Sequence record: PZ053912.1
Source of the DNA: a phage
Length of the DNA stretch: 64,000 bases
Reading direction: 5' to 3' (one strand)
A model generated the notes under the pieces. That model made no database searches. It saw nothing but the letters and a program-made list of their open reading frames with translations, and was not told the DNA's origin. Shown in pieces: positions 1 to 64,000 of this stretch (position 1 is the first letter of the stretch; every line of letters begins with the position of its first letter). A program made the position numbers and the translations under genes.

Positions 1-414
1 CATACAGTGAGTGGTAATACTAGTTCCGCAGGAGCTCACCAACACGCGCGTTCAGGTCCTCAGGTACAAGGCGGCATACCCACTAGCGTATTCTATGATG
101 GATACAATAGTGCGGGTCCAAACGGCAACGCTAAATTCACTGCAACCGTGAGCGGTGCTACTGCATCGTCGAATATGGCCAAAACTTCTTCAGACGGTGC
201 CCACACCCATAGTTGGTCAGGAACTACTAGCGCTACGGGTAACCATGCTCATACTGTAGGTATCGGTGCCCATACACATACTGTAGGTATTGGTGCCCAC
301 TCTCATTCGGTAGCGATTGGTTCCCATGGACATACAATAACTGTAAATGCCACAGGAAATACAGAAAACACAGTTAAAAACGTTGCTTTTAACTATATCG
401 TTCGTTTAGCATAA
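1..414 (+). CDS. 37: long tail fiber distal subunit gp37, C-terminal fragment (5' part outside window)
   Basis: Frame open from position 1 (track ORF 7..414); His-rich GxHxH repeats (GAHTHS, GNHAHTVGIGAHTHTVGIGAHSHSVAIGSHGHT) and C-terminus ..NYIVRLA typical of T-even gp37 tip; followed by 38 and t as in T4. Confidence 0.8.
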   Translation, partial: HTVSGNTSSAGAHQHARSGPQVQGGIPTSVFYDGYNSAGPNGNAKFTATVSGATASSNMAKTSSDGAHTHSWSGTTSATGNHAHTVGIGAHTHTVGIGAHSHSVAIGSHGHTITVNATGNTENTVKNVAFNYIVRLA

Positions 415-418
415 GGAG

Positions 419-439
419 AAGGGACTTCGGTCCCTTTTT
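419..439 (+). terminator. rho-independent terminator after gene 37 (stem aagggac/gtccctt, loop ttcg, T5 run)
   Basis: Hairpin plus T-run read directly from sequence. Confidence 0.6.
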
Positions 440-444
440 ATAAT

Positions 445-996
445 ATGAAACTCTATCACTATTATTTTGACACTAAAGAATTTTACAAAGAAGAAAATTA
501 TAAACCATTAAAAGGCGTAGGATTTCCGGCTCATTCGACACCAAAAAAACCTTTAGACCCTAAAGAAGGCTATGCTGTTGTATTTGATGAACGCGAACAA
601 GAATGGGTATATGTTGAAGACCATCGTGGAAAAACAGTATGGACTTATGATAAGCAAAAAATTGTTATTGACACTCCAGGTGCTCTTCAAAATGTTACTA
701 CAGAAGAACCTGGTGAATTTGACATTTGGACCGACGACGGGTGGAAGGAAGATGAAGCATATAAACGCGTAGTTCAACGTGATAAGAAAATTCATGAACT
801 CTATAAATTATTCAGTGTTTTAAGTTCTCTTATTGACGCAGAGGTTGCTAATAGAGAAGAAAAACGAAAATTTAAAGAGCTCAAAAAATTCTTTGCCCTT
901 TTAGAAAAACATGAACATCTTGGCGGCGAATTCCCTAAATTCCCTGACCTTGAAAACAAATCTATTATCAAAGCGATTATAAATATCTTTAAGTAA
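445..996 (+). CDS. 38: gp38, T4-type tail fiber assembly chaperone (183 aa)
   Basis: ATG at 445; N-terminus MKLYHYYFDTKEFYKEENYKP and C-terminal LLEKHEHLGGEFP resemble T4 gp38; same length as T4 gp38; position between 37 and t. Confidence 0.75.
   Translation: MKLYHYYFDTKEFYKEENYKPLKGVGFPAHSTPKKPLDPKEGYAVVFDEREQEWVYVEDHRGKTVWTYDKQKIVIDTPGALQNVTTEEPGEFDIWTDDGWKEDEAYKRVVQRDKKIHELYKLFSVLSSLIDAEVANREEKRKFKELKKFFALLEKHEHLGGEFPKFPDLENKSIIKAIINIFK
978..985 (+). promoter_or_regulatory. late promoter box TATAAATA upstream of holin t (inside 3' end of gene 38)
   Basis: Exact TATAAATA about 20 nt upstream of t start codon. Confidence 0.5.
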
Positions 997-1005
997 GGAG
1001 GTATT

Positions 1006-1665
1006 ATGGCAACACCAAAAGTATCATTTTCGCCTAGTGATATTCTATTTGGGTTGCTAGATCGTATTTTCAAAGATAACGCTACTGGAAAGGTTTTAAT
1101 GTCCCGAGTAGCGGTAATTATTCTTTTGTTCCTAATGGCACTAATATGGTACAAAGGAAGTATTTTGCTGGATTATTATGTAAGAGCTAAGTATGATACT
1201 TATACTGAAATAATCCAAAAAGAACGAGCTTTACGTTTTGAATCTGCGGCTCTAGAACAACTGCAAATAGTTCATATCTCATCTGGTGCAGATTTTAGTG
1301 CTGTGTATTCTTTCAGACCTAAAAACTTAAATTATTTTGTCGACCTTATAGCTTATGAAGGCAAACTACCTAGCACAATTTCTGAAAAGTCCCTTGGCGG
1401 ATTCCCAGTGGATAAAACGGCCGATGAATATATAATTCATTTAAGCGGCCGTCATTTCTCATCTAAATCAGAATTTGCATTTTTGCCTACAAAATCTAAG
1501 ACTGCCGAACTTTCTTATATGTATAGCTGTCCATACTTTAATTTGGATAACATCTATGCTGGAACTGTGACGATGTATTGGTATAAGGGGAATAATATAC
1601 TTGAGGAGGACCGCTTAGCGGCTATATGCAACCAAGCGGTCCGAATACTAGGAAGGGCTAAATAA
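1006..1665 (+). CDS. t: holin T (lysis timing, LIN)
   Basis: AAGGAGG SD then ATG at 1006; 219 aa; MATPKVSFSPSDILFGLLDRIFKDNATGKV..ILGRAK closely resembles T4 holin t; N-terminal TM segment. Confidence 0.9.
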   Translation: MATPKVSFSPSDILFGLLDRIFKDNATGKVLMSRVAVIILLFLMALIWYKGSILLDYYVRAKYDTYTEIIQKERALRFESAALEQLQIVHISSGADFSAVYSFRPKNLNYFVDLIAYEGKLPSTISEKSLGGFPVDKTADEYIIHLSGRHFSSKSEFAFLPTKSKTAELSYMYSCPYFNLDNIYAGTVTMYWYKGNNILEEDRLAAICNQAVRILGRAK

Positions 1666-1938
1666 TTAGTTGTTAGAATACATCGCTAAATGACGATAAA
1701 TATTTTCAAAACCTTCATTGAATTCACTAATCAGTGTTTTCTTTTCTTCGGCAGTTAAATTTGTAATTAGTTTTCTAAAAGAATTCTGATTTAGCTGCCG
1801 ACCATCTTTTTTAATTCCAATCTCATTCAAGAATCCGATGAAACTTGCTCGGTCTTCAACAATATCTTCCCTAGAGAATTTAATCAAAATAGAAGCAATA
1901 GTAATAATTTCACGTACGATTTCAATGTCTTTATTCAT
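1666..1938 (-). CDS. asiA: anti-sigma70 factor AsiA
   Basis: 90 aa; MNKDIEIVREIITIASILIKFSREDIVE.. matches T4 AsiA in length and sequence; convergent with t. Confidence 0.9.
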   Translation of the reverse strand: MNKDIEIVREIITIASILIKFSREDIVEDRASFIGFLNEIGIKKDGRQLNQNSFRKLITNLTAEEKKTLISEFNEGFENIYRHLAMYSNN

Positions 1939-1984
1939 AACGTTTTATTCATTCCACTTAGTTGATATGGATATAGTACCATTA

Positions 1985-2200
1985 TCAGTGTTGATTGTAA
2001 ATGGCTTTTTCTACGCTTTTAACGTAATTGATGTAGTCTTCCTGTTCGTACGAGTTTAAGGCTAAGAACAAAGCTAATAGTTCATTATAGACTAAAGCCT
2101 CACGCTCCCGTTCGGCCTCTACTACGTTCTGAAGATTATGACTCATATTGTTCCTTATAACTATCAATGTAGTCCTGTATGTCAAAGAATGACATTTCAT
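1985..2200 (-). CDS. hypothetical small protein (asiA-motA interval; start may be internal ATG at 2146)
   Basis: ORF track; AAGGAAC SD precedes ATG at 2146; position equivalent to T4 asiA.1/arn region. Confidence 0.4.
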   Translation of the reverse strand: MKCHSLTYRTTLIVIRNNMSHNLQNVVEAEREREALVYNELLALFLALNSYEQEDYINYVKSVEKAIYNQH

Positions 2201-2522
2201 ATTCTAGGACATTAAGAGCCCGTTCTTCAGTATAGTCGGAACCAAAGACGATAGTGATTTCACCAGGCTTCATGTGATTGAAATCAACACTAAAAGGAAT
2301 ACGAGAACAGACTTCATCTTCCATATCTACGATAACACTACGACACACTTCTCGGTTAACCTGATAAAGCTCTGCAAGTTCTTCGCATCGAATAACAAGT
2401 TCAGTGGCAGGATTTTCTTTGATTTTAGTAAGCATAGTCTTTACCCTTATGTTTTTGTTTGCGTTTAGATTGAAGTTCTGATTTCTTCTTGTCCTTATGG
2501 ACGGAAGCCTTATTGAAATCAT
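2136..2522 (-). CDS. hypothetical protein (asiA-motA interval)
   Basis: ORF track; ATGA start/stop overlap with upstream gene at 2519-2522. Confidence 0.5.
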   Translation of the reverse strand: MISIRLPSIRTRRNQNFNLNANKNIRVKTMLTKIKENPATELVIRCEELAELYQVNREVCRSVIVDMEDEVCSRIPFSVDFNHMKPGEITIVFGSDYTEERALNVLEYEMSFFDIQDYIDSYKEQYES

Positions 2523-2737
2523 GTTTTGCTACAAGATTGTTCATAATGCTTTATAACCTCGTTTAAACATTTACTAGTGAAAGAAAACTTTTTAGCCACA
2601 GAACATTCGATAATGTGCTCTTTCAAATCTTTAGAGTCAGTATAACCCATCTCAGTAATAAAGCGGCGAATTAAAGCTTTATTCTTATCATTAACAGAAT
2701 TAAAATAATCTGCTTTAGAATCAATTATTCTCATCAT
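2519..2737 (-). CDS. hypothetical protein
   Basis: ORF track, ATG start, co-oriented packed early gene. Confidence 0.45.
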   Translation of the reverse strand: MMRIIDSKADYFNSVNDKNKALIRRFITEMGYTDSKDLKEHIIECSVAKKFSFTSKCLNEVIKHYEQSCSKT

Positions 2738-3002
2738 CTAATTTCCTTAATTGATATTGCAACGAGCTAATAATTTCTTCGTTCATTTTAATATACATGT
2801 CACGCAAGAAAGGTTTTAACCCATCACGAATAATTGCTAACGTATCACCTTTACATAAATTAACCAAATAAGGATGGTCTAAAGCATCCCAACCAGGCTG
2901 ATTAGCATACATACCATAATTTTCTTCCATCATAGCATTCAGGCGTTTGATATGATTAATGTGGGCTTCAATAGCATCAATCTGGAGTTGTTTAAGATTC
3001 AT
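2721..3002 (-). CDS. hypothetical protein (size and position compatible with arn-region ORF)
   Basis: ORF track 93 aa; TAATG overlap with upstream gene at 3002. Confidence 0.45.
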   Translation of the reverse strand: MNLKQLQIDAIEAHINHIKRLNAMMEENYGMYANQPGWDALDHPYLVNLCKGDTLAIIRDGLKPFLRDMYIKMNEEIISSLQYQLRKLDDENN

Positions 3003-3463
3003 TAGTAAAGGTCCTCAGAGTAAAGTTCTTTTTCATTACCACCACGTTCAATACGTACTTGTCCAGCGTAAGTTGCAATAATCATTGCTTCTTCACGTGT
3101 CCAGTAATTAGAGTATTGATCAATAAAGCCTTGGTCGTCGCCACAAACTTGCTGCGAGACTAATTGAGGACCAACTATATCAAGTACTTCAGCCATATCT
3201 TTAGAGTAATGACGAGCACCTGGAATAATAAGAGTTCGTCCATCTTTTAATTTAAAACGATTAGCTGCACAGACAATTCGTCGTTGGTACTTTTGGTTTT
3301 CATCCCAATACAGAGTCTGCCAACAGATTTCAGGAACTTCATCTAAAACATTTTGTTCTGTATATTCACCGCCGTAAGAAGCTAATTTAGCAGCCAGACT
3401 TTCCGGAGTCTCACGCGACAAAGCTTTATCTAACAGAGCTAAACGTTCTTTAAAAGTTTTCAT
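3002..3463 (-). CDS. hypothetical protein
   Basis: ORF track 153 aa; tightly packed with neighbours. Confidence 0.5.
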
Positions 3464-3789
3464 TTAAACCATCCTTTAATACGTTGCCAAATAGATTTTT
3501 GTGCTTGTTTATTTACACCAATCGAACGAATAACCGGTTGTGACTGCTGATATTCTTTATAATCTTCTTTATAGATTTCGTAAGCTGCATCAACAAATGA
3601 ACTGATCGCTGCCATGTAGTTTTTACGAAGGCCAAATGGCGCGTCATTATTTTCACGAATAACCGTATATTGGCCTGCTTTAATCTTTACAATTGTCCCT
3701 AAATAAGCCCCGTGGTACCAAATATCCCATCCTTCCTGAGTAGGTTCTGCACATTTACGAAGTTCGTTAATAATATTCAGCTTATTCAT
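3460..3789 (-). CDS. hypothetical protein (motA.1-like position)
   Basis: ORF track 109 aa; ATGA overlap with upstream gene. Confidence 0.5.
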
Positions 3790-3799
3790 TATGTATTCC

Positions 3800-4432
3800 T
3801 CACAGTACGTTAGTTACAAGGGTAATGATTTCTTTGGACACATTAGGGAAGTCAATGTAAGTATATTTACCACCGATCTTAATCTTAACATCATTTTCAA
3901 GAGAAGTAAACAGCTTTGATTCAGTTTCTGACATGTTGTATGCAAAGATTCTAAGAGAACCATCTCGACGAATTTCTATCTGACGAATACCTAGAACTCG
4001 TTTTGCAAATCGAACTTCCAAGTTACTACGGTTTTCACCGATTTCTTTAACTTCAACTTTATCTTTAATATTTTCAAAAACAAAGTTTGCTAATTCATGC
4101 ATTTCAGGAGTAACTCCACGTGCTTTTCTAGTGTTACGTTTCTGAAGAAGTTCTGGAGCATTTTCTTGGGCAAAGAGGTCTGCAGCTTTTTGGATAATAT
4201 CCATTGCTTCGCCTGTTGCTATAAGTCCATCACCAGATTTTTCGACTAAACCTTTCTTAATCAATACACCAATGTTAGAGTTAACAACCGATGCATTGTA
4301 TTCCGCTTCCAGAGCTTCACGGACATTGGCAGCAGTGGTGAAGTTGTTCTTAATGATATAAACCATTATTGCAGCAGTTTTTTCATTCAGAGCGTTTTCG
4401 GAAGCTTTGATGATGTAAGCAACTTTAGACAT
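3800..4432 (-). CDS. motA: MotA, activator of middle transcription
   Basis: 210 aa; MSKVAYIIKAS..NSNIGVLIKKGLVEKSGDGLI..ENAPELL matches T4 MotA (211 aa); synteny asiA-motA-52. Confidence 0.9.
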   Translation of the reverse strand: MSKVAYIIKASENALNEKTAAIMVYIIKNNFTTAANVREALEAEYNASVVNSNIGVLIKKGLVEKSGDGLIATGEAMDIIQKAADLFAQENAPELLQKRNTRKARGVTPEMHELANFVFENIKDKVEVKEIGENRSNLEVRFAKRVLGIRQIEIRRDGSLRIFAYNMSETESKLFTSLENDVKIKIGGKYTYIDFPNVSKEIITLVTNVL

Positions 4433-4470
4433 TTTATTTCTCCAATTTGGTTGTTTTGTTTTGATAGGTC

Positions 4471-4500
4471 TATAATATCATGTTTGAAGCACATGTAAAC
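4471..4500 (-). promoter_or_regulatory. early sigma70-type promoter upstream of motA (minus strand GTTTACA-N17-TATTAT)
   Basis: Read from sequence; member of repeated ttgataggtctataat cassette family. Confidence 0.5.
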
Positions 4501-4509
4501 TGTTTTGTG

Positions 4510-4543
4510 AGAAAAAAATGCACAAAAGGGAGCCGAAGCTCCC
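4510..4543 (-). terminator. CUUCGG hairpin plus U-run downstream of gene 52
   Basis: gggagccgaagctccc followed (minus sense) by U-rich tract. Confidence 0.55.
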
Positions 4544-4619
4544 TAATCATGTTTGTCCAACCAATACAGCCAAATCACTAGTGCAGCTATTGCACCTAGA
4601 AATCCTAAGGCTAGGGCAC

Positions 4620-5945
4620 TCAAAGAGCCTCCAAGTCTTTAGTGTACTCTGTCACAACATCAGTAGACTTCCAATACTCATTTTCTTCTTTCTTAGCTTT
4701 AGCTTCTTCTGCTAGTTTACGTGCTTCATCGGAAGTGATATGGAAGATGTTAAGACCTACCAGTTTATCGACATGTTCTTTATACATTTCGATTTGTGCT
4801 AGCTCTTCAGTCAAAGCTTTACGAGTCTTGCCCTGAATCACAATTTCGCCACTGATAACTTTTTTGATGAAGTGTGCCTTAGCAAAAGCAAGTTTAAATG
4901 CTTTTTCAGATTCAAGGATTTTGTTGTCAATACGTTTCTGAACGTAAGTCTTACGGACTTCAACAAAATCTTTGATTAAGTCCACTACGTTATCGTAGAC
5001 AGCTAATTTACCCTTTTCATTAATCACTGTGATGTTTTGTGAACGACGTTCGATGAGACTAAAATCTTTCATGATTTTTTCATGACGTAGCTCTTCATCA
5101 TCAGGAAGCGAGTACTCTTTACGGAACTTCACCTTAAACCCAAAGCCGTGTTCACCGCAATCATCTTCCCATGAGATTAGACCTTTGTCTTCCAACGGGT
5201 CAAGAACCTTACTCACATACGTTTCACGGTCGAATTTATATGGGATTTCAGTTATCTGCATTTGAGTGCGAGATGTGAACTTATATGTTCCGTGAATCTC
5301 ATAACGCCCATCAACTTCATGCACTTCACCACGGAATTCCGGGAATTCAACTTTTGGTTTAGTGACATTTTTACCTTGAAGAGCTTGTAATACAGCCTTT
5401 TTGACTGATTTAAAACTATGAGGCAGAATATTTGTTGCGTAACCGGTTGCAATACCAGAGACGCCATTCAAAAGAACTGTCGGAATAATAGGAAGATAGA
5501 ATTTTGGTGGAACGTGTTCTTTATCTTCATGAGCTGGAGCATATTCAGTATCTTTATATACGTTATAGAAATTTTTACTTACACGAGCAAAAATATAACG
5601 AGATGCTGCAGCTTTTTGAACTGTTCGAGAACCAAAGTTGCCTTGGCCATCTAACAGTGGATAGTTGTTGTTCCATGTGTTAGCCATCAATGCACCTGCA
5701 TCTTGTGCAGAAGATTCACCATGGTGATAACCTAAATCTGCAACACCGCCTGCAATTGACGCAAGTTTATGAAATTTTTCTTTATTACCACGAGCCAAAT
5801 CTAACACACGATGAACCACAAAACGTTGAACCGGCTTAAATCCATCAATCATGTTTGGGATTGCACGGTTTTCAACGGTGTACATCGCATATGCTAAGGC
5901 TTCGTTATCAATAATACTTTTTAGATTACGAGAATTTAATTGCAT
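4620..5945 (-). CDS. 52: DNA topoisomerase II medium subunit gp52 (GyrA-like)
   Basis: 441 aa (T4 gp52 442 aa); MQLNSRNLKSIIDNEALAYAMYTVENRAIP..; position after motA as in T4. Confidence 0.9.
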   Translation of the reverse strand: MQLNSRNLKSIIDNEALAYAMYTVENRAIPNMIDGFKPVQRFVVHRVLDLARGNKEKFHKLASIAGGVADLGYHHGESSAQDAGALMANTWNNNYPLLDGQGNFGSRTVQKAAASRYIFARVSKNFYNVYKDTEYAPAHEDKEHVPPKFYLPIIPTVLLNGVSGIATGYATNILPHSFKSVKKAVLQALQGKNVTKPKVEFPEFRGEVHEVDGRYEIHGTYKFTSRTQMQITEIPYKFDRETYVSKVLDPLEDKGLISWEDDCGEHGFGFKVKFRKEYSLPDDEELRHEKIMKDFSLIERRSQNITVINEKGKLAVYDNVVDLIKDFVEVRKTYVQKRIDNKILESEKAFKLAFAKAHFIKKVISGEIVIQGKTRKALTEELAQIEMYKEHVDKLVGLNIFHITSDEARKLAEEAKAKKEENEYWKSTDVVTEYTKDLEAL

Positions 5946-5949
5946 ATTT

Positions 5950-6090
5950 TCACCATATTAATGAACGAATAGCCATTATAATATCTGAAATGAAAAGCAC
6001 TACTTGGATTAGTCCAAACATCACACCATAGTACAGAACCGTAAGCAACAACAAGAGCCCGAAGGCTCCTGCTAAGATTTTCTTAATCAT
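5950..6090 (-). CDS. small hydrophobic membrane protein (46 aa; T4 ac/stp-region analogue)
   Basis: Manual translation MIKKILAGAFGLLLLLTVLYYGVMFGLIQVVLFISDIIMAIRSLIW; below ORF-track size cutoff; ATGA overlap with next small ORF. Confidence 0.4.
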   Translation of the reverse strand: MIKKILAGAFGLLLLLTVLYYGVMFGLIQVVLFISDIIMAIRSLIW

Positions 6091-6236
6091 TGCTCGCCTT
6101 TTAATACGTTAAGAAGAGCTAAGACCGCTAAGGTACCTTGTGACACAGCCTGTTGAAATACTGTTGTTTCGCCTGTAACTAAAGTGTTAACGAATAAAAA
6201 CGACCAACACAGCAATGCAATAATCCATGCTACCAT
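6087..6236 (-). CDS. small hydrophobic protein (49 aa)
   Basis: Manual translation MVAWIIALLCWSFLFVNTLVTGETTVFQQAVSQGTLAVLALLNVLKGEQ; GAGGT SD upstream. Confidence 0.4.
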   Translation of the reverse strand: MVAWIIALLCWSFLFVNTLVTGETTVFQQAVSQGTLAVLALLNVLKGEQ

Positions 6237-6288
6237 TTTAATTACCTCAAAAATAAATTAAAGGCCTAACTTAATAGGCCTATATAAA

Positions 6289-6735
6289 TTAGTAACTCTG
6301 CAGAATGAATTTGAAATTATCGGCCAGAAGACGGTTCATTTCAGTGAGTGTTTGATATTCTGATGTATGATTGCGAGTGAATGCCAGAGCCAATTGACCT
6401 TTACCATAACCAGTAGTCAGTGGTTTCATGTTCTTAGCTGCAACAAAGATTACATCATATTCAATATTGTTAGTGCCCATGGTACGGGCTAGTTGCGAAC
6501 GGCCTTGACGAATGTGAGAAAGAATTGCATCCAACCCTTGTTTAGAACGTTGACGTCCTACAAAGAATCGTGCTGCTACTTGTCGCCAGTCAGATGAACC
6601 TTTAACAAAGAAGTAAAAACCTTCACGAGAACGAAACTCTTTAGAAACTTCAGAACCGTATTCGCCATTACGAACTACTGCAACAACTTCACCGCCAACT
6701 GCCAGAAGGTCTTTACGAGTTAAATATTTGGACAT
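6289..6735 (-). CDS. ndd: nucleoid disruption protein Ndd
   Basis: 148 aa; motifs [69 protein letters not shown] resemble T4 Ndd; position between 52 and rIIB. Confidence 0.7.
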
Positions 6736-6779
6736 GCTAATTTCCTCAATTGATTAATGTTTTTGTAATCCATGAGAGC

Positions 6780-6808
6780 ATTATACTCTGCTCTCAAGAG
6801 TTTGTACA
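6780..6808 (-). promoter_or_regulatory. early promoter upstream of ndd (TTGTACA-N17-TATAAT) within gagagca..tgctctc inverted repeat
   Basis: Read from sequence; 37-bp identical copy at 52037-52073. Confidence 0.5.
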
Positions 6809-6811
6809 ATT

Positions 6812-7012
6812 TTATTCGGCTATATCAGAACGTTCAAAAAGCTCTTCAACAGTTAAACATTCAGTGTCATCTTCAATAAAGAATCGAGTCCAACATGTTG
6901 GGGCGATACAGTTATGAGTTTGTCCGGCGATAGAAGCTACACGAATAAGCTGCTGACCATTATTCAGAACAAATTTTTCACCAATTTCAACATCTTTAAA
7001 AAGCTTAGCCAT
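6812..7012 (-). CDS. hypothetical protein (66 aa)
   Basis: ORF track, ATG start. Confidence 0.45.
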   Translation of the reverse strand: MAKLFKDVEIGEKFVLNNGQQLIRVASIAGQTHNCIAPTCWTRFFIEDDTECLTVEELFERSDIAE

Positions 7013-7040
7013 TTTGTGTTCCTCATGTTTCAGTAGGACT

Positions 7041-7070
7041 ACTATACCATAATCCTACCTTGTTGTAAAC
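7041..7070 (-). promoter_or_regulatory. early promoter (GTTTACA-N18-TATAGT) in gtagga/tcctac palindrome
   Basis: Read from sequence; family taggactactata also at 7545-7583 and 28721-28758. Confidence 0.45.
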
Positions 7071-7262
7071 AATTAAATTACATTAAAATATGTTAAAGCC
7101 AACCATGATCCGGTGAACGAACATGCGATGTAAAAACCCGTATCACAAATTGTTCTTAGTACAATAATAAGTGCATTTTTCATAAGTACCTCAATACAAT
7201 TGAAAATACTATACAAATCATAGGGATACTAAGCAACCATATTCCGATCCACATTTTAGAGC

Positions 7263-7526
7263 TCATATCTCAACTTCCGCGAGTTCCATATATCCTTTGT
7301 TGATAACCTCTTTAAGGTCTTTAGAAAGAATAACACTAAAATGGTCGTTCATATGTCCATTAACCAGACGAGTTATTTCGGCTTCAGATGACATATAAGG
7401 CACGTCTGAGTCCCAATGAGATAGACCCAAATGGGTATAAATCATCCCTTCGTCATCTGCAGTGTTGTACATTGAAACAAATTCGCCTGTTACTTTATGT
7501 TTTGCGTAGAAAAATTTAAATTTCAT
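7263..7526 (-). CDS. hypothetical protein (87 aa)
   Basis: ORF track, ATG start. Confidence 0.5.
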   Translation of the reverse strand: MKFKFFYAKHKVTGEFVSMYNTADDEGMIYTHLGLSHWDSDVPYMSSEAEITRLVNGHMNDHFSVILSKDLKEVINKGYMELAEVEI

Positions 7527-7552
7527 GATGTTATCCTCTTTTAGATAGGACT

Positions 7553-7582
7553 ACTATATCATAGTCCTACTTAGTTGTAAAC
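7553..7582 (-). promoter_or_regulatory. early promoter (GTTTACA-N17-TATAGT)
   Basis: Read from sequence. Confidence 0.45.
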
Positions 7583-7594
7583 ACTTTTATGAAA

Positions 7595-8152
7595 TTAAAG
7601 TTGAAGATACCAGCCGTTGTAGTTGCTCTTGCGGACGATTTTCTTTAGGTCTTCATGGTCTCCCACGAACTTTATAGAATAAGAGAAGACGTCAGGTGAG
7701 GTTTCTTTGACATTCAATATAATAATACAGTCAGCGACTCGATGATTAAGGAAGGGCCCTATGTTGATTCCGTTGCCACCCGGATAATCACCACTGTATC
7801 CTGTGGTAACCGAAATCCATTTCGAATCCATCTGATGGGTCTTTACTTCTACGCGTAGACCACAGTACTTAGGATGAGCTAACACGTCCCACGCATATGT
7901 ATACGGGTCTTCTACATCTTCAATACCTTTATTAACATATCCGTCTAGCCAATTTGCTACTACATACTCTGCAAAGACTGCAACCTTACAACGTCGAACT
8001 ACATCTTCTTTGTTTTGGTCTGGATTTTGGCTCAACGAATATCGAGCAGTGTCAGCAATCTTCACCTTCATTTCACTAGTCAAAAACTCATTCGACAGGA
8101 TAAATGTCGGAAGATTCTTCAGTCTCAACAGTCCCAAGTTCGTCTTTACCAT
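7595..8152 (-). CDS. hypothetical protein, possibly endonuclease IV DenB (185 aa if start at 8152)
   Basis: ORF track 7595..8215 trimmed to ATG at 8152 preceded by GAGGT SD; length equals T4 DenB; position between ndd and rIIB; no motif-level confirmation. Confidence 0.35.
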   Translation of the reverse strand: MVKTNLGLLRLKNLPTFILSNEFLTSEMKVKIADTARYSLSQNPDQNKEDVVRRCKVAVFAEYVVANWLDGYVNKGIEDVEDPYTYAWDVLAHPKYCGLRVEVKTHQMDSKWISVTTGYSGDYPGGNGINIGPFLNHRVADCIIILNVKETSPDVFSYSIKFVGDHEDLKKIVRKSNYNGWYLQL

Positions 8153-8375
8153 AGATACCTCTGATGTGTAGTTCGCCAAAATAAATGCGGTCTCCTTCTT
8201 CAAGATATTCAGCATCTAAAGGTGGAATTTCATTAACAACTTCGTCGCATTCTAACCAGCCGTAGTGTGCATCACCAGGATGTTTTACCAATTTAGCACA
8301 ATAAACTGATTTACACTTATGATGACCACGAAGATTAGCAATTTTGGATTCTGATACGTCAAATGGATGAATCAT
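8088..8375 (-). CDS. hypothetical protein (95 aa)
   Basis: ORF track; follows rIIB. Confidence 0.4.
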   Translation of the reverse strand: MIHPFDVSESKIANLRGHHKCKSVYCAKLVKHPGDAHYGWLECDEVVNEIPPLDAEYLEEGDRIYFGELHIRGIYGKDELGTVETEESSDIYPVE

Positions 8376-8379
8376 AATT

Positions 8380-8412
8380 ACCCCTAAAGAAAAAAGGGGA
8401 CCGAAGTCCCCA
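8380..8412 (-). terminator. CUUCGG hairpin (ggggaccgaagtcccc) plus U-run downstream of rIIB
   Basis: Read from sequence. Confidence 0.55.
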
Positions 8413-8416
8413 ATTA

Positions 8417-9364
8417 TTATTCTGCAAATAATTCAGTAACGTCTGAAATTACTTCATAACGACAAGTACGCATCTTAGCATCACCATAGTCAACCGGGAT
8501 GGATACAACATCACGTGGATGAACTTTAACCTTAACAACTTTATCTGAGCTTGAACCAAAGTGGCGAATATAAGATTTAGCACAAACGTGGAGACCGCGA
8601 GAACAGGTTTGAGTATCATCGTCGTTAACTCGAGTACGAGGCATTGAAACAACTTTACCTGGGGAGTTGTCAAATGTACCACTATAGCAGTCTAAATAGT
8701 CCTTACGAACTACTTTCCACGCGTAGAAATGCCCATCTTCGGTGATTTCAATATCATTTGCAACCAAGAAGTCGAATAAACGTTGTACAGCTTTTTCACT
8801 CGGGTTTTCTAACAGGTTTTCAAGGAACGGCAGATAGAATTTAAAGTCTTCGCCTTTTTCCATGGAATCAATAATACGGTTAACCAGTCCTGAACGAATC
8901 TCTATACCTTGATAAAATAAACTACCACCTTCAATAACAACATTACCGTCAACAAACTTACTAATAGCTTTCTTGATGTTAATAAGTTCGACAGCTTTAC
9001 TAAGGTTTCCTGCGACCAGATTAGCTTTGATTTCTTCAAAATTTGCATGACTTGATGGAGTCGCATTGTATGCTACGCGTCCTTCAATAATTGAAATAAA
9101 TTTAGACGACGCGTTCCATACGATTTCAGGACGATGTCCGCCGATAATAGGTTCATCATTTTCTGGAACTTCTTCGATTACATAAGAGGCATCGTTTGCT
9201 TCAGGGACAATGCCTTCTGCTTTAAAATTCTTAACAATCTTACGAAGAGTATCTGTTGAAATGTCGAAGTAATCGGCAATTTCTTTACGAGTCCATTTGC
9301 CTGATTCAACCAGGCCATAAGCTTCTAACTGTTCTTCTTGGGACAAGCATTTAATATTGTACAT
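8417..9364 (-). CDS. rIIB: rIIB (lysis inhibition / Rex exclusion related membrane-associated protein)
   Basis: 315 aa; MYNIKCL.., GGSLFYQ, KFYLPFLENLLENPSEKAVQRLFDFLVANDIEITEDG, PRTRVNDDDTQTCSRGLHVC match T4 rIIB. Confidence 0.9.
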   Translation of the reverse strand: MYNIKCLSQEEQLEAYGLVESGKWTRKEIADYFDISTDTLRKIVKNFKAEGIVPEANDASYVIEEVPENDEPIIGGHRPEIVWNASSKFISIIEGRVAYNATPSSHANFEEIKANLVAGNLSKAVELINIKKAISKFVDGNVVIEGGSLFYQGIEIRSGLVNRIIDSMEKGEDFKFYLPFLENLLENPSEKAVQRLFDFLVANDIEITEDGHFYAWKVVRKDYLDCYSGTFDNSPGKVVSMPRTRVNDDDTQTCSRGLHVCAKSYIRHFGSSSDKVVKVKVHPRDVVSIPVDYGDAKMRTCRYEVISDVTELFAE

Positions 9365-9373
9365 AATGTTTCC

Positions 9374-11587
9374 TTATTTGGCCGCTTCCACGGCCTTCAT
9401 GAATTTAACGATTTGAGCGACCTGTTCTTTGGAAAGAGTACCACGTCGTCCCATGTATTCTGACACAATATGATAATTGGTTTCGAATTCAATAACCATT
9501 TTATCATCATTATCGTAAGCATTATCTTTAAGCTTATCGAAAATTTTAGCACACAATTCTAACTTCTTATTCAGGTCTGTATTAGTAGCACCTGCGAATC
9601 GATTCCATCCCCAACGATTATTTACTGTTGAGAGTTTTGCAAAGTCTTTACTGATTTCTTTGTTCTTAGAGCTAAAATACTTACTAAGGAAGTTAAGCTC
9701 TTCGTTACGAGTAATATGATTCAAATAAGGCTGTGCTCTACGACTTGGTGATACATACTCATCATAATCCACTTTATCAATTAGCGTAATATAGTCATTA
9801 ATTGATTTTTCGAACAAGCATTCTACTTCACCAAGTTTACGAACTTTCTTAGCAATCTGTGGACGAACTACAGTGAACTCTTTAATACCTGACAAATCAG
9901 CAATACGGGTCAAGAAATTGGAGTCATAGTTCAACCAACCTTTATCTGCGTCAAGACATTCAGCATTAGAACGATTACGAACTATAGCATAACCTTGGAT
10001 TTCATCTGCTTCACTCGCTGGAATAAAGAGATCTTCTGATACCCAAACGTCGTTTTCATTCTTAAAGAATCGATGAGCACTTGGCGATTTAGGACGAGGC
10101 TCATTAGTCCGTTTCCTGACTTCAATCCATGGCTTAACGATTTGTAAAAGCTCTGAAGTCTTGTACATGTTAATGTTGTCGCCATCAAAGATAACTTTAA
10201 GGCGTTCCAGAAGTTTCATTGCATCTTCGTCTGTAGGGTCAACGAATAGTACACTTTTACCAAAACCGCGTGGAACTTTACCAGTTAATTTAACCTCGTC
10301 TTTAGACATTTCAATTGAATTAAGAGCTCGCATTAATGGAACGCGTCCCTTAACGTCGTCAATAACGATTTCAACATTTTTAATGTTAATGCCAATCAGG
10401 CTGTTAATTGAAATGGTCGATGATGAGCTACCACTTTCACGAATACGACGAAGACGAGGGGATTCAACGATATCATATACGACGCCAAGATTACACCACT
10501 CAGGCCCCATTTTAAAACGTTTGTACAACTCAGAATAAGTTAGTTGTTCTTTAGAGTATTTCAGTGATTCAATATTAGACCCAGCCTTTTCCATGTATTT
10601 ACGAGCGGTATAACCAAGAGAATCAATTTCACGGAACACATGACGTGGGTATTTACAATCAATCCATTTCTTAGAATCTTCAGCGAACAATTTAGCATCG
10701 ATTTCTGCAACGCGTTTATGGATATTTGCTACTGTACGTTTATCAAATGACAATGCTTCACGAGACGGAGCTACGTCTAGTTCACCCATAGGGAATTTAA
10801 TATAAGCTGTGGTGCATCGAGTCATCATCCATGTTTGTTCTTTAATAACACTTCCGATTGGATATACAATACCACCGTAAACAGCCATGATATTACCGCG
10901 TTCACCCCATGGAGCTTCCTTGGCCAAATATACATCGTCAAATTCAGGGAAGTATTTAATATCTTTAACACCACGAACTTCTGCAATATCACCTAGAGGA
11001 CGCATAACATATGCAATTTCGGATGCAAACTTTTCAAAATCTTCCGGGTTAACCGGTACAACTACTTCTACACCCGTACGGTCATCAGGACCCATCTTAT
11101 CTACAAAGGTCGGCTTAATCTGTGGACCTGTGTCATCTTGGTAGATTACGTAACCATGAACTTCACCATTATGATAAGACGTAAGGTTAAACGTATCAGT
11201 ATATGCTAATGGAGCTTTAGAGCCGAGTCCGAATCCACCAATGAAATCGTTACTCGATGTTTTAGTTGAAGCAAAATATGAGTTATAAATTCCTGGCTCT
11301 TCGTCATTACCACGAATAGTGAAATCACTCATACCAGGTCCAAAATCACGAACTACAAAACGTGGGTCTAAACGACCTGGAGCCTGAACAATAAACTTAT
11401 CAGTGCAACCATTAAGAATTTGCCCATCAATACAGTTTGTGATTAATTCACGTACACAAGCCAATTCTTTGTTTGTATAAAGGTCATTAGACAAAATCTT
11501 ATAAACTTTGCTATTGCCTTGAATAGTAAATGCTGTGCTCTTACCGCCTGAACCAATAATCGTTTCTTTAGCCGTTTCAATAATCAT
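9374..11587 (-). CDS. rIIA: rIIA
   Basis: 737 aa (T4 725 aa); MIIETAKETIIGSGGKSTAF..KVYKILSNDLYTNK resembles T4 rIIA; directly upstream of rIIB. Confidence 0.9.
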   Translation of the reverse strand: MIIETAKETIIGSGGKSTAFTIQGNSKVYKILSNDLYTNKELACVRELITNCIDGQILNGCTDKFIVQAPGRLDPRFVVRDFGPGMSDFTIRGNDEEPGIYNSYFASTKTSSNDFIGGFGLGSKAPLAYTDTFNLTSYHNGEVHGYVIYQDDTGPQIKPTFVDKMGPDDRTGVEVVVPVNPEDFEKFASEIAYVMRPLGDIAEVRGVKDIKYFPEFDDVYLAKEAPWGERGNIMAVYGGIVYPIGSVIKEQTWMMTRCTTAYIKFPMGELDVAPSREALSFDKRTVANIHKRVAEIDAKLFAEDSKKWIDCKYPRHVFREIDSLGYTARKYMEKAGSNIESLKYSKEQLTYSELYKRFKMGPEWCNLGVVYDIVESPRLRRIRESGSSSSTISINSLIGINIKNVEIVIDDVKGRVPLMRALNSIEMSKDEVKLTGKVPRGFGKSVLFVDPTDEDAMKLLERLKVIFDGDNINMYKTSELLQIVKPWIEVRKRTNEPRPKSPSAHRFFKNENDVWVSEDLFIPASEADEIQGYAIVRNRSNAECLDADKGWLNYDSNFLTRIADLSGIKEFTVVRPQIAKKVRKLGEVECLFEKSINDYITLIDKVDYDEYVSPSRRAQPYLNHITRNEELNFLSKYFSSKNKEISKDFAKLSTVNNRWGWNRFAGATNTDLNKKLELCAKIFDKLKDNAYDNDDKMVIEFETNYHIVSEYMGRRGTLSKEQVAQIVKFMKAVEAAK

Positions 11588-11599
11588 ATTTTTCTCTCA

Positions 11600-11800
11600 T
11601 CACAAGTTACGTTTAAAAATTTCTGCTACTTCAAGAAGTTCTTCTTTAGTAGCTGTATCGGTTTGTATTTTATATCGAATTTCTTTAAAGCGTTCTTTAA
11701 AGGACTCTGCTGACTCGATATCAAAAAATCTTTGGATAAGCCGGAATTCCCGGAGTACAGCTTTATCAAAAAGTTCCAAGTCCACGTTATATGTTCTCAT
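11600..11800 (-). CDS. rIIA.1: hypothetical protein (rIIA.1 position)
   Basis: ORF track 66 aa, ATG start; synteny. Confidence 0.5.
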   Translation of the reverse strand: MRTYNVDLELFDKAVLREFRLIQRFFDIESAESFKERFKEIRYKIQTDTATKEELLEVAEIFKRNL

Positions 11801-11825
11801 AATATTCTCTTCAGTAGATTCCTAG

Positions 11826-11876
11826 GGCACTATTACTAAAGACCATATAATCTATCATCTTATGTGTAATAGTGCC
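11826..11876. repeat. 11-bp perfect inverted repeat (ggcactattac / gtaatagtgcc) with 29-nt loop
   Basis: Read from sequence; between glycosyltransferase candidate and rIIA.1. Confidence 0.6.
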
Positions 11877-11892
11877 TCAGGCTATTCAGGAT

Positions 11893-12993
11893 TTACGCTG
11901 TGAAGATTTTATCCCACATCGCAACAACTGCATCTCGGTTATACTTCTTCCATACTGCTTCAGCACGTTTAACTCGAGCTTCGTATGTGTCAGTGAATTC
12001 TAATACAGCTTTTGTGTAAAGCGCAACTACTTCTTTCTTAGGAGTAGAGGAATCAATTTCTACACGCACAGTATCTGGGTCGTATTCGAATGTCGCATGA
12101 GGATAATCCTTAAAAACTAACTGGATTACAGGGACACCTTTAGAGATAGCTTCAATAGAACTATTCTCTACTGTACCTGTGTCAGGACACGTATTAATAA
12201 GTGCTTTAGCTGTTTTAAGACGTTCCATGATTTCACTGTGTGGAGCATCAATAATAACAGGATATTTAGCTGGTGGTGCCCATTTGCTTGGACAGTATCC
12301 TACACCATTTTCGCCTAGTGCTTTAATCGCTTCAAGAGCAACATCAGTACGACGCATTTTAGTGTCATAACGTTGTGCACTAATAATCAGATCAGTCGCC
12401 GGAAGAACTTCAGGTTTCTCATTCAAACAAATAACCGGATAATCTTCGGCTTCAAACAATGGATTTGCTCGCCAATAATCATAATCAATTTTGTCAGTCA
12501 GAGCTGAAGTCATATGGCAATATTTACGTTCAAATTCACGGAAGGCTTTAGTAGGAGCATAACTCTTACCACCATTCTTATGAATTTGAATAGTCTGGTC
12601 CCAAATTTGAACAATGCCACGAGATACCGGTTCAAATGGTGTTGCCATAAAATTCTTATGAACTTTAGAGAGACCTGCGTCTTTAATTGCCTGAACGGTT
12701 AGTTTAGTCGGTTCCATAGTAACAACAAAATCGTATTCATGGATGCCGGCTAGTTCAACAATCTTACGAGCCATAGTATAACTCATACCTAGACTGAATT
12801 TAGTCAGATGACCAACAGGATGGTGTGTAACTTTCCAGTCACCAAACGTGTCATTATCAAAGCCGATATAATCAATATCAGCACCGATGGACACAAGATA
12901 TTTCAACACATTTAAATGTACTGCTTCAAGGCCACCTTGTACACGGTCGGGATTAAATGGGACTGCGCGAGATGGGATAAACATAACTTTCAT
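11893..12993 (-). CDS. putative GT-B fold glycosyltransferase (candidate hmC-DNA pentosyl/arabinosyltransferase)
   Basis: 366 aa; C-terminal VENSSIEAISKGVPVI resembles GT4/GT-B nucleotide-sugar binding motif (E..EA...G.PV); occupies the locus where T4 has gene 60; T4 a-gt and b-gt loci lack a glucosyltransferase here. Confidence 0.55.
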   Translation of the reverse strand: MKVMFIPSRAVPFNPDRVQGGLEAVHLNVLKYLVSIGADIDYIGFDNDTFGDWKVTHHPVGHLTKFSLGMSYTMARKIVELAGIHEYDFVVTMEPTKLTVQAIKDAGLSKVHKNFMATPFEPVSRGIVQIWDQTIQIHKNGGKSYAPTKAFREFERKYCHMTSALTDKIDYDYWRANPLFEAEDYPVICLNEKPEVLPATDLIISAQRYDTKMRRTDVALEAIKALGENGVGYCPSKWAPPAKYPVIIDAPHSEIMERLKTAKALINTCPDTGTVENSSIEAISKGVPVIQLVFKDYPHATFEYDPDTVRVEIDSSTPKKEVVALYTKAVLEFTDTYEARVKRAEAVWKKYNRDAVVAMWDKIFTA

Positions 12994-13009
12994 AATTAAG
13001 CCTTATTAA

Positions 13010-13036
13010 AATTAAAATGAAGCTCCCGAAGGAGCT
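13010..13036 (-). terminator. CUUCGG hairpin (agctcccgaaggagct) downstream of HNH gene
   Basis: Read from sequence. Confidence 0.45.
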
Positions 13037-13833
13037 TAGGACATCCAACACATTTTATAACCTTTGCAGGTTCTGTTAGGATTATTTAATGCTTTCAATA
13101 TATTAGAAGACCCTATATCTAAATACTCCCTTAATTCATAAAGATAGTTAAAATCAATAGTTTCACCTGTTTTTACACTTGTGATTCTTATAGGCCTTCT
13201 TTCATATTTAGATTTATACAACTCTCTAGTCTTAGCTTTAGTTTCTTCTGACCTAGGAGTGTATGGTTTAAATCCTTTTGTTTTAAATGTTTCCATTCTT
13301 GATTTAGTTATTTTATCCTGGTGTTCTTTTGTTTTTACAGGTGCTTTTCGCCCATTCTCCCAAGATAACTTGTTGGCCTGTATTATTTTATCTATTGCTT
13401 CTTGCGTATGAGTTTTACCATAAAATGGATTTAATTCGCCTATACGTTGTGAAGCAATATGTGACATTAATTCTCTTGTTGCTTTAGTATGTTTTTTACC
13501 TTTAAATGGGTTGCCATTTTTAGCAATCCATTCTTTCATAAATCTAGAGTGCTCTTTAGAGAATTCTTGTTTAAGCCAATCATAATCTCTAGAATTTCTA
13601 GCTCCCATGTAAAAAGCTCTAATAGCCATAAGCATAGAACGGTTCTTATGAATTTTATAAAGCAATAAATGGGCGATAAAATGCTCTCTAGGGGTCATTT
13701 TAACTAGATTTGATTTATCATTACTCCCACCCATAGATTTAGGCAAAATATGGTGAGTTTCAGTATAATTAGGAATAGTGCTGCGGTTTTTAGCCGCAGC
13801 GATAAGTTTATCATAAATTTTACGGTAATTCAT
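13036..13833 (-). CDS. free-standing HNH homing endonuclease with NUMOD3-like repeats (Mob-type)
   Basis: HHILPKSMGGSNDKSNLVKMTPREHFIAH HNH motif; repeated NPFKGKKHT / NPFYGKTHT motifs; ATG at 13833 overlapping gp39 stop (TAATG); track start 13848 is TTG. Confidence 0.8.
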   Translation of the reverse strand: MNYRKIYDKLIAAAKNRSTIPNYTETHHILPKSMGGSNDKSNLVKMTPREHFIAHLLLYKIHKNRSMLMAIRAFYMGARNSRDYDWLKQEFSKEHSRFMKEWIAKNGNPFKGKKHTKATRELMSHIASQRIGELNPFYGKTHTQEAIDKIIQANKLSWENGRKAPVKTKEHQDKITKSRMETFKTKGFKPYTPRSEETKAKTRELYKSKYERRPIRITSVKTGETIDFNYLYELREYLDIGSSNILKALNNPNRTCKGYKMCWMS

Positions 13834-15653
13834 TATCCTAGCATCCAATCTTTACGGAGTTCAGGGTCGTTACCCATGAGCATTTCAAATAGTTCTTTCC
13901 AATTTTCAGGAAGTTTAACTACGTCGTACACAGGGTTTTGAATCATTTCTTTATATTCATCCCGCTGAAGTGAGCCCAATCCCTTGATGTATCGAATACT
14001 ATGCTTAGGCAGTGTATCTTTAGCTTCTTCATACTCAGCTACAGTATAAAACCATTTTTGAGTTTTGCCAATTTGTGCAATAATTACAGGCGTTTTAACA
14101 AAGCGAATACGTCCTTGTTCAAACAATTCAGGCCAATTACTAAAGAAAGCAAGCAAAGCCGGATAGATACTTCCAAGACCGTCATGATCGGCATCGGTCA
14201 TAATTGCAATATTACGATAGTTCGTATTCTCTGCCTTTTCACCAAGAATAAGACCTGTGATAGCACAGATATCGAAGAGCTCTTTGTTCTTCATCATATC
14301 GGCATATGACATACCCCAGCTATTCATCACCTTACCACGTAATGGGAATCCGCCGTGTAGTTCACGGTCACGAACATCAATGAGATAACCAATTGCCGAA
14401 TCACCTTCTGTTAAAAACAATGTCGTATCTGCATCTTTACCACATTGGTTAGCTTTAATATGCTTATGAACCTTAGCTTTAGTTGCCTTTTTAGCTGCTT
14501 TAGTTTCTGCAGCCTTTTCTGCTGCCAATTTACGAGCTAATGCTGCTTCAACAATAGGCATAATCAAGGCTTCGTTTTTAAGAAGTGCCTGAGCAATTTT
14601 CTTAGCATCTAATTGGATATGATTACGAATATCACCATACGTTGACGTTAAACGTTCTTTAGTCTGAGAATCAAAACGCATGTTGCTCATGTCTCTAATA
14701 AACATCAACATTGTGAGACATTCTTTAACACGAGCTTTAGTGACTTCAATACCCTTATATTTCTTTTTAATACCGGGCAAAAGATGTTCGCAGATATCAT
14801 CCATTACACATTCAACATGATGACCACCATTTTTAGTATGGATGTTATTCACATAAGTTAAATGACGGAAGCCGTCTGGTGATGTTGTGAATGCTATAGA
14901 GACTTTATCATTTTCTTGAATGATGTTATCTTCGCCAAATTGTTTAGCAAATCGTTTAAAATTACCATCAACTTTTTTACCATTAAATGTGAACTTGATA
15001 TCAGGATAAACGACTGCCAATGTTTGAAGTCGGTCTAAAGTAATATCTAAATAAATTTGAGATAAATTATGCTCTTCAAATGAAGAGAAATCAGGAGTGA
15101 AGATTACTTTGGTGCCTTTACCTTTAGATTTCTTAGAAGACCATGATTTGTTTTCCATTCCGTTTGAACAGTTAACAGTGATTTCATTTTCGCCATCTGA
15201 CGTGATGCCTGTAAACAACGTAGAGAAGATATTAGTTAAACTACTCCCGACGCCGTTCATACCACCAGTCTTGCGTTCAGAGTCATCACCAAAATTACCA
15301 CCAGCCTTTGGAATAGTCCAGGCTGCTACAGGCCCAGGAATTTGTTCACCTGTTTGGTCGGTGACCATTGCTTGAGGAATACCACGTCCGTTATCTTCCA
15401 CCGAAACTTGATTATTTTTAATTTGCACATCAATTTTATTTGCAAACTTAAATGATGTACGAATAGCTTCATCAACCGAGTTGTCAATAATCTCATCGAT
15501 TAATTTAATCAGACCAGGAACATATTCAACTTGTTGATATTTACCAAACAAAAAACGCTCGTGGGCTTCTTTGGCCGAAGAACCAATATACATGCCACTG
15601 CGTTTCTTAATATGTTCTACATCTGACAATACCTTAATTTCATTTTTAATCAT
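13833..15653 (-). CDS. 39: DNA topoisomerase II large (ATPase, GyrB-like) subunit gp39, uninterrupted 606 aa form
   Basis: MIKNEIKVLSDVEHIKKRSGMYIGS..LIDEIIDNSVDEAIR GHKL ATPase; 606 aa equals T4 gp39+gp60 fused, so no separate gene 60. Confidence 0.9.
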   Translation of the reverse strand: MIKNEIKVLSDVEHIKKRSGMYIGSSAKEAHERFLFGKYQQVEYVPGLIKLIDEIIDNSVDEAIRTSFKFANKIDVQIKNNQVSVEDNGRGIPQAMVTDQTGEQIPGPVAAWTIPKAGGNFGDDSERKTGGMNGVGSSLTNIFSTLFTGITSDGENEITVNCSNGMENKSWSSKKSKGKGTKVIFTPDFSSFEEHNLSQIYLDITLDRLQTLAVVYPDIKFTFNGKKVDGNFKRFAKQFGEDNIIQENDKVSIAFTTSPDGFRHLTYVNNIHTKNGGHHVECVMDDICEHLLPGIKKKYKGIEVTKARVKECLTMLMFIRDMSNMRFDSQTKERLTSTYGDIRNHIQLDAKKIAQALLKNEALIMPIVEAALARKLAAEKAAETKAAKKATKAKVHKHIKANQCGKDADTTLFLTEGDSAIGYLIDVRDRELHGGFPLRGKVMNSWGMSYADMMKNKELFDICAITGLILGEKAENTNYRNIAIMTDADHDGLGSIYPALLAFFSNWPELFEQGRIRFVKTPVIIAQIGKTQKWFYTVAEYEEAKDTLPKHSIRYIKGLGSLQRDEYKEMIQNPVYDVVKLPENWKELFEMLMGNDPELRKDWMLG

Positions 15654-15693
15654 GTTGTCTCCTCGTTATGAAGGTATTCTATCATCCGAAATC

Positions 15694-15716
15694 TAAAGCA
15701 AAAAGGGCCGAAGCCC
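15694..15716 (-). terminator. CUUCGG hairpin (gggccgaagccc) plus U-run
   Basis: Read from sequence. Confidence 0.45.
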
Positions 15717-16142
15717 TTATTTAAATTTAATTTTCTGAAGTGCATCAATTGCAGCCAAACGCCCTTGTTCACTTTTAACTGTAATGACCACATCGCCTGA
15801 TACGATCACCGAACCATCAACAAATTCTATAGAGCCTTTTTTGAAATCGACAGCTGTATCTGGTTCCGGAACTTCTTCAAAAAATTTAAATTCTGCACCA
15901 TAAAGCAGAATATCACCTTGCATACTATGAATAGTTCGGCCATAATCGCCTACGGCTTCTACAGCAATCACCGAAACGCCGTAACCAATCATCTCTTCCG
16001 CAATAAAATCTTTGGACAATAAAGTAGTATGCAGATTAGTATTAAGACGTTTACCAGTCGTATTAAGAATTCTCAAGAAATTATCTTCCTGTCCTTTGAT
16101 AATACGATATTTCTTACCAACTTCAAAACCTTTAAAAGCCAT
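15717..16142 (-). CDS. hypothetical protein (141 aa; size and position compatible with T4 goF)
   Basis: ORF track, ATG start at 16142; immediately downstream of 39. Confidence 0.4.
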   Translation of the reverse strand: MAFKGFEVGKKYRIIKGQEDNFLRILNTTGKRLNTNLHTTLLSKDFIAEEMIGYGVSVIAVEAVGDYGRTIHSMQGDILLYGAEFKFFEEVPEPDTAVDFKKGSIEFVDGSVIVSGDVVITVKSEQGRLAAIDALQKIKFK

Positions 16143-16144
16143 AA

Positions 16145-16324
16145 TTAACCCTTCTTAAGTAAGTCGTAAAAACCGCCGTTCACATGTTTAGGAGCAGAAA
16201 CCCGACGAGTAGACAGACGATGACATTCAGGGCAAACATCGTTTTCTCGTTCAGAAATCCTTTTAATTTTTTCATATTCATGACCACAATCTTCAGATTG
16301 ACATTTATAGTCGTATAACGGCAT
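16145..16324 (-). CDS. small zinc-ribbon protein, FmdB-like (59 aa)
   Basis: Manual translation MPLYDYKCQSEDCGHEYEKIKRISERENDVCPECHRLSTRRVSAPKHVNGGFYDLLKKG; two CxxC-type pairs; AAGGA SD; absent from ORF track (<60 aa). Confidence 0.5.
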   Translation of the reverse strand: MPLYDYKCQSEDCGHEYEKIKRISERENDVCPECHRLSTRRVSAPKHVNGGFYDLLKKG

Positions 16325-16326
16325 TA

Positions 16327-16737
16327 TTATTCCTTAAAATGTGCTTTCAACATTTGATACAAAGACCATGCCTGGTCGTTATTTTCGATAGTAATCGTCA
16401 TCACCGGAAATTCAGACAATTCGTCAAGATCACCAGAATCTTGCTCTTCGGACGCTAGATATGGATTTTCAACTTCGTCAAAGAACTCTGCTTCATTCGT
16501 GGAGAGCCAGATAAAGTTTTCATCAAGGATATCACCGCCTGTTGCGTATCCAACCGTGCCAGTAGATGTCACAATTTTAGTAGGACGACCAAGATGGTCA
16601 ACATCTAATACTTTAAATGGTTCCATGCCAAGCCGTCGTGCATAAATCCCATTATCAGTGTGGTCTTTAATAAACTCTTCTTGGGCACGTTTATCTATAA
16701 ATTGGTACCATGAGTTAACGCGGAATTTATTAGCCAT
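16327..16737 (-). CDS. hypothetical acidic protein
   Basis: ORF track trimmed to ATG at 16737 (TAATG overlap with upstream gene). Confidence 0.45.
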
Positions 16738-16964
16738 TAGTAAGTTTCCTTCCAATAAGTTGTACCGTTTTCAGTGATTTCACGGAAGATACCATAGATA
16801 GGCATTTCATCGCCGAGTTTTTCGTAAACGTAAACCACTTCGGTGTAGCATAAAAATTCGGTCCAGTTTTTCTGTACAACAACTAAATCAGGATTAAACA
16901 GAACATCTTCAAACTCATCGATGTTTGAATCAGTAGTTACGTTTTTAATGATTTGACGTTTCAT
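16737..16964 (-). CDS. hypothetical protein (75 aa from ATG 16964)
   Basis: AGGAG SD before ATG at 16964; track N-terminal extension would run through the promoter. Confidence 0.45.
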
Positions 16965-16993
16965 AATATTCTCCTCTTGTTTTGATAAGTCTA

Positions 16994-17018
16994 TAGTATC
17001 ATAGACCATAGTTGTTGT
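16994..17018 (-). promoter_or_regulatory. early promoter (TGTACA-N17-TACTAT)
   Basis: Read from sequence. Confidence 0.4.
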
Positions 17019-17021
17019 ACA

Positions 17022-17546
17022 TCATTTTAGCAAAATAAAATCAACTTGTTCTGCCAATGAACGTCTAAACATTAATTGACAACTTCCGAGGATGAAATCA
17101 GGTGCTTCATAGACCGCGATGTAGTATCCTTTAGCTTTCAAGAGTTCAACATCCACCTGGTCATCAAACCATGCATAAACCGCGCCAACGCTTTCAAATC
17201 CAAAATAGAACCCTTGAGCCCAATCTTCACTCAATTCAAATGTGTACTCAATTCTATGGTATCTTAAGATATTTTGTTCAAGAAGTTTGTCTTCATTTAC
17301 TGTAGGACGATTAGGGACATTATAGTTGTCGCCGTGATGGTAGAAGTTACCTGAGAGTATTCCATGCTTATCAAGGAACTCCCATGTTTCTTCAGAGTTG
17401 TCAGTGCCAGACCAACCGTAAGGTGAGCGAGGTTCTTTATTCCAAGAGGTTTCCCAAATTCTGACGGCTTTACCGTCTTTGATAGCAATTCCTGGTAATG
17501 ATTCACGTTGAGTACAAAAACTACGTTCTACGCGGTAAACTAACAT
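17022..17546 (-). CDS. hypothetical protein (174 aa)
   Basis: ORF track; ATG with AGGAG SD. Confidence 0.5.
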   Translation of the reverse strand: MLVYRVERSFCTQRESLPGIAIKDGKAVRIWETSWNKEPRSPYGWSGTDNSEETWEFLDKHGILSGNFYHHGDNYNVPNRPTVNEDKLLEQNILRYHRIEYTFELSEDWAQGFYFGFESVGAVYAWFDDQVDVELLKAKGYYIAVYEAPDFILGSCQLMFRRSLAEQVDFILLK

Positions 17547-17552
17547 ATTATT

Positions 17553-17601
17553 CTCCTCTGGTTGATATGGTTATAATATCAAAACCAGAGGAGAAGTAAA
17601 C
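17553..17601 (-). promoter_or_regulatory. early promoter (GTTTAC-N17-TATTAT) with -10 enclosed by perfect 11-bp inverted repeat ctcctctggtt / aaccagaggag
   Basis: Read from sequence. Confidence 0.5.
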
Positions 17602-17605
17602 AACT

Positions 17606-18025
17606 TTATGCGAAAGCAGCTGGGCTATATTTTTTAATTTGGAATTCAGGAACTACCATGAACTGACCAGCGAAAACGATGTTATAAAGCTTAACACCAT
17701 CTTCTACCCAACGGTCGCTAATAAATCCGGCGATTTGCTTAGTTTTCCATGGCGTTCCATCAGTTGCCGCAGCAATAGTGAATTCATGGTCTTTTTCAAC
17801 AGAAACTGATCTGCATAGTCCCCATTTGAACGCTTTTTCTTCTGGCTCAATGAACTGGCTTGAGACGTAGCCAATATTACCATTAGCATCACGAACTTTA
17901 ACTTGGTTACGACCAAAAACCGGATCACTCACAGAAAGAACTTCAACCAGCTTCCCGGCAACTTTAGAGCGAGAAGCAACAGATACATATACGTAATCAC
18001 CTGTAGAGAGATTTACAATATTCAT
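17606..18025 (-). CDS. hypothetical protein, member of tandem paralog trio (139 aa)
   Basis: Shares C-terminal motif GFISD(R/Q)WVEDG.KLYNIVF.G.F.VV with the next two genes. Confidence 0.55.
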   Translation of the reverse strand: MNIVNLSTGDYVYVSVASRSKVAGKLVEVLSVSDPVFGRNQVKVRDANGNIGYVSSQFIEPEEKAFKWGLCRSVSVEKDHEFTIAAATDGTPWKTKQIAGFISDRWVEDGVKLYNIVFAGQFMVVPEFQIKKYSPAAFA

Positions 18026-18034
18026 AATAATTCC

Positions 18035-18490
18035 TTAAGCTTTACGAGGAGACACATAGCGAGTGATTTCAGATTCTTTAACAACTCGGAAGTCACCTAA
18101 GAATACGATATTGTATAACTTTTCACCATCTTCAACCCATTGGTCACTGATGAAGCCGCACATAATATCAGTTTTGTTTGGATAACCATATTCGTCGATG
18201 AAATCAAATTCTTTATCAGTCCGGAATTCAACGCCTTTGCAAAGGGCCCATTTGAACTGTACATTAGGTTCAGTAGAAGCAAAATGAGCGCTCACATGAG
18301 TTTCCAAGAATTTAGGACTTACGTAAGCGTACTGAGTTTCAGTTTTTCCAGAACTAGGAATGATTCGAACTTTAACTTCTTTAACACGTCCAGTACCATT
18401 AGTACGAAGTCCTACCACTTCAACTAGACGACCTGCAGCTTTAGAACGAGATGCAGACGATACACGCTTAATTTCACCAATAGTAATCAT
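18035..18490 (-). CDS. hypothetical protein, tandem paralog (151 aa from ATG 18490)
   Basis: As above; track start 18553 trimmed to internal ATG. Confidence 0.5.
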   Translation of the reverse strand: MITIGEIKRVSSASRSKAAGRLVEVVGLRTNGTGRVKEVKVRIIPSSGKTETQYAYVSPKFLETHVSAHFASTEPNVQFKWALCKGVEFRTDKEFDFIDEYGYPNKTDIMCGFISDQWVEDGEKLYNIVFLGDFRVVKESEITRYVSPRKA

Positions 18491-18520
18491 AATTTCTCTC
18501 TCTTTGTTTAAATTGAATTC

Positions 18521-18550
18521 ATTATACTCCATCCATCCTTGGATGTACAA
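18521..18550 (-). promoter_or_regulatory. early promoter (TTGTACA-N17-TATAAT), attatactccatccatccttgg cassette
   Basis: Read from sequence. Confidence 0.45.
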
Positions 18551-18552
18551 CA

Positions 18553-19047
18553 TTAATTAAGGATATTAACCACAGCACTACGTGGAACTACACTAAAATC
18601 ACCTGCATGAACAACGTTCAGAAGTTCAACACCGTCTTCAATCCACTGATCAGTTACCCATCCATTTACTGGACCTGCGAACGGACGTCGAATTGAAACA
18701 TATTTACACAACAAATCAGTAGGCTCAATAGGCTTAATCAGAGTACCGTACATACAAGCGATATCCATATCAATACAGATATCTTTAACGGGTTCTACTT
18801 CTTCAATCAACAGTTCAAAGTCGGTGCTTGGAAGGGCGGTAGTAGAAATTGTACCATATGAATTTTTAATTTCTAAGAATAACCAAGGGCCTTCAACTTG
18901 TTTGATGAAGTTAACAATAGTGAAACTATTACCTTGAGTGGCACCTAAAATTTCACAAAACTTTTCATAAGCTCGCACTGAAGCACCGTACCAGTTGATT
19001 TGTTTTTCATCTTTCAGGATGTAAGTAGCCGTTGTATTGATATTCAT
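18553..19047 (-). CDS. hypothetical protein, tandem paralog (164 aa from ATG 19047)
   Basis: C-terminal GWVTDQWIEDGVELLNVVHAGDFSVV; AGGAAA SD; track start 19089 is TTG. Confidence 0.5.
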   Translation of the reverse strand: MNINTTATYILKDEKQINWYGASVRAYEKFCEILGATQGNSFTIVNFIKQVEGPWLFLEIKNSYGTISTTALPSTDFELLIEEVEPVKDICIDMDIACMYGTLIKPIEPTDLLCKYVSIRRPFAGPVNGWVTDQWIEDGVELLNVVHAGDFSVVPRSAVVNILN

Positions 19048-19077
19048 AATGTTTTCCTGTTTGGTTAAGATAGAAAG

Positions 19078-19107
19078 ATTATACTCCAACCATCCTTGGT
19101 TGTAAAC
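19078..19107 (-). promoter_or_regulatory. early promoter (GTTTACA-N17-TATAAT) within 46-bp cassette repeated at 60172-60217
   Basis: Read from sequence. Confidence 0.5.
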
Positions 19108-19112
19108 TGGTT

Positions 19113-19790
19113 TTATCGCTGTTTTACACTTAACAGGTCAGGATTCTCAGGGACATCTTCAAGGCCAAGCGCATAACGCTGAGCATATTTTAACATCAAA
19201 ATATCTTTAGCACAATCGTGAATACTATCATGGGCAACGAATCCTTTTAGCGTACCCATCGGTAATGGACACATACTTAATCCTCGTGTCAACGAGTAAG
19301 CTTCGATTGCTGTACGAATATCACGTTGAGCCCAGAATTTAACTGGTTCTAATTTATCAGTATCAATATCTGGTTCAAGAACACCTTCATCACGATAGAG
19401 GTCACGAATCAAATCGACCAAGATCGGGAAGTCAAAGCTCATACCACGGCACCACATCTGTGATTTCCATTGGTCAACTTTATTAGCTCGACAATAATCT
19501 AAAAAGATTTTAATGCCTTCAAGCGTAGTGACATCGTCTTCAGACGGAGTCAAGTTTTTACGCGCTTCTGCTGATTGTTCTTTCCACCATTTCATAGTGG
19601 ATTTAGCGAAAACTCGCTTCCCTTTCTGAGAAGCTAAATTAAATTTAATTCGCTTACCTCGTTGAACAAGTTCTTCAAATGATTCAACAACTTCTGGGTC
19701 GGAATTATATGCAATAACCGCAAGGTCAATAACAGCCGCTTTTGATGTATTGCCGAATGTTTCAAAATCTATAATAACATCAGTGCTCAT
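19113..19790 (-). CDS. dexA: exonuclease A (DEDDh 3'-5' exonuclease)
   Basis: 225 aa (T4 227); N-terminal IDFETFG exonuclease motif; upstream of dda as in T4. Confidence 0.85.
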   Translation of the reverse strand: MSTDVIIDFETFGNTSKAAVIDLAVIAYNSDPEVVESFEELVQRGKRIKFNLASQKGKRVFAKSTMKWWKEQSAEARKNLTPSEDDVTTLEGIKIFLDYCRANKVDQWKSQMWCRGMSFDFPILVDLIRDLYRDEGVLEPDIDTDKLEPVKFWAQRDIRTAIEAYSLTRGLSMCPLPMGTLKGFVAHDSIHDCAKDILMLKYAQRYALGLEDVPENPDLLSVKQR

Positions 19791-19799
19791 AATTTTCTC

Positions 19800-21113
19800 T
19801 CAAATAAAATGGACGTCAAACCGGCCACGAGTTGTGCCGACATACAATAACTGTTTAGCTAATTCTGAATCGGCATAATGGATACATGGTGTATAAACAA
19901 AGGCCGTGTCAACAGACATACCCTGGGCCTTATGGAAGGTTGATACTGGTAGTGCCTTCACCTTAGTGAACATACGTTTAGCATCCCAGAATTCGCTCCA
20001 TGGAGCTTTACCACCTTTATTCCAGAATTTGTATGTTTCTGCTGTCTTAGCCAAAAACAAATTGAATTTATAAAGCTCTTCTTCAGAAGAAATAACCTTT
20101 ATATCTTCACGGATGTATTCTTCATCATCCCCATATGTTTCTACTGTAAGATTCCAATATCGTATCATATATTCGCCCGAAACACCACGTGCTTTAACGA
20201 ATGTAGACGTTTCTACAGCATCTCGAATACGAACGAATTGCCCGTTATTGAAAAGCATTTCGGTCATATTTTTACCATCTAGCTTATATGTCTTAGTAAA
20301 TGGCTCTTGTAGAACAATGACTTCGTCTTTAATAAATGGTTTTTCTGTTTCAAGAAGTTTTCGGCGAATAATTGAATTTAACTTGTCCACCGACTTATTT
20401 GTGAATGCCATCATTCGATTTTCGAAAAGGTCTTCAGGAGTTTTAACGACGTTAAAATAGTTCATCATATACGATTTAAGGTCTGTATATCCATGAACAC
20501 CATGCCCATCAACTACTTTATCGTAAATCCATTTGCCATTACGAATATCAGTAGCAACATCAATAATTGGTGCATTGCTACGTTTAACTTCTGTAAGGTT
20601 GCATTGCACGAAGTCTTTGTGAGTGAAGAAAGGACTTAGATATGCAGTTGATTCGCCTGGGTCTACCGGACGAATCTGGCACCGGTCGCCGATTCCAATT
20701 ACTGTACACCATTTAGGGATACTAGCTAACATTATTTTAAACAGAGAACGGTCGCACATTGACGCTTCATCAAATAACAGTACACGGCACAAGGCTAAGT
20801 CGGGAACCTTTTTCTGTTCAAACAATACGTTTTCTTCGTATGTAGTTGGGTTGATTTTAAGAATGCTATGAATAGTCGATGCTTCTTGACCCGCAAGTTT
20901 GCTTAGAACCTTTTTAGCGGCATGTGTAGGGGCTGCTAAAATAATACCTGATTCTCCAGAAGAAATAAGGGCTTCAACGATGAATCTAGTAAGGGTTGTT
21001 TTACCTGTACCAGCAGGCCCATTAATAGTTACGTGATGTTTCTTTTCTTTAATAGCGTTCATAACAACGTTGAAGGCGTTTTTCTGGCCTTCAGTCAAAT
21101 CATCAAATGTCAT
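19800..21113 (-). CDS. dda: Dda DNA helicase (SF1B)
   Basis: 437 aa; MTFDDLTEGQKNAFN.., GPAGTGKTT Walker A, matches T4 Dda. Confidence 0.9.
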   Translation of the reverse strand: MTFDDLTEGQKNAFNVVMNAIKEKKHHVTINGPAGTGKTTLTRFIVEALISSGESGIILAAPTHAAKKVLSKLAGQEASTIHSILKINPTTYEENVLFEQKKVPDLALCRVLLFDEASMCDRSLFKIMLASIPKWCTVIGIGDRCQIRPVDPGESTAYLSPFFTHKDFVQCNLTEVKRSNAPIIDVATDIRNGKWIYDKVVDGHGVHGYTDLKSYMMNYFNVVKTPEDLFENRMMAFTNKSVDKLNSIIRRKLLETEKPFIKDEVIVLQEPFTKTYKLDGKNMTEMLFNNGQFVRIRDAVETSTFVKARGVSGEYMIRYWNLTVETYGDDEEYIREDIKVISSEEELYKFNLFLAKTAETYKFWNKGGKAPWSEFWDAKRMFTKVKALPVSTFHKAQGMSVDTAFVYTPCIHYADSELAKQLLYVGTTRGRFDVHFI

Positions 21114-21421
21114 CGTAAAGTCCCTGCAATTGGAATACTAACAATACGGCCTGTATCCAGGATTCGTTGATACAATTTTTGCGTCTCCGCATCTAGTTTA
21201 ATGTGTTTCATTTCAAGCTTATTAAACCAGAACTTACGCGGAGTTTCGACCATTCTTAGAACTCCCATTTTTAAATCTGTTTTATACTGTGTTTTCAAAG
21301 TATCGAAAACTTTATCTGCAATATCCTTTCTAAAAAATACTGCAGGACGATGCTCATCAAGTGGAACTGGGACAGTAAATCCTTCCATATCTCGATAAAC
21401 TATTGCATATACATAAACCAT
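21110..21421 (-). CDS. dda.1: hypothetical protein (dda.1 position)
   Basis: ORF track 103 aa; ATGA overlap with dda. Confidence 0.5.
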   Translation of the reverse strand: MVYVYAIVYRDMEGFTVPVPLDEHRPAVFFRKDIADKVFDTLKTQYKTDLKMGVLRMVETPRKFWFNKLEMKHIKLDAETQKLYQRILDTGRIVSIPIAGTLR

Positions 21422-21423
21422 AA

Positions 21424-22170
21424 TTAACCTTTAATCAGTTGGAATAATGATGCGCTAAGTGGTAAGCCACGTTTCAATTTTAATTTACCAATGAAACCAA
21501 TCTTTTCAAAACGTTGCAGACCTTGGATAACTTTATCATATGTATCGAAAAGCGATTCAGCGTCAGTTAATTTAGTTTTAGTTTTCCAGTCAGAGCCTTT
21601 AAGAAGAACGTTGAGTTTAGTAAGTTCATGACCTTCTGCTTGATGTGAGCCATTAATGCGTGCTTTCAAAGCAACAATTCTAAGTTTAGATTCGTTAGAT
21701 AAAGGTTGATTTTTCATCATGTTCGCCATATGCTTAACACGATTTTCACGTTTTGCTCGGATTTTTAAAATAGTACCATAAACCTTTTTAATTTGGGCCC
21801 ATTTCTTCTCGTCGAGATTAAGTTTCTCTACTTTACGGGCAGAAGGATTAGCGATACGTCTTGCAATGGCATCACGTTTTTCAATAAGTTCTTCTAATGT
21901 TAAATCAGAACGAGCCGTGTTATATTTTTTCTTAACTGGGATAACATTACCTTTAATGTAGCCGATATCGTTATTAAAACGTTCTAAGGATAATTTCTCA
22001 CCTTCAACAGAGTTATTGAAAGATTCACCTGAGTAAGCGCAGACCTTTTGATCAAGAATGTTTTTAAGGTAATTAAAATCTAAGTTAAAATCCTTAGAGC
22101 GTCTCTTCGCAGAAGCTCTGGTGTGGTCAAGACGACGATTGATTTTGTTAATTTTATTATTTGATAACAT
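21424..22170 (-). CDS. hypothetical basic protein (size and position compatible with T4 srd)
   Basis: ORF track 248 aa; synteny only. Confidence 0.4.
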   Translation of the reverse strand: MLSNNKINKINRRLDHTRASAKRRSKDFNLDFNYLKNILDQKVCAYSGESFNNSVEGEKLSLERFNNDIGYIKGNVIPVKKKYNTARSDLTLEELIEKRDAIARRIANPSARKVEKLNLDEKKWAQIKKVYGTILKIRAKRENRVKHMANMMKNQPLSNESKLRIVALKARINGSHQAEGHELTKLNVLLKGSDWKTKTKLTDAESLFDTYDKVIQGLQRFEKIGFIGKLKLKRGLPLSASLFQLIKG

Positions 22171-22219
22171 AATATTTTCCTCTGTCTTACGGACGTTAGG
22201 TCATTTATCTGATAGGTCT

Positions 22220-22248
22220 ATAATATCATGCCCTCAGGTAGTGTACAC
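22220..22248 (-). promoter_or_regulatory. early promoter (TGTACA-N17-TATTAT), ataggtctataat cassette
   Basis: Read from sequence. Confidence 0.45.
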
Positions 22249-22321
22249 TCTTTTTCATAAAATGCTTTAATTTTTTATGTGTTATAATGGTTCTGAGTTC
22301 CATTCGGTTATTCCAATTCAG

Positions 22322-22930
22322 TCAGTAACTGACAATAGACAGATTCCAGATTGTATAACGTCCATCCTGAATAATAGAATCTACACGCAGTGTAGTCCCT
22401 ATAGGGAGCATAAATTCACATTCGTCGGATATAAGTCTAGCATTAGACCGTCTTGTCGCTTCAGGGAAAGCTCCATTGAACTCACAAGATGGCGCAGCCA
22501 GAATCATGTTAAGCATATGTTCACGGAAGTTGAAAGCAAATGGTGCATCTTTGATGCAGAACATAGTAAATGTTCCGTAAAAATTATACGAAGCAAAGTT
22601 ACGTGCTACACCGAACACTGGGCTGAAGCTCATTACTCTGTCAAATTTAATAATACTACCAATGCCTTTATCATCGAGTGTGGCCATAGTTTTCTTAGAG
22701 ATTCCACGATACATTGTCTCAGGAACAGAAGACGTCCAATTTCTACGAACAATTGCACTTAAATCTTGTTGGATGCTATCAGGCTTGTTTTCCATACACT
22801 GCCACAGTACACTTTGTTCAATGTCGCTGAATTGACTATCAATTTCGTACTGCAATACATCTTGATATTCGGGGTTTTGAGCACGACGAACCATTTCTTC
22901 AATTTCACATTCATTATACGGCATAAACAT
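22322..22930 (-). CDS. modA: ADP-ribosyltransferase, ModA/ModB family
   Basis: 202 aa; R-S-ExE signature (MYRGIS, SFSP, ECEFMLP); position as T4 modA/modB. Confidence 0.7.
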   Translation of the reverse strand: MFMPYNECEIEEMVRRAQNPEYQDVLQYEIDSQFSDIEQSVLWQCMENKPDSIQQDLSAIVRRNWTSSVPETMYRGISKKTMATLDDKGIGSIIKFDRVMSFSPVFGVARNFASYNFYGTFTMFCIKDAPFAFNFREHMLNMILAAPSCEFNGAFPEATRRSNARLISDECEFMLPIGTTLRVDSIIQDGRYTIWNLSIVSY

Positions 22931-22958
22931 TTAGGTTTCTCCTGTGGTTGATAAAAGT

Positions 22959-22987
22959 ATAGTATCATCGTCAGTAGAGTTTGTACA
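22959..22987 (-). promoter_or_regulatory. early promoter (TGTACA-N17-TACTAT)
   Basis: Read from sequence. Confidence 0.4.
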
Positions 22988-23277
22988 CTAAAAATTCAAC
23001 ATTTTCAAATGAATGATTTTGTTAGGTATTCGCGTTCTTGAAGTTCAGATTGACATGTCATGATAGACCTCCATTTAAAGATAAGCCTATCATAACACGA
23101 GAGGAGGGAATGTAAACTACTTTTTAAGCTTTCCTACTAAAGGTCCATCAGGACCTGGTTGTTCTAACATGAATAATGATGCTTTAAAAAGCAATGCCAA
23201 CCCTTTCACCATTCGATACCATGTCTCAAAGTCTTTTTCCTTGATTTCTAGTAAGAATTTCTCTTTAAATTTCTCTT

Positions 23278-23466
23278 TCATTTCCAAGGACTCCATGGTG
23301 GAGGGTCGTCATAATAAGAGGCAAGGTCTTTCAGGGCTTCAACAGGTAAACTAAAGCCGTGTCGTTGTATAATACTATCTAGTTCATCAATAAGTTCACT
23401 ACGATGCACTTTAGGAGCCTCAACTTCAGGCTCATCAAACATACTCATCAAGTCCATATTATTCAC
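23278..23466 (-). CDS. hypothetical acidic small protein
   Basis: ORF track 62 aa. Confidence 0.35.
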   Translation of the reverse strand: MNNMDLMSMFDEPEVEAPKVHRSELIDELDSIIQRHGFSLPVEALKDLASYYDDPPPWSPWK

Positions 23467-23923
23467 CGAGATAAAAACTAGCAGGTTCAGAGAATGTTTC
23501 TAGTGCTACACCTTTTGTCTTAAAAAATTTCCAAATAGCTCGTTGCAAATGGGTTAAATCTGCTAATGATGTAATAAAGTATTTTTTAGCAAAATACTTA
23601 TGGTCTCGCTTTTCAAACAGGTCTAAACGCTTTTCTGGATTCACATAAACTGCATTTTCCGTAGATTCATAACCTAAGTCCTTTATGCCTTCTTCAAGAC
23701 TAAACGGAGAATTTTTAGAATGAGTAATAGCTCCAACTCGCTCTACACGAATTTTGTAACCTTTAGGAATCTGCAATTTGCAGAATTCTTCTACGATATA
23801 TTGCGGATTATTTAGACTTTTGTTAATGAGAATAGCTATTTCTAGTGGAGTCTTATCTTCTACTGGTATATGTTTAAACGACTTGGCTTCAAGCAAATAC
23901 ATTTTAAATAACATAGCATCCAT
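23459..23923 (-). CDS. hypothetical protein (154 aa; mrh-region position)
   Basis: ORF track. Confidence 0.45.
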   Translation of the reverse strand: MDAMLFKMYLLEAKSFKHIPVEDKTPLEIAILINKSLNNPQYIVEEFCKLQIPKGYKIRVERVGAITHSKNSPFSLEEGIKDLGYESTENAVYVNPEKRLDLFEKRDHKYFAKKYFITSLADLTHLQRAIWKFFKTKGVALETFSEPASFYLGE

Positions 23924-24098
23924 TACAATTTCCTCGATGGTTCACCCATATAAAGTTTTACAATACGTTCGCCTTCATCTTCGATGAGCTTCTCTTCGTG
24001 TTTCTGGAATTCTTTAGCCATATTCTCTTCAAGAACATCCAGCCAATCTTCTGGACCGACACCATCGTCCCAGCTTTTAAACCATTTAACTATCTTGT

Positions 24099-24300
24099 TC
24101 ATTCGCAGCTCCCTGAGCTTGAATCACAATCAGAATAACTTGACCCAGAATCACCAGACCAAGACGATACGTATGAATGATTATAATCGGAAGAGCTTGA
24201 AGCATTAACCTGTTTTGTTTTTGGACGAACAACTTCTTCCATCATTCCGTCGCCGATATATTCCCAACTTTTTTCGTGTGTATCAGGAATCGGCATCATA
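24099..24300 (-). CDS. small protein with Ser/Asp-rich C-terminal tail (66 aa from ATG 24300)
   Basis: AAGGT SD; tail SSSSDYNHSYVSSWSGDSGSSYSDCDSSSGSCE. Confidence 0.35.
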
Positions 24301-24312
24301 CCTTCGCCTGGT

Positions 24313-24540
24313 TTAACAGCAAACAACTTCTTCAGCATCGTAAGCATTAATTGTTCCTCGAACAAAACGAACACCACCGTCATCCCAACGGATTTCGGCA
24401 TTAAATTTGACGTCTTCACCATCCATCATGAACGAGTGTACGACTACGTCATCATAATATCCAAGGCCGTATTTCAACGAAACTTCTTGAGCAATCAAAG
24501 CACCTAATGTGTTATTAGGTTTAATCCAACGATTTAACAT
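24313..24540 (-). CDS. hypothetical protein (75 aa from ATG 24540)
   Basis: AGGAG SD; promoter-like cassette just upstream. Confidence 0.4.
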   Translation of the reverse strand: MLNRWIKPNNTLGALIAQEVSLKYGLGYYDDVVVHSFMMDGEDVKFNAEIRWDDGGVRFVRGTINAYDAEEVVCC

Positions 24541-24568
24541 ATTGTTCTCCTCTTGAGTAAGTAAGAAT

Positions 24569-24598
24569 ATCTTAACACAGTTTTTAGTGGTTGTAAAC
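24569..24598 (-). promoter_or_regulatory. promoter-like element (GTTTACA-N17-TAAGAT)
   Basis: Read from sequence. Confidence 0.35.
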
Positions 24599-24599
24599 T

Positions 24600-24630
24600 G
24601 TAGAAACAAAAAAGGAATCCCGAAGGATTC
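24600..24630 (-). terminator. CUUCGG hairpin (ggaatcccgaaggattcc) plus U6 run downstream of soc
   Basis: Read from sequence. Confidence 0.6.
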
Positions 24631-24640
24631 CTTAAATTAT

Positions 24641-24877
24641 TTAACCACTTACTGGTGTAGGGGTAAACATTGCAGCGTTCTTAGTTTTCCAATCAGCGGC
24701 ATCAGAAACTACAGTAGAATATGCTGCCTTTTCTGACGGAAAGATTTGATAATGAGAATCTGCAATACGATGTTCGTTTGAATAAATCTCAAACGGTACA
24801 GAAACTTCCATACCTTTAACTTCTTTACCTTCACCAGCAGGATGCGTAAAGGTTTTGATGTTTACATAACCACCCAT
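24641..24877 (-). CDS. soc: small outer capsid protein Soc
   Basis: 78 aa; GYVNIKTF.., HYQIFPSEKAAYSTV match T4 Soc. Confidence 0.85.
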   Translation of the reverse strand: MGGYVNIKTFTHPAGEGKEVKGMEVSVPFEIYSNEHRIADSHYQIFPSEKAAYSTVVSDAADWKTKNAAMFTPTPVSG

Positions 24878-24908
24878 AATAAACTCCTTTGTTGTTTAAT
24901 TACAGGTG

Positions 24909-24916
24909 TATTTATA
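24909..24916 (-). promoter_or_regulatory. late promoter TATAAATA (minus strand) upstream of soc
   Basis: Exact box about 32 nt upstream of soc ATG. Confidence 0.6.
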
Positions 24917-24918
24917 AC

Positions 24919-25200
24919 TTACAATTTGGCGGCTTGGACTGCTTTATTGGCTTCAGTCATTTTAGCTAGATTTTCAGCAGTAGGATTGGCAATGTATTCG
25001 GCTGTAGCTTGAGCAAAAACATTATGAGTTTCGATTACATTTTTAGCATTTTCAGTATTCATATCAATTTCTTGTTTAGATAAATTTTTTAGTTGATTGG
25101 CTAAGAGTTCTACAAAGATTTCAACATTAGCGTTTTCAATTATAGCATTAATATGCTTCTTACGAGCTTTCTTAAGTTGACGTTTATTTAAACGAGCCAT
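24919..25200 (-). CDS. hypothetical protein (93 aa)
   Basis: ORF track. Confidence 0.45.
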   Translation of the reverse strand: MARLNKRQLKKARKKHINAIIENANVEIFVELLANQLKNLSKQEIDMNTENAKNVIETHNVFAQATAEYIANPTAENLAKMTEANKAVQAAKL

Positions 25201-25721
25201 TAATAACCTCGGTCTTGGCGAGCAAAGTTCTCGGCATTTTTCAGGTAATACAGTTTAAAGATTTCTTCTGCTGTCAGACCAAGACCATGGAACATATTCA
25301 GAACAAAGTGCAGAATATCAATCATTTCGAATTTAATTTCGAGCTGGTCTTCAGGAGACAAATCGTTAATCAGGGTTTCACGACGTTCAGCATGTTGAGC
25401 TTTCCAAGGCTTCCATACAGCGCTCGCATCTTTTTCGCCATTGCTCATGCCACCAAGAGAAGTCAGAAGTTCGCGGAATTCATCATCAATATAATCTTTC
25501 TGATTACGCAGCCAATCAACAACATCGCCAGCAGTGGCTAATTCATCAGGATGTTTGTTATGTTCAGGCTTGTCATTTGCCAGACGAACCTGTAAAGATT
25601 TCTGCATATCAAGCATTACCTGCAGAGGGTCTTTATCTTCATGAATCAGAGCATTAAAATAAGCTTCTTCTGCTTTATCAACACCAGAAATAAGTTGTGA
25701 ACATTCGTTAAAGTGTGCCAT
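25200..25721 (-). CDS. 56: dCTPase/dUTPase gp56 (MazG-like)
   Basis: Start trimmed to ATG 25721 (MAHFNEC..) with AAGGA SD; size and sequence resemble T4 gp56. Confidence 0.8.
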   Translation of the reverse strand: MAHFNECSQLISGVDKAEEAYFNALIHEDKDPLQVMLDMQKSLQVRLANDKPEHNKHPDELATAGDVVDWLRNQKDYIDDEFRELLTSLGGMSNGEKDASAVWKPWKAQHAERRETLINDLSPEDQLEIKFEMIDILHFVLNMFHGLGLTAEEIFKLYYLKNAENFARQDRGY

Positions 25722-25811
25722 TATTTTTCCTTTCAATTCAGTATAAGAGAAGTTAATTCTAACATTAATTTTATAAAGCGTAATAAATAATAAGGTAACT
25801 AAGGAGATATT

Positions 25812-26009
25812 ATGTTTAAACTTCCATCGTTAATCAACGCTATTAAAGGCAATAAAAAGAAAACTGCTATCGCTGCAATAGTTGTAGGTGGCATTATTTC
25901 ATGGAACTTCGTGGTTGCGCCATTGTTAGTTGCCCATGGTATTATAGTTCCTTCTGTTCCATTGGATACTGTAGTTGATTTAGCCTTTGCTATTATAGGG
26001 CTTGTCTAA
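25812..26009 (+). CDS. small hydrophobic protein on the opposite strand (65 aa)
   Basis: Strong AAGGAG SD 5 nt upstream of ATG 25812; lies in a gap between 56 and 61. Confidence 0.4.
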   Translation: MFKLPSLINAIKGNKKKTAIAAIVVGGIISWNFVVAPLLVAHGIIVPSVPLDTVVDLAFAIIGLV

Positions 26010-27028
26010 ATCTTAGAATAACGAGATAATCTCATTTTAGCATGCAACCCACTTGAAATATTCTGTTTCATATATTCTAAAATTTCTTGTGGTGTTGCAT
26101 TTTCTTTCATTACCATATCATTCACATCCTTTGATCTCCATGGAGCTCGGTCCCAGAACATAACACGTTCGCCTGCATCAACTAATCGCTTCATGCGAGC
26201 TATAGTATCCGGATGCCTAGGTTCATTATCCATTACCCATACCCGACGTTCTTTAAATGGTACCACATCTAAATCTATTGAGCCGCCTGTAATAGCGATT
26301 GCATTGGGTATGAATAAACTATCAATAGGGCCTTCCATTACCCAGACGTCTCCTTCCTTAACACGTTCAACACCATAAATTTTTGTTGCAGACTCAAACG
26401 CTTTAATAGTGATATATTTCTGAGGAGCATCTTTACGAAGTGCACGTCCTTGGAATGACTCGGCCTTCCCATCTTTATTAAAAATAGGAATCACTAAACG
26501 TGGTTCGGGAATCTCTTTCTTATACGTACCAGGTTGAATCTTGTTGACCAATTTAGGCCATTCTAATGTGAACCATAATCTGTTCCACGATTCTTTAGGA
26601 ATACACCGAGACTTAACATATTTCACAATAGGATGCTCTTCGGGCAGCTTGTCCAGACGAGAACAAGACGGCAAAGAATTTATAGTCTTTTTCTCCGGTT
26701 CCGGTTTATGTTCAGGAACCTTTTCAATCTTTGGTTCCATTCTAGCTTTTTCTTTACGAACTTCCATTAGATATTCGCGATAAAGCTCTTCATCATACTC
26801 TTTTAAGTATCCGGAAATTGTATTGTGGTATTGACAATTATAGCAATGTACATTACCAGGAGTACCGCCATAATACCATCCACGAGCTTTCATTGCATCT
26901 GTCTGGGAGTCGCCACAAACTGGACAACGAAATGTTAATTTAAATGTACTTGAATTATTGATTTGTCTAAAACGAGGTAGGTGAGAAAACGCACGATAAG
27001 CAAATTCATTATCTATCCATTCAGCCAT
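26006..27028 (-). CDS. 61: DNA primase gp61
   Basis: 340 aa (T4 342); zinc finger CPVCGDS..CYNC; TOPRIM region. Confidence 0.9.
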   Translation of the reverse strand: MAEWIDNEFAYRAFSHLPRFRQINNSSTFKLTFRCPVCGDSQTDAMKARGWYYGGTPGNVHCYNCQYHNTISGYLKEYDEELYREYLMEVRKEKARMEPKIEKVPEHKPEPEKKTINSLPSCSRLDKLPEEHPIVKYVKSRCIPKESWNRLWFTLEWPKLVNKIQPGTYKKEIPEPRLVIPIFNKDGKAESFQGRALRKDAPQKYITIKAFESATKIYGVERVKEGDVWVMEGPIDSLFIPNAIAITGGSIDLDVVPFKERRVWVMDNEPRHPDTIARMKRLVDAGERVMFWDRAPWRSKDVNDMVMKENATPQEILEYMKQNISSGLHAKMRLSRYSKI

Positions 27029-27067
27029 AGTATTCTCCAGAGGCCTTAAATTAATAAGGCCATCATA

Positions 27068-27535
27068 TCACAACTTATTAATATTTACTTTAATTCGCTT
27101 TCTTTTCTTGGAAGGAATTTGTTCTGGACCTTTATTTACGACTGCACCTGAAGTAGTTCCTGATGCAATAGCTTGAGGACTACCGCCTGAATCGCCGGCA
27201 ACCATATCCTCAAATAAAGGGAGTTCTTTAAATATTTCTTTCTGCTGTTCTTCCGTAATGTTATAGCGTGAAGCTACAGCACTCCAGGCAGACATCATTG
27301 AGGCCATTCCATTAAGACCTGGAACAGTGCTCATCATTCGCTTCATTGAACGAACTGAAGCATGAAAAGGTGTATAAGCCGCTTTCTCTTCAGGAGTGGA
27401 AGGGCGTTTAAGAACACTTCCACGTTCATCGATGATTTTGGCTTCGTATGCTTTCCATTCGGTAAAAGGTTTTTGCATTAGTCGAATAAACTTATATGCG
27501 TAAACAGAATCTATTGCAGTGTTAATAATACCCAT
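27068..27535 (-). CDS. hypothetical protein (61.1 position)
   Basis: Trimmed to ATG 27535 with AGGAGG SD. Confidence 0.5.
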   Translation of the reverse strand: MGIINTAIDSVYAYKFIRLMQKPFTEWKAYEAKIIDERGSVLKRPSTPEEKAAYTPFHASVRSMKRMMSTVPGLNGMASMMSAWSAVASRYNITEEQQKEIFKELPLFEDMVAGDSGGSPQAIASGTTSGAVVNKGPEQIPSKKRKRIKVNINKL

Positions 27536-27554
27536 AGGTACCTCCTGAGTATAT

Positions 27555-27752
27555 TTAATCAATTACAAAGATTGCTTTGTCACCATTTATATCCGTGACT
27601 TCATATGTAGTGCCTTCATACTGTGGAATATTCCAAATTACACCATCATTAGCTTTTACGCTAATATGGCATTGGTGTTTTGAAACAACTTCATAATCTT
27701 CAAAACTTGTAAAAACACTAATTTTAGAACCCGTGCAAATTGCAATAGTCAT
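27555..27752 (-). CDS. hypothetical protein (65 aa)
   Basis: ORF track. Confidence 0.45.
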   Translation of the reverse strand: MTIAICTGSKISVFTSFEDYEVVSKHQCHISVKANDGVIWNIPQYEGTTYEVTDINGDKAIFVID

Positions 27753-27753
27753 T

Positions 27754-28413
27754 TTAACCTCGATTCATAAATGCATTAAATATTTGGTCATCAACAGAAA
27801 TTTCTAATTCGACTTCAATTGCTTCAGCCTTTTCTTCAGGTGGTAATTCGTATCCACACACTACAATTTTTTCATCGATATCAAAATATACAGAAGCAAT
27901 ATGATTAATGTTATTTTCGGTTAAGTCTAAATCAACATCAACATCTTTTTGACCTACACTTAAAGGATAACTAATACGGGTTATTTTATTATCTTTAACA
28001 AAGAGTCCGCCAACATACTCTGTACTACGTTTGAAGTTTACACGTTTCCGAAATGAAAGATATGATGCATCTTTACCGTGAGCTCGGCTCATAGGACATA
28101 ATGAATAGCTAGAATAAGAGATGTCAAATCCTACGCCTTCAATATGAGCCAACGTGTCATGAGTAAACCAATTATAATCATATGCCAAATCCATTATATT
28201 GTAATATGTGAAAGGCACAGGATTAACATCATATGTTGTACCTTTAAAATCTGCCCAGGCAACGATTTCATTATCTTTAACAATTACAAAAATTACACCA
28301 ATATGGTATCCGTTATTATTTTCATTCGGCGTTATATTATAACATTGTGCATTAGGAAATTTACCATATTTAAATGGCGCGTTTTTGTGCATATAATAAA
28401 TCATATTATTCAC
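27754..28413 (-). CDS. hypothetical protein (219 aa)
   Basis: ORF track. Confidence 0.5.
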   Translation of the reverse strand: MNNMIYYMHKNAPFKYGKFPNAQCYNITPNENNNGYHIGVIFVIVKDNEIVAWADFKGTTYDVNPVPFTYYNIMDLAYDYNWFTHDTLAHIEGVGFDISYSSYSLCPMSRAHGKDASYLSFRKRVNFKRSTEYVGGLFVKDNKITRISYPLSVGQKDVDVDLDLTENNINHIASVYFDIDEKIVVCGYELPPEEKAEAIEVELEISVDDQIFNAFMNRG

Positions 28414-28699
28414 CTGTGATTTCGGTTACGATATCTTTGTTATCGAAATTAGGGTCACAATACAAAACATAATTGTACTGCATGATACCGCCAGACTTAA
28501 GTTGTTCAACAACTTTATTAACCATATTAGGACGGTCTCGTTTAGTGATGTTCATGATATCAGAGAAGATTTGTTGTTCAACATCTTCTTGATTTGCAGT
28601 CATTGACCACTCACAGAGGTCTTTATCATAACCTGCTGTAACTGGAGCTGGTGCACATGATACTGCAAGTAAGATTGCTGCCAATGATAACTTTTTCAT
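28406..28699 (-). CDS. sp: Spackle (Sp) periplasmic superinfection-exclusion protein
   Basis: 97 aa with signal peptide; GYDKDLCEWSMTA..KRDRP..LKSGGIMQYNYVLYCD matches T4 Sp. Confidence 0.8.
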   Translation of the reverse strand: MKKLSLAAILLAVSCAPAPVTAGYDKDLCEWSMTANQEDVEQQIFSDIMNITKRDRPNMVNKVVEQLKSGGIMQYNYVLYCDPNFDNKDIVTEITGE

Positions 28700-28728
28700 T
28701 TTAACTCCTTAGTTGATTTGATAGGACT

Positions 28729-28758
28729 ACTATACTATAGTCCATCTATAATGTAAAC
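28729..28758 (-). promoter_or_regulatory. early promoter upstream of sp (GTTTACA-N17-TATAGT)
   Basis: Read from sequence. Confidence 0.45.
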
Positions 28759-28762
28759 AAGT

Positions 28763-29011
28763 TTATTCTTTTTCGCGAATAATAATTACTTGTTGAGGCT
28801 GCTGAGCAGATTTCTTTTCGGCAACGATAGACCAAATTAAAGTTCCAATCCAACCAACCATCGTCCAGTTAAAGAGTAAAGATACGAAGAAGATTGCTGT
28901 TGTGCTTTTTGTGCCACGAATAAGTGCGATTACCCAAGGCAACATGTAAATGATGATTGAACCAATACCTGCGATTAAAACTGCTACTGAACTAGCTACG
29001 AATAATTCCAT
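28763..29011 (-). CDS. imm: superinfection immunity (Imm-like) inner-membrane protein
   Basis: 82 aa, two TM segments; LPWVIALIRG..AIFFVSLLFNWTMVGWIGTLIWSIV resembles the Imm family core; adjacent to sp rather than between 42 and 43. Confidence 0.5.
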   Translation of the reverse strand: MELFVASSVAVLIAGIGSIIIYMLPWVIALIRGTKSTTAIFFVSLLFNWTMVGWIGTLIWSIVAEKKSAQQPQQVIIIREKE

Positions 29012-29072
29012 GTTAATTTCCTCTTGATTTGTTATGTTTATAGTATCTTGGTTTAACTTTAGTGTAAACCAA

Positions 29073-29441
29073 TTAATTAAATTTGTTTAAACGTTCAATA
29101 CACTGGATGTAGTTATTCGCGATTTGTTTCTGGGTAGGCTCTTTACCAGTTGTTTCAACATAGCGAATGAATGCGATTTCAGTAGCCTGTAAGCAATGTT
29201 CTTTAACGCGCTGTTCTTTTGACATAGCTACAGTATCAGAATCACGATAACGTTGAGCATGAGCATCAGCTTGAATCATTCGATTACCTACAGTAACCGG
29301 GTCTTCCACTTCAACTTTAGGTTGGTTGTACTGTTTAACATTAGGATTGTAAATCAGTTGGCCAACGTTATTAGGGATAAAGCCATGGGCACCACATCCG
29401 GTTAATCCAAATACCATTGCTAAAGCGATTAATTTTTTCAT
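29073..29441 (-). CDS. putative lipoprotein
   Basis: Signal peptide with lipobox LTGC. Confidence 0.55.
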   Translation of the reverse strand: MKKLIALAMVFGLTGCGAHGFIPNNVGQLIYNPNVKQYNQPKVEVEDPVTVGNRMIQADAHAQRYRDSDTVAMSKEQRVKEHCLQATEIAFIRYVETTGKEPTQKQIANNYIQCIERLNKFN

Positions 29442-29501
29442 TTCAATTTCCTCTGTAGTTGATAAAAAGATAGTAACACAGTATGTGGTGCTTGTAAACA
29501 G

Positions 29502-29759
29502 TTATTTTAAACTTTTGCGAAATTTGCGTTTTTCTTGACGAATCTGTCGTTTAGTCGGACGTACAGCAAATTTAACGAAGTCCACTTTGCCGTGTGGAAA
29601 CTTTTCAGATGCTTCACAGTCCATCATTAGTTCCCATCCTTCCAGAATAAGAGCTTTCCATTGTGTAGTTGATGCAAATTCGTATGTTGATGGTTTAAAC
29701 ACAGTTGAATACATATTATCCTCTGAAATCAGCTTCGAAAACTTTCTCGTCATTAACAA
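29502..29759 (-). CDS. hypothetical protein with basic C-terminal VRPTKRQIR motif
   Basis: ORF track 85 aa; paralogous tail at 57587..57784. Confidence 0.45.
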   Translation of the reverse strand: MLMTRKFSKLISEDNMYSTVFKPSTYEFASTTQWKALILEGWELMMDCEASEKFPHGKVDFVKFAVRPTKRQIRQEKRKFRKSLK

Positions 29760-29910
29760 ATGCTTTAACTAATGCTTTATTAATTTCAGCAAACTGCATG
29801 GTAGCCCACATGATATGCTCTTTGTCTGTTATATCCATGCGGATTTCTTTGGTAAACATACTACCGTTTTCAAACCAACCAATAAAAACTACTTTAGCAA
29901 ACTCTTCCAT
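29716..29910 (-). CDS. dmd: Dmd-like antitoxin (inhibitor of host RnlA/LsoA RNase toxins)
   Basis: 64 aa; VVFIGWFENGSMFTKEIRMDITDKEHIMWATMQFAEINKALVKAF; position between sp and 41 as T4 dmd; identification by recollection. Confidence 0.55.
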   Translation of the reverse strand: MEEFAKVVFIGWFENGSMFTKEIRMDITDKEHIMWATMQFAEINKALVKAFVNDEKVFEADFRG

Positions 29911-30228
29911 TTAGATTTCCTCACAGAACGCCCATTCAGCATGATAAACTGTAGCGCCTTTAGTATCATTCATTTGAACTACATCTACCGGAGAAATTAC
30001 TCGATAGAGACGTGGTTCACCTCCATAAGAGCGTGCTGCTCGTCCTGCATAAATCTTTGCTAAACCGATATCTTCAGTAAAGAATACACGATCCAAGTTT
30101 TTCTTACGTCCTGTTTCAGACAGAACTCCTGTTTCCTCAGGAGGACAAAGCATGTTTTCGATGTTAGCTGAACTACTTGAACCGTGATAAAAAATCTTAA
30201 ATTCTGCTTTACAATCGATGGTTTTCAT
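29911..30228 (-). CDS. hypothetical protein (105 aa)
   Basis: ORF track. Confidence 0.5.
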   Translation of the reverse strand: MKTIDCKAEFKIFYHGSSSSANIENMLCPPEETGVLSETGRKKNLDRVFFTEDIGLAKIYAGRAARSYGGEPRLYRVISPVDVVQMNDTKGATVYHAEWAFCEEI

Positions 30229-30254
30229 TTTGTTCTCCAGTAGTTGATAGGTCT

Positions 30255-30283
30255 ATAATAACACAACTACTGGAGAAGTAAAC
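30255..30283 (-). promoter_or_regulatory. early promoter (GTTTAC-N17-TATTAT) flanked by perfect 10-bp inverted repeat ccagtagttg / caactactgg
   Basis: Read from sequence; 27/28-nt match to 62808-62835. Confidence 0.5.
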
Positions 30284-30658
30284 TTAAAAACGTAATTTAG
30301 ATATATCTGCGTTGATTTCGTTTTGGTTTGCGTCGTATGCAATTAAACGAACCGCTTTAGATGGGTCATTCAATGCATAGAAATGATGGAACATTGCTCG
30401 AACGATATCACCATTTACGAGTTCTACCTGGATAGGAGAACCTTTTTCGAGTTGGAAATGTTCATAAGCTTTGATGGTTCGTAGATAATCAAGTTTTTGA
30501 TTTCCAGCTCCAACTATTTGTACGATACGTTTGCCCATGTTTTCCATACGAGATACAATAGTTTTAGGAGCAAGAATAACGTAGGTTGCCAGCGGAGAAA
30601 CTACTTCAACAGTTGTGTTTTCGGTGATTGCAGTAAAAATTGCTTGAGACATATTCAT
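30284..30658 (-). CDS. hypothetical protein (124 aa)
   Basis: ORF track. Confidence 0.5.
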   Translation of the reverse strand: MNMSQAIFTAITENTTVEVVSPLATYVILAPKTIVSRMENMGKRIVQIVGAGNQKLDYLRTIKAYEHFQLEKGSPIQVELVNGDIVRAMFHHFYALNDPSKAVRLIAYDANQNEINADISKLRF

Positions 30659-30687
30659 AATGTTTTCCTCTTGGTTGGTGTAAGTTC

Positions 30688-30717
30688 ATCATATCATGCC
30701 TAGAGGAAGATGTAAAC
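30688..30717 (-). promoter_or_regulatory. early promoter (GTTTACA-N17-TATGAT)
   Basis: Read from sequence. Confidence 0.4.
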
Positions 30718-30724
30718 CCCGAAA

Positions 30725-30745
30725 GGAGACCGAAGTCTCCTTTTT
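30725..30745 (-). terminator. CUUCGG hairpin (ggagaccgaagtctcc) downstream of gene 41
   Basis: Read from sequence. Confidence 0.5.
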
Positions 30746-30746
30746 A

Positions 30747-32189
30747 TTAAAATTTTAACTCATTAGCTAAGCTATCTAGGTCAGCACGTGTTGCTTTGGC
30801 TTTACCTACGCGTTCCGTACGATTCACCTCTGCCTTACGCATCTGAGCACCTGCGTTTTCATTTACTGTGTTAGGTGTGTTCATGCCTTCTTGCTCAATC
30901 TCAATCCATTTCTGGTTGCCTTTACGTACACCCATTAGGAATTTATTCCATTTATTCTTATCACCATATCGTGATTTGATTTGTTTGATAAGTTGTTGTT
31001 CAGCTTGTGCAAGTTCTTCGGTTTCAATTACGGCCAACATGAAATCTGCCGTTGCTGGTAAACCTGCTGATTCTGCAATATCGCTCATGTTCATATCCGA
31101 AGCATCCCATGCTGCACGTCCTACTTGAGCTGCAGTCCATAGAACTGTTTCAGATTCTACTGCTAATGCACGAAGTTCTTCTGCGATAGCTTTAACTAAT
31201 GTGTAGCTATTTTCAGTGTAAACTCTGATACGACAAGACCCACAAATGCCTAAGTAATCAACCATGATTACAGATGGCACAAAGTTCTTCTTAAGTTTTA
31301 ACTCATTAAGCAATGCACGAAATGTATTAGCATTAGCTCCACCAGTAGGATACTGTTTAACTACTAAACGTCCTAATGTTGTTTTTGAACGCCATTTTTC
31401 CATCTTGGCTTTATATTCAGCATAAGATACGTTACCATCATCGATATCATCAAGTGATACGTCAAGCATGTTTGCATCTATACGCTTAGCACAAACTTCT
31501 TCGGCCATTTCCATGGAAATATAAAGAACATTATGACCTGTTTGAAGATAATCTGCAGCAAGTGAACAAAGGCCTAAAGATTTACCGACGTTAACACCAG
31601 CCATTAAAACGTTTAGTGTACCTGTTTCTGCACCGCCTTTAGTTATTTTATTCAGAATGTTTAATTTGAACGGGACCTTACGTGCTTTGTTCAGATAAGA
31701 AAGCCAGCGTGCTTCATAGTCTTCCATCCAGTCATGTCCAACATAACTATCAAACGAAATTGAAAGTGCTTGACGCATAATATCAGGAATAGCTCCTACG
31801 TCAGGCATTTTCTTGTTACGTTGTTCTGGAGGTAGTTCAGCATTAGACTGAATCTCAATGATTTTGGATGTAGCATTATACATCGCTTTTTGCTGGACAT
31901 ATTTCTCAGTTTCTTTAACCAACCATTCGTGGTCTTCAGGAGTATCAGCCAATTTTTCAATTAGGTCTGAAGTTCCTTTATACTCTGCTTCAGTTAAAGA
32001 ACTGTTATCTAAAGCCACCTTTAATGCATTGATAGACGGCATTGCATTATATTCGTTAACGTGGCTCTTTATAATTTTAAAGACATTTTTTGCCGGTCCA
32101 CGCTCAAAATACTCAGAATCCATATAAGGCCAAACCTTAGAAAAATAAGCCTGGTCATATACTAGATGAGACAAAATAATTTCTACCAC
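30747..32189 (-). CDS. 41: replicative DNA helicase gp41 (DnaB-like)
   Basis: 480 aa (T4 475); Walker A GVNVGKS, RecA-like C-terminal domain. Confidence 0.9.
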   Translation of the reverse strand: MVEIILSHLVYDQAYFSKVWPYMDSEYFERGPAKNVFKIIKSHVNEYNAMPSINALKVALDNSSLTEAEYKGTSDLIEKLADTPEDHEWLVKETEKYVQQKAMYNATSKIIEIQSNAELPPEQRNKKMPDVGAIPDIMRQALSISFDSYVGHDWMEDYEARWLSYLNKARKVPFKLNILNKITKGGAETGTLNVLMAGVNVGKSLGLCSLAADYLQTGHNVLYISMEMAEEVCAKRIDANMLDVSLDDIDDGNVSYAEYKAKMEKWRSKTTLGRLVVKQYPTGGANANTFRALLNELKLKKNFVPSVIMVDYLGICGSCRIRVYTENSYTLVKAIAEELRALAVESETVLWTAAQVGRAAWDASDMNMSDIAESAGLPATADFMLAVIETEELAQAEQQLIKQIKSRYGDKNKWNKFLMGVRKGNQKWIEIEQEGMNTPNTVNENAGAQMRKAEVNRTERVGKAKATRADLDSLANELKF

Positions 32190-32198
32190 GATAACTCC

Positions 32199-32561
32199 TT
32201 AAAAGAATTTAAATTTTTTCTTGGTCCGTTCATTAAAAGCTTGTTGTACTTGCATTGTAACACATTTTTCAACATGTGGTGCAAGTTCTGCTTTTCTATC
32301 CTGGTCAAGAACTGCAAAGTCCATTACGATTTTACCATCAACCCAGTCTAGTTTTGTAATATAGACTATATGATGAGAACCGTCTTCAAGTGTAATCAGA
32401 ATCTCTTGAATGACATTTTCCATTGCTGAACGGATAATTTTAAGAGATTCATTAAACACTCGTTCTTTGCGAATGTCTTCCCCTTCCGAAGAAGGGGATT
32501 CATCAACGATTTCTAGATTTAAATCATCGAGATTATTCATCGAAATCTTCCATTTCGTCAA
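32199..32561 (-). CDS. 40: hypothetical protein at gene 40 position
   Basis: 120 aa; synteny between 41 and uvsX. Confidence 0.45.
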   Translation of the reverse strand: MTKWKISMNNLDDLNLEIVDESPSSEGEDIRKERVFNESLKIIRSAMENVIQEILITLEDGSHHIVYITKLDWVDGKIVMDFAVLDQDRKAELAPHVEKCVTMQVQQAFNERTKKKFKFF

Positions 32562-33705
32562 GGTCGTTTTCTATATCTGCTGCAGACGGAGCATCAGAAG
32601 TTTTAACCGGAACTTTAGTTGTTGCTTTGCAATTAATAAGGTCATTAACAGCGTCATCAACTTCTTTAATAGAAGAGATAGCACCTAGTTTATATTTAGT
32701 TTCAATTGCATCTCGGAAAGGTTTGTGTTTAAACAACGGTCCCCAGAATTCTACACAATCAGTAGCTTTAGCACGCCATGATTTCTCTTCACGAATCATT
32801 TCGCCTGTTTCTTCGTCAAGGAATTCTCGAGCATACCAACCAGCTTTAGGCTTAACCACAAAACCGATTTCAGTTGCCATTTCTAACAAGCCACTGAATG
32901 GGTCGATACCACCATCGAAATTAACCGTGATTGGGAAAGTAGATTTCTCTTTAACTGTACGAGATTTTTCTGCTTTCAACGTGAAGTCATAACCGGTCAA
33001 TTCTGTACCTTCTTTAACCTGACGTTTAGAGATAAAGAATACGGTGTTAGCAGAGTAAAGAATACCTGTGCCACCGCCCATAATCTCTTTAGGATACAAT
33101 CCGCCAATTTCCATTGCTGTATGGTTGATTGCAACACATGGAATATCTTTAATAGTCAGATAAGGAGTCACAATGCGGAACAGAGATTTAAGTGCCTTAG
33201 CACGAGACATATCACCTACGACTTTCTCGTTCAATGCATCTTCGGTTTCTTTCTTAGATGCAGTATTACCGATTGAATCGATAAAGATAATAACTTTATC
33301 ACCGCGTTCAATCGCGTCAAGCTGATTAGTCATATCAACTTTAAGTTGTTCGACAGATTGAATCGGAGTATGAACTACACGGTCTAAATCAACACCCATT
33401 GAACGAAAATAAGATTCTGAAGCACCAAATTCTGAATCATAGAACAAACAAATTGCATCTTTATATTTCTTCATATATGCTGCAACCATGGTCAGTCCAA
33501 ACAACGTTTTAAAGTGTTTAGAAGGAGCAGCAAAAATAGTTAAGCCTGATTGCAACCCGGCATTCAGTGCACCACCTAATGCAATATTCAACATCGGAAT
33601 ACGAGTAGGGACTTCATCGCGATTATTAAACAGCTTAGACTTAGTCAAGTCTGCAGTCATTTTAGAAGTAGAAGCTTTAATCAGACGAGATTTTAAATCA
33701 GACAT
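32533..33705 (-). CDS. uvsX: UvsX recombinase (RecA/Rad51 family)
   Basis: 390 aa; MSDLKSRLIKASTSK.., acidic C-terminus, matches T4 UvsX. Confidence 0.9.
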   Translation of the reverse strand: MSDLKSRLIKASTSKMTADLTKSKLFNNRDEVPTRIPMLNIALGGALNAGLQSGLTIFAAPSKHFKTLFGLTMVAAYMKKYKDAICLFYDSEFGASESYFRSMGVDLDRVVHTPIQSVEQLKVDMTNQLDAIERGDKVIIFIDSIGNTASKKETEDALNEKVVGDMSRAKALKSLFRIVTPYLTIKDIPCVAINHTAMEIGGLYPKEIMGGGTGILYSANTVFFISKRQVKEGTELTGYDFTLKAEKSRTVKEKSTFPITVNFDGGIDPFSGLLEMATEIGFVVKPKAGWYAREFLDEETGEMIREEKSWRAKATDCVEFWGPLFKHKPFRDAIETKYKLGAISSIKEVDDAVNDLINCKATTKVPVKTSDAPSAADIENDLDEMEDFDE

Positions 33706-33759
33706 TGTATTTTTCCATAGGCATCATTATATTTTACTCATGTTTAAAAGATAAGATGA

Positions 33760-33786
33760 TTATATACTAAGGGTTATACAGCATTT
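33760..33786 (-). promoter_or_regulatory. candidate MotA-dependent middle promoter upstream of uvsX (AAATGCTGTA box plus TATATAAT)
   Basis: MotA-box-like sequence 10-12 nt upstream of a -10 element; T4 uvsX has a known middle promoter. Confidence 0.35.
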
Positions 33787-33804
33787 AAAACTTTAAACAG
33801 GCTC

Positions 33805-34353
33805 TTAACGAGCCCATTTGATAATTTCTGTAATCAAATAATTACGTTCGCTTGCATTAAATCCTATAACTTTGTTAGCACCGTCATGATTAAGTAATTG
33901 ATACGTTTGGATTTTGTTATGAATTGCAAACTCTTCAAAATATGAAATGACTGTATTAAAACCGAATGAAGACAAAGTAATAAGATCGTCTTCAAAACTT
34001 TCAGTCATTTCGTTACGTGTTAAAATAATTGTGAACACATCATGGTTTTGGCAAAGACGAACATAATCCTGTTCATAAACGTCAAGAACCGAGTCCGCAT
34101 CTTGTCGAATACGTCCATAAACCCAGTTACTAATATATCCACGGTCTAACAGATAAATCTTAGTAGGGTCTAAATAATTCAACATCGTTTCGAAACAGCC
34201 AACTTCATTTCGAGACTTAACATCGAAACGTCCATCAACTGTTCGTTTAGGGAAATCAATCTTTACATATCTTTCACTAATTTCCATTATGTCATTAATG
34301 AAAGTTGTTTTACCAGCATTATCCGGGCCATCTACTAAAATAATTTTAGCCAT
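33805..34353 (-). CDS. P-loop nucleotide kinase, thymidylate-kinase-like
   Basis: 182 aa; Walker A GPDNAGKTT and LLDRGYISNWVYG (DRY-type NMP-binding motif); sits where T4 has b-gt. Confidence 0.5.
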   Translation of the reverse strand: MAKIILVDGPDNAGKTTFINDIMEISERYVKIDFPKRTVDGRFDVKSRNEVGCFETMLNYLDPTKIYLLDRGYISNWVYGRIRQDADSVLDVYEQDYVRLCQNHDVFTIILTRNEMTESFEDDLITLSSFGFNTVISYFEEFAIHNKIQTYQLLNHDGANKVIGFNASERNYLITEIIKWAR

Positions 34354-34354
34354 T

Positions 34355-35254
34355 TTATTCCTCGATTACGACATCTTCATATTTAGGTATATTATACGGC
34401 GAAGAAATTAAAGCGTTAAAGTAGATGAACTCGCCAAGACCTGGATGGAATACTTCTTCAGGATTTTCGAAATATTGAATCTTCGGCCGTCCTTTAAGAA
34501 TTTGATAGTACTCAGTTTTAGTTGGTTTAAAAATTCGAATCAGCGCTTCTTCAGGATACTTATTTCTGTCGAAGCTATTATTTGGATCGGTTATATAAAG
34601 CGGTTGGCCTAATTGAATTGCACATTCAACCACTTGTTCAAAACGATAGCACGGGTCACTAATTCGAAATGGATGAAAAATACCATCTAGATGAATAGGA
34701 GCCAAATCACCTACAAGACGCTGCATGATGGAAGGACGTATAACTTTCTGGGTTACGATAATCTTATTACCATCTGCACCTGCGTTAACCAGCACTTCTT
34801 TTTGACGTTCATTCAACACAGTAGTTTGAAGTGAACGATTAACCGACAACATATCAGTTTTTAAGAATTCGTCAATATAAAAACGTGGTTTATTAGGGTC
34901 TGCAGTGATATTGAAATTGAATTCCACATCAAAAGCGCCGTCATATCCGGTGATATCTGTGATTAGAAAATCACAATCATAATAAGCAATTAATGAATCA
35001 ACCACAAATTCATTTTCAGACCAGAAATATTTACGAGTGTTATACGCGTTATCTTTATACCATAATGGAACAAACTTAAATTCTGGAAAAAGACGTTCGC
35101 ATTCTTTAATATCAGATGCATTACGTGGATATGTAATCACATCACCCGGATTAGCACGGTGCAAATGAAGTTGGAAGTTGCCATCCTTAAGGATAGCATA
35201 CTGTCCAGTTTCATAAGACCGCATACTCAAGATAGGTACGCGGAAATTAGCCAT
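34355..35254 (-). CDS. hypothetical protein (299 aa) at T4 b-gt locus
   Basis: ORF track; no recognisable motif by eye. Confidence 0.5.
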   Translation of the reverse strand: MANFRVPILSMRSYETGQYAILKDGNFQLHLHRANPGDVITYPRNASDIKECERLFPEFKFVPLWYKDNAYNTRKYFWSENEFVVDSLIAYYDCDFLITDITGYDGAFDVEFNFNITADPNKPRFYIDEFLKTDMLSVNRSLQTTVLNERQKEVLVNAGADGNKIIVTQKVIRPSIMQRLVGDLAPIHLDGIFHPFRISDPCYRFEQVVECAIQLGQPLYITDPNNSFDRNKYPEEALIRIFKPTKTEYYQILKGRPKIQYFENPEEVFHPGLGEFIYFNALISSPYNIPKYEDVVIEE

Positions 35255-35970
35255 TAGTCAAGGAATCCTTTAACATAATCAAAATCACGTTCAAACACAT
35301 GGGCACTTACCATGGTATGAGTATAATCACCAACTTCTACACCACATTCGTTAGCGATATAATGAAGTAATTTTCCTTGGAGATAAAAATCCAACTGCAT
35401 AACAACAGCACAGTTCTGAGAACGCATATGACAGTGGGTATAAAGCTTACCATCACGAATATAATAAGTCACTGAGTCAGTACATGGATATTCAAGTGTT
35501 TCGTCCGAATCAAGCAAAGCCTGATCTGAACTTTCAAGAATTTGAAACACAACTCTTCGAGAGTTAGGTTTCTCTTTAAGTTCTTTGAGAAGAGCTGGTA
35601 ATTGGGCCGCAATGCGAGGACCATAGAAAGTGTTGAAGTTCGCCGGCAAAACATCTGATTTTGGTTTAGAAATAAATTTAGCGACATTAGGATATGCCTT
35701 AAACGCTTCTTCTGCGTTGGTACCACCAGAAATCATAAACTTCCAGAAGTCTTCGGCATATTCATAAGAGATGCGGTTAATACGTGGGTCGGTCATTTTG
35801 AATGATGATGGAGTGTCAACAACTACTGTCATAGACCCAATTTCATTACAACGTCCAATACGAGAATCAGTTACGAATTCCGGGTTTTCTAAAATTTCAC
35901 GATTGACTGCTTTAAATGCGGTTTGAAAATCTGCGGCTTTGATATATTTCATTGTGTTATGTTTTCCCAT
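35254..35970 (-). CDS. 42: dCMP hydroxymethylase gp42 (thymidylate synthase fold)
   Basis: 238 aa; GAGGT SD; CTDSVTYYIRDGKLYTHCHMRSQNCAVV resembles T4 gp42 catalytic region. Confidence 0.75.
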   Translation of the reverse strand: MGKHNTMKYIKAADFQTAFKAVNREILENPEFVTDSRIGRCNEIGSMTVVVDTPSSFKMTDPRINRISYEYAEDFWKFMISGGTNAEEAFKAYPNVAKFISKPKSDVLPANFNTFYGPRIAAQLPALLKELKEKPNSRRVVFQILESSDQALLDSDETLEYPCTDSVTYYIRDGKLYTHCHMRSQNCAVVMQLDFYLQGKLLHYIANECGVEVGDYTHTMVSAHVFERDFDYVKGFLD

Positions 35971-36153
35971 GTTTACCTCAATACAATTTATTATATACTC
36001 AATTCGTAAAGCTTATTTGAATTTCTTGACAATGTTGATATAACGTAAAGCTTCAGCATCGATACTTCCAAGAACACTATGAAGAAATGCATCAGCGTAG
36101 TATTCCAATTGAACAGGTTTCTTTAATCACTTTAGCCGCTTTAGTTTCAAACA

Positions 36154-36177
36154 GGCCCTTATGGGCCTGTTTAAGAA
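36154..36177 (-). terminator. perfect 10-bp stem hairpin (aaacaggccc / gggcctgttt) downstream of the sugar cassette
   Basis: Read from sequence; weak U-tract. Confidence 0.4.
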
Positions 36178-36249
36178 TTTGTTCGTTGCTGTTAATTTTC
36201 ATAGTCAAAATCTCTTCATTAAGTTGGTGGTTAAAAGTTTTTCTAGAAA

Positions 36250-37410
36250 TCATTCCGGGTACCTCAAAGCGTCATCAGAGTTAGTTATATCAATAATAGA
36301 TATAGAGTTTTCTGCTAACCCATTTTTAGATAACTGACGTTTATAATATCTTTCACAATATGTACACGTCGTCCCGCAGATTTCATTAGCACAATCGAAA
36401 TCTGGATGTCTGAACCACCTTTTTTCTAAAAAGCCGTCTAACAAAGAGGTTTCAATATTTACTGTATGTGAAAACTCAATTTCGTTTTCAAGAGTGAAAA
36501 TAGTCTCTAAAGGCTTCCACAGTTCTAACAAATTACCTTCAAACTTTTCAGAAGCGTATGCTTCAAGAACTTTCAAAATGTAGTCTGTGCTACCTGTACG
36601 TCCTGAAACTTTGAATTGAGTGATACCAATATCATTATAAAGTTTCAAATCTTGAGGACGAACAAAACGAGTTCTCAACCAGTTAAATGGGTCTGTATCA
36701 CGAGCTTTAATACAGTGCTGCATAGGATATCCGTTTAAGGATTTAGCATCATCAGCTGTAACATCAGTACTATGGAAAATATAGCAAGAGTCACGATAGC
36801 TACAATGTGTTGTATACCCTTTACCAGCATTAGAACAGAACTCATTTACAAGAACTTCAAATATTATATTGTTCTTATTGCAAAACTCTGCTGCACGCTT
36901 CAGGAAAGAAACTGAACGGTTCTTATGAATTCCACAGCAGACCTTTTTGATATTATATTGGTCATGCAAATATTTGATTTGAGTTACAGCATCGACATGT
37001 AGAATTGTTGAAACTTCAATCTCAATGTCTTTATTGACTTCACGAACAATTTCCATAACAACAGGGTTAGCGATAGTAATACGCCATACGCCTATTGACC
37101 AAAGATACTGAACATAATCCTGAATAGCTTTCTTCTTCCACTCAACTAGTTCTCTTTTTGAACCAGGATTTATCGTGTTGAGTGTATAGTTAAAGCAAAT
37201 ACCTAATTCGTTACAACGTTTAACGTAATCTTCTAACATCTTTTTGTCAACGTCAGGAAGCCTAAAATCAGGTCTGGCTGCTACAAAAGCCATTTCTCTT
37301 GTAGAGCCGTATACTTCATTTATCAAGCTATTAGGATAAGTTTTATTGAGCTCTACGATTTTATCAAGAAGAGCTAAATCAAAATTCGTTCCGATTTTAA
37401 AAGTATTCAT
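36250..37410 (-). CDS. Cys-rich putative metalloenzyme, possibly peptidase-U32-family-like (Fe-S?)
   Basis: 386 aa; IFEVLVNEFCSNAGKGYTTHCSYRDSC and C-terminal CANEICGTTCTYC (Cx4Cx3Cx2C) cluster; co-operonic with the sugar genes. Confidence 0.4.
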   Translation of the reverse strand: MNTFKIGTNFDLALLDKIVELNKTYPNSLINEVYGSTREMAFVAARPDFRLPDVDKKMLEDYVKRCNELGICFNYTLNTINPGSKRELVEWKKKAIQDYVQYLWSIGVWRITIANPVVMEIVREVNKDIEIEVSTILHVDAVTQIKYLHDQYNIKKVCCGIHKNRSVSFLKRAAEFCNKNNIIFEVLVNEFCSNAGKGYTTHCSYRDSCYIFHSTDVTADDAKSLNGYPMQHCIKARDTDPFNWLRTRFVRPQDLKLYNDIGITQFKVSGRTGSTDYILKVLEAYASEKFEGNLLELWKPLETIFTLENEIEFSHTVNIETSLLDGFLEKRWFRHPDFDCANEICGTTCTYCERYYKRQLSKNGLAENSISIIDITNSDDALRYPE

Positions 37411-37467
37411 TTTTTTACATCTCGCGTTAATTGATGCGATGGTTTTTTGCAGGTCTTACTTAAATTA

Positions 37468-37869
37468 TTATAGATTCGGTTTATATGATTTAAATGTTTC
37501 GAATTCGCCTTTATTCATAAGAGCTTTGAATTCGTCAGGACGCATAGCTTTGTCGTCGATAATCCAATCATATACTGGTTTATGTGTTAGCAAATTATGG
37601 TACTTCAAGCCAATGTTTGCCAAGTTCTGAATCAGACTTGGGAGAATGTCAATTGCTATACGACCAGGACCTACTGACTTCATACCACGAGCAGTGTAAA
37701 GCGTTATGGTATGCCCTGCATCATACAGGGCATTAATGGCAGACACCATTTCGACGTCTGGTTTGAAGTTCACGTAATCACGATTGTTATTCCACTCTGT
37801 TATACAATCATCGACATCAAAACAAAGATTAAGCATGTTTTCTACACGGTGCATTAGATTCGTTCCCAT
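37468..37869 (-). CDS. putative HAD-like phosphatase
   Basis: 133 aa; N-terminal FDVDDCIT resembles HAD motif I (DxDx[TV]); short for the family. Confidence 0.4.
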   Translation of the reverse strand: MGTNLMHRVENMLNLCFDVDDCITEWNNNRDYVNFKPDVEMVSAINALYDAGHTITLYTARGMKSVGPGRIAIDILPSLIQNLANIGLKYHNLLTHKPVYDWIIDDKAMRPDEFKALMNKGEFETFKSYKPNL

Positions 37870-39542
37870 TGATGAGTGATATCGCCACCGATTGGACGAT
37901 AGGAAACACCAGTTTCTTTATCAGTTAGTACCCATTTACCAGGATTTTTTGTAATCAGAGTAGCCGTTACAGGTTCTGCTACGTCATAACTAATAGAGCC
38001 GTCTTGAAGTACACGGCCCATGTTACGTAATTGCTTAGTCAGAAGTTCCATACCTTTATAATATGCGGCTACCGCTTTAAGTGGATTATTCTTGAAATAA
38101 CCACCTAATGCAATCCAGATAATTGCCACTGCCAAATGATGATACTCGTTAAACGAACTCATCTTTCCATATTTGTAAACTAATGGATTGATGTTAATAG
38201 TCACATTACAAGTTGTTTCATCAATAGTAAACTGTCCCCAGGTCGGATTAGCATTGAATTCATCATAACCTGAAACAGCATAAAGCACTTTAGCTTCATC
38301 GTACAATTTTGGCCCGTAAATCTTGGTTTCGCCAAAATATCCACGAGGGTCGATAAACTTGACTTCACCATTATCAGTAATCATAGTATTACTGAAGTTC
38401 GGGTCACCATGAATAACAGAGTACTGTCCCTGAGAACGGTTATGATAACGAATAAGGTGTTCTAAAGCTTGTTTCAACATTGGCTTCAGACGTCCAATCT
38501 TAGTGTAGTTCACATGTGTGATTTTACCGAATGAATCAATCAATGGTTGAATACTTTCACAACGATCAATAACTTTCGTATAGAACTCTTTAGTGAAATC
38601 ACGGCGAACAGTTTCAGGACTTACAAAATAAGTGTCTGTGCTGAATTTCAGTGCATCTAAAATTGCATCAACAATTTGTGGACGAGCAAGACTCGATTTG
38701 GATTTAATATATTCAAATGCCGGCTTACCTTTAATGCGTTCCATAATAAAGTGGCCGCCAGGATGATAACTTACAATCCGTGGAACTGAATCTGATTTAA
38801 CTTTCTTATACCAATTGACTTCATCTTTTTGAAGTGCAACGCCCTGTTCTGTTAAAGCAATCTTTGTTACCGTTTCTTCGCCAATTTCAACTGCATTAAA
38901 ACTACGATTAAGTTCACGAACTTCATGAGCTTTTTCAAGTTTAGGCATATCACCAAGGTCGATGATATTCATAAGCTCTGATTTATTGAATGCGCTGCCG
39001 TAAAGGAATTCTACGAAATCACGTCCTTTGCAGTATTCATGAATTTCCTCATCAGTAGAACCCATATAGAATTCCCAGTCTTTGAACTGATAAATTCCTA
39101 CAACATTACCACCTGTTGAACCTACATTAGTGATATTTTCACCGTCGAAATTATATCGACATTCGTCACCCTTAACATAGATTGCGTTAACATTCCAAGA
39201 CCACGAACCAAAATCAGGAATAATATCACACCAGTTAACAATTACATTATGGCCGTCTAAATCTTTGTGCAATTTAGCAAGAGCATAAGCAGAACCATAC
39301 GCTTCATCAACTGTACGAATAGTCACATTGAACCCTTCTTGCTCACAATAAGCTCGAACAGTTTCAGCAAATTTTGAATGAACTACTACAATAATTTCAT
39401 CTGCGCCAAGGTCAGAATAAATTGTATACAAATTGCTCAGAATAGTGTCTTGTTTATAGTTAACAAGCACCTTAGGAATATGATGCGTTATTGGATACAA
39501 ACGAGTTGCCAGTCCAGCACCAAGAATAACAGCTTTTTTCAT
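37854..39542 (-). CDS. bifunctional sugar-1-phosphate nucleotidyltransferase / sugar kinase
   Basis: 562 aa; N-terminal ILGAGLATRLYPIT (G-x-G-T-R-L NTP-transferase motif); C-terminal HGDPNFSN...FIDPRGYFG (APH/choline-kinase-like catalytic loop and DFG-like). Confidence 0.7.
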   Translation of the reverse strand: MKKAVILGAGLATRLYPITHHIPKVLVNYKQDTILSNLYTIYSDLGADEIIVVVHSKFAETVRAYCEQEGFNVTIRTVDEAYGSAYALAKLHKDLDGHNVIVNWCDIIPDFGSWSWNVNAIYVKGDECRYNFDGENITNVGSTGGNVVGIYQFKDWEFYMGSTDEEIHEYCKGRDFVEFLYGSAFNKSELMNIIDLGDMPKLEKAHEVRELNRSFNAVEIGEETVTKIALTEQGVALQKDEVNWYKKVKSDSVPRIVSYHPGGHFIMERIKGKPAFEYIKSKSSLARPQIVDAILDALKFSTDTYFVSPETVRRDFTKEFYTKVIDRCESIQPLIDSFGKITHVNYTKIGRLKPMLKQALEHLIRYHNRSQGQYSVIHGDPNFSNTMITDNGEVKFIDPRGYFGETKIYGPKLYDEAKVLYAVSGYDEFNANPTWGQFTIDETTCNVTININPLVYKYGKMSSFNEYHHLAVAIIWIALGGYFKNNPLKAVAAYYKGMELLTKQLRNMGRVLQDGSISYDVAEPVTATLITKNPGKWVLTDKETGVSYRPIGGDITHQWERI

Positions 39543-39583
39543 GTTGTGGTCCTCATTGGTAAGTAGGAGTATTGTACACTATT

Positions 39584-39727
39584 CTAGTTAAAGCATTCAT
39601 ACTTTGCTTGTAGTCCAATCATAATCCATCCAATTACAAGTGTTGGAATCATTACTGGAGCCGTTAAGCTCCAGTAGATAGTCATGACAAGCATCAATAG
39701 TAAAAGTCCTATTGTTATTGCTTTCAT
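39584..39727 (-). CDS. small hydrophobic membrane protein (47 aa)
   Basis: Manual translation MKAITIGLLLLMLVMTIYWSLTAPVMIPTLVIGWIMIGLQAKYECFN; ATGA overlap with SIS gene stop. Confidence 0.35.
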   Translation of the reverse strand: MKAITIGLLLLMLVMTIYWSLTAPVMIPTLVIGWIMIGLQAKYECFN

Positions 39728-40359
39728 TGTTCGCCTCGTAACATGGCACCTAGTGCACCGCCAGGGTGGAACTTAAGGAAGTCATTAGAGGTAAATCCAC
39801 GCTCAGACGAAAGGTTGATAGCAAACGTATCGATAAGCGCTAACAACAATGTAGTGGACATGGTCGGAGCCAGAGAATTCTCATCAACCTCTACTGCGAT
39901 GCCTGTACAGAAAGAGTAATCAAAAAGGGCTTCATTTTCTTGTGGAATGTCCGGGTTACAATGCAACAGAATCTGTTTGACGTTCGGACGAATCATTTTA
40001 AGATGCTTAGCCACGCCTATCATTTCTTCAGTTTTACCAGAACGACTAATATGAATCAACACATCATTAGGCGCAATGAATCCTGCATCACCGTGAGAAT
40101 AATGCCCAGTGTTCAAGTACATACTCGGGATACCGAGTGAAGCAAATGTCTCAGAAGCTTTAGTTGCAATATTAGCATTCTTACCAACACCTGTAATAAT
40201 TACTCGGCTTTCATAATTACTAAGTCCTGGGCGTCGAAGAGTTTCTAGAATAGCATTATAACGAGCAGGGTTTTGACTAATTACTTTGGCCATAGCGGCC
40301 AAAGAAGAAGCTTGTTTTATGATTGCGTCAATAGCGATAGTAATAGGAGTAGTTTTCAT
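39724..40359 (-). CDS. SIS-domain phosphosugar isomerase, KdsD/GutQ-like (putative arabinose-5-phosphate isomerase)
   Basis: 211 aa; VIITGVGKNANIA, HGDAG, SRSGKTEE, APTMSTT, FHPGGALG align with KdsD/GutQ SIS motifs; lacks CBS domains. Confidence 0.75.
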   Translation of the reverse strand: MKTTPITIAIDAIIKQASSLAAMAKVISQNPARYNAILETLRRPGLSNYESRVIITGVGKNANIATKASETFASLGIPSMYLNTGHYSHGDAGFIAPNDVLIHISRSGKTEEMIGVAKHLKMIRPNVKQILLHCNPDIPQENEALFDYSFCTGIAVEVDENSLAPTMSTTLLLALIDTFAINLSSERGFTSNDFLKFHPGGALGAMLRGEQ

Positions 40360-40399
40360 ATTTCTCTCATTTAATTAGTTTACCGTCCATGACATTATA

Positions 40400-43111
40400 T
40401 CAAAAATCGAACATATCGAACAGAGATGCTTTCTTCTCGTAATCGAGTTTCGCTGCTGATGTGAATCCTTCAAGTGGTTTAATAAATGTCTTCTCAAGGA
40501 GAACAGTGTAGTCCATCCAATGAAGTACGTCGTCTTTAATTAAATCGGTGATTTCAGTACCAGAAGGCCATGCGATACATTTATCACCGAATGGGTTTCC
40601 TTCACGTAAAGGCAGAACATATACTTTTTCACCTTCTACAACTTGCGGTGCATCGATATTACCTTTGATAGCCCGGTTATACGTCAGAATTCCACGAATA
40701 TGGAACGGGCATTTGGGACCAGGGAATCCACCTACATCATATTTAGCAATGTTATTCGCAGAAGATACCGACGCGATGCTAATATAATTCAATTGACGGA
40801 ATTCTTTTTCAAACTCTTTAAAATATTCTTGTAATGATTCTTCACCTTCTTGAAGCATACGACGAATACATTCTTTAAGAGCTTTCTGTACTGCTTTAGG
40901 AGTCGAAGATTTCTGAGTCTCTAGACCCATGATTTTGAGTTTAGGCTCAGCGTAACGAGTACCTTCCATATCCCACACGTTTAATGCATAACGTTTCTTA
41001 CCAGTCCAGAATCCACCAATACCTTTAGAACCGAGTGGAGGCCCAGCGATAGCTTCTCGGTCCATGAACATTAAGTGTTGTTTATTGTTCATGTATTCAC
41101 ACATTTCACGGAAACCTCTATCAATAGCTGGTTCCATACGTTCACGAGCGAACTTATCTAAGAAGTCTACCCAATGGTTGGTATCACGGAATTTAGATTC
41201 ACCAACCTTATCGATAATTTTATCAGCAGATACGTAAATAGAGTCTGTATCACCATAAAGAACGAAAGCTTCACCTTCTGTACCACAAACTTCATTCAGA
41301 TATTCATTAACTTTACGTTCAATCCACTGTAAAGCCATTTGACCAAATGTTGTGATTGCAGTAGCATTACGCAAATCATAATAACGGAACCAAACGTTGC
41401 CAAGTGCACCATAAAGTGAGTTGATAAGCAATTTACGGTTAATTTGGGCAGTCATACCTGCAACTTCAGTACGTTGAGCTCTAAACAACATTTCATTAAG
41501 AGATTTAGCAGACAACTTTTTAATCTTTTCTTTAATCTCATCGCTGAAGTCGAAACGATAATCAACATCTAATGGTTCGTCAACAGAAAGATTAGGATTA
41601 TGCAATGCCTCTTTAATTATTTCGCCATTACGTTGAGCCGCAAGCATATAACCTTTATGTTCTTTACGTTGATTAAAGACCTTAGTGATTTCAGTTGGAA
41701 CTACACCATCACGGTCTTTATAATACATCATGCCGTTAGGAGAGCAACTGTACACATCGGAAGGACGTTCAGCGATTGCGTTAATATAATCATGTAGTGG
41801 AGCTACTTTAAACGTTCCTGCTATTGTTTCTGGGCTAATATTCACTTGGCGAATAATACTTGGATACAGAGATGTAAGGTCGAAACTCATTACATATTTG
41901 TATCGATTTGGAATAGGTTCCTTAACAAAAGCGCCGGGATAAGGTTGAACCGGGTGAGAACGACCTTGTGGAATCACCTTGTTCTGCTCTTTAAGGCTAT
42001 TAAAAATAATAGCATCCCATGTTTTAATTGGGCTAAACACAGATTGAATCTGTATCTTAGCATAATAACCCATGTCCAAACTCAAGTTGATGAACTGACG
42101 CTTAGCATCAATTTGCAATACACGATACACGTCGATAATGTTATAAGAAATATATCGTTGGTGATTGCTTTCACGAAGCTTAGAAATAGGGCCGTCATAT
42201 TTCAGTTTACCAACGTTCAATTCAAATTCTGAAATGTAATCCAGAGAATATGACGGTTGATTGGTAAAAGAGAATTTTTTGTAAAGGTCAATGTAATCAA
42301 GAACAGAGATACCGAACAATGTAATGATTTCACGAGAACCATACATGTTTTCGATAACTTTAACACGAGTTTTACGATGTGGTGATAAACGTTTCGCAGT
42401 AGATTCGCCAAAAATATTCTTGATTCGGTTATACACATATGGAATATCAAATGACTCAACGTTCCATCCAGTCAAAATGACAGGAGTTTTCTGTTGCCAG
42501 AAGTTGAGATATTCCATCAACAATTCTTTTTCGTTATCGAACGGCATATAAATGATTTTATCGATAATTTCTGATGGAACTTCATCACCACCTTGTTCTT
42601 GAAGCTTAGCCGCAATTTCGATAGACCATTCTTCTACATTACCATATGGAGAATTCAATAGATCAAATACGTAGAACCTGTCATCAATTGAGTCATAATG
42701 GGTGATAGCATCAATCGGATGTTTTGCTTGCGACGGCTCAGGGAACCCATCCGGAGATGTTACTTCGATGTCGAAGTTAGCCACACGAATTTTTGTATGG
42801 TCGTATTTGATTTCATAGTTATAAGTGTCAGACAAATACGCCAATTTGAAATCGTCCATGCCAAGTGCTTCAAGTCCGATATCTTCCATGCGTTTAATCC
42901 ATTGGGAGGCATCACGCATATTAGCGAACAACTTACGAGTGCACGGCTTACCGTAGATATCGAAATATTTCGTAGCCTGACTTTCTGGACAATGAGCAAA
43001 CAGTGATGGTTTATATTCTACTTCACGAGTACGTTCACGACCATTAGAATCGATGTAACGTTCAAAAATTGAATCACCAATCTGTTCAACCGTTAAGTAA
43101 AATTCTTTCAT
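40400..43111 (-). CDS. 43: DNA polymerase gp43 (family B)
   Basis: 903 aa; MKEFYLTVEQIGDSIFERYIDSNG.. with exonuclease (FDIE) and polymerase (YGDTDS) motifs; matches recollection of RB69 gp43. Confidence 0.95.
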   Translation of the reverse strand: MKEFYLTVEQIGDSIFERYIDSNGRERTREVEYKPSLFAHCPESQATKYFDIYGKPCTRKLFANMRDASQWIKRMEDIGLEALGMDDFKLAYLSDTYNYEIKYDHTKIRVANFDIEVTSPDGFPEPSQAKHPIDAITHYDSIDDRFYVFDLLNSPYGNVEEWSIEIAAKLQEQGGDEVPSEIIDKIIYMPFDNEKELLMEYLNFWQQKTPVILTGWNVESFDIPYVYNRIKNIFGESTAKRLSPHRKTRVKVIENMYGSREIITLFGISVLDYIDLYKKFSFTNQPSYSLDYISEFELNVGKLKYDGPISKLRESNHQRYISYNIIDVYRVLQIDAKRQFINLSLDMGYYAKIQIQSVFSPIKTWDAIIFNSLKEQNKVIPQGRSHPVQPYPGAFVKEPIPNRYKYVMSFDLTSLYPSIIRQVNISPETIAGTFKVAPLHDYINAIAERPSDVYSCSPNGMMYYKDRDGVVPTEITKVFNQRKEHKGYMLAAQRNGEIIKEALHNPNLSVDEPLDVDYRFDFSDEIKEKIKKLSAKSLNEMLFRAQRTEVAGMTAQINRKLLINSLYGALGNVWFRYYDLRNATAITTFGQMALQWIERKVNEYLNEVCGTEGEAFVLYGDTDSIYVSADKIIDKVGESKFRDTNHWVDFLDKFARERMEPAIDRGFREMCEYMNNKQHLMFMDREAIAGPPLGSKGIGGFWTGKKRYALNVWDMEGTRYAEPKLKIMGLETQKSSTPKAVQKALKECIRRMLQEGEESLQEYFKEFEKEFRQLNYISIASVSSANNIAKYDVGGFPGPKCPFHIRGILTYNRAIKGNIDAPQVVEGEKVYVLPLREGNPFGDKCIAWPSGTEITDLIKDDVLHWMDYTVLLEKTFIKPLEGFTSAAKLDYEKKASLFDMFDF

Positions 43112-43172
43112 TTAATTTCCTTTAGACGAGTTATTGTCTTTTGTTTGTTGATGAACTTATTATACTCCAAAT

Positions 43173-43186
43173 GGGACCGAAGTCCC
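43173..43186 (-). other. CUUCGG hairpin (gggaccgaagtccc) downstream of regA
   Basis: Read from sequence; no U-run, so RNA structure rather than clear terminator. Confidence 0.4.
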
Positions 43187-43192
43187 ATTGCT

Positions 43193-43570
43193 TTAATTAC
43201 CAATTGTATATTTTGCTTTCAAAGTCCAGTCATCTTTCTGTTTAAAGGAGATAACACGGAAGTTATTAGTCAGGCCAAACAGATCTTCACGAGCAGAATC
43301 TTCAATAACAATCAATCCCCAGTCTTCAAGCAACTGAGCAATCGAATCACGTCGCTGATAGTCTTCACCGTCAATATCAACCTGACGTCCATCCATACGC
43401 AACATTTCTTTAAAGTGGACGATATAGTACTTACCTTGCTTTTGGAGGATATGACAAGACTGGTAAAGGACTTTATCCTTGTTATTAGCGATGCCCATGC
43501 GGGTCAAAGTCTCTTTGACTTTCAGAAAATCTTCAGGGTTCTTCAATTTAATTTCAATCATTTTTACCAT
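43193..43570 (-). CDS. regA: RegA translational repressor
   Basis: 125 aa; [43 protein letters not shown] matches T4 RegA. Confidence 0.9.
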
Positions 43571-44127
43571 TCCAATGCTAATTTTTTAAATTGTTTTTGT
43601 TCTTTCACATTTTTTGTAACTTCTTTGAGAAACTCATCAGTGACCATGGCCTTCAGTTCTTTAAGGACTATTGGCAACTTGTTATTTTTTTCAAGGAGCC
43701 ACTTATACTCAGTAGCATCATTCATGTTGATTGTGTAATGTTTCATCAACAGTTTGATAACTAGTAACTCTGAAGTGTCTTCGACTAGTTTAGCCCATTT
43801 AGAGAATCGACGACCACGCGGAATTGCCGCCATCATATAGTTGAAGTGCGCTTCATCACTTAATTCAGAACCGACTAAGTTCATCATGTAAACAGCTGGC
43901 ATACATTCTGGGAACTGGGATAATGAGTTCTCAACCATAAATTTTGAGTAGTCAACCTGAGCAATTGACATAGATTTCTTTTCATTAATAGCATTAATGA
44001 TTTTAAAGAATTCATTCTCAGGTTTTTCTTTAAACATATCAGCACATTTTTGAATCGCATCAGCGTCATTAGACTTCCATGCAATTTGGTGCTCGTTAAG
44101 CTGGACGTCATCATCGAATAAGTTCAT
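43564..44127 (-). CDS. 62: clamp loader small subunit gp62
   Basis: 187 aa (T4 187); synteny regA-62-44. Confidence 0.8.
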
Positions 44128-44128
44128 A

Positions 44129-45091
44129 TTATTTCCAAGTCAGTTCACAGGTCAGTTGAAGAAGCATATACATAACATGTAATTCAATATTACTTGCTAG
44201 TCCATGAAACTTATTATTTTCGCCTGCAATTTCGTAAAGCGAAATAATACTTTTACCAGGTGCAACTTGGTCATAACATTCTGAAACTAATTTATCGATG
44301 AACCATGAATAATCTGCAGCATATTTTGGAGCTAATGCACGAAGTTGTTTGATATCTTTGTTCTTCATTGCTTCAATAACATCAGAGACTGTGCCACGGT
44401 CATTAGTTACAATAGACAGAATACCTGCATCAAGAACACCTTTAGATGAGTACTGGTCTAATTGGCCAATTGTACGACGAAAGTCTGGGAAGTTCTTTTT
44501 AACAAGAGCTGCAACAACTTTCATATCAGCGATTTCGATATTTTCGTTCTTACAGATTTCAACCATACGATGAATCATTTTCTTCATCATCGAGATTTTA
44601 TCTTCTTCGGTTGGACGCCCGAATTCGATAACTCGACAACGACTACGTAATGGTTCAATAATTCCATCGATGTTGTTAGCAGTAATAATAATAGAACAGT
44701 TACTAGAGAATTCTTCCATAAACGTACGAAGGTGACGTTGTGATTCGGCGAGGCCACTACGGTCAAATTCATCGATAACAATAACTTTTGGCTTGCCTTC
44801 CATTGAGACTGAACGAGCAAATGCAGTTAATGGACCGCGTACAAAATCAATTTTACAATCGGAACCGTTGACGAACATCATTTCAGCGTTGATATCATTA
44901 CATAATGCTTTTGCTACGGTTGTTTTACCTGTACCAGGAGAAGGAGAGTGCAAAATAATATGAGGAAGTTTTCCTTTAGATACTAAAGACTTGAATGTTT
45001 CATGGTCATACGCAGGCAGAATACATTCGTCAATGGAAGAAGGACGATATTTCTGTTCTAGAATGTGTTCTTTGGAATTGATAGTAATCAT
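44129..45091 (-). CDS. 44: clamp loader AAA+ subunit gp44
   Basis: 320 aa; Walker [14 protein letters not shown] motif LRSRC. Confidence 0.9.
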
Positions 45092-45166
45092 GTAATTTTC
45101 CTCATTATCATTAAACTGGAGGATTTCTCCTCCATAATCGTATCACAATAAACGTAAAGCTTTGAC

Positions 45167-45853
45167 TTAGAAGTCGTGAGTAGAATCGGCTTCCATCGCA
45201 ATAACATAACTTACTTGAGAGCTTTCAAACTTGGCTGCAACTTTATCACCAGCTCCCCACAACATTACTTTATAATTACCCGGCTGAATTTTCATATTAG
45301 CCATATTGATTACGAAGTTAAAGTTATTAGAACCATCATAATCGGTAAGAGTCAAAGAATACTTAGGACGAGTTAGTCCAGAATCTTCAACTTTATTATA
45401 GCCATTGATAACAATTTTACCATCTTTATTTGTAATAGCAATTGTATCAATCTGAAGACCACGTGAAACTCGAAGCAATTGTTGAAGGTCTTCAGCTTTA
45501 ATTTCAGTAATCACAGAAGCCACTGGGAATTGAATTGGCTTATTAGGAAAAACAATGGTGCTCTTGTCAGCGGCAGGCCAATAAACTGTGGAACGTGTAT
45601 CTGCAATTTTAATATTGCCATCAGTGTGCATTGAAATTTCAGCATCATCAGACACTAGACTCAAAATGCTTAAGAAGCTATTCAAATCATAAAGTGCTAC
45701 GTCAAAATCAATTTCATCAGAGATATTTGCTTCCGCATAAGTGGTGCCATTAACTGCACGAGTCATAATAAATTTACCTTGACTCAGCAGAATGCCAGAG
45801 TTAATAGAGGCAAAGTTTTTCAGAATAGCGATAGTATCTTTAGACAGTTTCAT
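45167..45853 (-). CDS. 45: sliding clamp gp45
   Basis: Trimmed to ATG 45853 (MKLSKDT.., 228 aa as T4 gp45). Confidence 0.9.
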   Translation of the reverse strand: MKLSKDTIAILKNFASINSGILLSQGKFIMTRAVNGTTYAEANISDEIDFDVALYDLNSFLSILSLVSDDAEISMHTDGNIKIADTRSTVYWPAADKSTIVFPNKPIQFPVASVITEIKAEDLQQLLRVSRGLQIDTIAITNKDGKIVINGYNKVEDSGLTRPKYSLTLTDYDGSNNFNFVINMANMKIQPGNYKVMLWGAGDKVAAKFESSQVSYVIAMEADSTHDF

Positions 45854-45893
45854 TTTATTTCCTTTCAAGACAATTCAAAGTTTAACAAATTTA

Positions 45894-46310
45894 TTATGCA
45901 GCAACCATTTGCTTTTTGATAGCTTCAGGCAGTGATTCAATATATTCTGGAATTTTAGAAGCAACAATTTCGCCAGCTGCAATTAGTTGTTCGTCGGCAT
46001 CAACACAGTAGAGATCTTCCAGACGCTCAGAACCATCTTTATCAAGAACGATTTTTCCGCCGGCTTCAATAGAATCTTTATAGTGCTTACGCATCAGATG
46101 AATCCACATATCAGATACATCGTTATCAATAAAACCATAAATCATAAAACGAGTTTCTTGTGGCAAAGATTGGAGTTTTTTAGCACTTGCGTCATCACAA
46201 TGCAGGACCCATGCTTTACGAACACGATTATGGTTATGTGGGTTAGCGTCAGTACGGATAGAAGTAACTTTCAGATCAGCAGCAGTGAAACCTTTAGCAG
46301 TAGTAAACAT
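45894..46310 (-). CDS. rpbA: RNA polymerase binding protein RpbA
   Basis: 138 aa; position between 45 and 46. Confidence 0.55.
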   Translation of the reverse strand: MFTTAKGFTAADLKVTSIRTDANPHNHNRVRKAWVLHCDDASAKKLQSLPQETRFMIYGFIDNDVSDMWIHLMRKHYKDSIEAGGKIVLDKDGSERLEDLYCVDADEQLIAAGEIVASKIPEYIESLPEAIKKQMVAA

Positions 46311-46322
46311 ATTATTTCTCTC

Positions 46323-46523
46323 TTATTCGTAGAAGTCGGTAACTGTCCATGCGGAATTGCGATTAGACATTATTTTATTATACTCATCTTTAAAAGCAGA
46401 TTTGAGCATTTGTTCAGTAACAATATGTTCTTCACCTGAAAACGTATTGGTCAAAACATATTTTTTAATTTCAGGGACAACGAGAAGATGTTGGCCGGTT
46501 GAATACTCCATGTTGTTCTCCAT
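46323..46523 (-). CDS. hypothetical protein (45.2 position)
   Basis: ORF track 66 aa. Confidence 0.4.
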   Translation of the reverse strand: MENNMEYSTGQHLLVVPEIKKYVLTNTFSGEEHIVTEQMLKSAFKDEYNKIMSNRNSAWTVTDFYE

Positions 46524-46565
46524 TTAATTTGATGTGGTCATTATAACCACATCATGTTAAAGCGT

Positions 46566-48254
46566 TTATGAAACAGTCATTACCGTAAATCGTCCAACTT
46601 TGCTCATTTGAAGATGTTGTCCATAACGTTGAGGGTCATGGTCTCGATGAGAGATAATGAACACATTAGTATTTTGTAAACTTCCAAGAATGGTATCTAT
46701 AGCCTTAACAGCCTCAGAATCGACAGCACCATCAAAAACCTCATCAAGAATCAGAGTGTTGATTTTAACACCAGAGACCTTTTCAGCAATATCTCGCCAT
46801 GTAAACAACAATGCGATATCGATACGTGCCTTTTCACCTTGACTAAATGAAGCATAACTAAAATCTTCACGACCACGTGATTTTATAGATTCATTGAATT
46901 CTTCATCAATAGAAAACACGTAATCAGCTTCCATGATTTTAAGATAATAGTTAATCTGCTTGTTGAACAGAGGCACATATTTTTTAATGATAGCACCTTT
47001 AATACCAGAATCTTTTAACATATCTGTGATAATACCACGATGGTATTTTTCAAGAACGATATCTGATTTTGTTTTAATGATTTTATCAAGTTCTTTTTGA
47101 AGCAAAGCTATCTCATCAGCATGGTCGATAAATTCCGCCGAGGCTTGTTCTATTGCAGCTTTAACTTTCTTAGCTTTATCAATAGTGGCAATCATTGCTT
47201 GTTTCTTGGTACGAATATCAGATGCAAGGTCCTGTTTAGTCTTAACATTAGCTCTATATTCGTCCACTAGGACACTCAGATTATCTCTGTGACATGTAAG
47301 TTGCTCGAATGAGTGATTACATTCATGAAGCTTATCGGTAATCTTAGAGACAATAGGATCACCCTGGTGCAACTGCGATGCACAAGTAGGACATGTACCA
47401 CCATCATGATACATCTTAATAACTTTGTTATACGAGTCAATTTTAGATTTAATCAAGAATGCTTCTTGTCCTATCTTGTTGAATGCCTCAGTAGGGTCTT
47501 CATCAAGAACGATATTAAGTAGTCGCTCATTAGCTTCTTCGATTTCTGCTTTTAATGAACGAGCTTCTTTGGCTAGGTCGTCATACATATTCTGTAGACG
47601 CGCTACATTATCACCAGATAATTTCTTTTGACGTTCGATATTCTCGTTATAAATCTTAATTTGTTGGATAACACCATCTTTCTTGGCATCGAGAACTTGT
47701 CCCTGGGAATTAAGTTCTCGAACTTGAGACTTATTGATTTTATCCATTTCAGCGAGTGTGCCGACTTCTAAAAGGTCTTCGACAAGTTTTCTACGAGCAG
47801 GGGTGCTAAGAGCCATGAAAGGGGTATACCCTGCCGTCCCAAGCACAACGATTTGTTTAAAAGACGCGTATGACATTCCGATGCTACGTTCAAATTCTTC
47901 TTGGAAGTCACGACTGCTGGCAGATTCATCAAGACGAACACCGTCAACGGAGATTTCGAAAATATTGGGTTTTTGGCCACGTTTAATGAAGTATTTTTTA
48001 CCATCGAATTCCATCCAAAGCTCAACTAAGAGCTCTTTCTTGTTCGTGCTATTAATGATTTGCCCTTTCTTAACATCACGAAATGGTTTACCAAAAAGTC
48101 CGAAAGTAATGGCTTCTAACATCGTAGATTTACCACCACCATTTTTACCAGTGATTAATGTCTTTTGGACTTTATCTAATTGGATGTCAATAGGATTCCC
48201 ACCTACCGACATGATGTTTTGATAACGAACACGATTTAATTTAAATGATTTCAT
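46566..48254 (-). CDS. 46: recombination endonuclease subunit gp46 (Rad50/SbcC-like)
   Basis: 562 aa; Walker A GKNGGGKST, central coiled coil with CPTC zinc hook, C-terminal LILDEVFDG signature. Confidence 0.9.
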   Translation of the reverse strand: MKSFKLNRVRYQNIMSVGGNPIDIQLDKVQKTLITGKNGGGKSTMLEAITFGLFGKPFRDVKKGQIINSTNKKELLVELWMEFDGKKYFIKRGQKPNIFEISVDGVRLDESASSRDFQEEFERSIGMSYASFKQIVVLGTAGYTPFMALSTPARRKLVEDLLEVGTLAEMDKINKSQVRELNSQGQVLDAKKDGVIQQIKIYNENIERQKKLSGDNVARLQNMYDDLAKEARSLKAEIEEANERLLNIVLDEDPTEAFNKIGQEAFLIKSKIDSYNKVIKMYHDGGTCPTCASQLHQGDPIVSKITDKLHECNHSFEQLTCHRDNLSVLVDEYRANVKTKQDLASDIRTKKQAMIATIDKAKKVKAAIEQASAEFIDHADEIALLQKELDKIIKTKSDIVLEKYHRGIITDMLKDSGIKGAIIKKYVPLFNKQINYYLKIMEADYVFSIDEEFNESIKSRGREDFSYASFSQGEKARIDIALLFTWRDIAEKVSGVKINTLILDEVFDGAVDSEAVKAIDTILGSLQNTNVFIISHRDHDPQRYGQHLQMSKVGRFTVMTVS

Positions 48255-48505
48255 ATGTATTCTCTTCGAATGAAGTCCTCTACATATTTTAACATGTCAT
48301 CTCTATCAGCAAAATATTCATCTAGTTCTGCATATATAACAACACCTGGCGCGTACTCACAGGTAACATACATTGTTCCAAAGAAACGAGGAGTTGATTC
48401 CTCGTAATTCTCAGTCCATTCAACGACGCCAATATAACCGTCACCAATACTAAATTCATGACGATGGATTTCATAATCAGTCTTCGTCATTATATGCATC
48501 CTCAA
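48251..48505 (-). CDS. hypothetical protein (46.1 position)
   Basis: ORF track 84 aa. Confidence 0.45.
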   Translation of the reverse strand: MRMHIMTKTDYEIHRHEFSIGDGYIGVVEWTENYEESTPRFFGTMYVTCEYAPGVVIYAELDEYFADRDDMLKYVEDFIRREYI

Positions 48506-48734
48506 TACACGCTTCAGCCATTTTAAGAATAGAGCCAGGAGTATCGTTGTCCATTATATTAAAGCTAAATTCAATAGCCCAGTCGGTGCAGACATGAACT
48601 GCTTTAACTTCATTGCCTTCAACGCGTAATGGCTCAATCCAATACTTGATAGTGTTCTCGAATCCATCATCGTCTTTAACGTCCATTTCGACTTCAAGCC
48701 TGAGTCCAGCATTGTTAAATTCATCTAAAGTCAT
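48477..48734 (-). CDS. hypothetical protein (46.2 position)
   Basis: ORF track 85 aa. Confidence 0.45.
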   Translation of the reverse strand: MTLDEFNNAGLRLEVEMDVKDDDGFENTIKYWIEPLRVEGNEVKAVHVCTDWAIEFSFNIMDNDTPGSILKMAEACIEDAYNDED

Positions 48735-49750
48735 TGTGTTGCCTCAATATAAAGTTCGTTGGAATATTTGACCAGCGCTTCTCTGTCTTCGTCTGAGATA
48801 TCTGGAATCGCGTCAATATATTCTTTAATGATATCTTGAAGTGATTTAATCTCGATTTCCTGGTCGTCATCAGATTCAACACTGTTATCAACTTTAGAAA
48901 CCATACGAAGAGAGTGGACTACTTTTTCAAGTTCAGATTCAAACTTAGTCAACTCTGAATCAATTTCTGATACTATAACACGTAAGGCTAGATTAGTATA
49001 ATCAGAATAATTGATTTTGCCTTTAAACGGATAAGTGATTCGTCGATGCCATGTTGTTTCATTAGGAATAAATTCCATACGTTCAACATCAGTGTCAAAT
49101 ACCCAGAATCCGCGCGGGTCGTTCTCATCGCCTGCAGTAAGGGTCCATGGTGTCCCAATATATTTGACGTTAGCAGCTTCAGAGATTGTGTGGAAGTGGC
49201 CGGACCAGACTTGTTTATAGGTCTTTAAGAAATCAGGTTCAAGCCCATGAGACTTCATTCCTTTATAGAAATAAAAGCCATTCAGTTCCCAGTGCCCAAC
49301 ACAATACGCGGCAGAAGAAGTCTTGATGTGCTCTAAGATTTCACCTGTATTTTCTTCACACATCCATGGAACGATATCAATCAGACATCCGTCAAAATCT
49401 ACAGTAGTTGGATGCTCGTAAATAGTAAAGTTTTCAAATTGAGTTAACAATTCAGAAACAGTGTTAGGTGTTATTGTATTCTTGAACGCCATGTCATGGT
49501 TTCCTATCGTGACATGAACGTGAATGCCTGCTTTAGAAATCATATCAACGATTTCACGATTGAATTCCATTGTACGATGTGTTATTGCTTTACGGACGTC
49601 AAACCAATCACCATACTGAATCCAAGTTTTAATCCCGTGTTTCTTAGAGTATTCAATTGCTTGACGAATACCATCACGTTGAATATCTTGAACCCATGGG
49701 TCATCTTGTTTGACTCCGATATGGAAGTCGCCTAAGTGCAAAATTTTCAT
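48731..49750 (-). CDS. 47: recombination endonuclease subunit gp47 (Mre11/SbcD-like)
   Basis: 339 aa; phosphoesterase motifs LHLGDFH, GNHD. Confidence 0.9.
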   Translation of the reverse strand: MKILHLGDFHIGVKQDDPWVQDIQRDGIRQAIEYSKKHGIKTWIQYGDWFDVRKAITHRTMEFNREIVDMISKAGIHVHVTIGNHDMAFKNTITPNTVSELLTQFENFTIYEHPTTVDFDGCLIDIVPWMCEENTGEILEHIKTSSAAYCVGHWELNGFYFYKGMKSHGLEPDFLKTYKQVWSGHFHTISEAANVKYIGTPWTLTAGDENDPRGFWVFDTDVERMEFIPNETTWHRRITYPFKGKINYSDYTNLALRVIVSEIDSELTKFESELEKVVHSLRMVSKVDNSVESDDDQEIEIKSLQDIIKEYIDAIPDISDEDREALVKYSNELYIEATQ

Positions 49751-49819
49751 ATTATTTCCTCATTAGTTAATTCATTCTATCATCCGTTTATAAAGCAAAA
49801 AAGGAACTCCGAAGAGTTC

Positions 49820-49993
49820 CTATCCACATAGTACACCGTACAGAGGCTCATTTGAACTTTTAAATCGAATGGGCTTGTATGTAATAGTTCCTTCGGCTTT
49901 AGCTTTATCATAAGACTCTTTAAAACGTCTCATTCTTTCTGCTTTGCCTTTACGGATTTTATCGAAATTTTCAGAGGTCAGGTCGTTCGTCAT
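49820..49993 (-). CDS. small basic protein (57 aa)
   Basis: Manual translation MTNDLTSENFDKIRKGKAERMRRFKESYDKAKAEGT..; GAGGTGA SD; below track cutoff. Confidence 0.3.
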   Translation of the reverse strand: MTNDLTSENFDKIRKGKAERMRRFKESYDKAKAEGTITYKPIRFKSSNEPLYGVLCG

Positions 49994-50032
49994 GCATAAT
50001 CACCTCTCAGAAAATACCTAAATCGATTTCTC

Positions 50033-50254
50033 TCATCGTTTCCACCATTTCTTAACTTGAAATGAATCAACCCACACGAGTTGTTTTGGGTCTGCCTTTA
50101 CAATAGGCGGACAAATTTCTGTAATAGAACCGTCGTGATATTCCTTTTCGGAAATTTTAACACAAAGAGGACCTCCCAATTTAAGGGTGAATCCTGCGTT
50201 CAGATTAAGACGTTTAAACTTTGTTTGAACTAGCGCCATTAATGATGTCCTCAA
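50033..50254 (-). CDS. hypothetical protein (73 aa)
   Basis: ORF track. Confidence 0.4.
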   Translation of the reverse strand: MRTSLMALVQTKFKRLNLNAGFTLKLGGPLCVKISEKEYHDGSITEICPPIVKADPKQLVWVDSFQVKKWWKR

Positions 50255-50537
50255 TAGCCTGACGAGTAGTAATCCACTGGATTTTAATTAACTTGTCATT
50301 ATATGGTTGTCGTAGAATATCCCGAGATTTCTTAATAGCATATTCGTAAGCTTCGAAGTTGTTTTGAATTGCTGCTTCTTGAGCATGAGCATAAAGACGG
50401 TTTAGTTCAAAACGATTCTTTTTAAGAATCTTTTCGGATTTTTTACGTGCTTCAGCTTCATTTTTCTTTTGGATTTCTTGTAGCATTTTAGCTACTGCAT
50501 CTTCTGCTTCTTTATTTTCAATAATCTCGGTAGTCAT
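50214..50537 (-). CDS. hypothetical protein (107 aa)
   Basis: ORF track. Confidence 0.45.
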   Translation of the reverse strand: MTTEIIENKEAEDAVAKMLQEIQKKNEAEARKKSEKILKKNRFELNRLYAHAQEAAIQNNFEAYEYAIKKSRDILRQPYNDKLIKIQWITTRQAIEDIINGASSNKV

Positions 50538-50538
50538 A

Positions 50539-50748
50539 TTATCTCATTAAATTAAAATAAAAACGTCCATCCTCTTCAATACAGAACTCATACTCAACCG
50601 GAGTCCCATTTATCGAAAATGACACGTCATGTGGGTTCAAAGGGTCGATGTCAAAATTAATTTTAAATTCACGACCCAACAGTTTTACCAAATAAGGGAT
50701 TGCTTCGTCAAAAGGTTCTTCTAAGTAGTTAGAGATGTCAATTGTCAT
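50539..50748 (-). CDS. hypothetical protein (about 69 aa from internal ATG)
   Basis: Track ORF 50539..50832 overlaps gp55; trimmed. Confidence 0.35.
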
Positions 50749-51295
50749 CCTCATATAAAAAATCCAAACTAGGCGAATCGCTAACAACTTCCTTCTTTTC
50801 AGCCCCAGGAGCTTTATAAGCGGATTCTTCATAATGCGTCATTTTATCGTAGATGTCTTGAATAAACGTTTCATCTACCAACGCTACCATATCATCGTCA
50901 TGACTGTCGTAGACATTATGAACGAAGTAACTATATTTCTTTGCAACTTCCTTACGTTCTTTTTTGATACGTTGGACAAAAGCATTAAAACAAGCTCGAG
51001 TTATGTATGCATGTGGGTTATTGTACTTAGTTTCGTCGAAATTATGAAGTCCCTTAATAGAGGCTTCAATCCCATCTGCAATCATCTCCTGCTTCCAAGA
51101 CTGGGTATATCCTGAAAAGTTGAAACGTTTGGACAGGCCTTCGGCGATAAGCATAATTGCTAAACCGATGGTATCATTCTGACGAATAATTTTGTTTGGG
51201 TCTTTATTATTTAAGAGCTCCTTTTTCCACTCGATTATAGCGGCGAGAAGCTCTTTATTATTCACATAGTTATTTTTAGGTTTTTGTTCAGTCAT
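50738..51295 (-). CDS. 55: late sigma factor gp55
   Basis: 185 aa; [52 protein letters not shown] matches T4 gp55. Confidence 0.9.
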
Positions 51296-51450
51296 AAGTA
51301 CCTCTTAGCTCAATTCATAGGTCTATTATATCATAATATTTAGAGACCTATCTTAAAGCACGAGATACTATCAAAGATACATAACTTTCATAAAGTTGTT
51401 GACTTAAAATTCACCAAACTTTTCTTCGGTTATAGCGATTCAAGATAGTT

Positions 51451-51678
51451 TCATTCTATTTCCTTTGCTGCAAATAAGGCAGCATCCAACGAATCAAATT
51501 GGTCAACGAAATCAATATTCAACGCATCGTCAACTGTAGCATATAACCACCATTGTTTGAATTCGTATTCAAGAATAAATCCAGGACCTTCAATCTGAGG
51601 AAGACCTAGGCTATTTGTACCAACTTCGTAACCAGCTAGACGCAGGTCATTAATCAAAGTTTCTGTTAATACGCTCAT
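51451..51678 (-). CDS. hypothetical protein (75 aa)
   Basis: ORF track. Confidence 0.45.
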   Translation of the reverse strand: MSVLTETLINDLRLAGYEVGTNSLGLPQIEGPGFILEYEFKQWWLYATVDDALNIDFVDQFDSLDAALFAAKEIE

Positions 51679-52007
51679 TTTACCGCCTTAACAATTTTCA
51701 AGTCAGCGAATTTTTTCTTACGTTGATTTTTCATACGACGGATAGTTTTTTCAGAGATTTCATGTTTCTGATAAGCTTTAGATTCAACACCAAATGCAGC
51801 AACGTCAAATTCAGAAAGAATATATTGTACTAGAATTTCGCGAATAGAATTACGTCCAATTTTCTGGTCGTGTTTTTGCATGATTTCATAAAGACGGAAT
51901 TCCCACGCGTCAAGAACTTGAGGAGTAACAATATTGCCGGATTCCAGAAGAGCAACAACTTTATCGAAAGCGAAAGAATTAACTACGTTTTTGATTTTAG
52001 TAGACAT
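51675..52007 (-). CDS. hypothetical protein (110 aa from ATG 52007)
   Basis: GAGGAAAA SD; track start lies within the promoter cassette. Confidence 0.45.
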   Translation of the reverse strand: MSTKIKNVVNSFAFDKVVALLESGNIVTPQVLDAWEFRLYEIMQKHDQKIGRNSIREILVQYILSEFDVAAFGVESKAYQKHEISEKTIRRMKNQRKKKFADLKIVKAVK

Positions 52008-52044
52008 ATTATTTTCCTCGGTTGTTTTATTATCCAATGAGAGC

Positions 52045-52073
52045 ATTATACTCTGCTCTCAAGAGTTTGTACA
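52045..52073 (-). promoter_or_regulatory. early promoter, second copy of the ndd-type cassette (37-bp identity with 6772-6808)
   Basis: Read from sequence. Confidence 0.5.
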
Positions 52074-52313
52074 TTATTTCGTGATAAGATAATGTAAATA
52101 GTTTGCTTGACGAACACTGATATCAACACCCATATCAAAGATACCTTTATAGAACGGGTATTTGTTTTCAGTAGAATCTAGACTAAAAGCCTTTCCACCA
52201 CAACTAACGGTAATAGCATCAGTTAAAGTGTCATATACAAACTTAATAGTTGAGCCATTCACTACGACTTCAAGACGTTTTTTCGATGTAGTAATGTCTA
52301 ATTCTTGTTCCAT
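52074..52313 (-). CDS. hypothetical protein (79 aa)
   Basis: ORF track. Confidence 0.45.
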   Translation of the reverse strand: MEQELDITTSKKRLEVVVNGSTIKFVYDTLTDAITVSCGGKAFSLDSTENKYPFYKGIFDMGVDISVRQANYLHYLITK

Positions 52314-52376
52314 GATATTTTCCTCATTTTAAGACGATAGGAATATAATAACATGTCTTCCTATCGTTGTACATTA

Positions 52377-52589
52377 TTAACCGAACTTTTTAGCGCCTTT
52401 CCAGCCTTCGTACATAACTGCGCAAGTCAGTAGTACAGCGTGCTGGCATTCTTTGTATTTGTAAATCCAGAACCAACGTAAAAAGTCTTCATCATCAACA
52501 CCGTTGAGTTTCATATTGGCAAAGAATTCGGCACGTTCTTCACGAAGTTGCCATGACACAATATTTTCAGGATTCATTTTGTGTTCCAC
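52377..52589 (-). CDS. hypothetical protein (70 aa)
   Basis: ORF track. Confidence 0.4.
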   Translation of the reverse strand: MEHKMNPENIVSWQLREERAEFFANMKLNGVDDEDFLRWFWIYKYKECQHAVLLTCAVMYEGWKGAKKFG

Positions 52590-52801
52590 GCCCCATTTTC
52601 ATCGATGAACTTAATCCAGTCATTTACAGACCATTTAGTTGTATCACCCTTTGGATTAGCATTTAAAGTATATAATCCCTGCTTAAAAAGCATTCGTTTG
52701 ATATTCATAATTTCCTCAACTGTACCGATAACATTCGTTAGCTTTACGTTTGGCTTCAGTATGAGAAGTATTATAATCATAATCTTCTTTACTGTAAACA
52801 T
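52574..52801 (-). CDS. hypothetical protein (75 aa)
   Basis: ORF track. Confidence 0.4.
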   Translation of the reverse strand: MFTVKKIMIIILLILKPNVKLTNVIGTVEEIMNIKRMLFKQGLYTLNANPKGDTTKWSVNDWIKFIDENGAWNTK

Positions 52802-53036
52802 CTTTTTTCAACTTACGAACTTCTTTGCGAAGTTGTCGATTCATTTCATTCTTGACTTCAGAATCAACGCCTTTCATACGTTTCCATTTATCTGAGCGGA
52901 AAATGTTTTCAACCATGTCTTTGTGGCTAACACCGTCAGGAGCTTTACGCTTACCAAAATAGTCGTAATCACGAACTTTCAAATCTTTACGACGATACGT
53001 TTTACCCATAGGTACCTCAGAGGTTGATTGATACAA
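52716..53036 (-). CDS. hypothetical basic protein (106 aa; start uncertain)
   Basis: ORF track; overlaps neighbour. Confidence 0.4.
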   Translation of the reverse strand: MYQSTSEVPMGKTYRRKDLKVRDYDYFGKRKAPDGVSHKDMVENIFRSDKWKRMKGVDSEVKNEMNRQLRKEVRKLKKDVYSKEDYDYNTSHTEAKRKANECYRYS

Positions 53037-53385
53037 TGCGTTTGATAAAATTCACTTCACTTACTGAAAGGTCTTTAAGACCGATTGATTCTAAACGCTG
53101 AGTAAGCGTCAACATTGGGATATAGTCCCATTGTGTTTTAGACGTTTGATAAGTACGGACGCCATTAGCAATTTCAACATGCAAATCGGAAATGGTAATG
53201 AATATCAGACGTTCGTTGTTTACATTAAGAGTTAGAACAACTTTCTTTGAATCTAAACTAATCATTTTATTTTCCTCTATAGTAGATGGTTTAATCTTAA
53301 CACATCTATTGAGGATGTAAACTGTTTTATGAAAATATTTTCGATTTGAGAGGGGCACAAGGAGATAGTGAAGTGAAGATTCCAA
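53017..53385 (-). CDS. hypothetical protein (122 aa)
   Basis: ORF track. Confidence 0.45.
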   Translation of the reverse strand: MESSLHYLLVPLSNRKYFHKTVYILNRCVKIKPSTIEENKMISLDSKKVVLTLNVNNERLIFITISDLHVEIANGVRTYQTSKTQWDYIPMLTLTQRLESIGLKDLSVSEVNFIKRIVSINL

Positions 53386-53430
53386 TGGATTATATTAGAA
53401 ATGAGATAAAGAAGACCAGGCGGCACCTGG

Positions 53431-53754
53431 TCAATCTTCTATGATATCAGAGTCATATCCTAATGAAATCAAGGACTTTTTAAACTCTGCAATATTCTTT
53501 TGTTTCTTATCATTTAAAAATATGACAGGATAACGAATATTAAGTGAAGTGAATCCTGCACGTTTAGCAAGAGATACGATTAAAGGACGGTCGTATTCAA
53601 TCTTACCATTATTAGTGAGGACTTTATAAAACGTATAAGGAGCATTGAGCTCCTTTAAAAGTTTTGTAACAGTATAACATCCCGGACAACGTCCTACTTC
53701 TTCAGGGATGCCATAAATTTCAATCTTGTTCTTTAAGTTCGAGTTTTGTTCCAC
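53431..53754 (-). CDS. nrdH: glutaredoxin-like protein (NrdH-type, CPGC active site), probable GTG start
   Basis: IEIYGIPEEVGRCPGCY thioredoxin-fold motif; no in-frame ATG downstream of the overlapping upstream gene; GTG at 53754 with AAGGAA SD. Confidence 0.5.
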   Translation of the reverse strand: MEQNSNLKNKIEIYGIPEEVGRCPGCYTVTKLLKELNAPYTFYKVLTNNGKIEYDRPLIVSLAKRAGFTSLNIRYPVIFLNDKKQKNIAEFKKSLISLGYDSDIIED

Positions 53755-54037
53755 GAGAAATAATTCCTTGGTAAGCCCAATAAGGAGGATTAACAGAATC
53801 CTCACCAGAGTTTTCTTCAGGAAAATAAACCTGGATAACAAATCCAGATTCATCAAAGGTAAAATAAACCGTAGGCAGTTCACCTAACAATTCGGCGCGA
53901 GCATTAATTTCTTCGAGATCTCGTTCACGTCCAGCCCAAAAACTAGGATTTAGATTACATTCGTAAAAATAATAGTCATTACCGAACATATCAAACCCAT
54001 TCCAACTCTCTACCACGTACCGCTCAAAACTAATCAT
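53720..54037 (-). CDS. hypothetical acidic protein (105 aa)
   Basis: ORF track. Confidence 0.45.
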   Translation of the reverse strand: MISFERYVVESWNGFDMFGNDYYFYECNLNPSFWAGRERDLEEINARAELLGELPTVYFTFDESGFVIQVYFPEENSGEDSVNPPYWAYQGIISRGTKLELKEQD

Positions 54038-54039
54038 AA

Positions 54040-54255
54040 TTAAGCCTTTTTATCAAGAACAGAATTCAGTTTGTTAGTAATTTTGTCCAAACGTTCATTG
54101 AATTCGCTGGAGGATAAACCCTTTTCCGGAGAAATTAAACTAATCAAGAAAAATACAACAGTAAAAGGAATAAGAAAAATAGCTCCAACTGCCATAAACA
54201 GAAAGAATGTTACAGTTGTAAGAAAATCAGCTAAACCTTTACGAAATTTATACAT
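54040..54255 (-). CDS. small membrane protein (71 aa)
   Basis: ORF track; hydrophobic core. Confidence 0.45.
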   Translation of the reverse strand: MYKFRKGLADFLTTVTFFLFMAVGAIFLIPFTVVFFLISLISPEKGLSSSEFNERLDKITNKLNSVLDKKA

Positions 54256-54365
54256 ATTTACCCTTAATTAACTAAGCATTGATAAGCACTAAACTATATT
54301 GCGAATAAAATTCTGGACCAAAACGAAAAATCATATCATTTATAGTATCCATAATGTAATTCAAT

Positions 54366-54836
54366 TTAATCATGTTTCCACACCCCATCGGTATTTGACC
54401 AAAGTCGCTGATTATCTGATCCTCGCCACAGCTTTTTAGTCGGAAGATTTTTCTCATACTTCCCATCAATAATAACATCAACATATTTAAGCATTTCTAG
54501 TTGTTTAATATCTTCAAACTTATATCCTGTCCACAACCAAATGCTTTTATTAGGATAAAGATTTTTTACTGTTTGAACGATGCAATGAACAACATCTCGG
54601 TTGTCAGGATAGAGAGGGTCACCTCCGGTTATAGTCAATCCTTCTATATAATCATTATTCAAGCATTCAATTAATTGTTCTAGTGTCTCTCCAGTGAATG
54701 GAATGCCATTTCTAGCATTCCATGTTGATTTATTATAACACCCTTCGCATTTATGCAAACAACCTGTAACGAAAAGAACGACCCTGCATCCAGGGCCATT
54801 CACAAAATCGCAAGGATAAAATCTATCATAATTCAT
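54366..54836 (-). CDS. nrdG: anaerobic ribonucleotide reductase activating protein NrdG (radical SAM)
   Basis: 156 aa; CDFVNGPGCRVVLFVTGCLHKCEGC. Confidence 0.85.
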   Translation of the reverse strand: MNYDRFYPCDFVNGPGCRVVLFVTGCLHKCEGCYNKSTWNARNGIPFTGETLEQLIECLNNDYIEGLTITGGDPLYPDNRDVVHCIVQTVKNLYPNKSIWLWTGYKFEDIKQLEMLKYVDVIIDGKYEKNLPTKKLWRGSDNQRLWSNTDGVWKHD

Positions 54837-56650
54837 TGGTGTTTAACCCTATGCATGATTTCTTTATTTTTACCGAGATTAAATCCGCGTTCGTTCGGAT
54901 TTCCCAAATAACCGCATGTTCTTCTTATGGTGTTCATCTTTTTAGGATCACTTTCTCCACAAATAGAACAAACAAATCCGTTTTCAGTAGGAGTCATTTC
55001 ATGGGTACTTCCACATGTAAAACATTTATCTACTGGCATATTAACACCAAAATAATCTAAATGCTGTGCAGCATAATCCCATACAGCCTCAAGACCTTTT
55101 AGGTTATTTTTCATATCAGGAAGTTCAACATAAGAAATGTGACCACCTGTTGCAATGAAATGATACGGGGCTTCGCGAGAAATCTTTTCAAACGGAGTAA
55201 TATTTTCTTCTACCGAAACGTGGAAACTATTAGTGTACCAGCCTTTATCAGTAACATCTTTTACACTTCCATATTTCTCAGTATCAAGTTTACAGAAGCG
55301 ATAGCACAGGTTTTCAGCAGGTGTAGAATACAAGCTAAAAGCAAAACCGGTTCTTTCAGTCCACTGCTTAAGACGAGCATTCATTTTAGTTAAAATTTCC
55401 TGTCCAATATCACGTCCGACAAGAATATTCAATTCGTGAATACCAATGTATCCTAGGGACACTGAACTTCTACCATTTTTAAATAACTCAATTATATCGT
55501 CATCAGGTTTAAGACGAACCCCGAATGCACCTTCTTGGTAAAGAATAGGAGCTACAGTTGCTTTAACACCCTTTAAAGAACTAATTCTACACATCAAAGC
55601 TTCAAAACACAGATCCATTCGTTCATTAAATAGCTCAACAAATTTCTGTTCATTGAATTGTGTTCCAATATAAGAATCTAATGCAATACGAGGAAGATTC
55701 AGTGTTACAACACCAAGATTATTACGTCCATCAAGAATTTCATTACCAGTCGAATCTTTCCATACGCTCAAGAAACTACGACAGCCCATCGGAGAAACAG
55801 GAACTGAAGAACCAGTAATAGCTTTATTATTCTTAACCGAAATAATGTCAGGATACATTCTTTTGCTTGCACATTCTAACGCAAGTTGTTTAATATCATA
55901 GTTCGGATCATCTTTATAAAGATTAACACCTTCTTCAACAAACATAACAAGTTTAGGAAAAATAGGAGTTATCCCATCACGACCAAGGCCTTTAATGCGG
56001 TTTTTAAGAATTGTCTTCTGAATAATTCGTTCAGTCCAGTCAGTTCCAGTACCAAATGTAATTGTCACAAAAGGCGTTTGTCCGTTTGAACTAAAGAGAG
56101 TATTTACTTCATATTCATAAGCTTGGAATGCATCGTATACGTCTTTTTCTGTTTTAGATTGGGCGTAATTCAACGCATCAGCGATTTGCCATTTTTCTGC
56201 ATCCTCAATATGTTTTGCATAGGTGCGTTTAACATAAGGAGAAAGTACTTTATCTACATTCGCAAATGTAGTTCCACCATACTGATGCGAAGCAACTTGT
56301 GCAGTAATTTGTGCCATAATTGCAGTAGCAACGCCAATAGATTTAGGCGTTTCAATTTGAGCATTGCCTAATTTAAATCCATTCTCAAGCATTCCTTTTA
56401 AATCTACTAAACAGCAATTAGTAAATGGAAGAGCAGGAGAATAATCAATATCATGGAAATGGATAATTCCGCTTTCATGTGCTTTCATAATAAAAGACGG
56501 GACCATATTTTTGGCAATGTGCTTAGACACAATACCAGCCATAAGGTCCCGTTGAGTTGGAAAAACACGAGAATCTTTATTAGCATTCTCGTTCAAAAGA
56601 TCTTTATTAGTTTTATGAATTAATCCTTCAATTTCTTTTTCAATTTTCAT
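54833..56650 (-). CDS. nrdD: anaerobic ribonucleoside-triphosphate reductase NrdD (glycyl radical enzyme), uninterrupted
   Basis: 605 aa; C-terminal glycyl radical motif RTCGYLG and zinc ribbon CFTCG..CSICG; no intron. Confidence 0.9.
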   Translation of the reverse strand: MKIEKEIEGLIHKTNKDLLNENANKDSRVFPTQRDLMAGIVSKHIAKNMVPSFIMKAHESGIIHFHDIDYSPALPFTNCCLVDLKGMLENGFKLGNAQIETPKSIGVATAIMAQITAQVASHQYGGTTFANVDKVLSPYVKRTYAKHIEDAEKWQIADALNYAQSKTEKDVYDAFQAYEYEVNTLFSSNGQTPFVTITFGTGTDWTERIIQKTILKNRIKGLGRDGITPIFPKLVMFVEEGVNLYKDDPNYDIKQLALECASKRMYPDIISVKNNKAITGSSVPVSPMGCRSFLSVWKDSTGNEILDGRNNLGVVTLNLPRIALDSYIGTQFNEQKFVELFNERMDLCFEALMCRISSLKGVKATVAPILYQEGAFGVRLKPDDDIIELFKNGRSSVSLGYIGIHELNILVGRDIGQEILTKMNARLKQWTERTGFAFSLYSTPAENLCYRFCKLDTEKYGSVKDVTDKGWYTNSFHVSVEENITPFEKISREAPYHFIATGGHISYVELPDMKNNLKGLEAVWDYAAQHLDYFGVNMPVDKCFTCGSTHEMTPTENGFVCSICGESDPKKMNTIRRTCGYLGNPNERGFNLGKNKEIMHRVKHQ

Positions 56651-57120
56651 TTTAAACTCTTTCTAAGCTGCTTTTTGAATGAAGCTATTAATTGTGTTTT
56701 GGTATCAGATTCATTATATTCAAATCCTCTTTGAAGCATCTCGGACATCATTTCCTCTTTACCTAGTCTTGAGAACTCTTTAGTTTTGTCTGGAACAAAA
56801 TTAGGATGGATATTATTATCAGAATAATCTTGTTTCAAATAAGCAAGAAGAGCTTCAAGCCATTCGAGGTAGTCGACATCACGTCCTTTAAGACCGGAAC
56901 GGTTGAACTTATGCTTCATTTGACCTTCTGCTGCATTGCACAGATTACAGAGTAACCCACGAACTCTACCTGCTTTTGGCCCGTTTAATTCATGGTCGTG
57001 GTCAAGATGGTTACCTTGAACATCAGGGTCTAATTCACGGTGGCAAATAGGACACTTACCATTCTGTGCATCGTAAAATTTTTGTTTTTCTTCTTTATAT
57101 TTTGCGCCTGATAATAACAT
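56647..57120 (-). CDS. 49: endonuclease VII gp49 (Holliday junction resolvase)
   Basis: 157 aa; CPICHRELD..LDHDHELNG..GLLCNLCNAAEG. Confidence 0.9.
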   Translation of the reverse strand: MLLSGAKYKEEKQKFYDAQNGKCPICHRELDPDVQGNHLDHDHELNGPKAGRVRGLLCNLCNAAEGQMKHKFNRSGLKGRDVDYLEWLEALLAYLKQDYSDNNIHPNFVPDKTKEFSRLGKEEMMSEMLQRGFEYNESDTKTQLIASFKKQLRKSLK

Positions 57121-57123
57121 GAT

Positions 57124-57157
57124 AAACCCTTACCTTAAATAGATAAGGGTATTTATA
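57124..57157 (-). promoter_or_regulatory. late promoter TATAAATA (57150-57157, minus) fused to an RBS-sequestering hairpin (accctta / taagggt) upstream of gene 49
   Basis: Read from sequence; same architecture as described for T4 gene 49. Confidence 0.55.
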
Positions 57158-57159
57158 AT

Positions 57160-57585
57160 TTAGTAAACGTTATAAAAGTCTCGATGAAAACGTCTTTCTA
57201 AATATTCAATGTATTCCGCTGCGGCTTGCATCAGATTACCTTCATAACCGTCATTATTTTCTTGGGCGGCTAATTTAGCTAGAGCATAAGAAATACGTTC
57301 ACCTTCGAATTCGCCAACACAAACTACTTGGTCAATTTCTTCGAGTTCATCTATTGAATGGGATTCCCAGAAGCACCAAAGAGAAGTATCACGGTCATAG
57401 ATGCAAAGTTTCTCACCTGTGTTCAACATCACTTCGTTAATGCCATGGCCGCCATAACCATCTTCGGTAGTAGTACCAATTACCTTGATGAGTGTTCCTT
57501 TCTTTAATTCAGGAAACTTGACTTGTAGTTCTTCATCTTCTTTAACAATCTTGAACCATTTACCGCGAGTTTCAGAAATATTCAT
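57160..57585 (-). CDS. hypothetical acidic protein (141 aa from ATG 57585)
   Basis: Track ORF 57160..57723 trimmed; the N-terminal extension overlaps another ORF. Confidence 0.4.
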   Translation of the reverse strand: MNISETRGKWFKIVKEDEELQVKFPELKKGTLIKVIGTTTEDGYGGHGINEVMLNTGEKLCIYDRDTSLWCFWESHSIDELEEIDQVVCVGEFEGERISYALAKLAAQENNDGYEGNLMQAAAEYIEYLERRFHRDFYNVY

Positions 57586-57586
57586 A

Positions 57587-57784
57587 TCAATATTCTCTAT
57601 AAAAGTTACGATGAGAACGTTTAGCTTTGCGAAGCTGACGTTTAGTAGGACGAACTGTAAATGGTTGTCCAGAGAAAAAATTCGGATCGGTTTTAATAAG
57701 CAAATACCAATCATGCTTGCCATTTTTTAATAAACGGTACAATAATTTAACTTGCATAATAATCTCTTCCCATTTCCATATCAA
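57587..57784 (-). CDS. small basic protein with C-terminal VRPTKRQLR motif
   Basis: ORF track 65 aa; paralogous tail to 29502..29759 at protein and DNA level. Confidence 0.4.
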   Translation of the reverse strand: MIWKWEEIIMQVKLLYRLLKNGKHDWYLLIKTDPNFFSGQPFTVRPTKRQLRKAKRSHRNFYREY

Positions 57785-57885
57785 TTAATTCATTTATTGA
57801 AGGTTCATCATAACACGTTTCTTCGTCATTGTAAACTGTTTCGACGTCTGGCTCGACTGTCTCCCATCGAGCCGAATACCACGGT

Positions 57886-58242
57886 TTAACCCCGGAGTTT
57901 ATTGAGCTCTTCATAATCAATCCAGGATTCTAGTCCGGATGGCAGGTCACATTCAATGTTCCACAGAAGCTCTTCAATGGCTTGCAGGCGATTATATTCT
58001 TCAACGGTAATGGTAACCATTGGTGCAACCGGTTCTGCCTTTTTAACCATCATATCGTTCATCAGGACGTAAAGGTCATCACGAACGACAGTGTCGTTCC
58101 AACCCCATGATTTGGCTTCGTAAGCTAATGATGAAGGGAGCACATTTAAAACTTCAATAATAGTTGGAGCATCAGGACCAAGTTCATTGGCACAAACTTC
58201 GTATACATCTTGGAAATCTTTAAGATTTAATGAATATGTCAT
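57886..58242 (-). CDS. hypothetical acidic protein (118 aa)
   Basis: ORF track. Confidence 0.5.
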   Translation of the reverse strand: MTYSLNLKDFQDVYEVCANELGPDAPTIIEVLNVLPSSLAYEAKSWGWNDTVVRDDLYVLMNDMMVKKAEPVAPMVTITVEEYNRLQAIEELLWNIECDLPSGLESWIDYEELNKLRG

Positions 58243-58502
58243 TTAAAATATTCTCGTAGTTGGTCAAAGCCACCGATCGAAGTTCCATCAGGAGCAAACA
58301 CTTGAGGCATAGTCAATCCAACTTGTGATTCACGTCCAAGCTTAACCAGAAGCTCAGCAATTTTCTCATCATCGAACACACCTTTTTCTGGCATAACATT
58401 AATGAATTCGAATGGTTGTTTCTTAACAGTCAGCAATCGTTTCGCATTATCGCAATAAATGCATTTATGAATAGTAGAGTCATACCCGTACACTTTAAAC
58501 AT
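58239..58502 (-). CDS. nrdC: thioredoxin/glutaredoxin NrdC
   Basis: Trimmed to ATG 58502 (MFKVYGYDSTIHKCIYCDNAKRLL.., 87 aa) with AAAGGA SD; matches T4 NrdC. Confidence 0.85.
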   Translation of the reverse strand: MFKVYGYDSTIHKCIYCDNAKRLLTVKKQPFEFINVMPEKGVFDDEKIAELLVKLGRESQVGLTMPQVFAPDGTSIGGFDQLREYFK

Positions 58503-58908
58503 TATTTTTCCTTTCATCGATTAAATATGCAATGCCAAATACAATACATATAATAAAACCTGTGATACAGATAGAAACCAACAACACTGTACCAAAGAAC
58601 CAAATCAAGTTATCTTTAGTAGTTTGTTTGATATCCATCTCACGAATTTCTATAGCTATCGTATCACCTTTATTCAGAAGCGTATAAAACGATGGCGATA
58701 CACGCCTGTCAAAAACTCGTCCTTGCTCATCTTTATAGACTGCAATAAATTCTAATTTAGAATATTTTCCTGTAGATTGGCCTGAGATTAATTCCACTAC
58801 CTCCACAGGAATTACTTTAGTTTCCATGTAAGTATTCTGGCTGTTCCAAATGAATGGAATAATAGCAAAAACTAAAGCTGCGATAAAACAACGAAGGCTA
58901 TATCTCAT
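58495..58908 (-). CDS. membrane protein (137 aa, N- and C-terminal TM segments)
   Basis: ORF track. Confidence 0.5.
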   Translation of the reverse strand: MRYSLRCFIAALVFAIIPFIWNSQNTYMETKVIPVEVVELISGQSTGKYSKLEFIAVYKDEQGRVFDRRVSPSFYTLLNKGDTIAIEIREMDIKQTTKDNLIWFFGTVLLVSICITGFIICIVFGIAYLIDERKNNV

Positions 58909-59213
58909 TATAATGTTCTCTCAAATTTGTGGAAGCATTTACGGCATTTCAATTTCAAGTTATCAGTGGTCCAGTTAACCAGTTGGACTTGGATAGTTCC
59001 ACATTCCGGGCACGGATGTTTTGCTGCCGATTTGGCAGCATTTTCACGTCGTTCAACCATTTTCATTATTTCGTTCCATGCCGGAGGAACGAACTCTTCT
59101 TCACCGTGGATTTTATCTCGCTGAACAAATTCAATCTTTGAACTATCGTCAATAAACTTAACCAAGCCGTGATTAGTGCTCATATCAATATCCTCTAAAA
59201 GACGTAGTTTCAT
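58908..59213 (-). CDS. zinc-ribbon protein (101 aa)
   Basis: CPECG..x..CRKC four-Cys ribbon. Confidence 0.5.
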   Translation of the reverse strand: MKLRLLEDIDMSTNHGLVKFIDDSSKIEFVQRDKIHGEEEFVPPAWNEIMKMVERRENAAKSAAKHPCPECGTIQVQLVNWTTDNLKLKCRKCFHKFERTL

Positions 59214-60157
59214 TATAAAACCTCAATGGCATTTCGTAAACCATCAGCTTTTGCATTCAGAGCTTTTAATGATTTAGTTTGTTCTGCAATCTGGGCTTCG
59301 ACTTCTTTCAGGCGAGATTTGAGATATTCGCGTTCTTCTCTTAAGTTATCAACTTTTTCTGCTTTAGGCTCTTTAATAGGCTTATACTCGTTATGGTTCT
59401 TCAACTTAATTTGAATGCGAGAACTGTATAACATTGAACCATTATCTTCGGTTTCATCATACATTTCTACCACGTCCATGATTCTTAACATCATGCGAAG
59501 TTTATAAGACAGCGAACGAATGGTTTTGTTGTGCTTATTAATTTCTTCGGCTTTCATGGTACCGAGATTACGTGAGTAGTAATAAGGAACCTGGATATCA
59601 ATTGATAATGATGCGGTACCATTACCTGTTGGTTTGAACACTGCAGTAACCCAATCTTTAGCATGAACTGTATTTGTACGATCATCGCCACCTGTGAATA
59701 ATTTACGTGAATGTTTAAAAAGCATATTCACTTGGTTATTGAATTCACAAGCAAATTTATCAGCAAATTTAGTTTCAGGAATGGTAGATAACCAATCAGC
59801 CAAATGAGTCTTTTTAACATCGTTAATAATAGTAAATTCAACTAAATCAGTTTTAGATGTCACAGATTTAATAAAGCTCGGCTTCATAAAGTTTTTAATG
59901 TTATCACGAGCTACAGTAGAAGATAATAAACGAGAACGTTTGAACCATTGAAGCAGTGTCCCTAATGAATGAGAATATGCATTCTGAGTATCTTTACAGA
60001 TATGATTTTCTTGGCCTGTGTATGTACCAAAATCGCGAAGAATACCACTTACTACAACTCGGTGTGGAACATCAAATCCTAATGAACCAGAAGCACGTTG
60101 GGCATGAACGTTAGCGATAAGACCTGCAAAATAATCAATGTAATGTGAACGTGTCAT
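59213..60157 (-). CDS. hypothetical protein with C-terminal coiled coil (314 aa)
   Basis: ORF track; heptad-like C-terminus EREYLKSRLKEVEAQIAEQTKSLKALNAKADGLRNAIEVL. Confidence 0.55.
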   Translation of the reverse strand: MTRSHYIDYFAGLIANVHAQRASGSLGFDVPHRVVVSGILRDFGTYTGQENHICKDTQNAYSHSLGTLLQWFKRSRLLSSTVARDNIKNFMKPSFIKSVTSKTDLVEFTIINDVKKTHLADWLSTIPETKFADKFACEFNNQVNMLFKHSRKLFTGGDDRTNTVHAKDWVTAVFKPTGNGTASLSIDIQVPYYYSRNLGTMKAEEINKHNKTIRSLSYKLRMMLRIMDVVEMYDETEDNGSMLYSSRIQIKLKNHNEYKPIKEPKAEKVDNLREEREYLKSRLKEVEAQIAEQTKSLKALNAKADGLRNAIEVL

Positions 60158-60185
60158 AATATTTTCCTCTCGTTAAGATAGAAAG

Positions 60186-60215
60186 ATTATACTCCAACCA
60201 TCCTTGGTTGTAAAC
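60186..60215 (-). promoter_or_regulatory. early promoter, copy of the 19064-19109 cassette
   Basis: Read from sequence. Confidence 0.5.
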
Positions 60216-60219
60216 TGAT

Positions 60220-61155
60220 TTATGATTTTAATGCATTCATTGCGTTAAAAAGTTTAGAGTACTGCAACTGGAGCTTGGTAACTACTTGTTGAGCATCACG
60301 AAGCTTAGCTTGTGCTTTGTCAAGTTCAACAGACAGTTGGTCCACAGTGGCTTTGATTTGATTATAATAGTAATCTTCGGCAGGAAGAAGACCGTTAGAG
60401 ATTTCCAGTTTAGTCGACGGTGAAGTGTATATAGATGGAGCAGTAAAATATGCACCTTGAACTTCAGCATTGCCAATTGGGGTTGTAGTAATTGACGCTT
60501 CGAACGTTGCATTTTCCTTTTTAAGATTTTTATAATATTCAGAGTCTTTGTGCCACCATGGCGCAGGAACCTTTTTACCAATAGATACACGAGCCTGGAT
60601 AGCGATATGGCCCTTATTCTTGATAGGGTTGATAATATTAAGCTCACGAGAATAAATTGCTTTAATCTGGTGAATATTATCACCTAACACTTCCAACGCT
60701 TGGTGGAATACACGAGCAACGTTATCATTCTTAGGTTTATACGTAAGAGTGAACTCGTTCTCACTGATAACCATGATTTCTAACTTATCGTAAGTATATT
60801 TCAAATGTTTCATGTTAATTGCTTGAGGACGAATACGAGAAGCAATGGCCATCAGATTGTTAAGGTTATTTCTGAACTGTTTAGCAAAATATTGTCCTTC
60901 ACCGCCAATACAAAAATTACGAAGTTTCTGTTTGGCTAATAAACGGCTGAACTCACCATTTTTAATGAACTCTTTAACGGGTGTGTTAGTAACGCATTCA
61001 AATTGAGTAAACTTACGAGAATTAATCCCATAATATGAACAGATTTCCTCAATCTCTTCAGGAGTCTTTACAGGCATACGGATAGGATTAGGTCCTGGGG
61101 TATATGCGTTCGAGGTAAATTCTTTGATAAGTTCTCTACGTGTAATAGAAGCCAT
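60220..61155 (-). CDS. hypothetical protein with C-terminal coiled coil (311 aa)
   Basis: ORF track. Confidence 0.55.
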   Translation of the reverse strand: MASITRRELIKEFTSNAYTPGPNPIRMPVKTPEEIEEICSYYGINSRKFTQFECVTNTPVKEFIKNGEFSRLLAKQKLRNFCIGGEGQYFAKQFRNNLNNLMAIASRIRPQAINMKHLKYTYDKLEIMVISENEFTLTYKPKNDNVARVFHQALEVLGDNIHQIKAIYSRELNIINPIKNKGHIAIQARVSIGKKVPAPWWHKDSEYYKNLKKENATFEASITTTPIGNAEVQGAYFTAPSIYTSPSTKLEISNGLLPAEDYYYNQIKATVDQLSVELDKAQAKLRDAQQVVTKLQLQYSKLFNAMNALKS

Positions 61156-61181
61156 TTTATATTCCTCATGTTGAAAAATTT

Positions 61182-61210
61182 ATTATACTCCAACCATCCT
61201 TGGTTGTACA
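61182..61210 (-). promoter_or_regulatory. early promoter, same cassette family (tattatactccaaccatccttggttgtaca)
   Basis: Read from sequence. Confidence 0.5.
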
Positions 61211-62206
61211 TCATTCCTTAAGAAGTTTTACTACCTGAATAAGATTAGCTCGTTCTGTTTTATTTTTACTGTTTAAGCCTGCTAATCGTGAGATTTCATC
61301 GTCAGTCTGTTGAATAGTTACATTAAGTTCGTTAATCAAAGCTTCAAAGTATTTGATTTGCTCAGCATGTTTTGATTCGAATTTCTGAACCGGAATAACG
61401 TCTTGGTTTAGTTCATCAATAAGGTCTTTAAGAGCATCTTCTTGGTTGATATCATATTCAACTTCTTTTATTTCTTCAACGAGCTCGTCTTTATATCTAA
61501 CGTCTTTTAGTCCTGGTGCTGGTCCTGAAATCTCTTCTTTAAGAGTACAAACATATCCAATACGGTATCCAATGCTGTCTCGCTTGATATCAACTTCGTC
61601 GATAAATCCACAATGTTTAAGTCCAGAGCCGATTAGGTCAAAATATCCTTGACGTCGTCCTTCAAACGTTACACGAACTACTAAGACAGTTTTACCTGCG
61701 ACCTTTTGAAGCTCACATTTATAAAAGTCTGTTGAACCTGAATAACGTGGATGAGTTTTAAAGTTCATCTGACGATCTAGGCCCATTTGTAAGCGTGCTG
61801 ATACGGCCATAAAACGTGTTTGATTCTCGTTAAGATGAGCAACAATCCATTTCAAAGGCATTTTACACTGTTCACGACCGAACAAATCAGTACGTCCTAG
61901 ATTACGCAGGATGTTGTTAGAGTTAATCATCGACAGAACGTTAAGTTTATTCAGCGCGCTGAAGATTCCATCGGCCATTGATTTTCCGTAACCTTTACAC
62001 GCTTTAATAAGCGCTCGTGGTAGGTTAGTATAGATTTCAGACGGCATATGAAAATCAAATTTACTAGTCAGTAATTGATGAACTTGGATAGCAATTTGCT
62101 CATAATTAAGTGCTCTGCGATCATTATGGTCTTTAAACCACACTTTAATCTGTGAAGCACATAAACCGTTAATTTCATGTTTTACCGCATCAGATGTAAT
62201 GCTCAT
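61211..62206 (-). CDS. hypothetical protein with C-terminal coiled coil (331 aa)
   Basis: ORF track. Confidence 0.55.
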   Translation of the reverse strand: MSITSDAVKHEINGLCASQIKVWFKDHNDRRALNYEQIAIQVHQLLTSKFDFHMPSEIYTNLPRALIKACKGYGKSMADGIFSALNKLNVLSMINSNNILRNLGRTDLFGREQCKMPLKWIVAHLNENQTRFMAVSARLQMGLDRQMNFKTHPRYSGSTDFYKCELQKVAGKTVLVVRVTFEGRRQGYFDLIGSGLKHCGFIDEVDIKRDSIGYRIGYVCTLKEEISGPAPGLKDVRYKDELVEEIKEVEYDINQEDALKDLIDELNQDVIPVQKFESKHAEQIKYFEALINELNVTIQQTDDEISRLAGLNSKNKTERANLIQVVKLLKE

Positions 62207-62268
62207 AACTATTTCCTCAGATTGAATTGGAACTCAAAACCATTATAACCCGTCCTTGGGTAAAGCGT

Positions 62269-62796
62269 TTATGCGTGAACCGTCTTTAAACGTTCTTCAA
62301 ATTTCCGAAGAGTACTAATACGTTCTGCTTTCTGTTTTGTATAGTTTGCAATACGTTCTGAAGTGAGAGCGTATCGTTCGTTTACTGTTTCTTTCATGAA
62401 GTCAGGGATTTCACGAGAAGCTTTAATTTCATCAAACTTATCGAGTACTGCCTGGTCTTCAGCAATTAAATTTTCGTACATCTCGATATCTTTCTTGATG
62501 AAGTCGATATCTTCCTGGGTTACTTTGGATAAACGAGATGCTTTATCCTTTTTGTACTGCTCGTTAGTTTCACGAGACCAGAATAATGTACGTTTTTTGT
62601 TAGTGTTTTTGTAGACTTCCACAATTCCAACTGAATCGATGATAACAATCCAATTCCAGCGAGATTTGAAAATCTGACCTCCGTCCACGGTAATCTCGTT
62701 ACCATAAGCAACGTCATTAAAGAACTTGCTTTGTGCTTCAGATTTAAATTTACCGTCGTTATAATTTACCAGGTTGAAAATATCTTTAGCGTTCAT
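62269..62796 (-). CDS. hypothetical protein (175 aa)
   Basis: ORF track. Confidence 0.5.
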   Translation of the reverse strand: MNAKDIFNLVNYNDGKFKSEAQSKFFNDVAYGNEITVDGGQIFKSRWNWIVIIDSVGIVEVYKNTNKKRTLFWSRETNEQYKKDKASRLSKVTQEDIDFIKKDIEMYENLIAEDQAVLDKFDEIKASREIPDFMKETVNERYALTSERIANYTKQKAERISTLRKFEERLKTVHA

Positions 62797-62823
62797 GTTT
62801 TACCTCCAGTAGTTGATAGGTCT

Positions 62824-62852
62824 ATAATAACATAAACATAGACCTTGTAAAC
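62824..62852 (-). promoter_or_regulatory. early promoter (GTTTAC-N17-TATTAT), ccagtagttgataggtctataataaca cassette
   Basis: Read from sequence; near-identical to 30237-30263. Confidence 0.5.
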
Positions 62853-62854
62853 AA

Positions 62855-63142
62855 CTAAAAGAAACTTTTTTCGGTATTTTTTCCACTGAACCAAACCGAC
62901 TTCGGGACTTTCTGTAATTTTTCGGATTTAAGTTTCTCTTCCTGTTCTTTCTTATATGCATCCTTGTCGTACTGGAACAACTCTAGGGCATTCTTTTGCA
63001 AACGATCTAAGGTAATTAAGGCTTTAGTTTTTCCTTTCAAGGAAGAGTCCTGGCGAACCTCCTCGCTATATTGCATCGTAGAACTAACCATACGATGAGC
63101 ATAGAGTTCTACTGCGGCTTTAATTTTTTGCATAAAATCCAT
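62855..63142 (-). CDS. hypothetical protein (95 aa)
   Basis: ORF track. Confidence 0.45.
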   Translation of the reverse strand: MDFMQKIKAAVELYAHRMVSSTMQYSEEVRQDSSLKGKTKALITLDRLQKNALELFQYDKDAYKKEQEEKLKSEKLQKVPKSVWFSGKNTEKSFF

Positions 63143-63280
63143 AACATATCCTCTTTGATTTGTACATCATTATTTTTAAATATTTCTATGCCCTCAGTAG
63201 GTTCCTGGTGTCCTTATTTGAGGTAAGCCATATGATTATTCATCTTTATGGCTTTTGTTACCTCAGGACTTCCTGTAAGC

Positions 63281-63991
63281 TTATTTCAGTAAAGTTACTT
63301 CAGAGATTTCCTCCCAACCATCTTTATCAGTTGAAATAAAATCTGCTACGTAAAGAGCCGTACGTAATGATACATTGCGAAGACGAGATACGTTAGCCTT
63401 CATCCAGGACAATGCTTTATACGTTTCTGCATCCGTCAGACCACGTTTCTGCATCATGTCAGTAGATAATATTACATCTTCAACTCGAACCATAATCTCT
63501 TCATTAGAGTGTACTCCAAGGTCGAGATACACTGAACGAGATACTAAAGCTTGAAGGTGTGGGGCAAGTTTCGAACCGCGTTCTAACTCTTTATCGATAT
63601 CAACGTTAGTAATGAAAACGATAGTACCTTCAAACTCAAATTCTTTATCAATACCCTTATCATCGAGATAAGATGACGCAGTGCTCCAACAAACTTTGCG
63701 TTTATCTCCAGTATCTAATGCTGCTTTAAGAAGGTTCAAGATGTCCATATCTGAGAATACGTCAACGTCGTCGATTAAGAGAACGCTGTCTGCATCACGG
63801 TTGAGCCAAAGTTGTTCGTAAAGGCCGATACCAGAGATTTTACCATTAATGCTTTTGTATTTGATGAAACCATTATCATTAGCGTTATTAAGTGCTTTAT
63901 CCAGAGAATACGTCTTACCAATACCGGCTGCACCTGAAATAATGAGTGAACGAATTTTGCCATCAATAATGCCATTCGTCATCATGTTCAT
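63281..63991 (-). CDS. P-loop ATPase (AAA-like)
   Basis: 236 aa; Walker A SGAAGIGKTY and Walker B VLLIDDVD. Confidence 0.6.
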   Translation of the reverse strand: MNMMTNGIIDGKIRSLIISGAAGIGKTYSLDKALNNANDNGFIKYKSINGKISGIGLYEQLWLNRDADSVLLIDDVDVFSDMDILNLLKAALDTGDKRKVCWSTASSYLDDKGIDKEFEFEGTIVFITNVDIDKELERGSKLAPHLQALVSRSVYLDLGVHSNEEIMVRVEDVILSTDMMQKRGLTDAETYKALSWMKANVSRLRNVSLRTALYVADFISTDKDGWEEISEVTLLK

Positions 63992-64000
63992 TACTTTAAA

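Follow-up and report, generated by a model that had tools for sequence, protein, structure and literature searches.

The nrdC.3, nrdC.5 and nrdC.6 genes, which lie side by side in the 64-kb window of phage DNA analysed here, most likely encode paralogues that diverged strongly long ago within one family, to which T4 NrdC.4 also belongs, as judged by profile comparison. We lean towards reading this locus as a set of paralogous early counter-defence (host-range) genes arrayed in shufflable promoter cassettes, an explanation that we consider slightly better than evenly balanced. T-even phages serve as the principal model system and are common candidates for therapy, and most of their early accessory genes are of unassigned function.

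Results

The window belongs to a Mosigvirus (an RB69/JS09-like T-even phage). Within its hyperplastic early region, lying between nrdC and nrdC.8, the locus makes up the nrdC.3-nrdC.5-nrdC.6 segment. Identity over the region reaches 99.4% with phage DCP548 and 97% with Mosigvirus JS09, where the same three genes are annotated as nrdC.3, nrdC.5 and nrdC.6; for nrdC.3 the JS09/RB69 annotation agrees. As claimed in an earlier note on this DNA, there are three consecutive genes of ~310-330 aa, with minus-strand ORFs at exactly 59213-60157 (nrdC.3, 314 aa), 60220-61155 (nrdC.5, 311 aa) and 61211-62206 (nrdC.6, 331 aa). Compared with three close relatives, dN/dS was 0.05-0.26 over all three genes (nrdC.3 0.07-0.15; nrdC.5 0.14-0.26; nrdC.6 0.05-0.08), indicating purifying selection and therefore real genes. 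They are not a novel family but long-annotated T-even accessory genes, mostly uncharacterised, with 133-742 phage records for each.

The phrog_1435 profile covers NrdC.3 over its full length (residues 1-314, E 1e-103), and PF26897 is present in all 34 of its homologues in a precomputed table. NrdC.6 is likewise covered in full by phrog_2257 (residues 1-331, E 2e-127), has homologues with PF26899, and is ~33% identical to the T4 nrdC.6 product. Close relatives carry either of two alleles of the first ~35 residues of NrdC.3, a sign of mosaic recombination. Word-indexed homologue searches with the three proteins returned close T-even relatives only, and a search for related loci in IMG/VR returned only 4. 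NCBIfam and PADLOC searches with the array proteins found nothing, and sequence and profile searches of the PDB gave no match below E 0.2. A thioredoxin identity was considered and rejected, with no thioredoxin/glutaredoxin-fold match (Pfam, NCBIfam) in any of the three proteins; the genuine NrdC is a 92-aa ORF at 58239-58517. Our literature search returned only one paper on nrdC.5 function (PMC9391042) and no mention of nrdC.3 or nrdC.6.

The genes adjoin nrdD and nrdC, as well as the nrd/tk region in T4; their names, like the 'thioredoxin' label that they bear in many GenBank records, suggest auxiliary proteins that serve nucleotide metabolism or redox chemistry in the phage. We regard such a role as very improbable: the label follows the gene name and not a domain, searches of Pfam, NCBIfam and the PDB gave no enzyme domain of any kind, thioredoxin and glutaredoxin included, and the genes, which are dispensable, are present in some phages and absent from others.

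Cassettes upstream of each gene

The sequence T[T/G]TACAACCAAGGATGGTTGGAGTATAAT immediately precedes nrdC.3 (at 60186-60214, 11/12 to consensus) and nrdC.5 (at 61182-61210, 10/12), with 17-nt spacers in both, and the same cassette 29-mer is present in 4 copies in the window where 0 are expected. The cassette before nrdC.3 (60158..60219, minus strand) contains a -35 box TTTACA (60209-60214), the hairpin CAACCA-AGGA-TGGTTG (60195-60210), a -10 box TATAAT (60186-60191) and, after the -10 box, the Shine-Dalgarno sequence GAGAGGAA, an architecture as in PMC2839356. In the cassette before nrdC.5 (61156..61210, minus strand), the -35 box TGTACA (61205-61210) begins right after the nrdC.6 stop codon and is accompanied by a hairpin (61191-61206), a -10 box TATAAT (61182-61187) and the Shine-Dalgarno sequence GAGGAA. 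At the sequence level, both match in architecture the published promoter-early stem-loop (PeSL) elements of T4-type phages (Arbiol et al. 2010, PMC2839356; Comeau et al. 2014, PMC4122927). Promoter activity, terminator/attenuator activity and recombination into mini-circles have been reported for the RB49/phi1 PeSLs only (PMC2839356).

The cassette before nrdC.6 (62207..62268, minus strand) is diverged, with TTTACC (62259-62264), TATAAT (62242-62247), the Shine-Dalgarno sequence GAGGAA and a short ACCC..GGGT hairpin with an AAGGAC loop; a homologous cassette, TTATACCA-AGGA-TGGTATAA, lies downstream of nrdC.8 in T4. Its TTTACC-N11-TATAAT arrangement (62242-62264) has a non-canonical 11-nt spacer and was not called by the promoter scan. 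Thus, the earlier description of a promoter cassette before each gene holds for nrdC.3 and nrdC.5, with their near-identical sigma-70 early-promoter elements, whereas nrdC.6 has a diverged copy.

As a whole, the promoter scan was no richer than shuffles (26 sites vs 27.1), so the evidence for promoters is the repeated conserved cassette and not the scan. The cassette occurs at 489 places in 210 phage records, and Mosigvirus genomes have ~3 each. Cassette hairpins have an AGGA loop on differing stems (CAACCA/TGGTTG, CATCCA/TGGATG, AGCCA/TGGCT, CCACA/TGTGG and CTTCCA/TGGAGG), and among copies that were themselves chosen by hairpin search, 93.8% of cells were paired and 4/6 pairs had changed on both sides (0/500 shuffles). 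Folding of the hairpins was no more stable than that of shuffles (z -1.7 to +1.1). MotA-type middle promoters were absent from the intergenic spacers of the array.

Predicted C-terminal helices and a probable common core

Each protein had also been said to end in a heptad-rich segment, and this was borne out by shuffle tests in all three and by a predicted helix in two. A home-made heptad score (a/d positions, 28-residue windows, 200 shuffles per protein) peaked at the C-terminus of NrdC.3 (residues 277-304, z 3.9, 0/200 shuffles), NrdC.5 (265-292, z 4.7, 0/200) and NrdC.6 (281-308, z 2.7, 2/200), while five neighbouring control proteins scored at chance. AlphaFold2 placed one long C-terminal helix in both proteins modelled, spanning residues 273-313 of NrdC.3 (59219..59341, minus strand; amphipathic, pLDDT 81-90) and 258-310 of NrdC.5 (60226..60384, minus strand; pLDDT 58-74). 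The NrdC.6 heptad-rich segment covers residues 281-330 (61217..61366, minus strand), and its tail reads as a P/G-free stretch (273-309), then G310, a possible kink, and then 311-330; the NrdC.6 proteins of Tequatrovirus, Gaprivervirus and Dhakavirus conserve this segment.

A similar C-terminal pattern, L-x-x-A-[ILM]-x-[ALV]-L-K, is found in all three proteins. HMMs built from the last 32 residues of each family and run against every six-frame ORF of the window recovered their own family only, and the common ending is therefore a visual similarity only. Weak Pfam/PHROG matches of the tails went to generic coiled-coil families (Mer2, CENP-F and tape-measure proteins), and pairwise BLASTP among NrdC.3, NrdC.5 and NrdC.6 found nothing. 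These results, together with a low hhalign probability for NrdC.6 (at most 26%), are what would be expected if the three proteins were unrelated ORFans with a generic coiled-coil tail, unrelated functions and a similarity that is compositional only.

We consider that explanation unlikely, however, in view of the profile comparisons. NrdC.3 aligned with NrdC.4 at a probability of 98% (E 3e-13), and NrdC.3+4 aligned with the non-coil core of NrdC.5 at probabilities of 86-93% (E 5e-6 to 3e-7), so the signal lies outside the coiled coil. The E-values of NrdC.6 against the other families were 7e-4 to 0.06. Reversed templates gave E 0.2-0.5. Observed scores exceeded 60/60 column-shuffled templates, at z 12-15 with NrdC.5 and z 4.4-10.7 with NrdC.6, whose scores were also above all reversed-template controls. 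In addition, phrog_26858 bridges the families, its core resembling NrdC.4 (E 2e-4) and its C-terminal helix resembling NrdC.5 (E 1.9e-8); the C-terminal helix of the window's NrdC.5 matches the phrog_26858 C-terminus with E 1.1e-4.

The NrdC.3, NrdC.4, NrdC.5 and NrdC.6 families all carry two short motifs, in one and the same order, which likewise argues against unrelated ORFans. The three proteins of the window most likely have a single order of elements: a variable N-terminus, motif 1 (SR-L-L...I/L-R/K-N-F), motif 2 (a helix ending ASR-L/I), a small beta-sheet and helix, a variable linker and an amphipathic C-terminal helix of 40-55 residues. Motif 1 is SRLLSSTVARDNIKNF in NrdC.3 (residues 75-90) and lies at residues 70-81 of NrdC.5 and 91-103 of NrdC.6; motif 2 is FACEFNNQVNMLFKHSRKL in NrdC.3 (135-153) and lies at residues 90-108 and 120-139, respectively. 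The AlphaFold2 models of NrdC.5 (mean pLDDT 39, 18-sequence alignment) and NrdC.3 (mean pLDDT 47, 34 sequences with NrdC.5 rows added) are of low confidence, with only the C-terminal helices usable, and their secondary-structure elements agree in order. Foldseek with the low-confidence NrdC.3 model against BFVD gave nothing meaningful (best E 5e-3, TM at most 0.23).

By profile comparison, then, NrdC.3 and NrdC.5 are paralogues with a detectable common core, and NrdC.6 is probably a paralogue of both. The view that the N-terminal domains differ stands by BLASTP only and fails by profile comparison, where a core common to NrdC.3/NrdC.4 and NrdC.5 emerges (E 3e-7 to 5e-6). Since NrdC.6 probably has this core too, it is wrong to picture the proteins as differing heads joined to one shared type of coil. 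The refuting outcome named in the earlier note, neither coiled-coil support nor structural relatedness, did not come about, so the finding of the note survives.

NrdC.5 and the Dsr1 defence

The middle protein is, by its profile matches, a full-length member of Pfam DUF7235 (PF23882) and phrog_2351 alongside T4 NrdC.5. Residues 15-310 matched DUF7235 profile positions 1-307 (E 5.2e-112, 374.7 bits, cut-off 30), T4 NrdC.5 matched the same model with E 5.3e-126 and 420.6 bits, and phrog_2351 holds both. Synteny agrees, with nrdC.5 lying between the nrdC.3/nrdC.4 genes and nrdC.6 inside the nrdC-nrdC.8 early region. Dsr1 is a SIR2-type bacterial defence overcome by T4 NrdC.5 (Srikant, Guegler and Laub 2022, PMC9391042); a T4 clone with deletions was blocked by Dsr1 of ECOR17, and plasmid-expressed 'early gene nrdC.5' restored its plating (PMC9391042). 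By analogy with this homologue, the window's NrdC.5 most likely neutralises Dsr1-type SIR2 NADase defence.

tblastn and phmmer gave no direct connection between the two NrdC.5 proteins, which are only ~30% identical in a MAFFT alignment, and so the target specificity of the window's protein may differ from that of T4. An exhaustive phmmer search with NrdC.5 of 1.8 billion representatives returned Mosigvirus copies and two repetitive/spurious matches, and nothing else.

Variation of the array among T-even phages

Gene content between the cassettes differs among T-even genera. The order is nrdC.3-nrdC.4-nrdC.5-nrdC.6 in T4, nrdC.3-nrdC.5-nrdC.6 in the window, and nrdC.4-nrdC.5-small ORF-nrdC.6 in VR7 and ESCO10; ACG-C40 has a deletion from nrdC.5 to nrdC.3. 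This variation bears on whether the C-terminal helices bring the three proteins together in a single early hetero-oligomer that serves as a scaffold, instead of the proteins acting as independent effectors. Adjacent genes with promoter cassettes in common are presumably co-expressed, and the similar L-x-x-A ending of all three proteins also speaks for such a complex. Nevertheless, we think a complex quite unlikely, for NrdC.3 is absent from VR7 and ESCO10, NrdC.4 is absent from the window, and ACG-C40 dispenses with the whole stretch from nrdC.5 to nrdC.3. The T4 reference nrdC.6 is frameshifted by a 1-nt deletion and its product has lost the helix, which may thus be dispensable, at least in the laboratory. 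Furthermore, plasmid T4 nrdC.5 alone restores plating on Dsr1+ cells, with other phage genes still present (PMC9391042).

Discussion

In the explanation that we favour, an array of independent early counter-defence paralogues, each gene would be a self-contained expression module consisting of one ORF and a PeSL-type cassette with a host sigma-70 early promoter, a spacer hairpin and a Shine-Dalgarno sequence. The three proteins would be made immediately after infection and would act as counter-defence (host-range) factors, possibly by direct binding of host immunity proteins, and the C-terminal helix would supply self-association. The middle protein would neutralise a Dsr1-type SIR2 NADase, as its T4 homologue does, and NrdC.3 and NrdC.6 may have an anti-defence role against targets other than Dsr1. 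The repeated cassettes would offer homology for recombination, through which members could be gained, lost and swapped between phages. The earlier note had proposed modular effectors or scaffold proteins; effectors fit the DUF7235 membership, the anti-Dsr1 activity of T4 NrdC.5 and the location of the cassettes in a variable region, and the scaffold is without support. A bolder proposal, which we put forward only tentatively and consider rather doubtful, is that NrdC.3, NrdC.4, NrdC.5 and NrdC.6 form one diverged counter-defence superfamily built of a recognition core and an oligomerising C-terminal helix, in which each paralogue would be directed at a different host immune protein, Dsr1 being the first target identified, and PeSLs would serve as recombination joints by which T-even phages gain, lose and swap members of an arrayed anti-immunity gene family.

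If nrdC.3 and nrdC.6 do belong to the family of an anti-Dsr1 gene, there is a testable hypothesis for two conserved 'hypothetical' stretches, each ~1 kb long, that recur across hundreds of phage genomes, and a pointer to new inhibitors of bacterial immunity and host-range determinants. The promoter cassettes would explain movement of genes of the nrdC.3/nrdC.5/nrdC.6 type as units. GenBank records widely but wrongly label these genes 'thioredoxin', an error that should not be carried forward.

Among known systems, the cassettes resemble PeSLs in combining a sigma-70-like early promoter (TTTACW-N17-TAYWAT in T-evens) with a stem-loop placed between its -35 and -10 boxes, in ending 3' with a Shine-Dalgarno sequence and start codon, and in occurring as multiple genome copies that flank variable ORFs in hyperplastic regions. 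They differ in their short stem (5-8 bp, AGGA loop), which is not very stable, and in the 11-nt spacer of the nrdC.6 copy.

T4 NrdC.3 and NrdC.4 (phrog_1435; PF26897) are uncharacterised. T4 NrdC.3 is 56.7% identical to the window's 314-aa protein, with the C-terminal helix in common, and T4 NrdC.4, absent from the present phage, is the paralogue of NrdC.3 detected by hhalign. T-even NrdC.6 (phrog_2257; PF26899), also uncharacterised, keeps its core and a C-terminal ...RLxGLxSKxKxERxxLIxxVxLLK across four genera; what sets the Mosigvirus protein apart is an additional acidic stretch of ~35 residues, rich in helix, at roughly 233-270.

The window's NrdC.5 is like T4 NrdC.5 in its full-length match to the Pfam model, its array position, motifs and early-promoter control, and in the ending of its C-terminal helix (KLFNAMNALKS vs KLNNALNALN); unlike T4 NrdC.5, it is 29 residues shorter and has another linker, besides the low identity. 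DSAD1 of phage SPbeta is reported to be a protein inhibitor of the SIR2 defence DSR2 (Garb et al. 2022). Its likeness to NrdC.5 is a functional analogy only, that of a phage protein blocking a SIR2-domain, NAD+-depleting defence protein, and it comes from another phage group and has another target.

Three conserved genes of a T-even array

The window comes from a T-even phage, genus Mosigvirus, and the three open reading frames lie on the minus strand as nrdC.3 (59213-60157, 314 aa), nrdC.5 (60220-61155, 311 aa) and nrdC.6 (61211-62206, 331 aa), with spacers of 62 and 55 nt between them and another 62-nt spacer upstream of nrdC.6. These names follow the annotation of JS09, modelled on RB69, in which nrdC.2 and nrdC.7 adjoin the three genes at one end and nrdC.8, nrdC.9 and nrdC.10 at the other. 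Over the surrounding 3.4 kb, identity reaches 99.4% with Escherichia phage DCP548 and about 97% with JS09, and 518 phage records matched this region. In tblastn searches, nrdC.3 was matched in 654 records and nrdC.6 in 742; nrdC.5 of the window type was found in 133, all at least 83% identical and all Mosigvirus-like. Comparison with three close relatives gave dN/dS values of 0.05-0.26, indicating that all three are constrained protein-coding genes. The earlier note was largely right in what it observed here, and partly right in its interpretation, but all three genes are already familiar as conserved hypotheticals and have a Pfam family apiece. Relatives of solved structure, NCBIfam names and PADLOC matches were not found for the three proteins.

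Profile comparison of the three proteins

It had been claimed that the N-terminal domains of the proteins differ. BLASTP agrees, as it found no relation among NrdC.3, NrdC.5 and NrdC.6, but profile comparison links the cores of NrdC.3 and NrdC.4 with that of NrdC.5. T4 has four such genes in succession, nrdC.3 (308 aa), nrdC.4 (333 aa), nrdC.5 (340 aa) and nrdC.6 (275 aa), and phrog_1435 is common to NrdC.3 and NrdC.4. Using family alignments enlarged with members from T4, VR7 (Gaprivervirus) and ESCO10 (Dhakavirus), hhalign matched NrdC.3 to NrdC.4 with 98% probability (E 3e-13) and the core of NrdC.3 and NrdC.4 to NrdC.5 with 86-93% probability (E 5e-6 to 3e-7), residues 132-202 of NrdC.3 falling on 87-165 of NrdC.5. 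NrdC.6 against the other families gave E values of 7e-4 to 0.06 with a probability of at most 26%, and reversed-template controls gave 0.2-0.5. The observed score was never reached by 60 column-shuffled templates per pair (z of 12-15 for NrdC.5 and 4.4-10.7 for NrdC.6).

All families have two short motifs in a common order: SRLL...I/L-K/R-N-F (NrdC.3 75-90, NrdC.5 70-81, NrdC.6 91-103) and a helix ending in ASR-L/I (NrdC.3 135-153, NrdC.5 90-108, NrdC.6 120-139). After the second motif, the AlphaFold2 models of NrdC.3 and NrdC.5, which are unreliable in three dimensions and were compared for element order only, both continue with three strands, a long helix, two strands, a linker and a terminal helix. 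The families are bridged by phrog_26858 (337 aa), whose core matches NrdC.4 (E 2e-4) and whose C-terminal helix matches NrdC.5 (E 1.9e-8 for VR7 and 1e-4 for the window protein); it represents an intermediate between the NrdC.4 and NrdC.5 families or else a chimera of them that arose naturally. We read NrdC.3/NrdC.4 and NrdC.5 as likely paralogues, and NrdC.6 is probably a paralogue of them as well, with rather less assurance. What is new here is evidence that a single diverged family of common architecture may make up the array.

C-terminal helices

Heptad content was scored in 28-residue windows (hydrophobic at a/d, polar elsewhere, free of Pro and Gly) against 200 shuffles per protein. The maximum lay at the C-terminus of NrdC.3 (residues 277-304, z 3.9, 0/200 shuffles), NrdC.5 (265-292, z 4.7, 0/200) and NrdC.6 (281-308, z 2.7, 2/200), and the same score was at chance level for NrdD, gp49, NrdC.2, NrdC.7 and NrdC.9. 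AlphaFold2 models were poor overall because the alignments are shallow (mean pLDDT 39 for NrdC.5 and 47 for NrdC.3); each terminates in a single long helix (258-310 in NrdC.5, pLDDT 58-74; 273-313 in NrdC.3, pLDDT 81-90). The heptad-rich C-terminal segments described from the sequence are thus borne out, by shuffle tests for all three proteins and by predicted helices for two. NrdC.8 (175 aa; 62269-62796, minus strand) has a weak heptad-like C-terminal segment (residues 146-173, z 2.0, 8/200 shuffles), and no relation of NrdC.8 to the three proteins was detected.

A similar C-terminal ending, L-x-x-A-[ILM]-x-[ALV]-L-K, is seen across all families. Cross-detection between families was not found with tail-only HMMs, and homology of the tails is therefore not claimed. 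Unrelated ORFans carrying generic coils might present such tails; set beside the linked cores, this reading is unlikely. Assembly of the proteins into a single hetero-oligomeric complex, for which helical tails might also serve, appears slightly less likely still.

The NrdC.5 family and the Dsr1 defence

The 311-aa window protein aligns with the whole of Pfam DUF7235 at 374.7 bits (cut-off 30), as T4 NrdC.5 does at 420.6 bits, and phrog_2351 includes both, at an aligned identity of about 30%. Neither tblastn nor an exhaustive phmmer search linked the two directly, which makes the Mosigvirus form a divergent branch. A T4 clone with deletions was unable to infect ECOR17, infection was regained once the host SIR2-domain defence gene dsr1 was disrupted, MG1655 with cloned dsr1 was protected against the same clone, and plasmid-borne T4 nrdC.5 restores T4 plating on Dsr1 cells (Srikant, Guegler and Laub, eLife 2022, PMC9391042). 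No mechanism of T4 NrdC.5 against Dsr1 is given in that study, and none was found in the later literature searched. A counter-defence role has thus already been published for the NrdC.5 family, and the description of the three proteins as modular effectors was partly right. Nearby, in T6, inhibition of the OLD defence by Gp49.2 has recently been demonstrated (PMC13096335), which places several counter-defence genes in this T-even stretch. Nothing was found in the literature on nrdC.3 or nrdC.6.

Many deposited genomes call the nrdC.2-nrdC.8 homologues (59000-62400 in the window and many GenBank records) 'thioredoxin'. No thioredoxin domain was found in the homologues so labelled, and the label therefore seems to have been propagated from the gene name. 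A role in nucleotide or redox metabolism, which that label might suggest, is very improbable, as the enzyme domain search was negative and the GenBank label merely echoes the gene name. Separately, product names in the ESCO10 record (OM386655.1) are shifted relative to the genes: the nrdC.5 homologue, for example, carries the name 'endonuclease II', and 'aerobic NDP reductase small subunit' is given to the nrdC.4 homologue.

Plasticity of the array

Gene order is nrdC.3-nrdC.4-nrdC.5-nrdC.6 in T4, nrdC.3-nrdC.5-nrdC.6 in the window phage and RB69-like phages, and nrdC.4-nrdC.5-(about 70-aa ORF)-nrdC.6 in VR7 and ESCO10. The homologue of nrdC.7 (58495-58908, minus strand), predicted to be a membrane protein, lies between nrdC and nrdC.2 in the window and in JS09/RB69, and between nrdC.6 and nrdC.8 in T4; this difference in position is a rearrangement inside the array. 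In ACG-C40 (4805-5213), a 71-aa N-terminal remnant of nrdC.5 runs straight into the final ~70 codons of nrdC.3; a natural deletion has removed nrdC.4 entirely and nrdC.5 and nrdC.3 for the most part. The first ~35 residues of NrdC.3 exist in two alternative versions among close relatives, and the NrdC.5 linker preceding the helix is hypervariable, with indels.

Comparison of T4 (NC_000866.4, 6497-7394) with ACG-C40 (3909-4796) revealed a 1-nt deletion in the T4 reference nrdC.6 (275 aa), GAGCTG-ATATTT versus GAGCTGAATATTT in ACG-C40, which shifts the frame and deprives the protein of its conserved C-terminal helix. A different reading frame still encodes the missing tail (IFRLSGLSSKAKSEREKLIKIVDLLKS) as far as the nrdC.5 start, and other Tequatroviruses have an intact NrdC.6 of 295 aa. 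Either a mutation of the laboratory strain or an old sequencing error accounts for the deletion.

Promoter cassettes and comparison with PeSLs

The 'promoter-early stem-loops' (PeSLs) of T4-type phages are repeated in hyperplastic regions and consist of a sigma-70 early promoter, a stem-loop mostly between -35 and -10, a Shine-Dalgarno site and a start codon, with the T-even consensus TTTACW-N17-TAYWAT (PMC2839356, PMC4122927). Upstream of nrdC.3 (60186-60214) and nrdC.5 (61182-61210) lies T[T/G]TACAACCAAGGATGGTTGGAGTATAAT, which has a -35-like TTTACA/TGTACA, a 17-nt spacer, a perfect TATAAT and then a GAGGAA Shine-Dalgarno site. This 29-mer has four copies in the window (at most three mismatches) versus 0 expected, the remaining two adjoining dexA at 18521 and 19078, and across the phage collection the cassette occurs at 489 places, distributed over 210 records, a Mosigvirus genome typically having three. 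The spacer forms a hairpin with an AGGA loop, and the stem varies among copies and phages with pairing kept: CAACCA/TGGTTG in this window, with a compensatory change to CATCCA/TGGATG in the copy at 18530, AGCCA/TGGCT and CCACA/TGTGG in T4, and CTTCCA/TGGAGG in VR7. Among eight copies, themselves picked by hairpin search, 93.8% of cells were paired, with both sides changed in four of the six pairs; 0/500 shuffles reached this statistic, and slid controls paired 19-44%. Unusual stability of the cassette hairpins was not found.

Ahead of nrdC.6 the cassette is related but shorter (TTTACC-N11-TATAAT, stem ACCC/GGGT), and its homologue in T4 lies downstream of nrdC.8 (TTATACCA-AGGA-TGGTATAA). A separate promoter copy had been ascribed to each gene; this holds for nrdC.3 and nrdC.5 and only loosely for nrdC.6, whose N11 cassette was not called by a consensus promoter scan. 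No MotA-type middle promoter was found in the array spacers.

Other elements were observed nearby. The spacer upstream of nrdC.8 (62797-62857, minus strand) has GTTTAC-N17-TATTAT and a 9-bp stem (AGGTCTAT.../...ATAGACCT) overlapping the -10 box, the other PeSL layout known from the literature (MFE -13.8 kcal/mol; 11/200 shuffles fold equally well). The two cassettes near dexA (18521-18549 and 19078-19106, within 17606-19106, minus strand) precede tandem ORFs of ~140-178 aa, which are mutual paralogues with a common C-terminal motif, D-Q/R-W-V/I-EDG-x-K/E-L-x-N-V/I-V. GGAG, the motif at which the T4 RegB endoribonuclease cleaves, stands directly 3' of the cassette hairpin (TGGTTGGAGTATAAT) at 60192-60195 and 61188-61191 (minus strand), and RegB might cleave read-through transcripts there.

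We propose a mechanism that, taken as a whole, we regard as modestly probable. Because the cassettes have the promoter consensus and T4 nrdC.5 has been called an early gene, host RNA polymerase would transcribe every cassette right after infection. The products would be diverged paralogues binding host proteins: NrdC.5, by analogy with its family, probably blocks a Dsr1-type NADase, and NrdC.3 and NrdC.6 may, speculatively, have other targets. The C-terminal helix would give self-association. The repeated cassettes would act as recombination joints, a step supported by the comparisons made here and by PeSL experiments in RB49/phi1; the gene-order changes, the alternative NrdC.3 N-termini and the NrdC.5 linker indels are what PeSL-mediated shuffling predicts. 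The contribution of the present analysis is that the array spacers, by their sequence features, are PeSL-type cassettes with a covarying hairpin, those of nrdC.3 and nrdC.5 having the anatomy of the PeSLs of T4-type phages.
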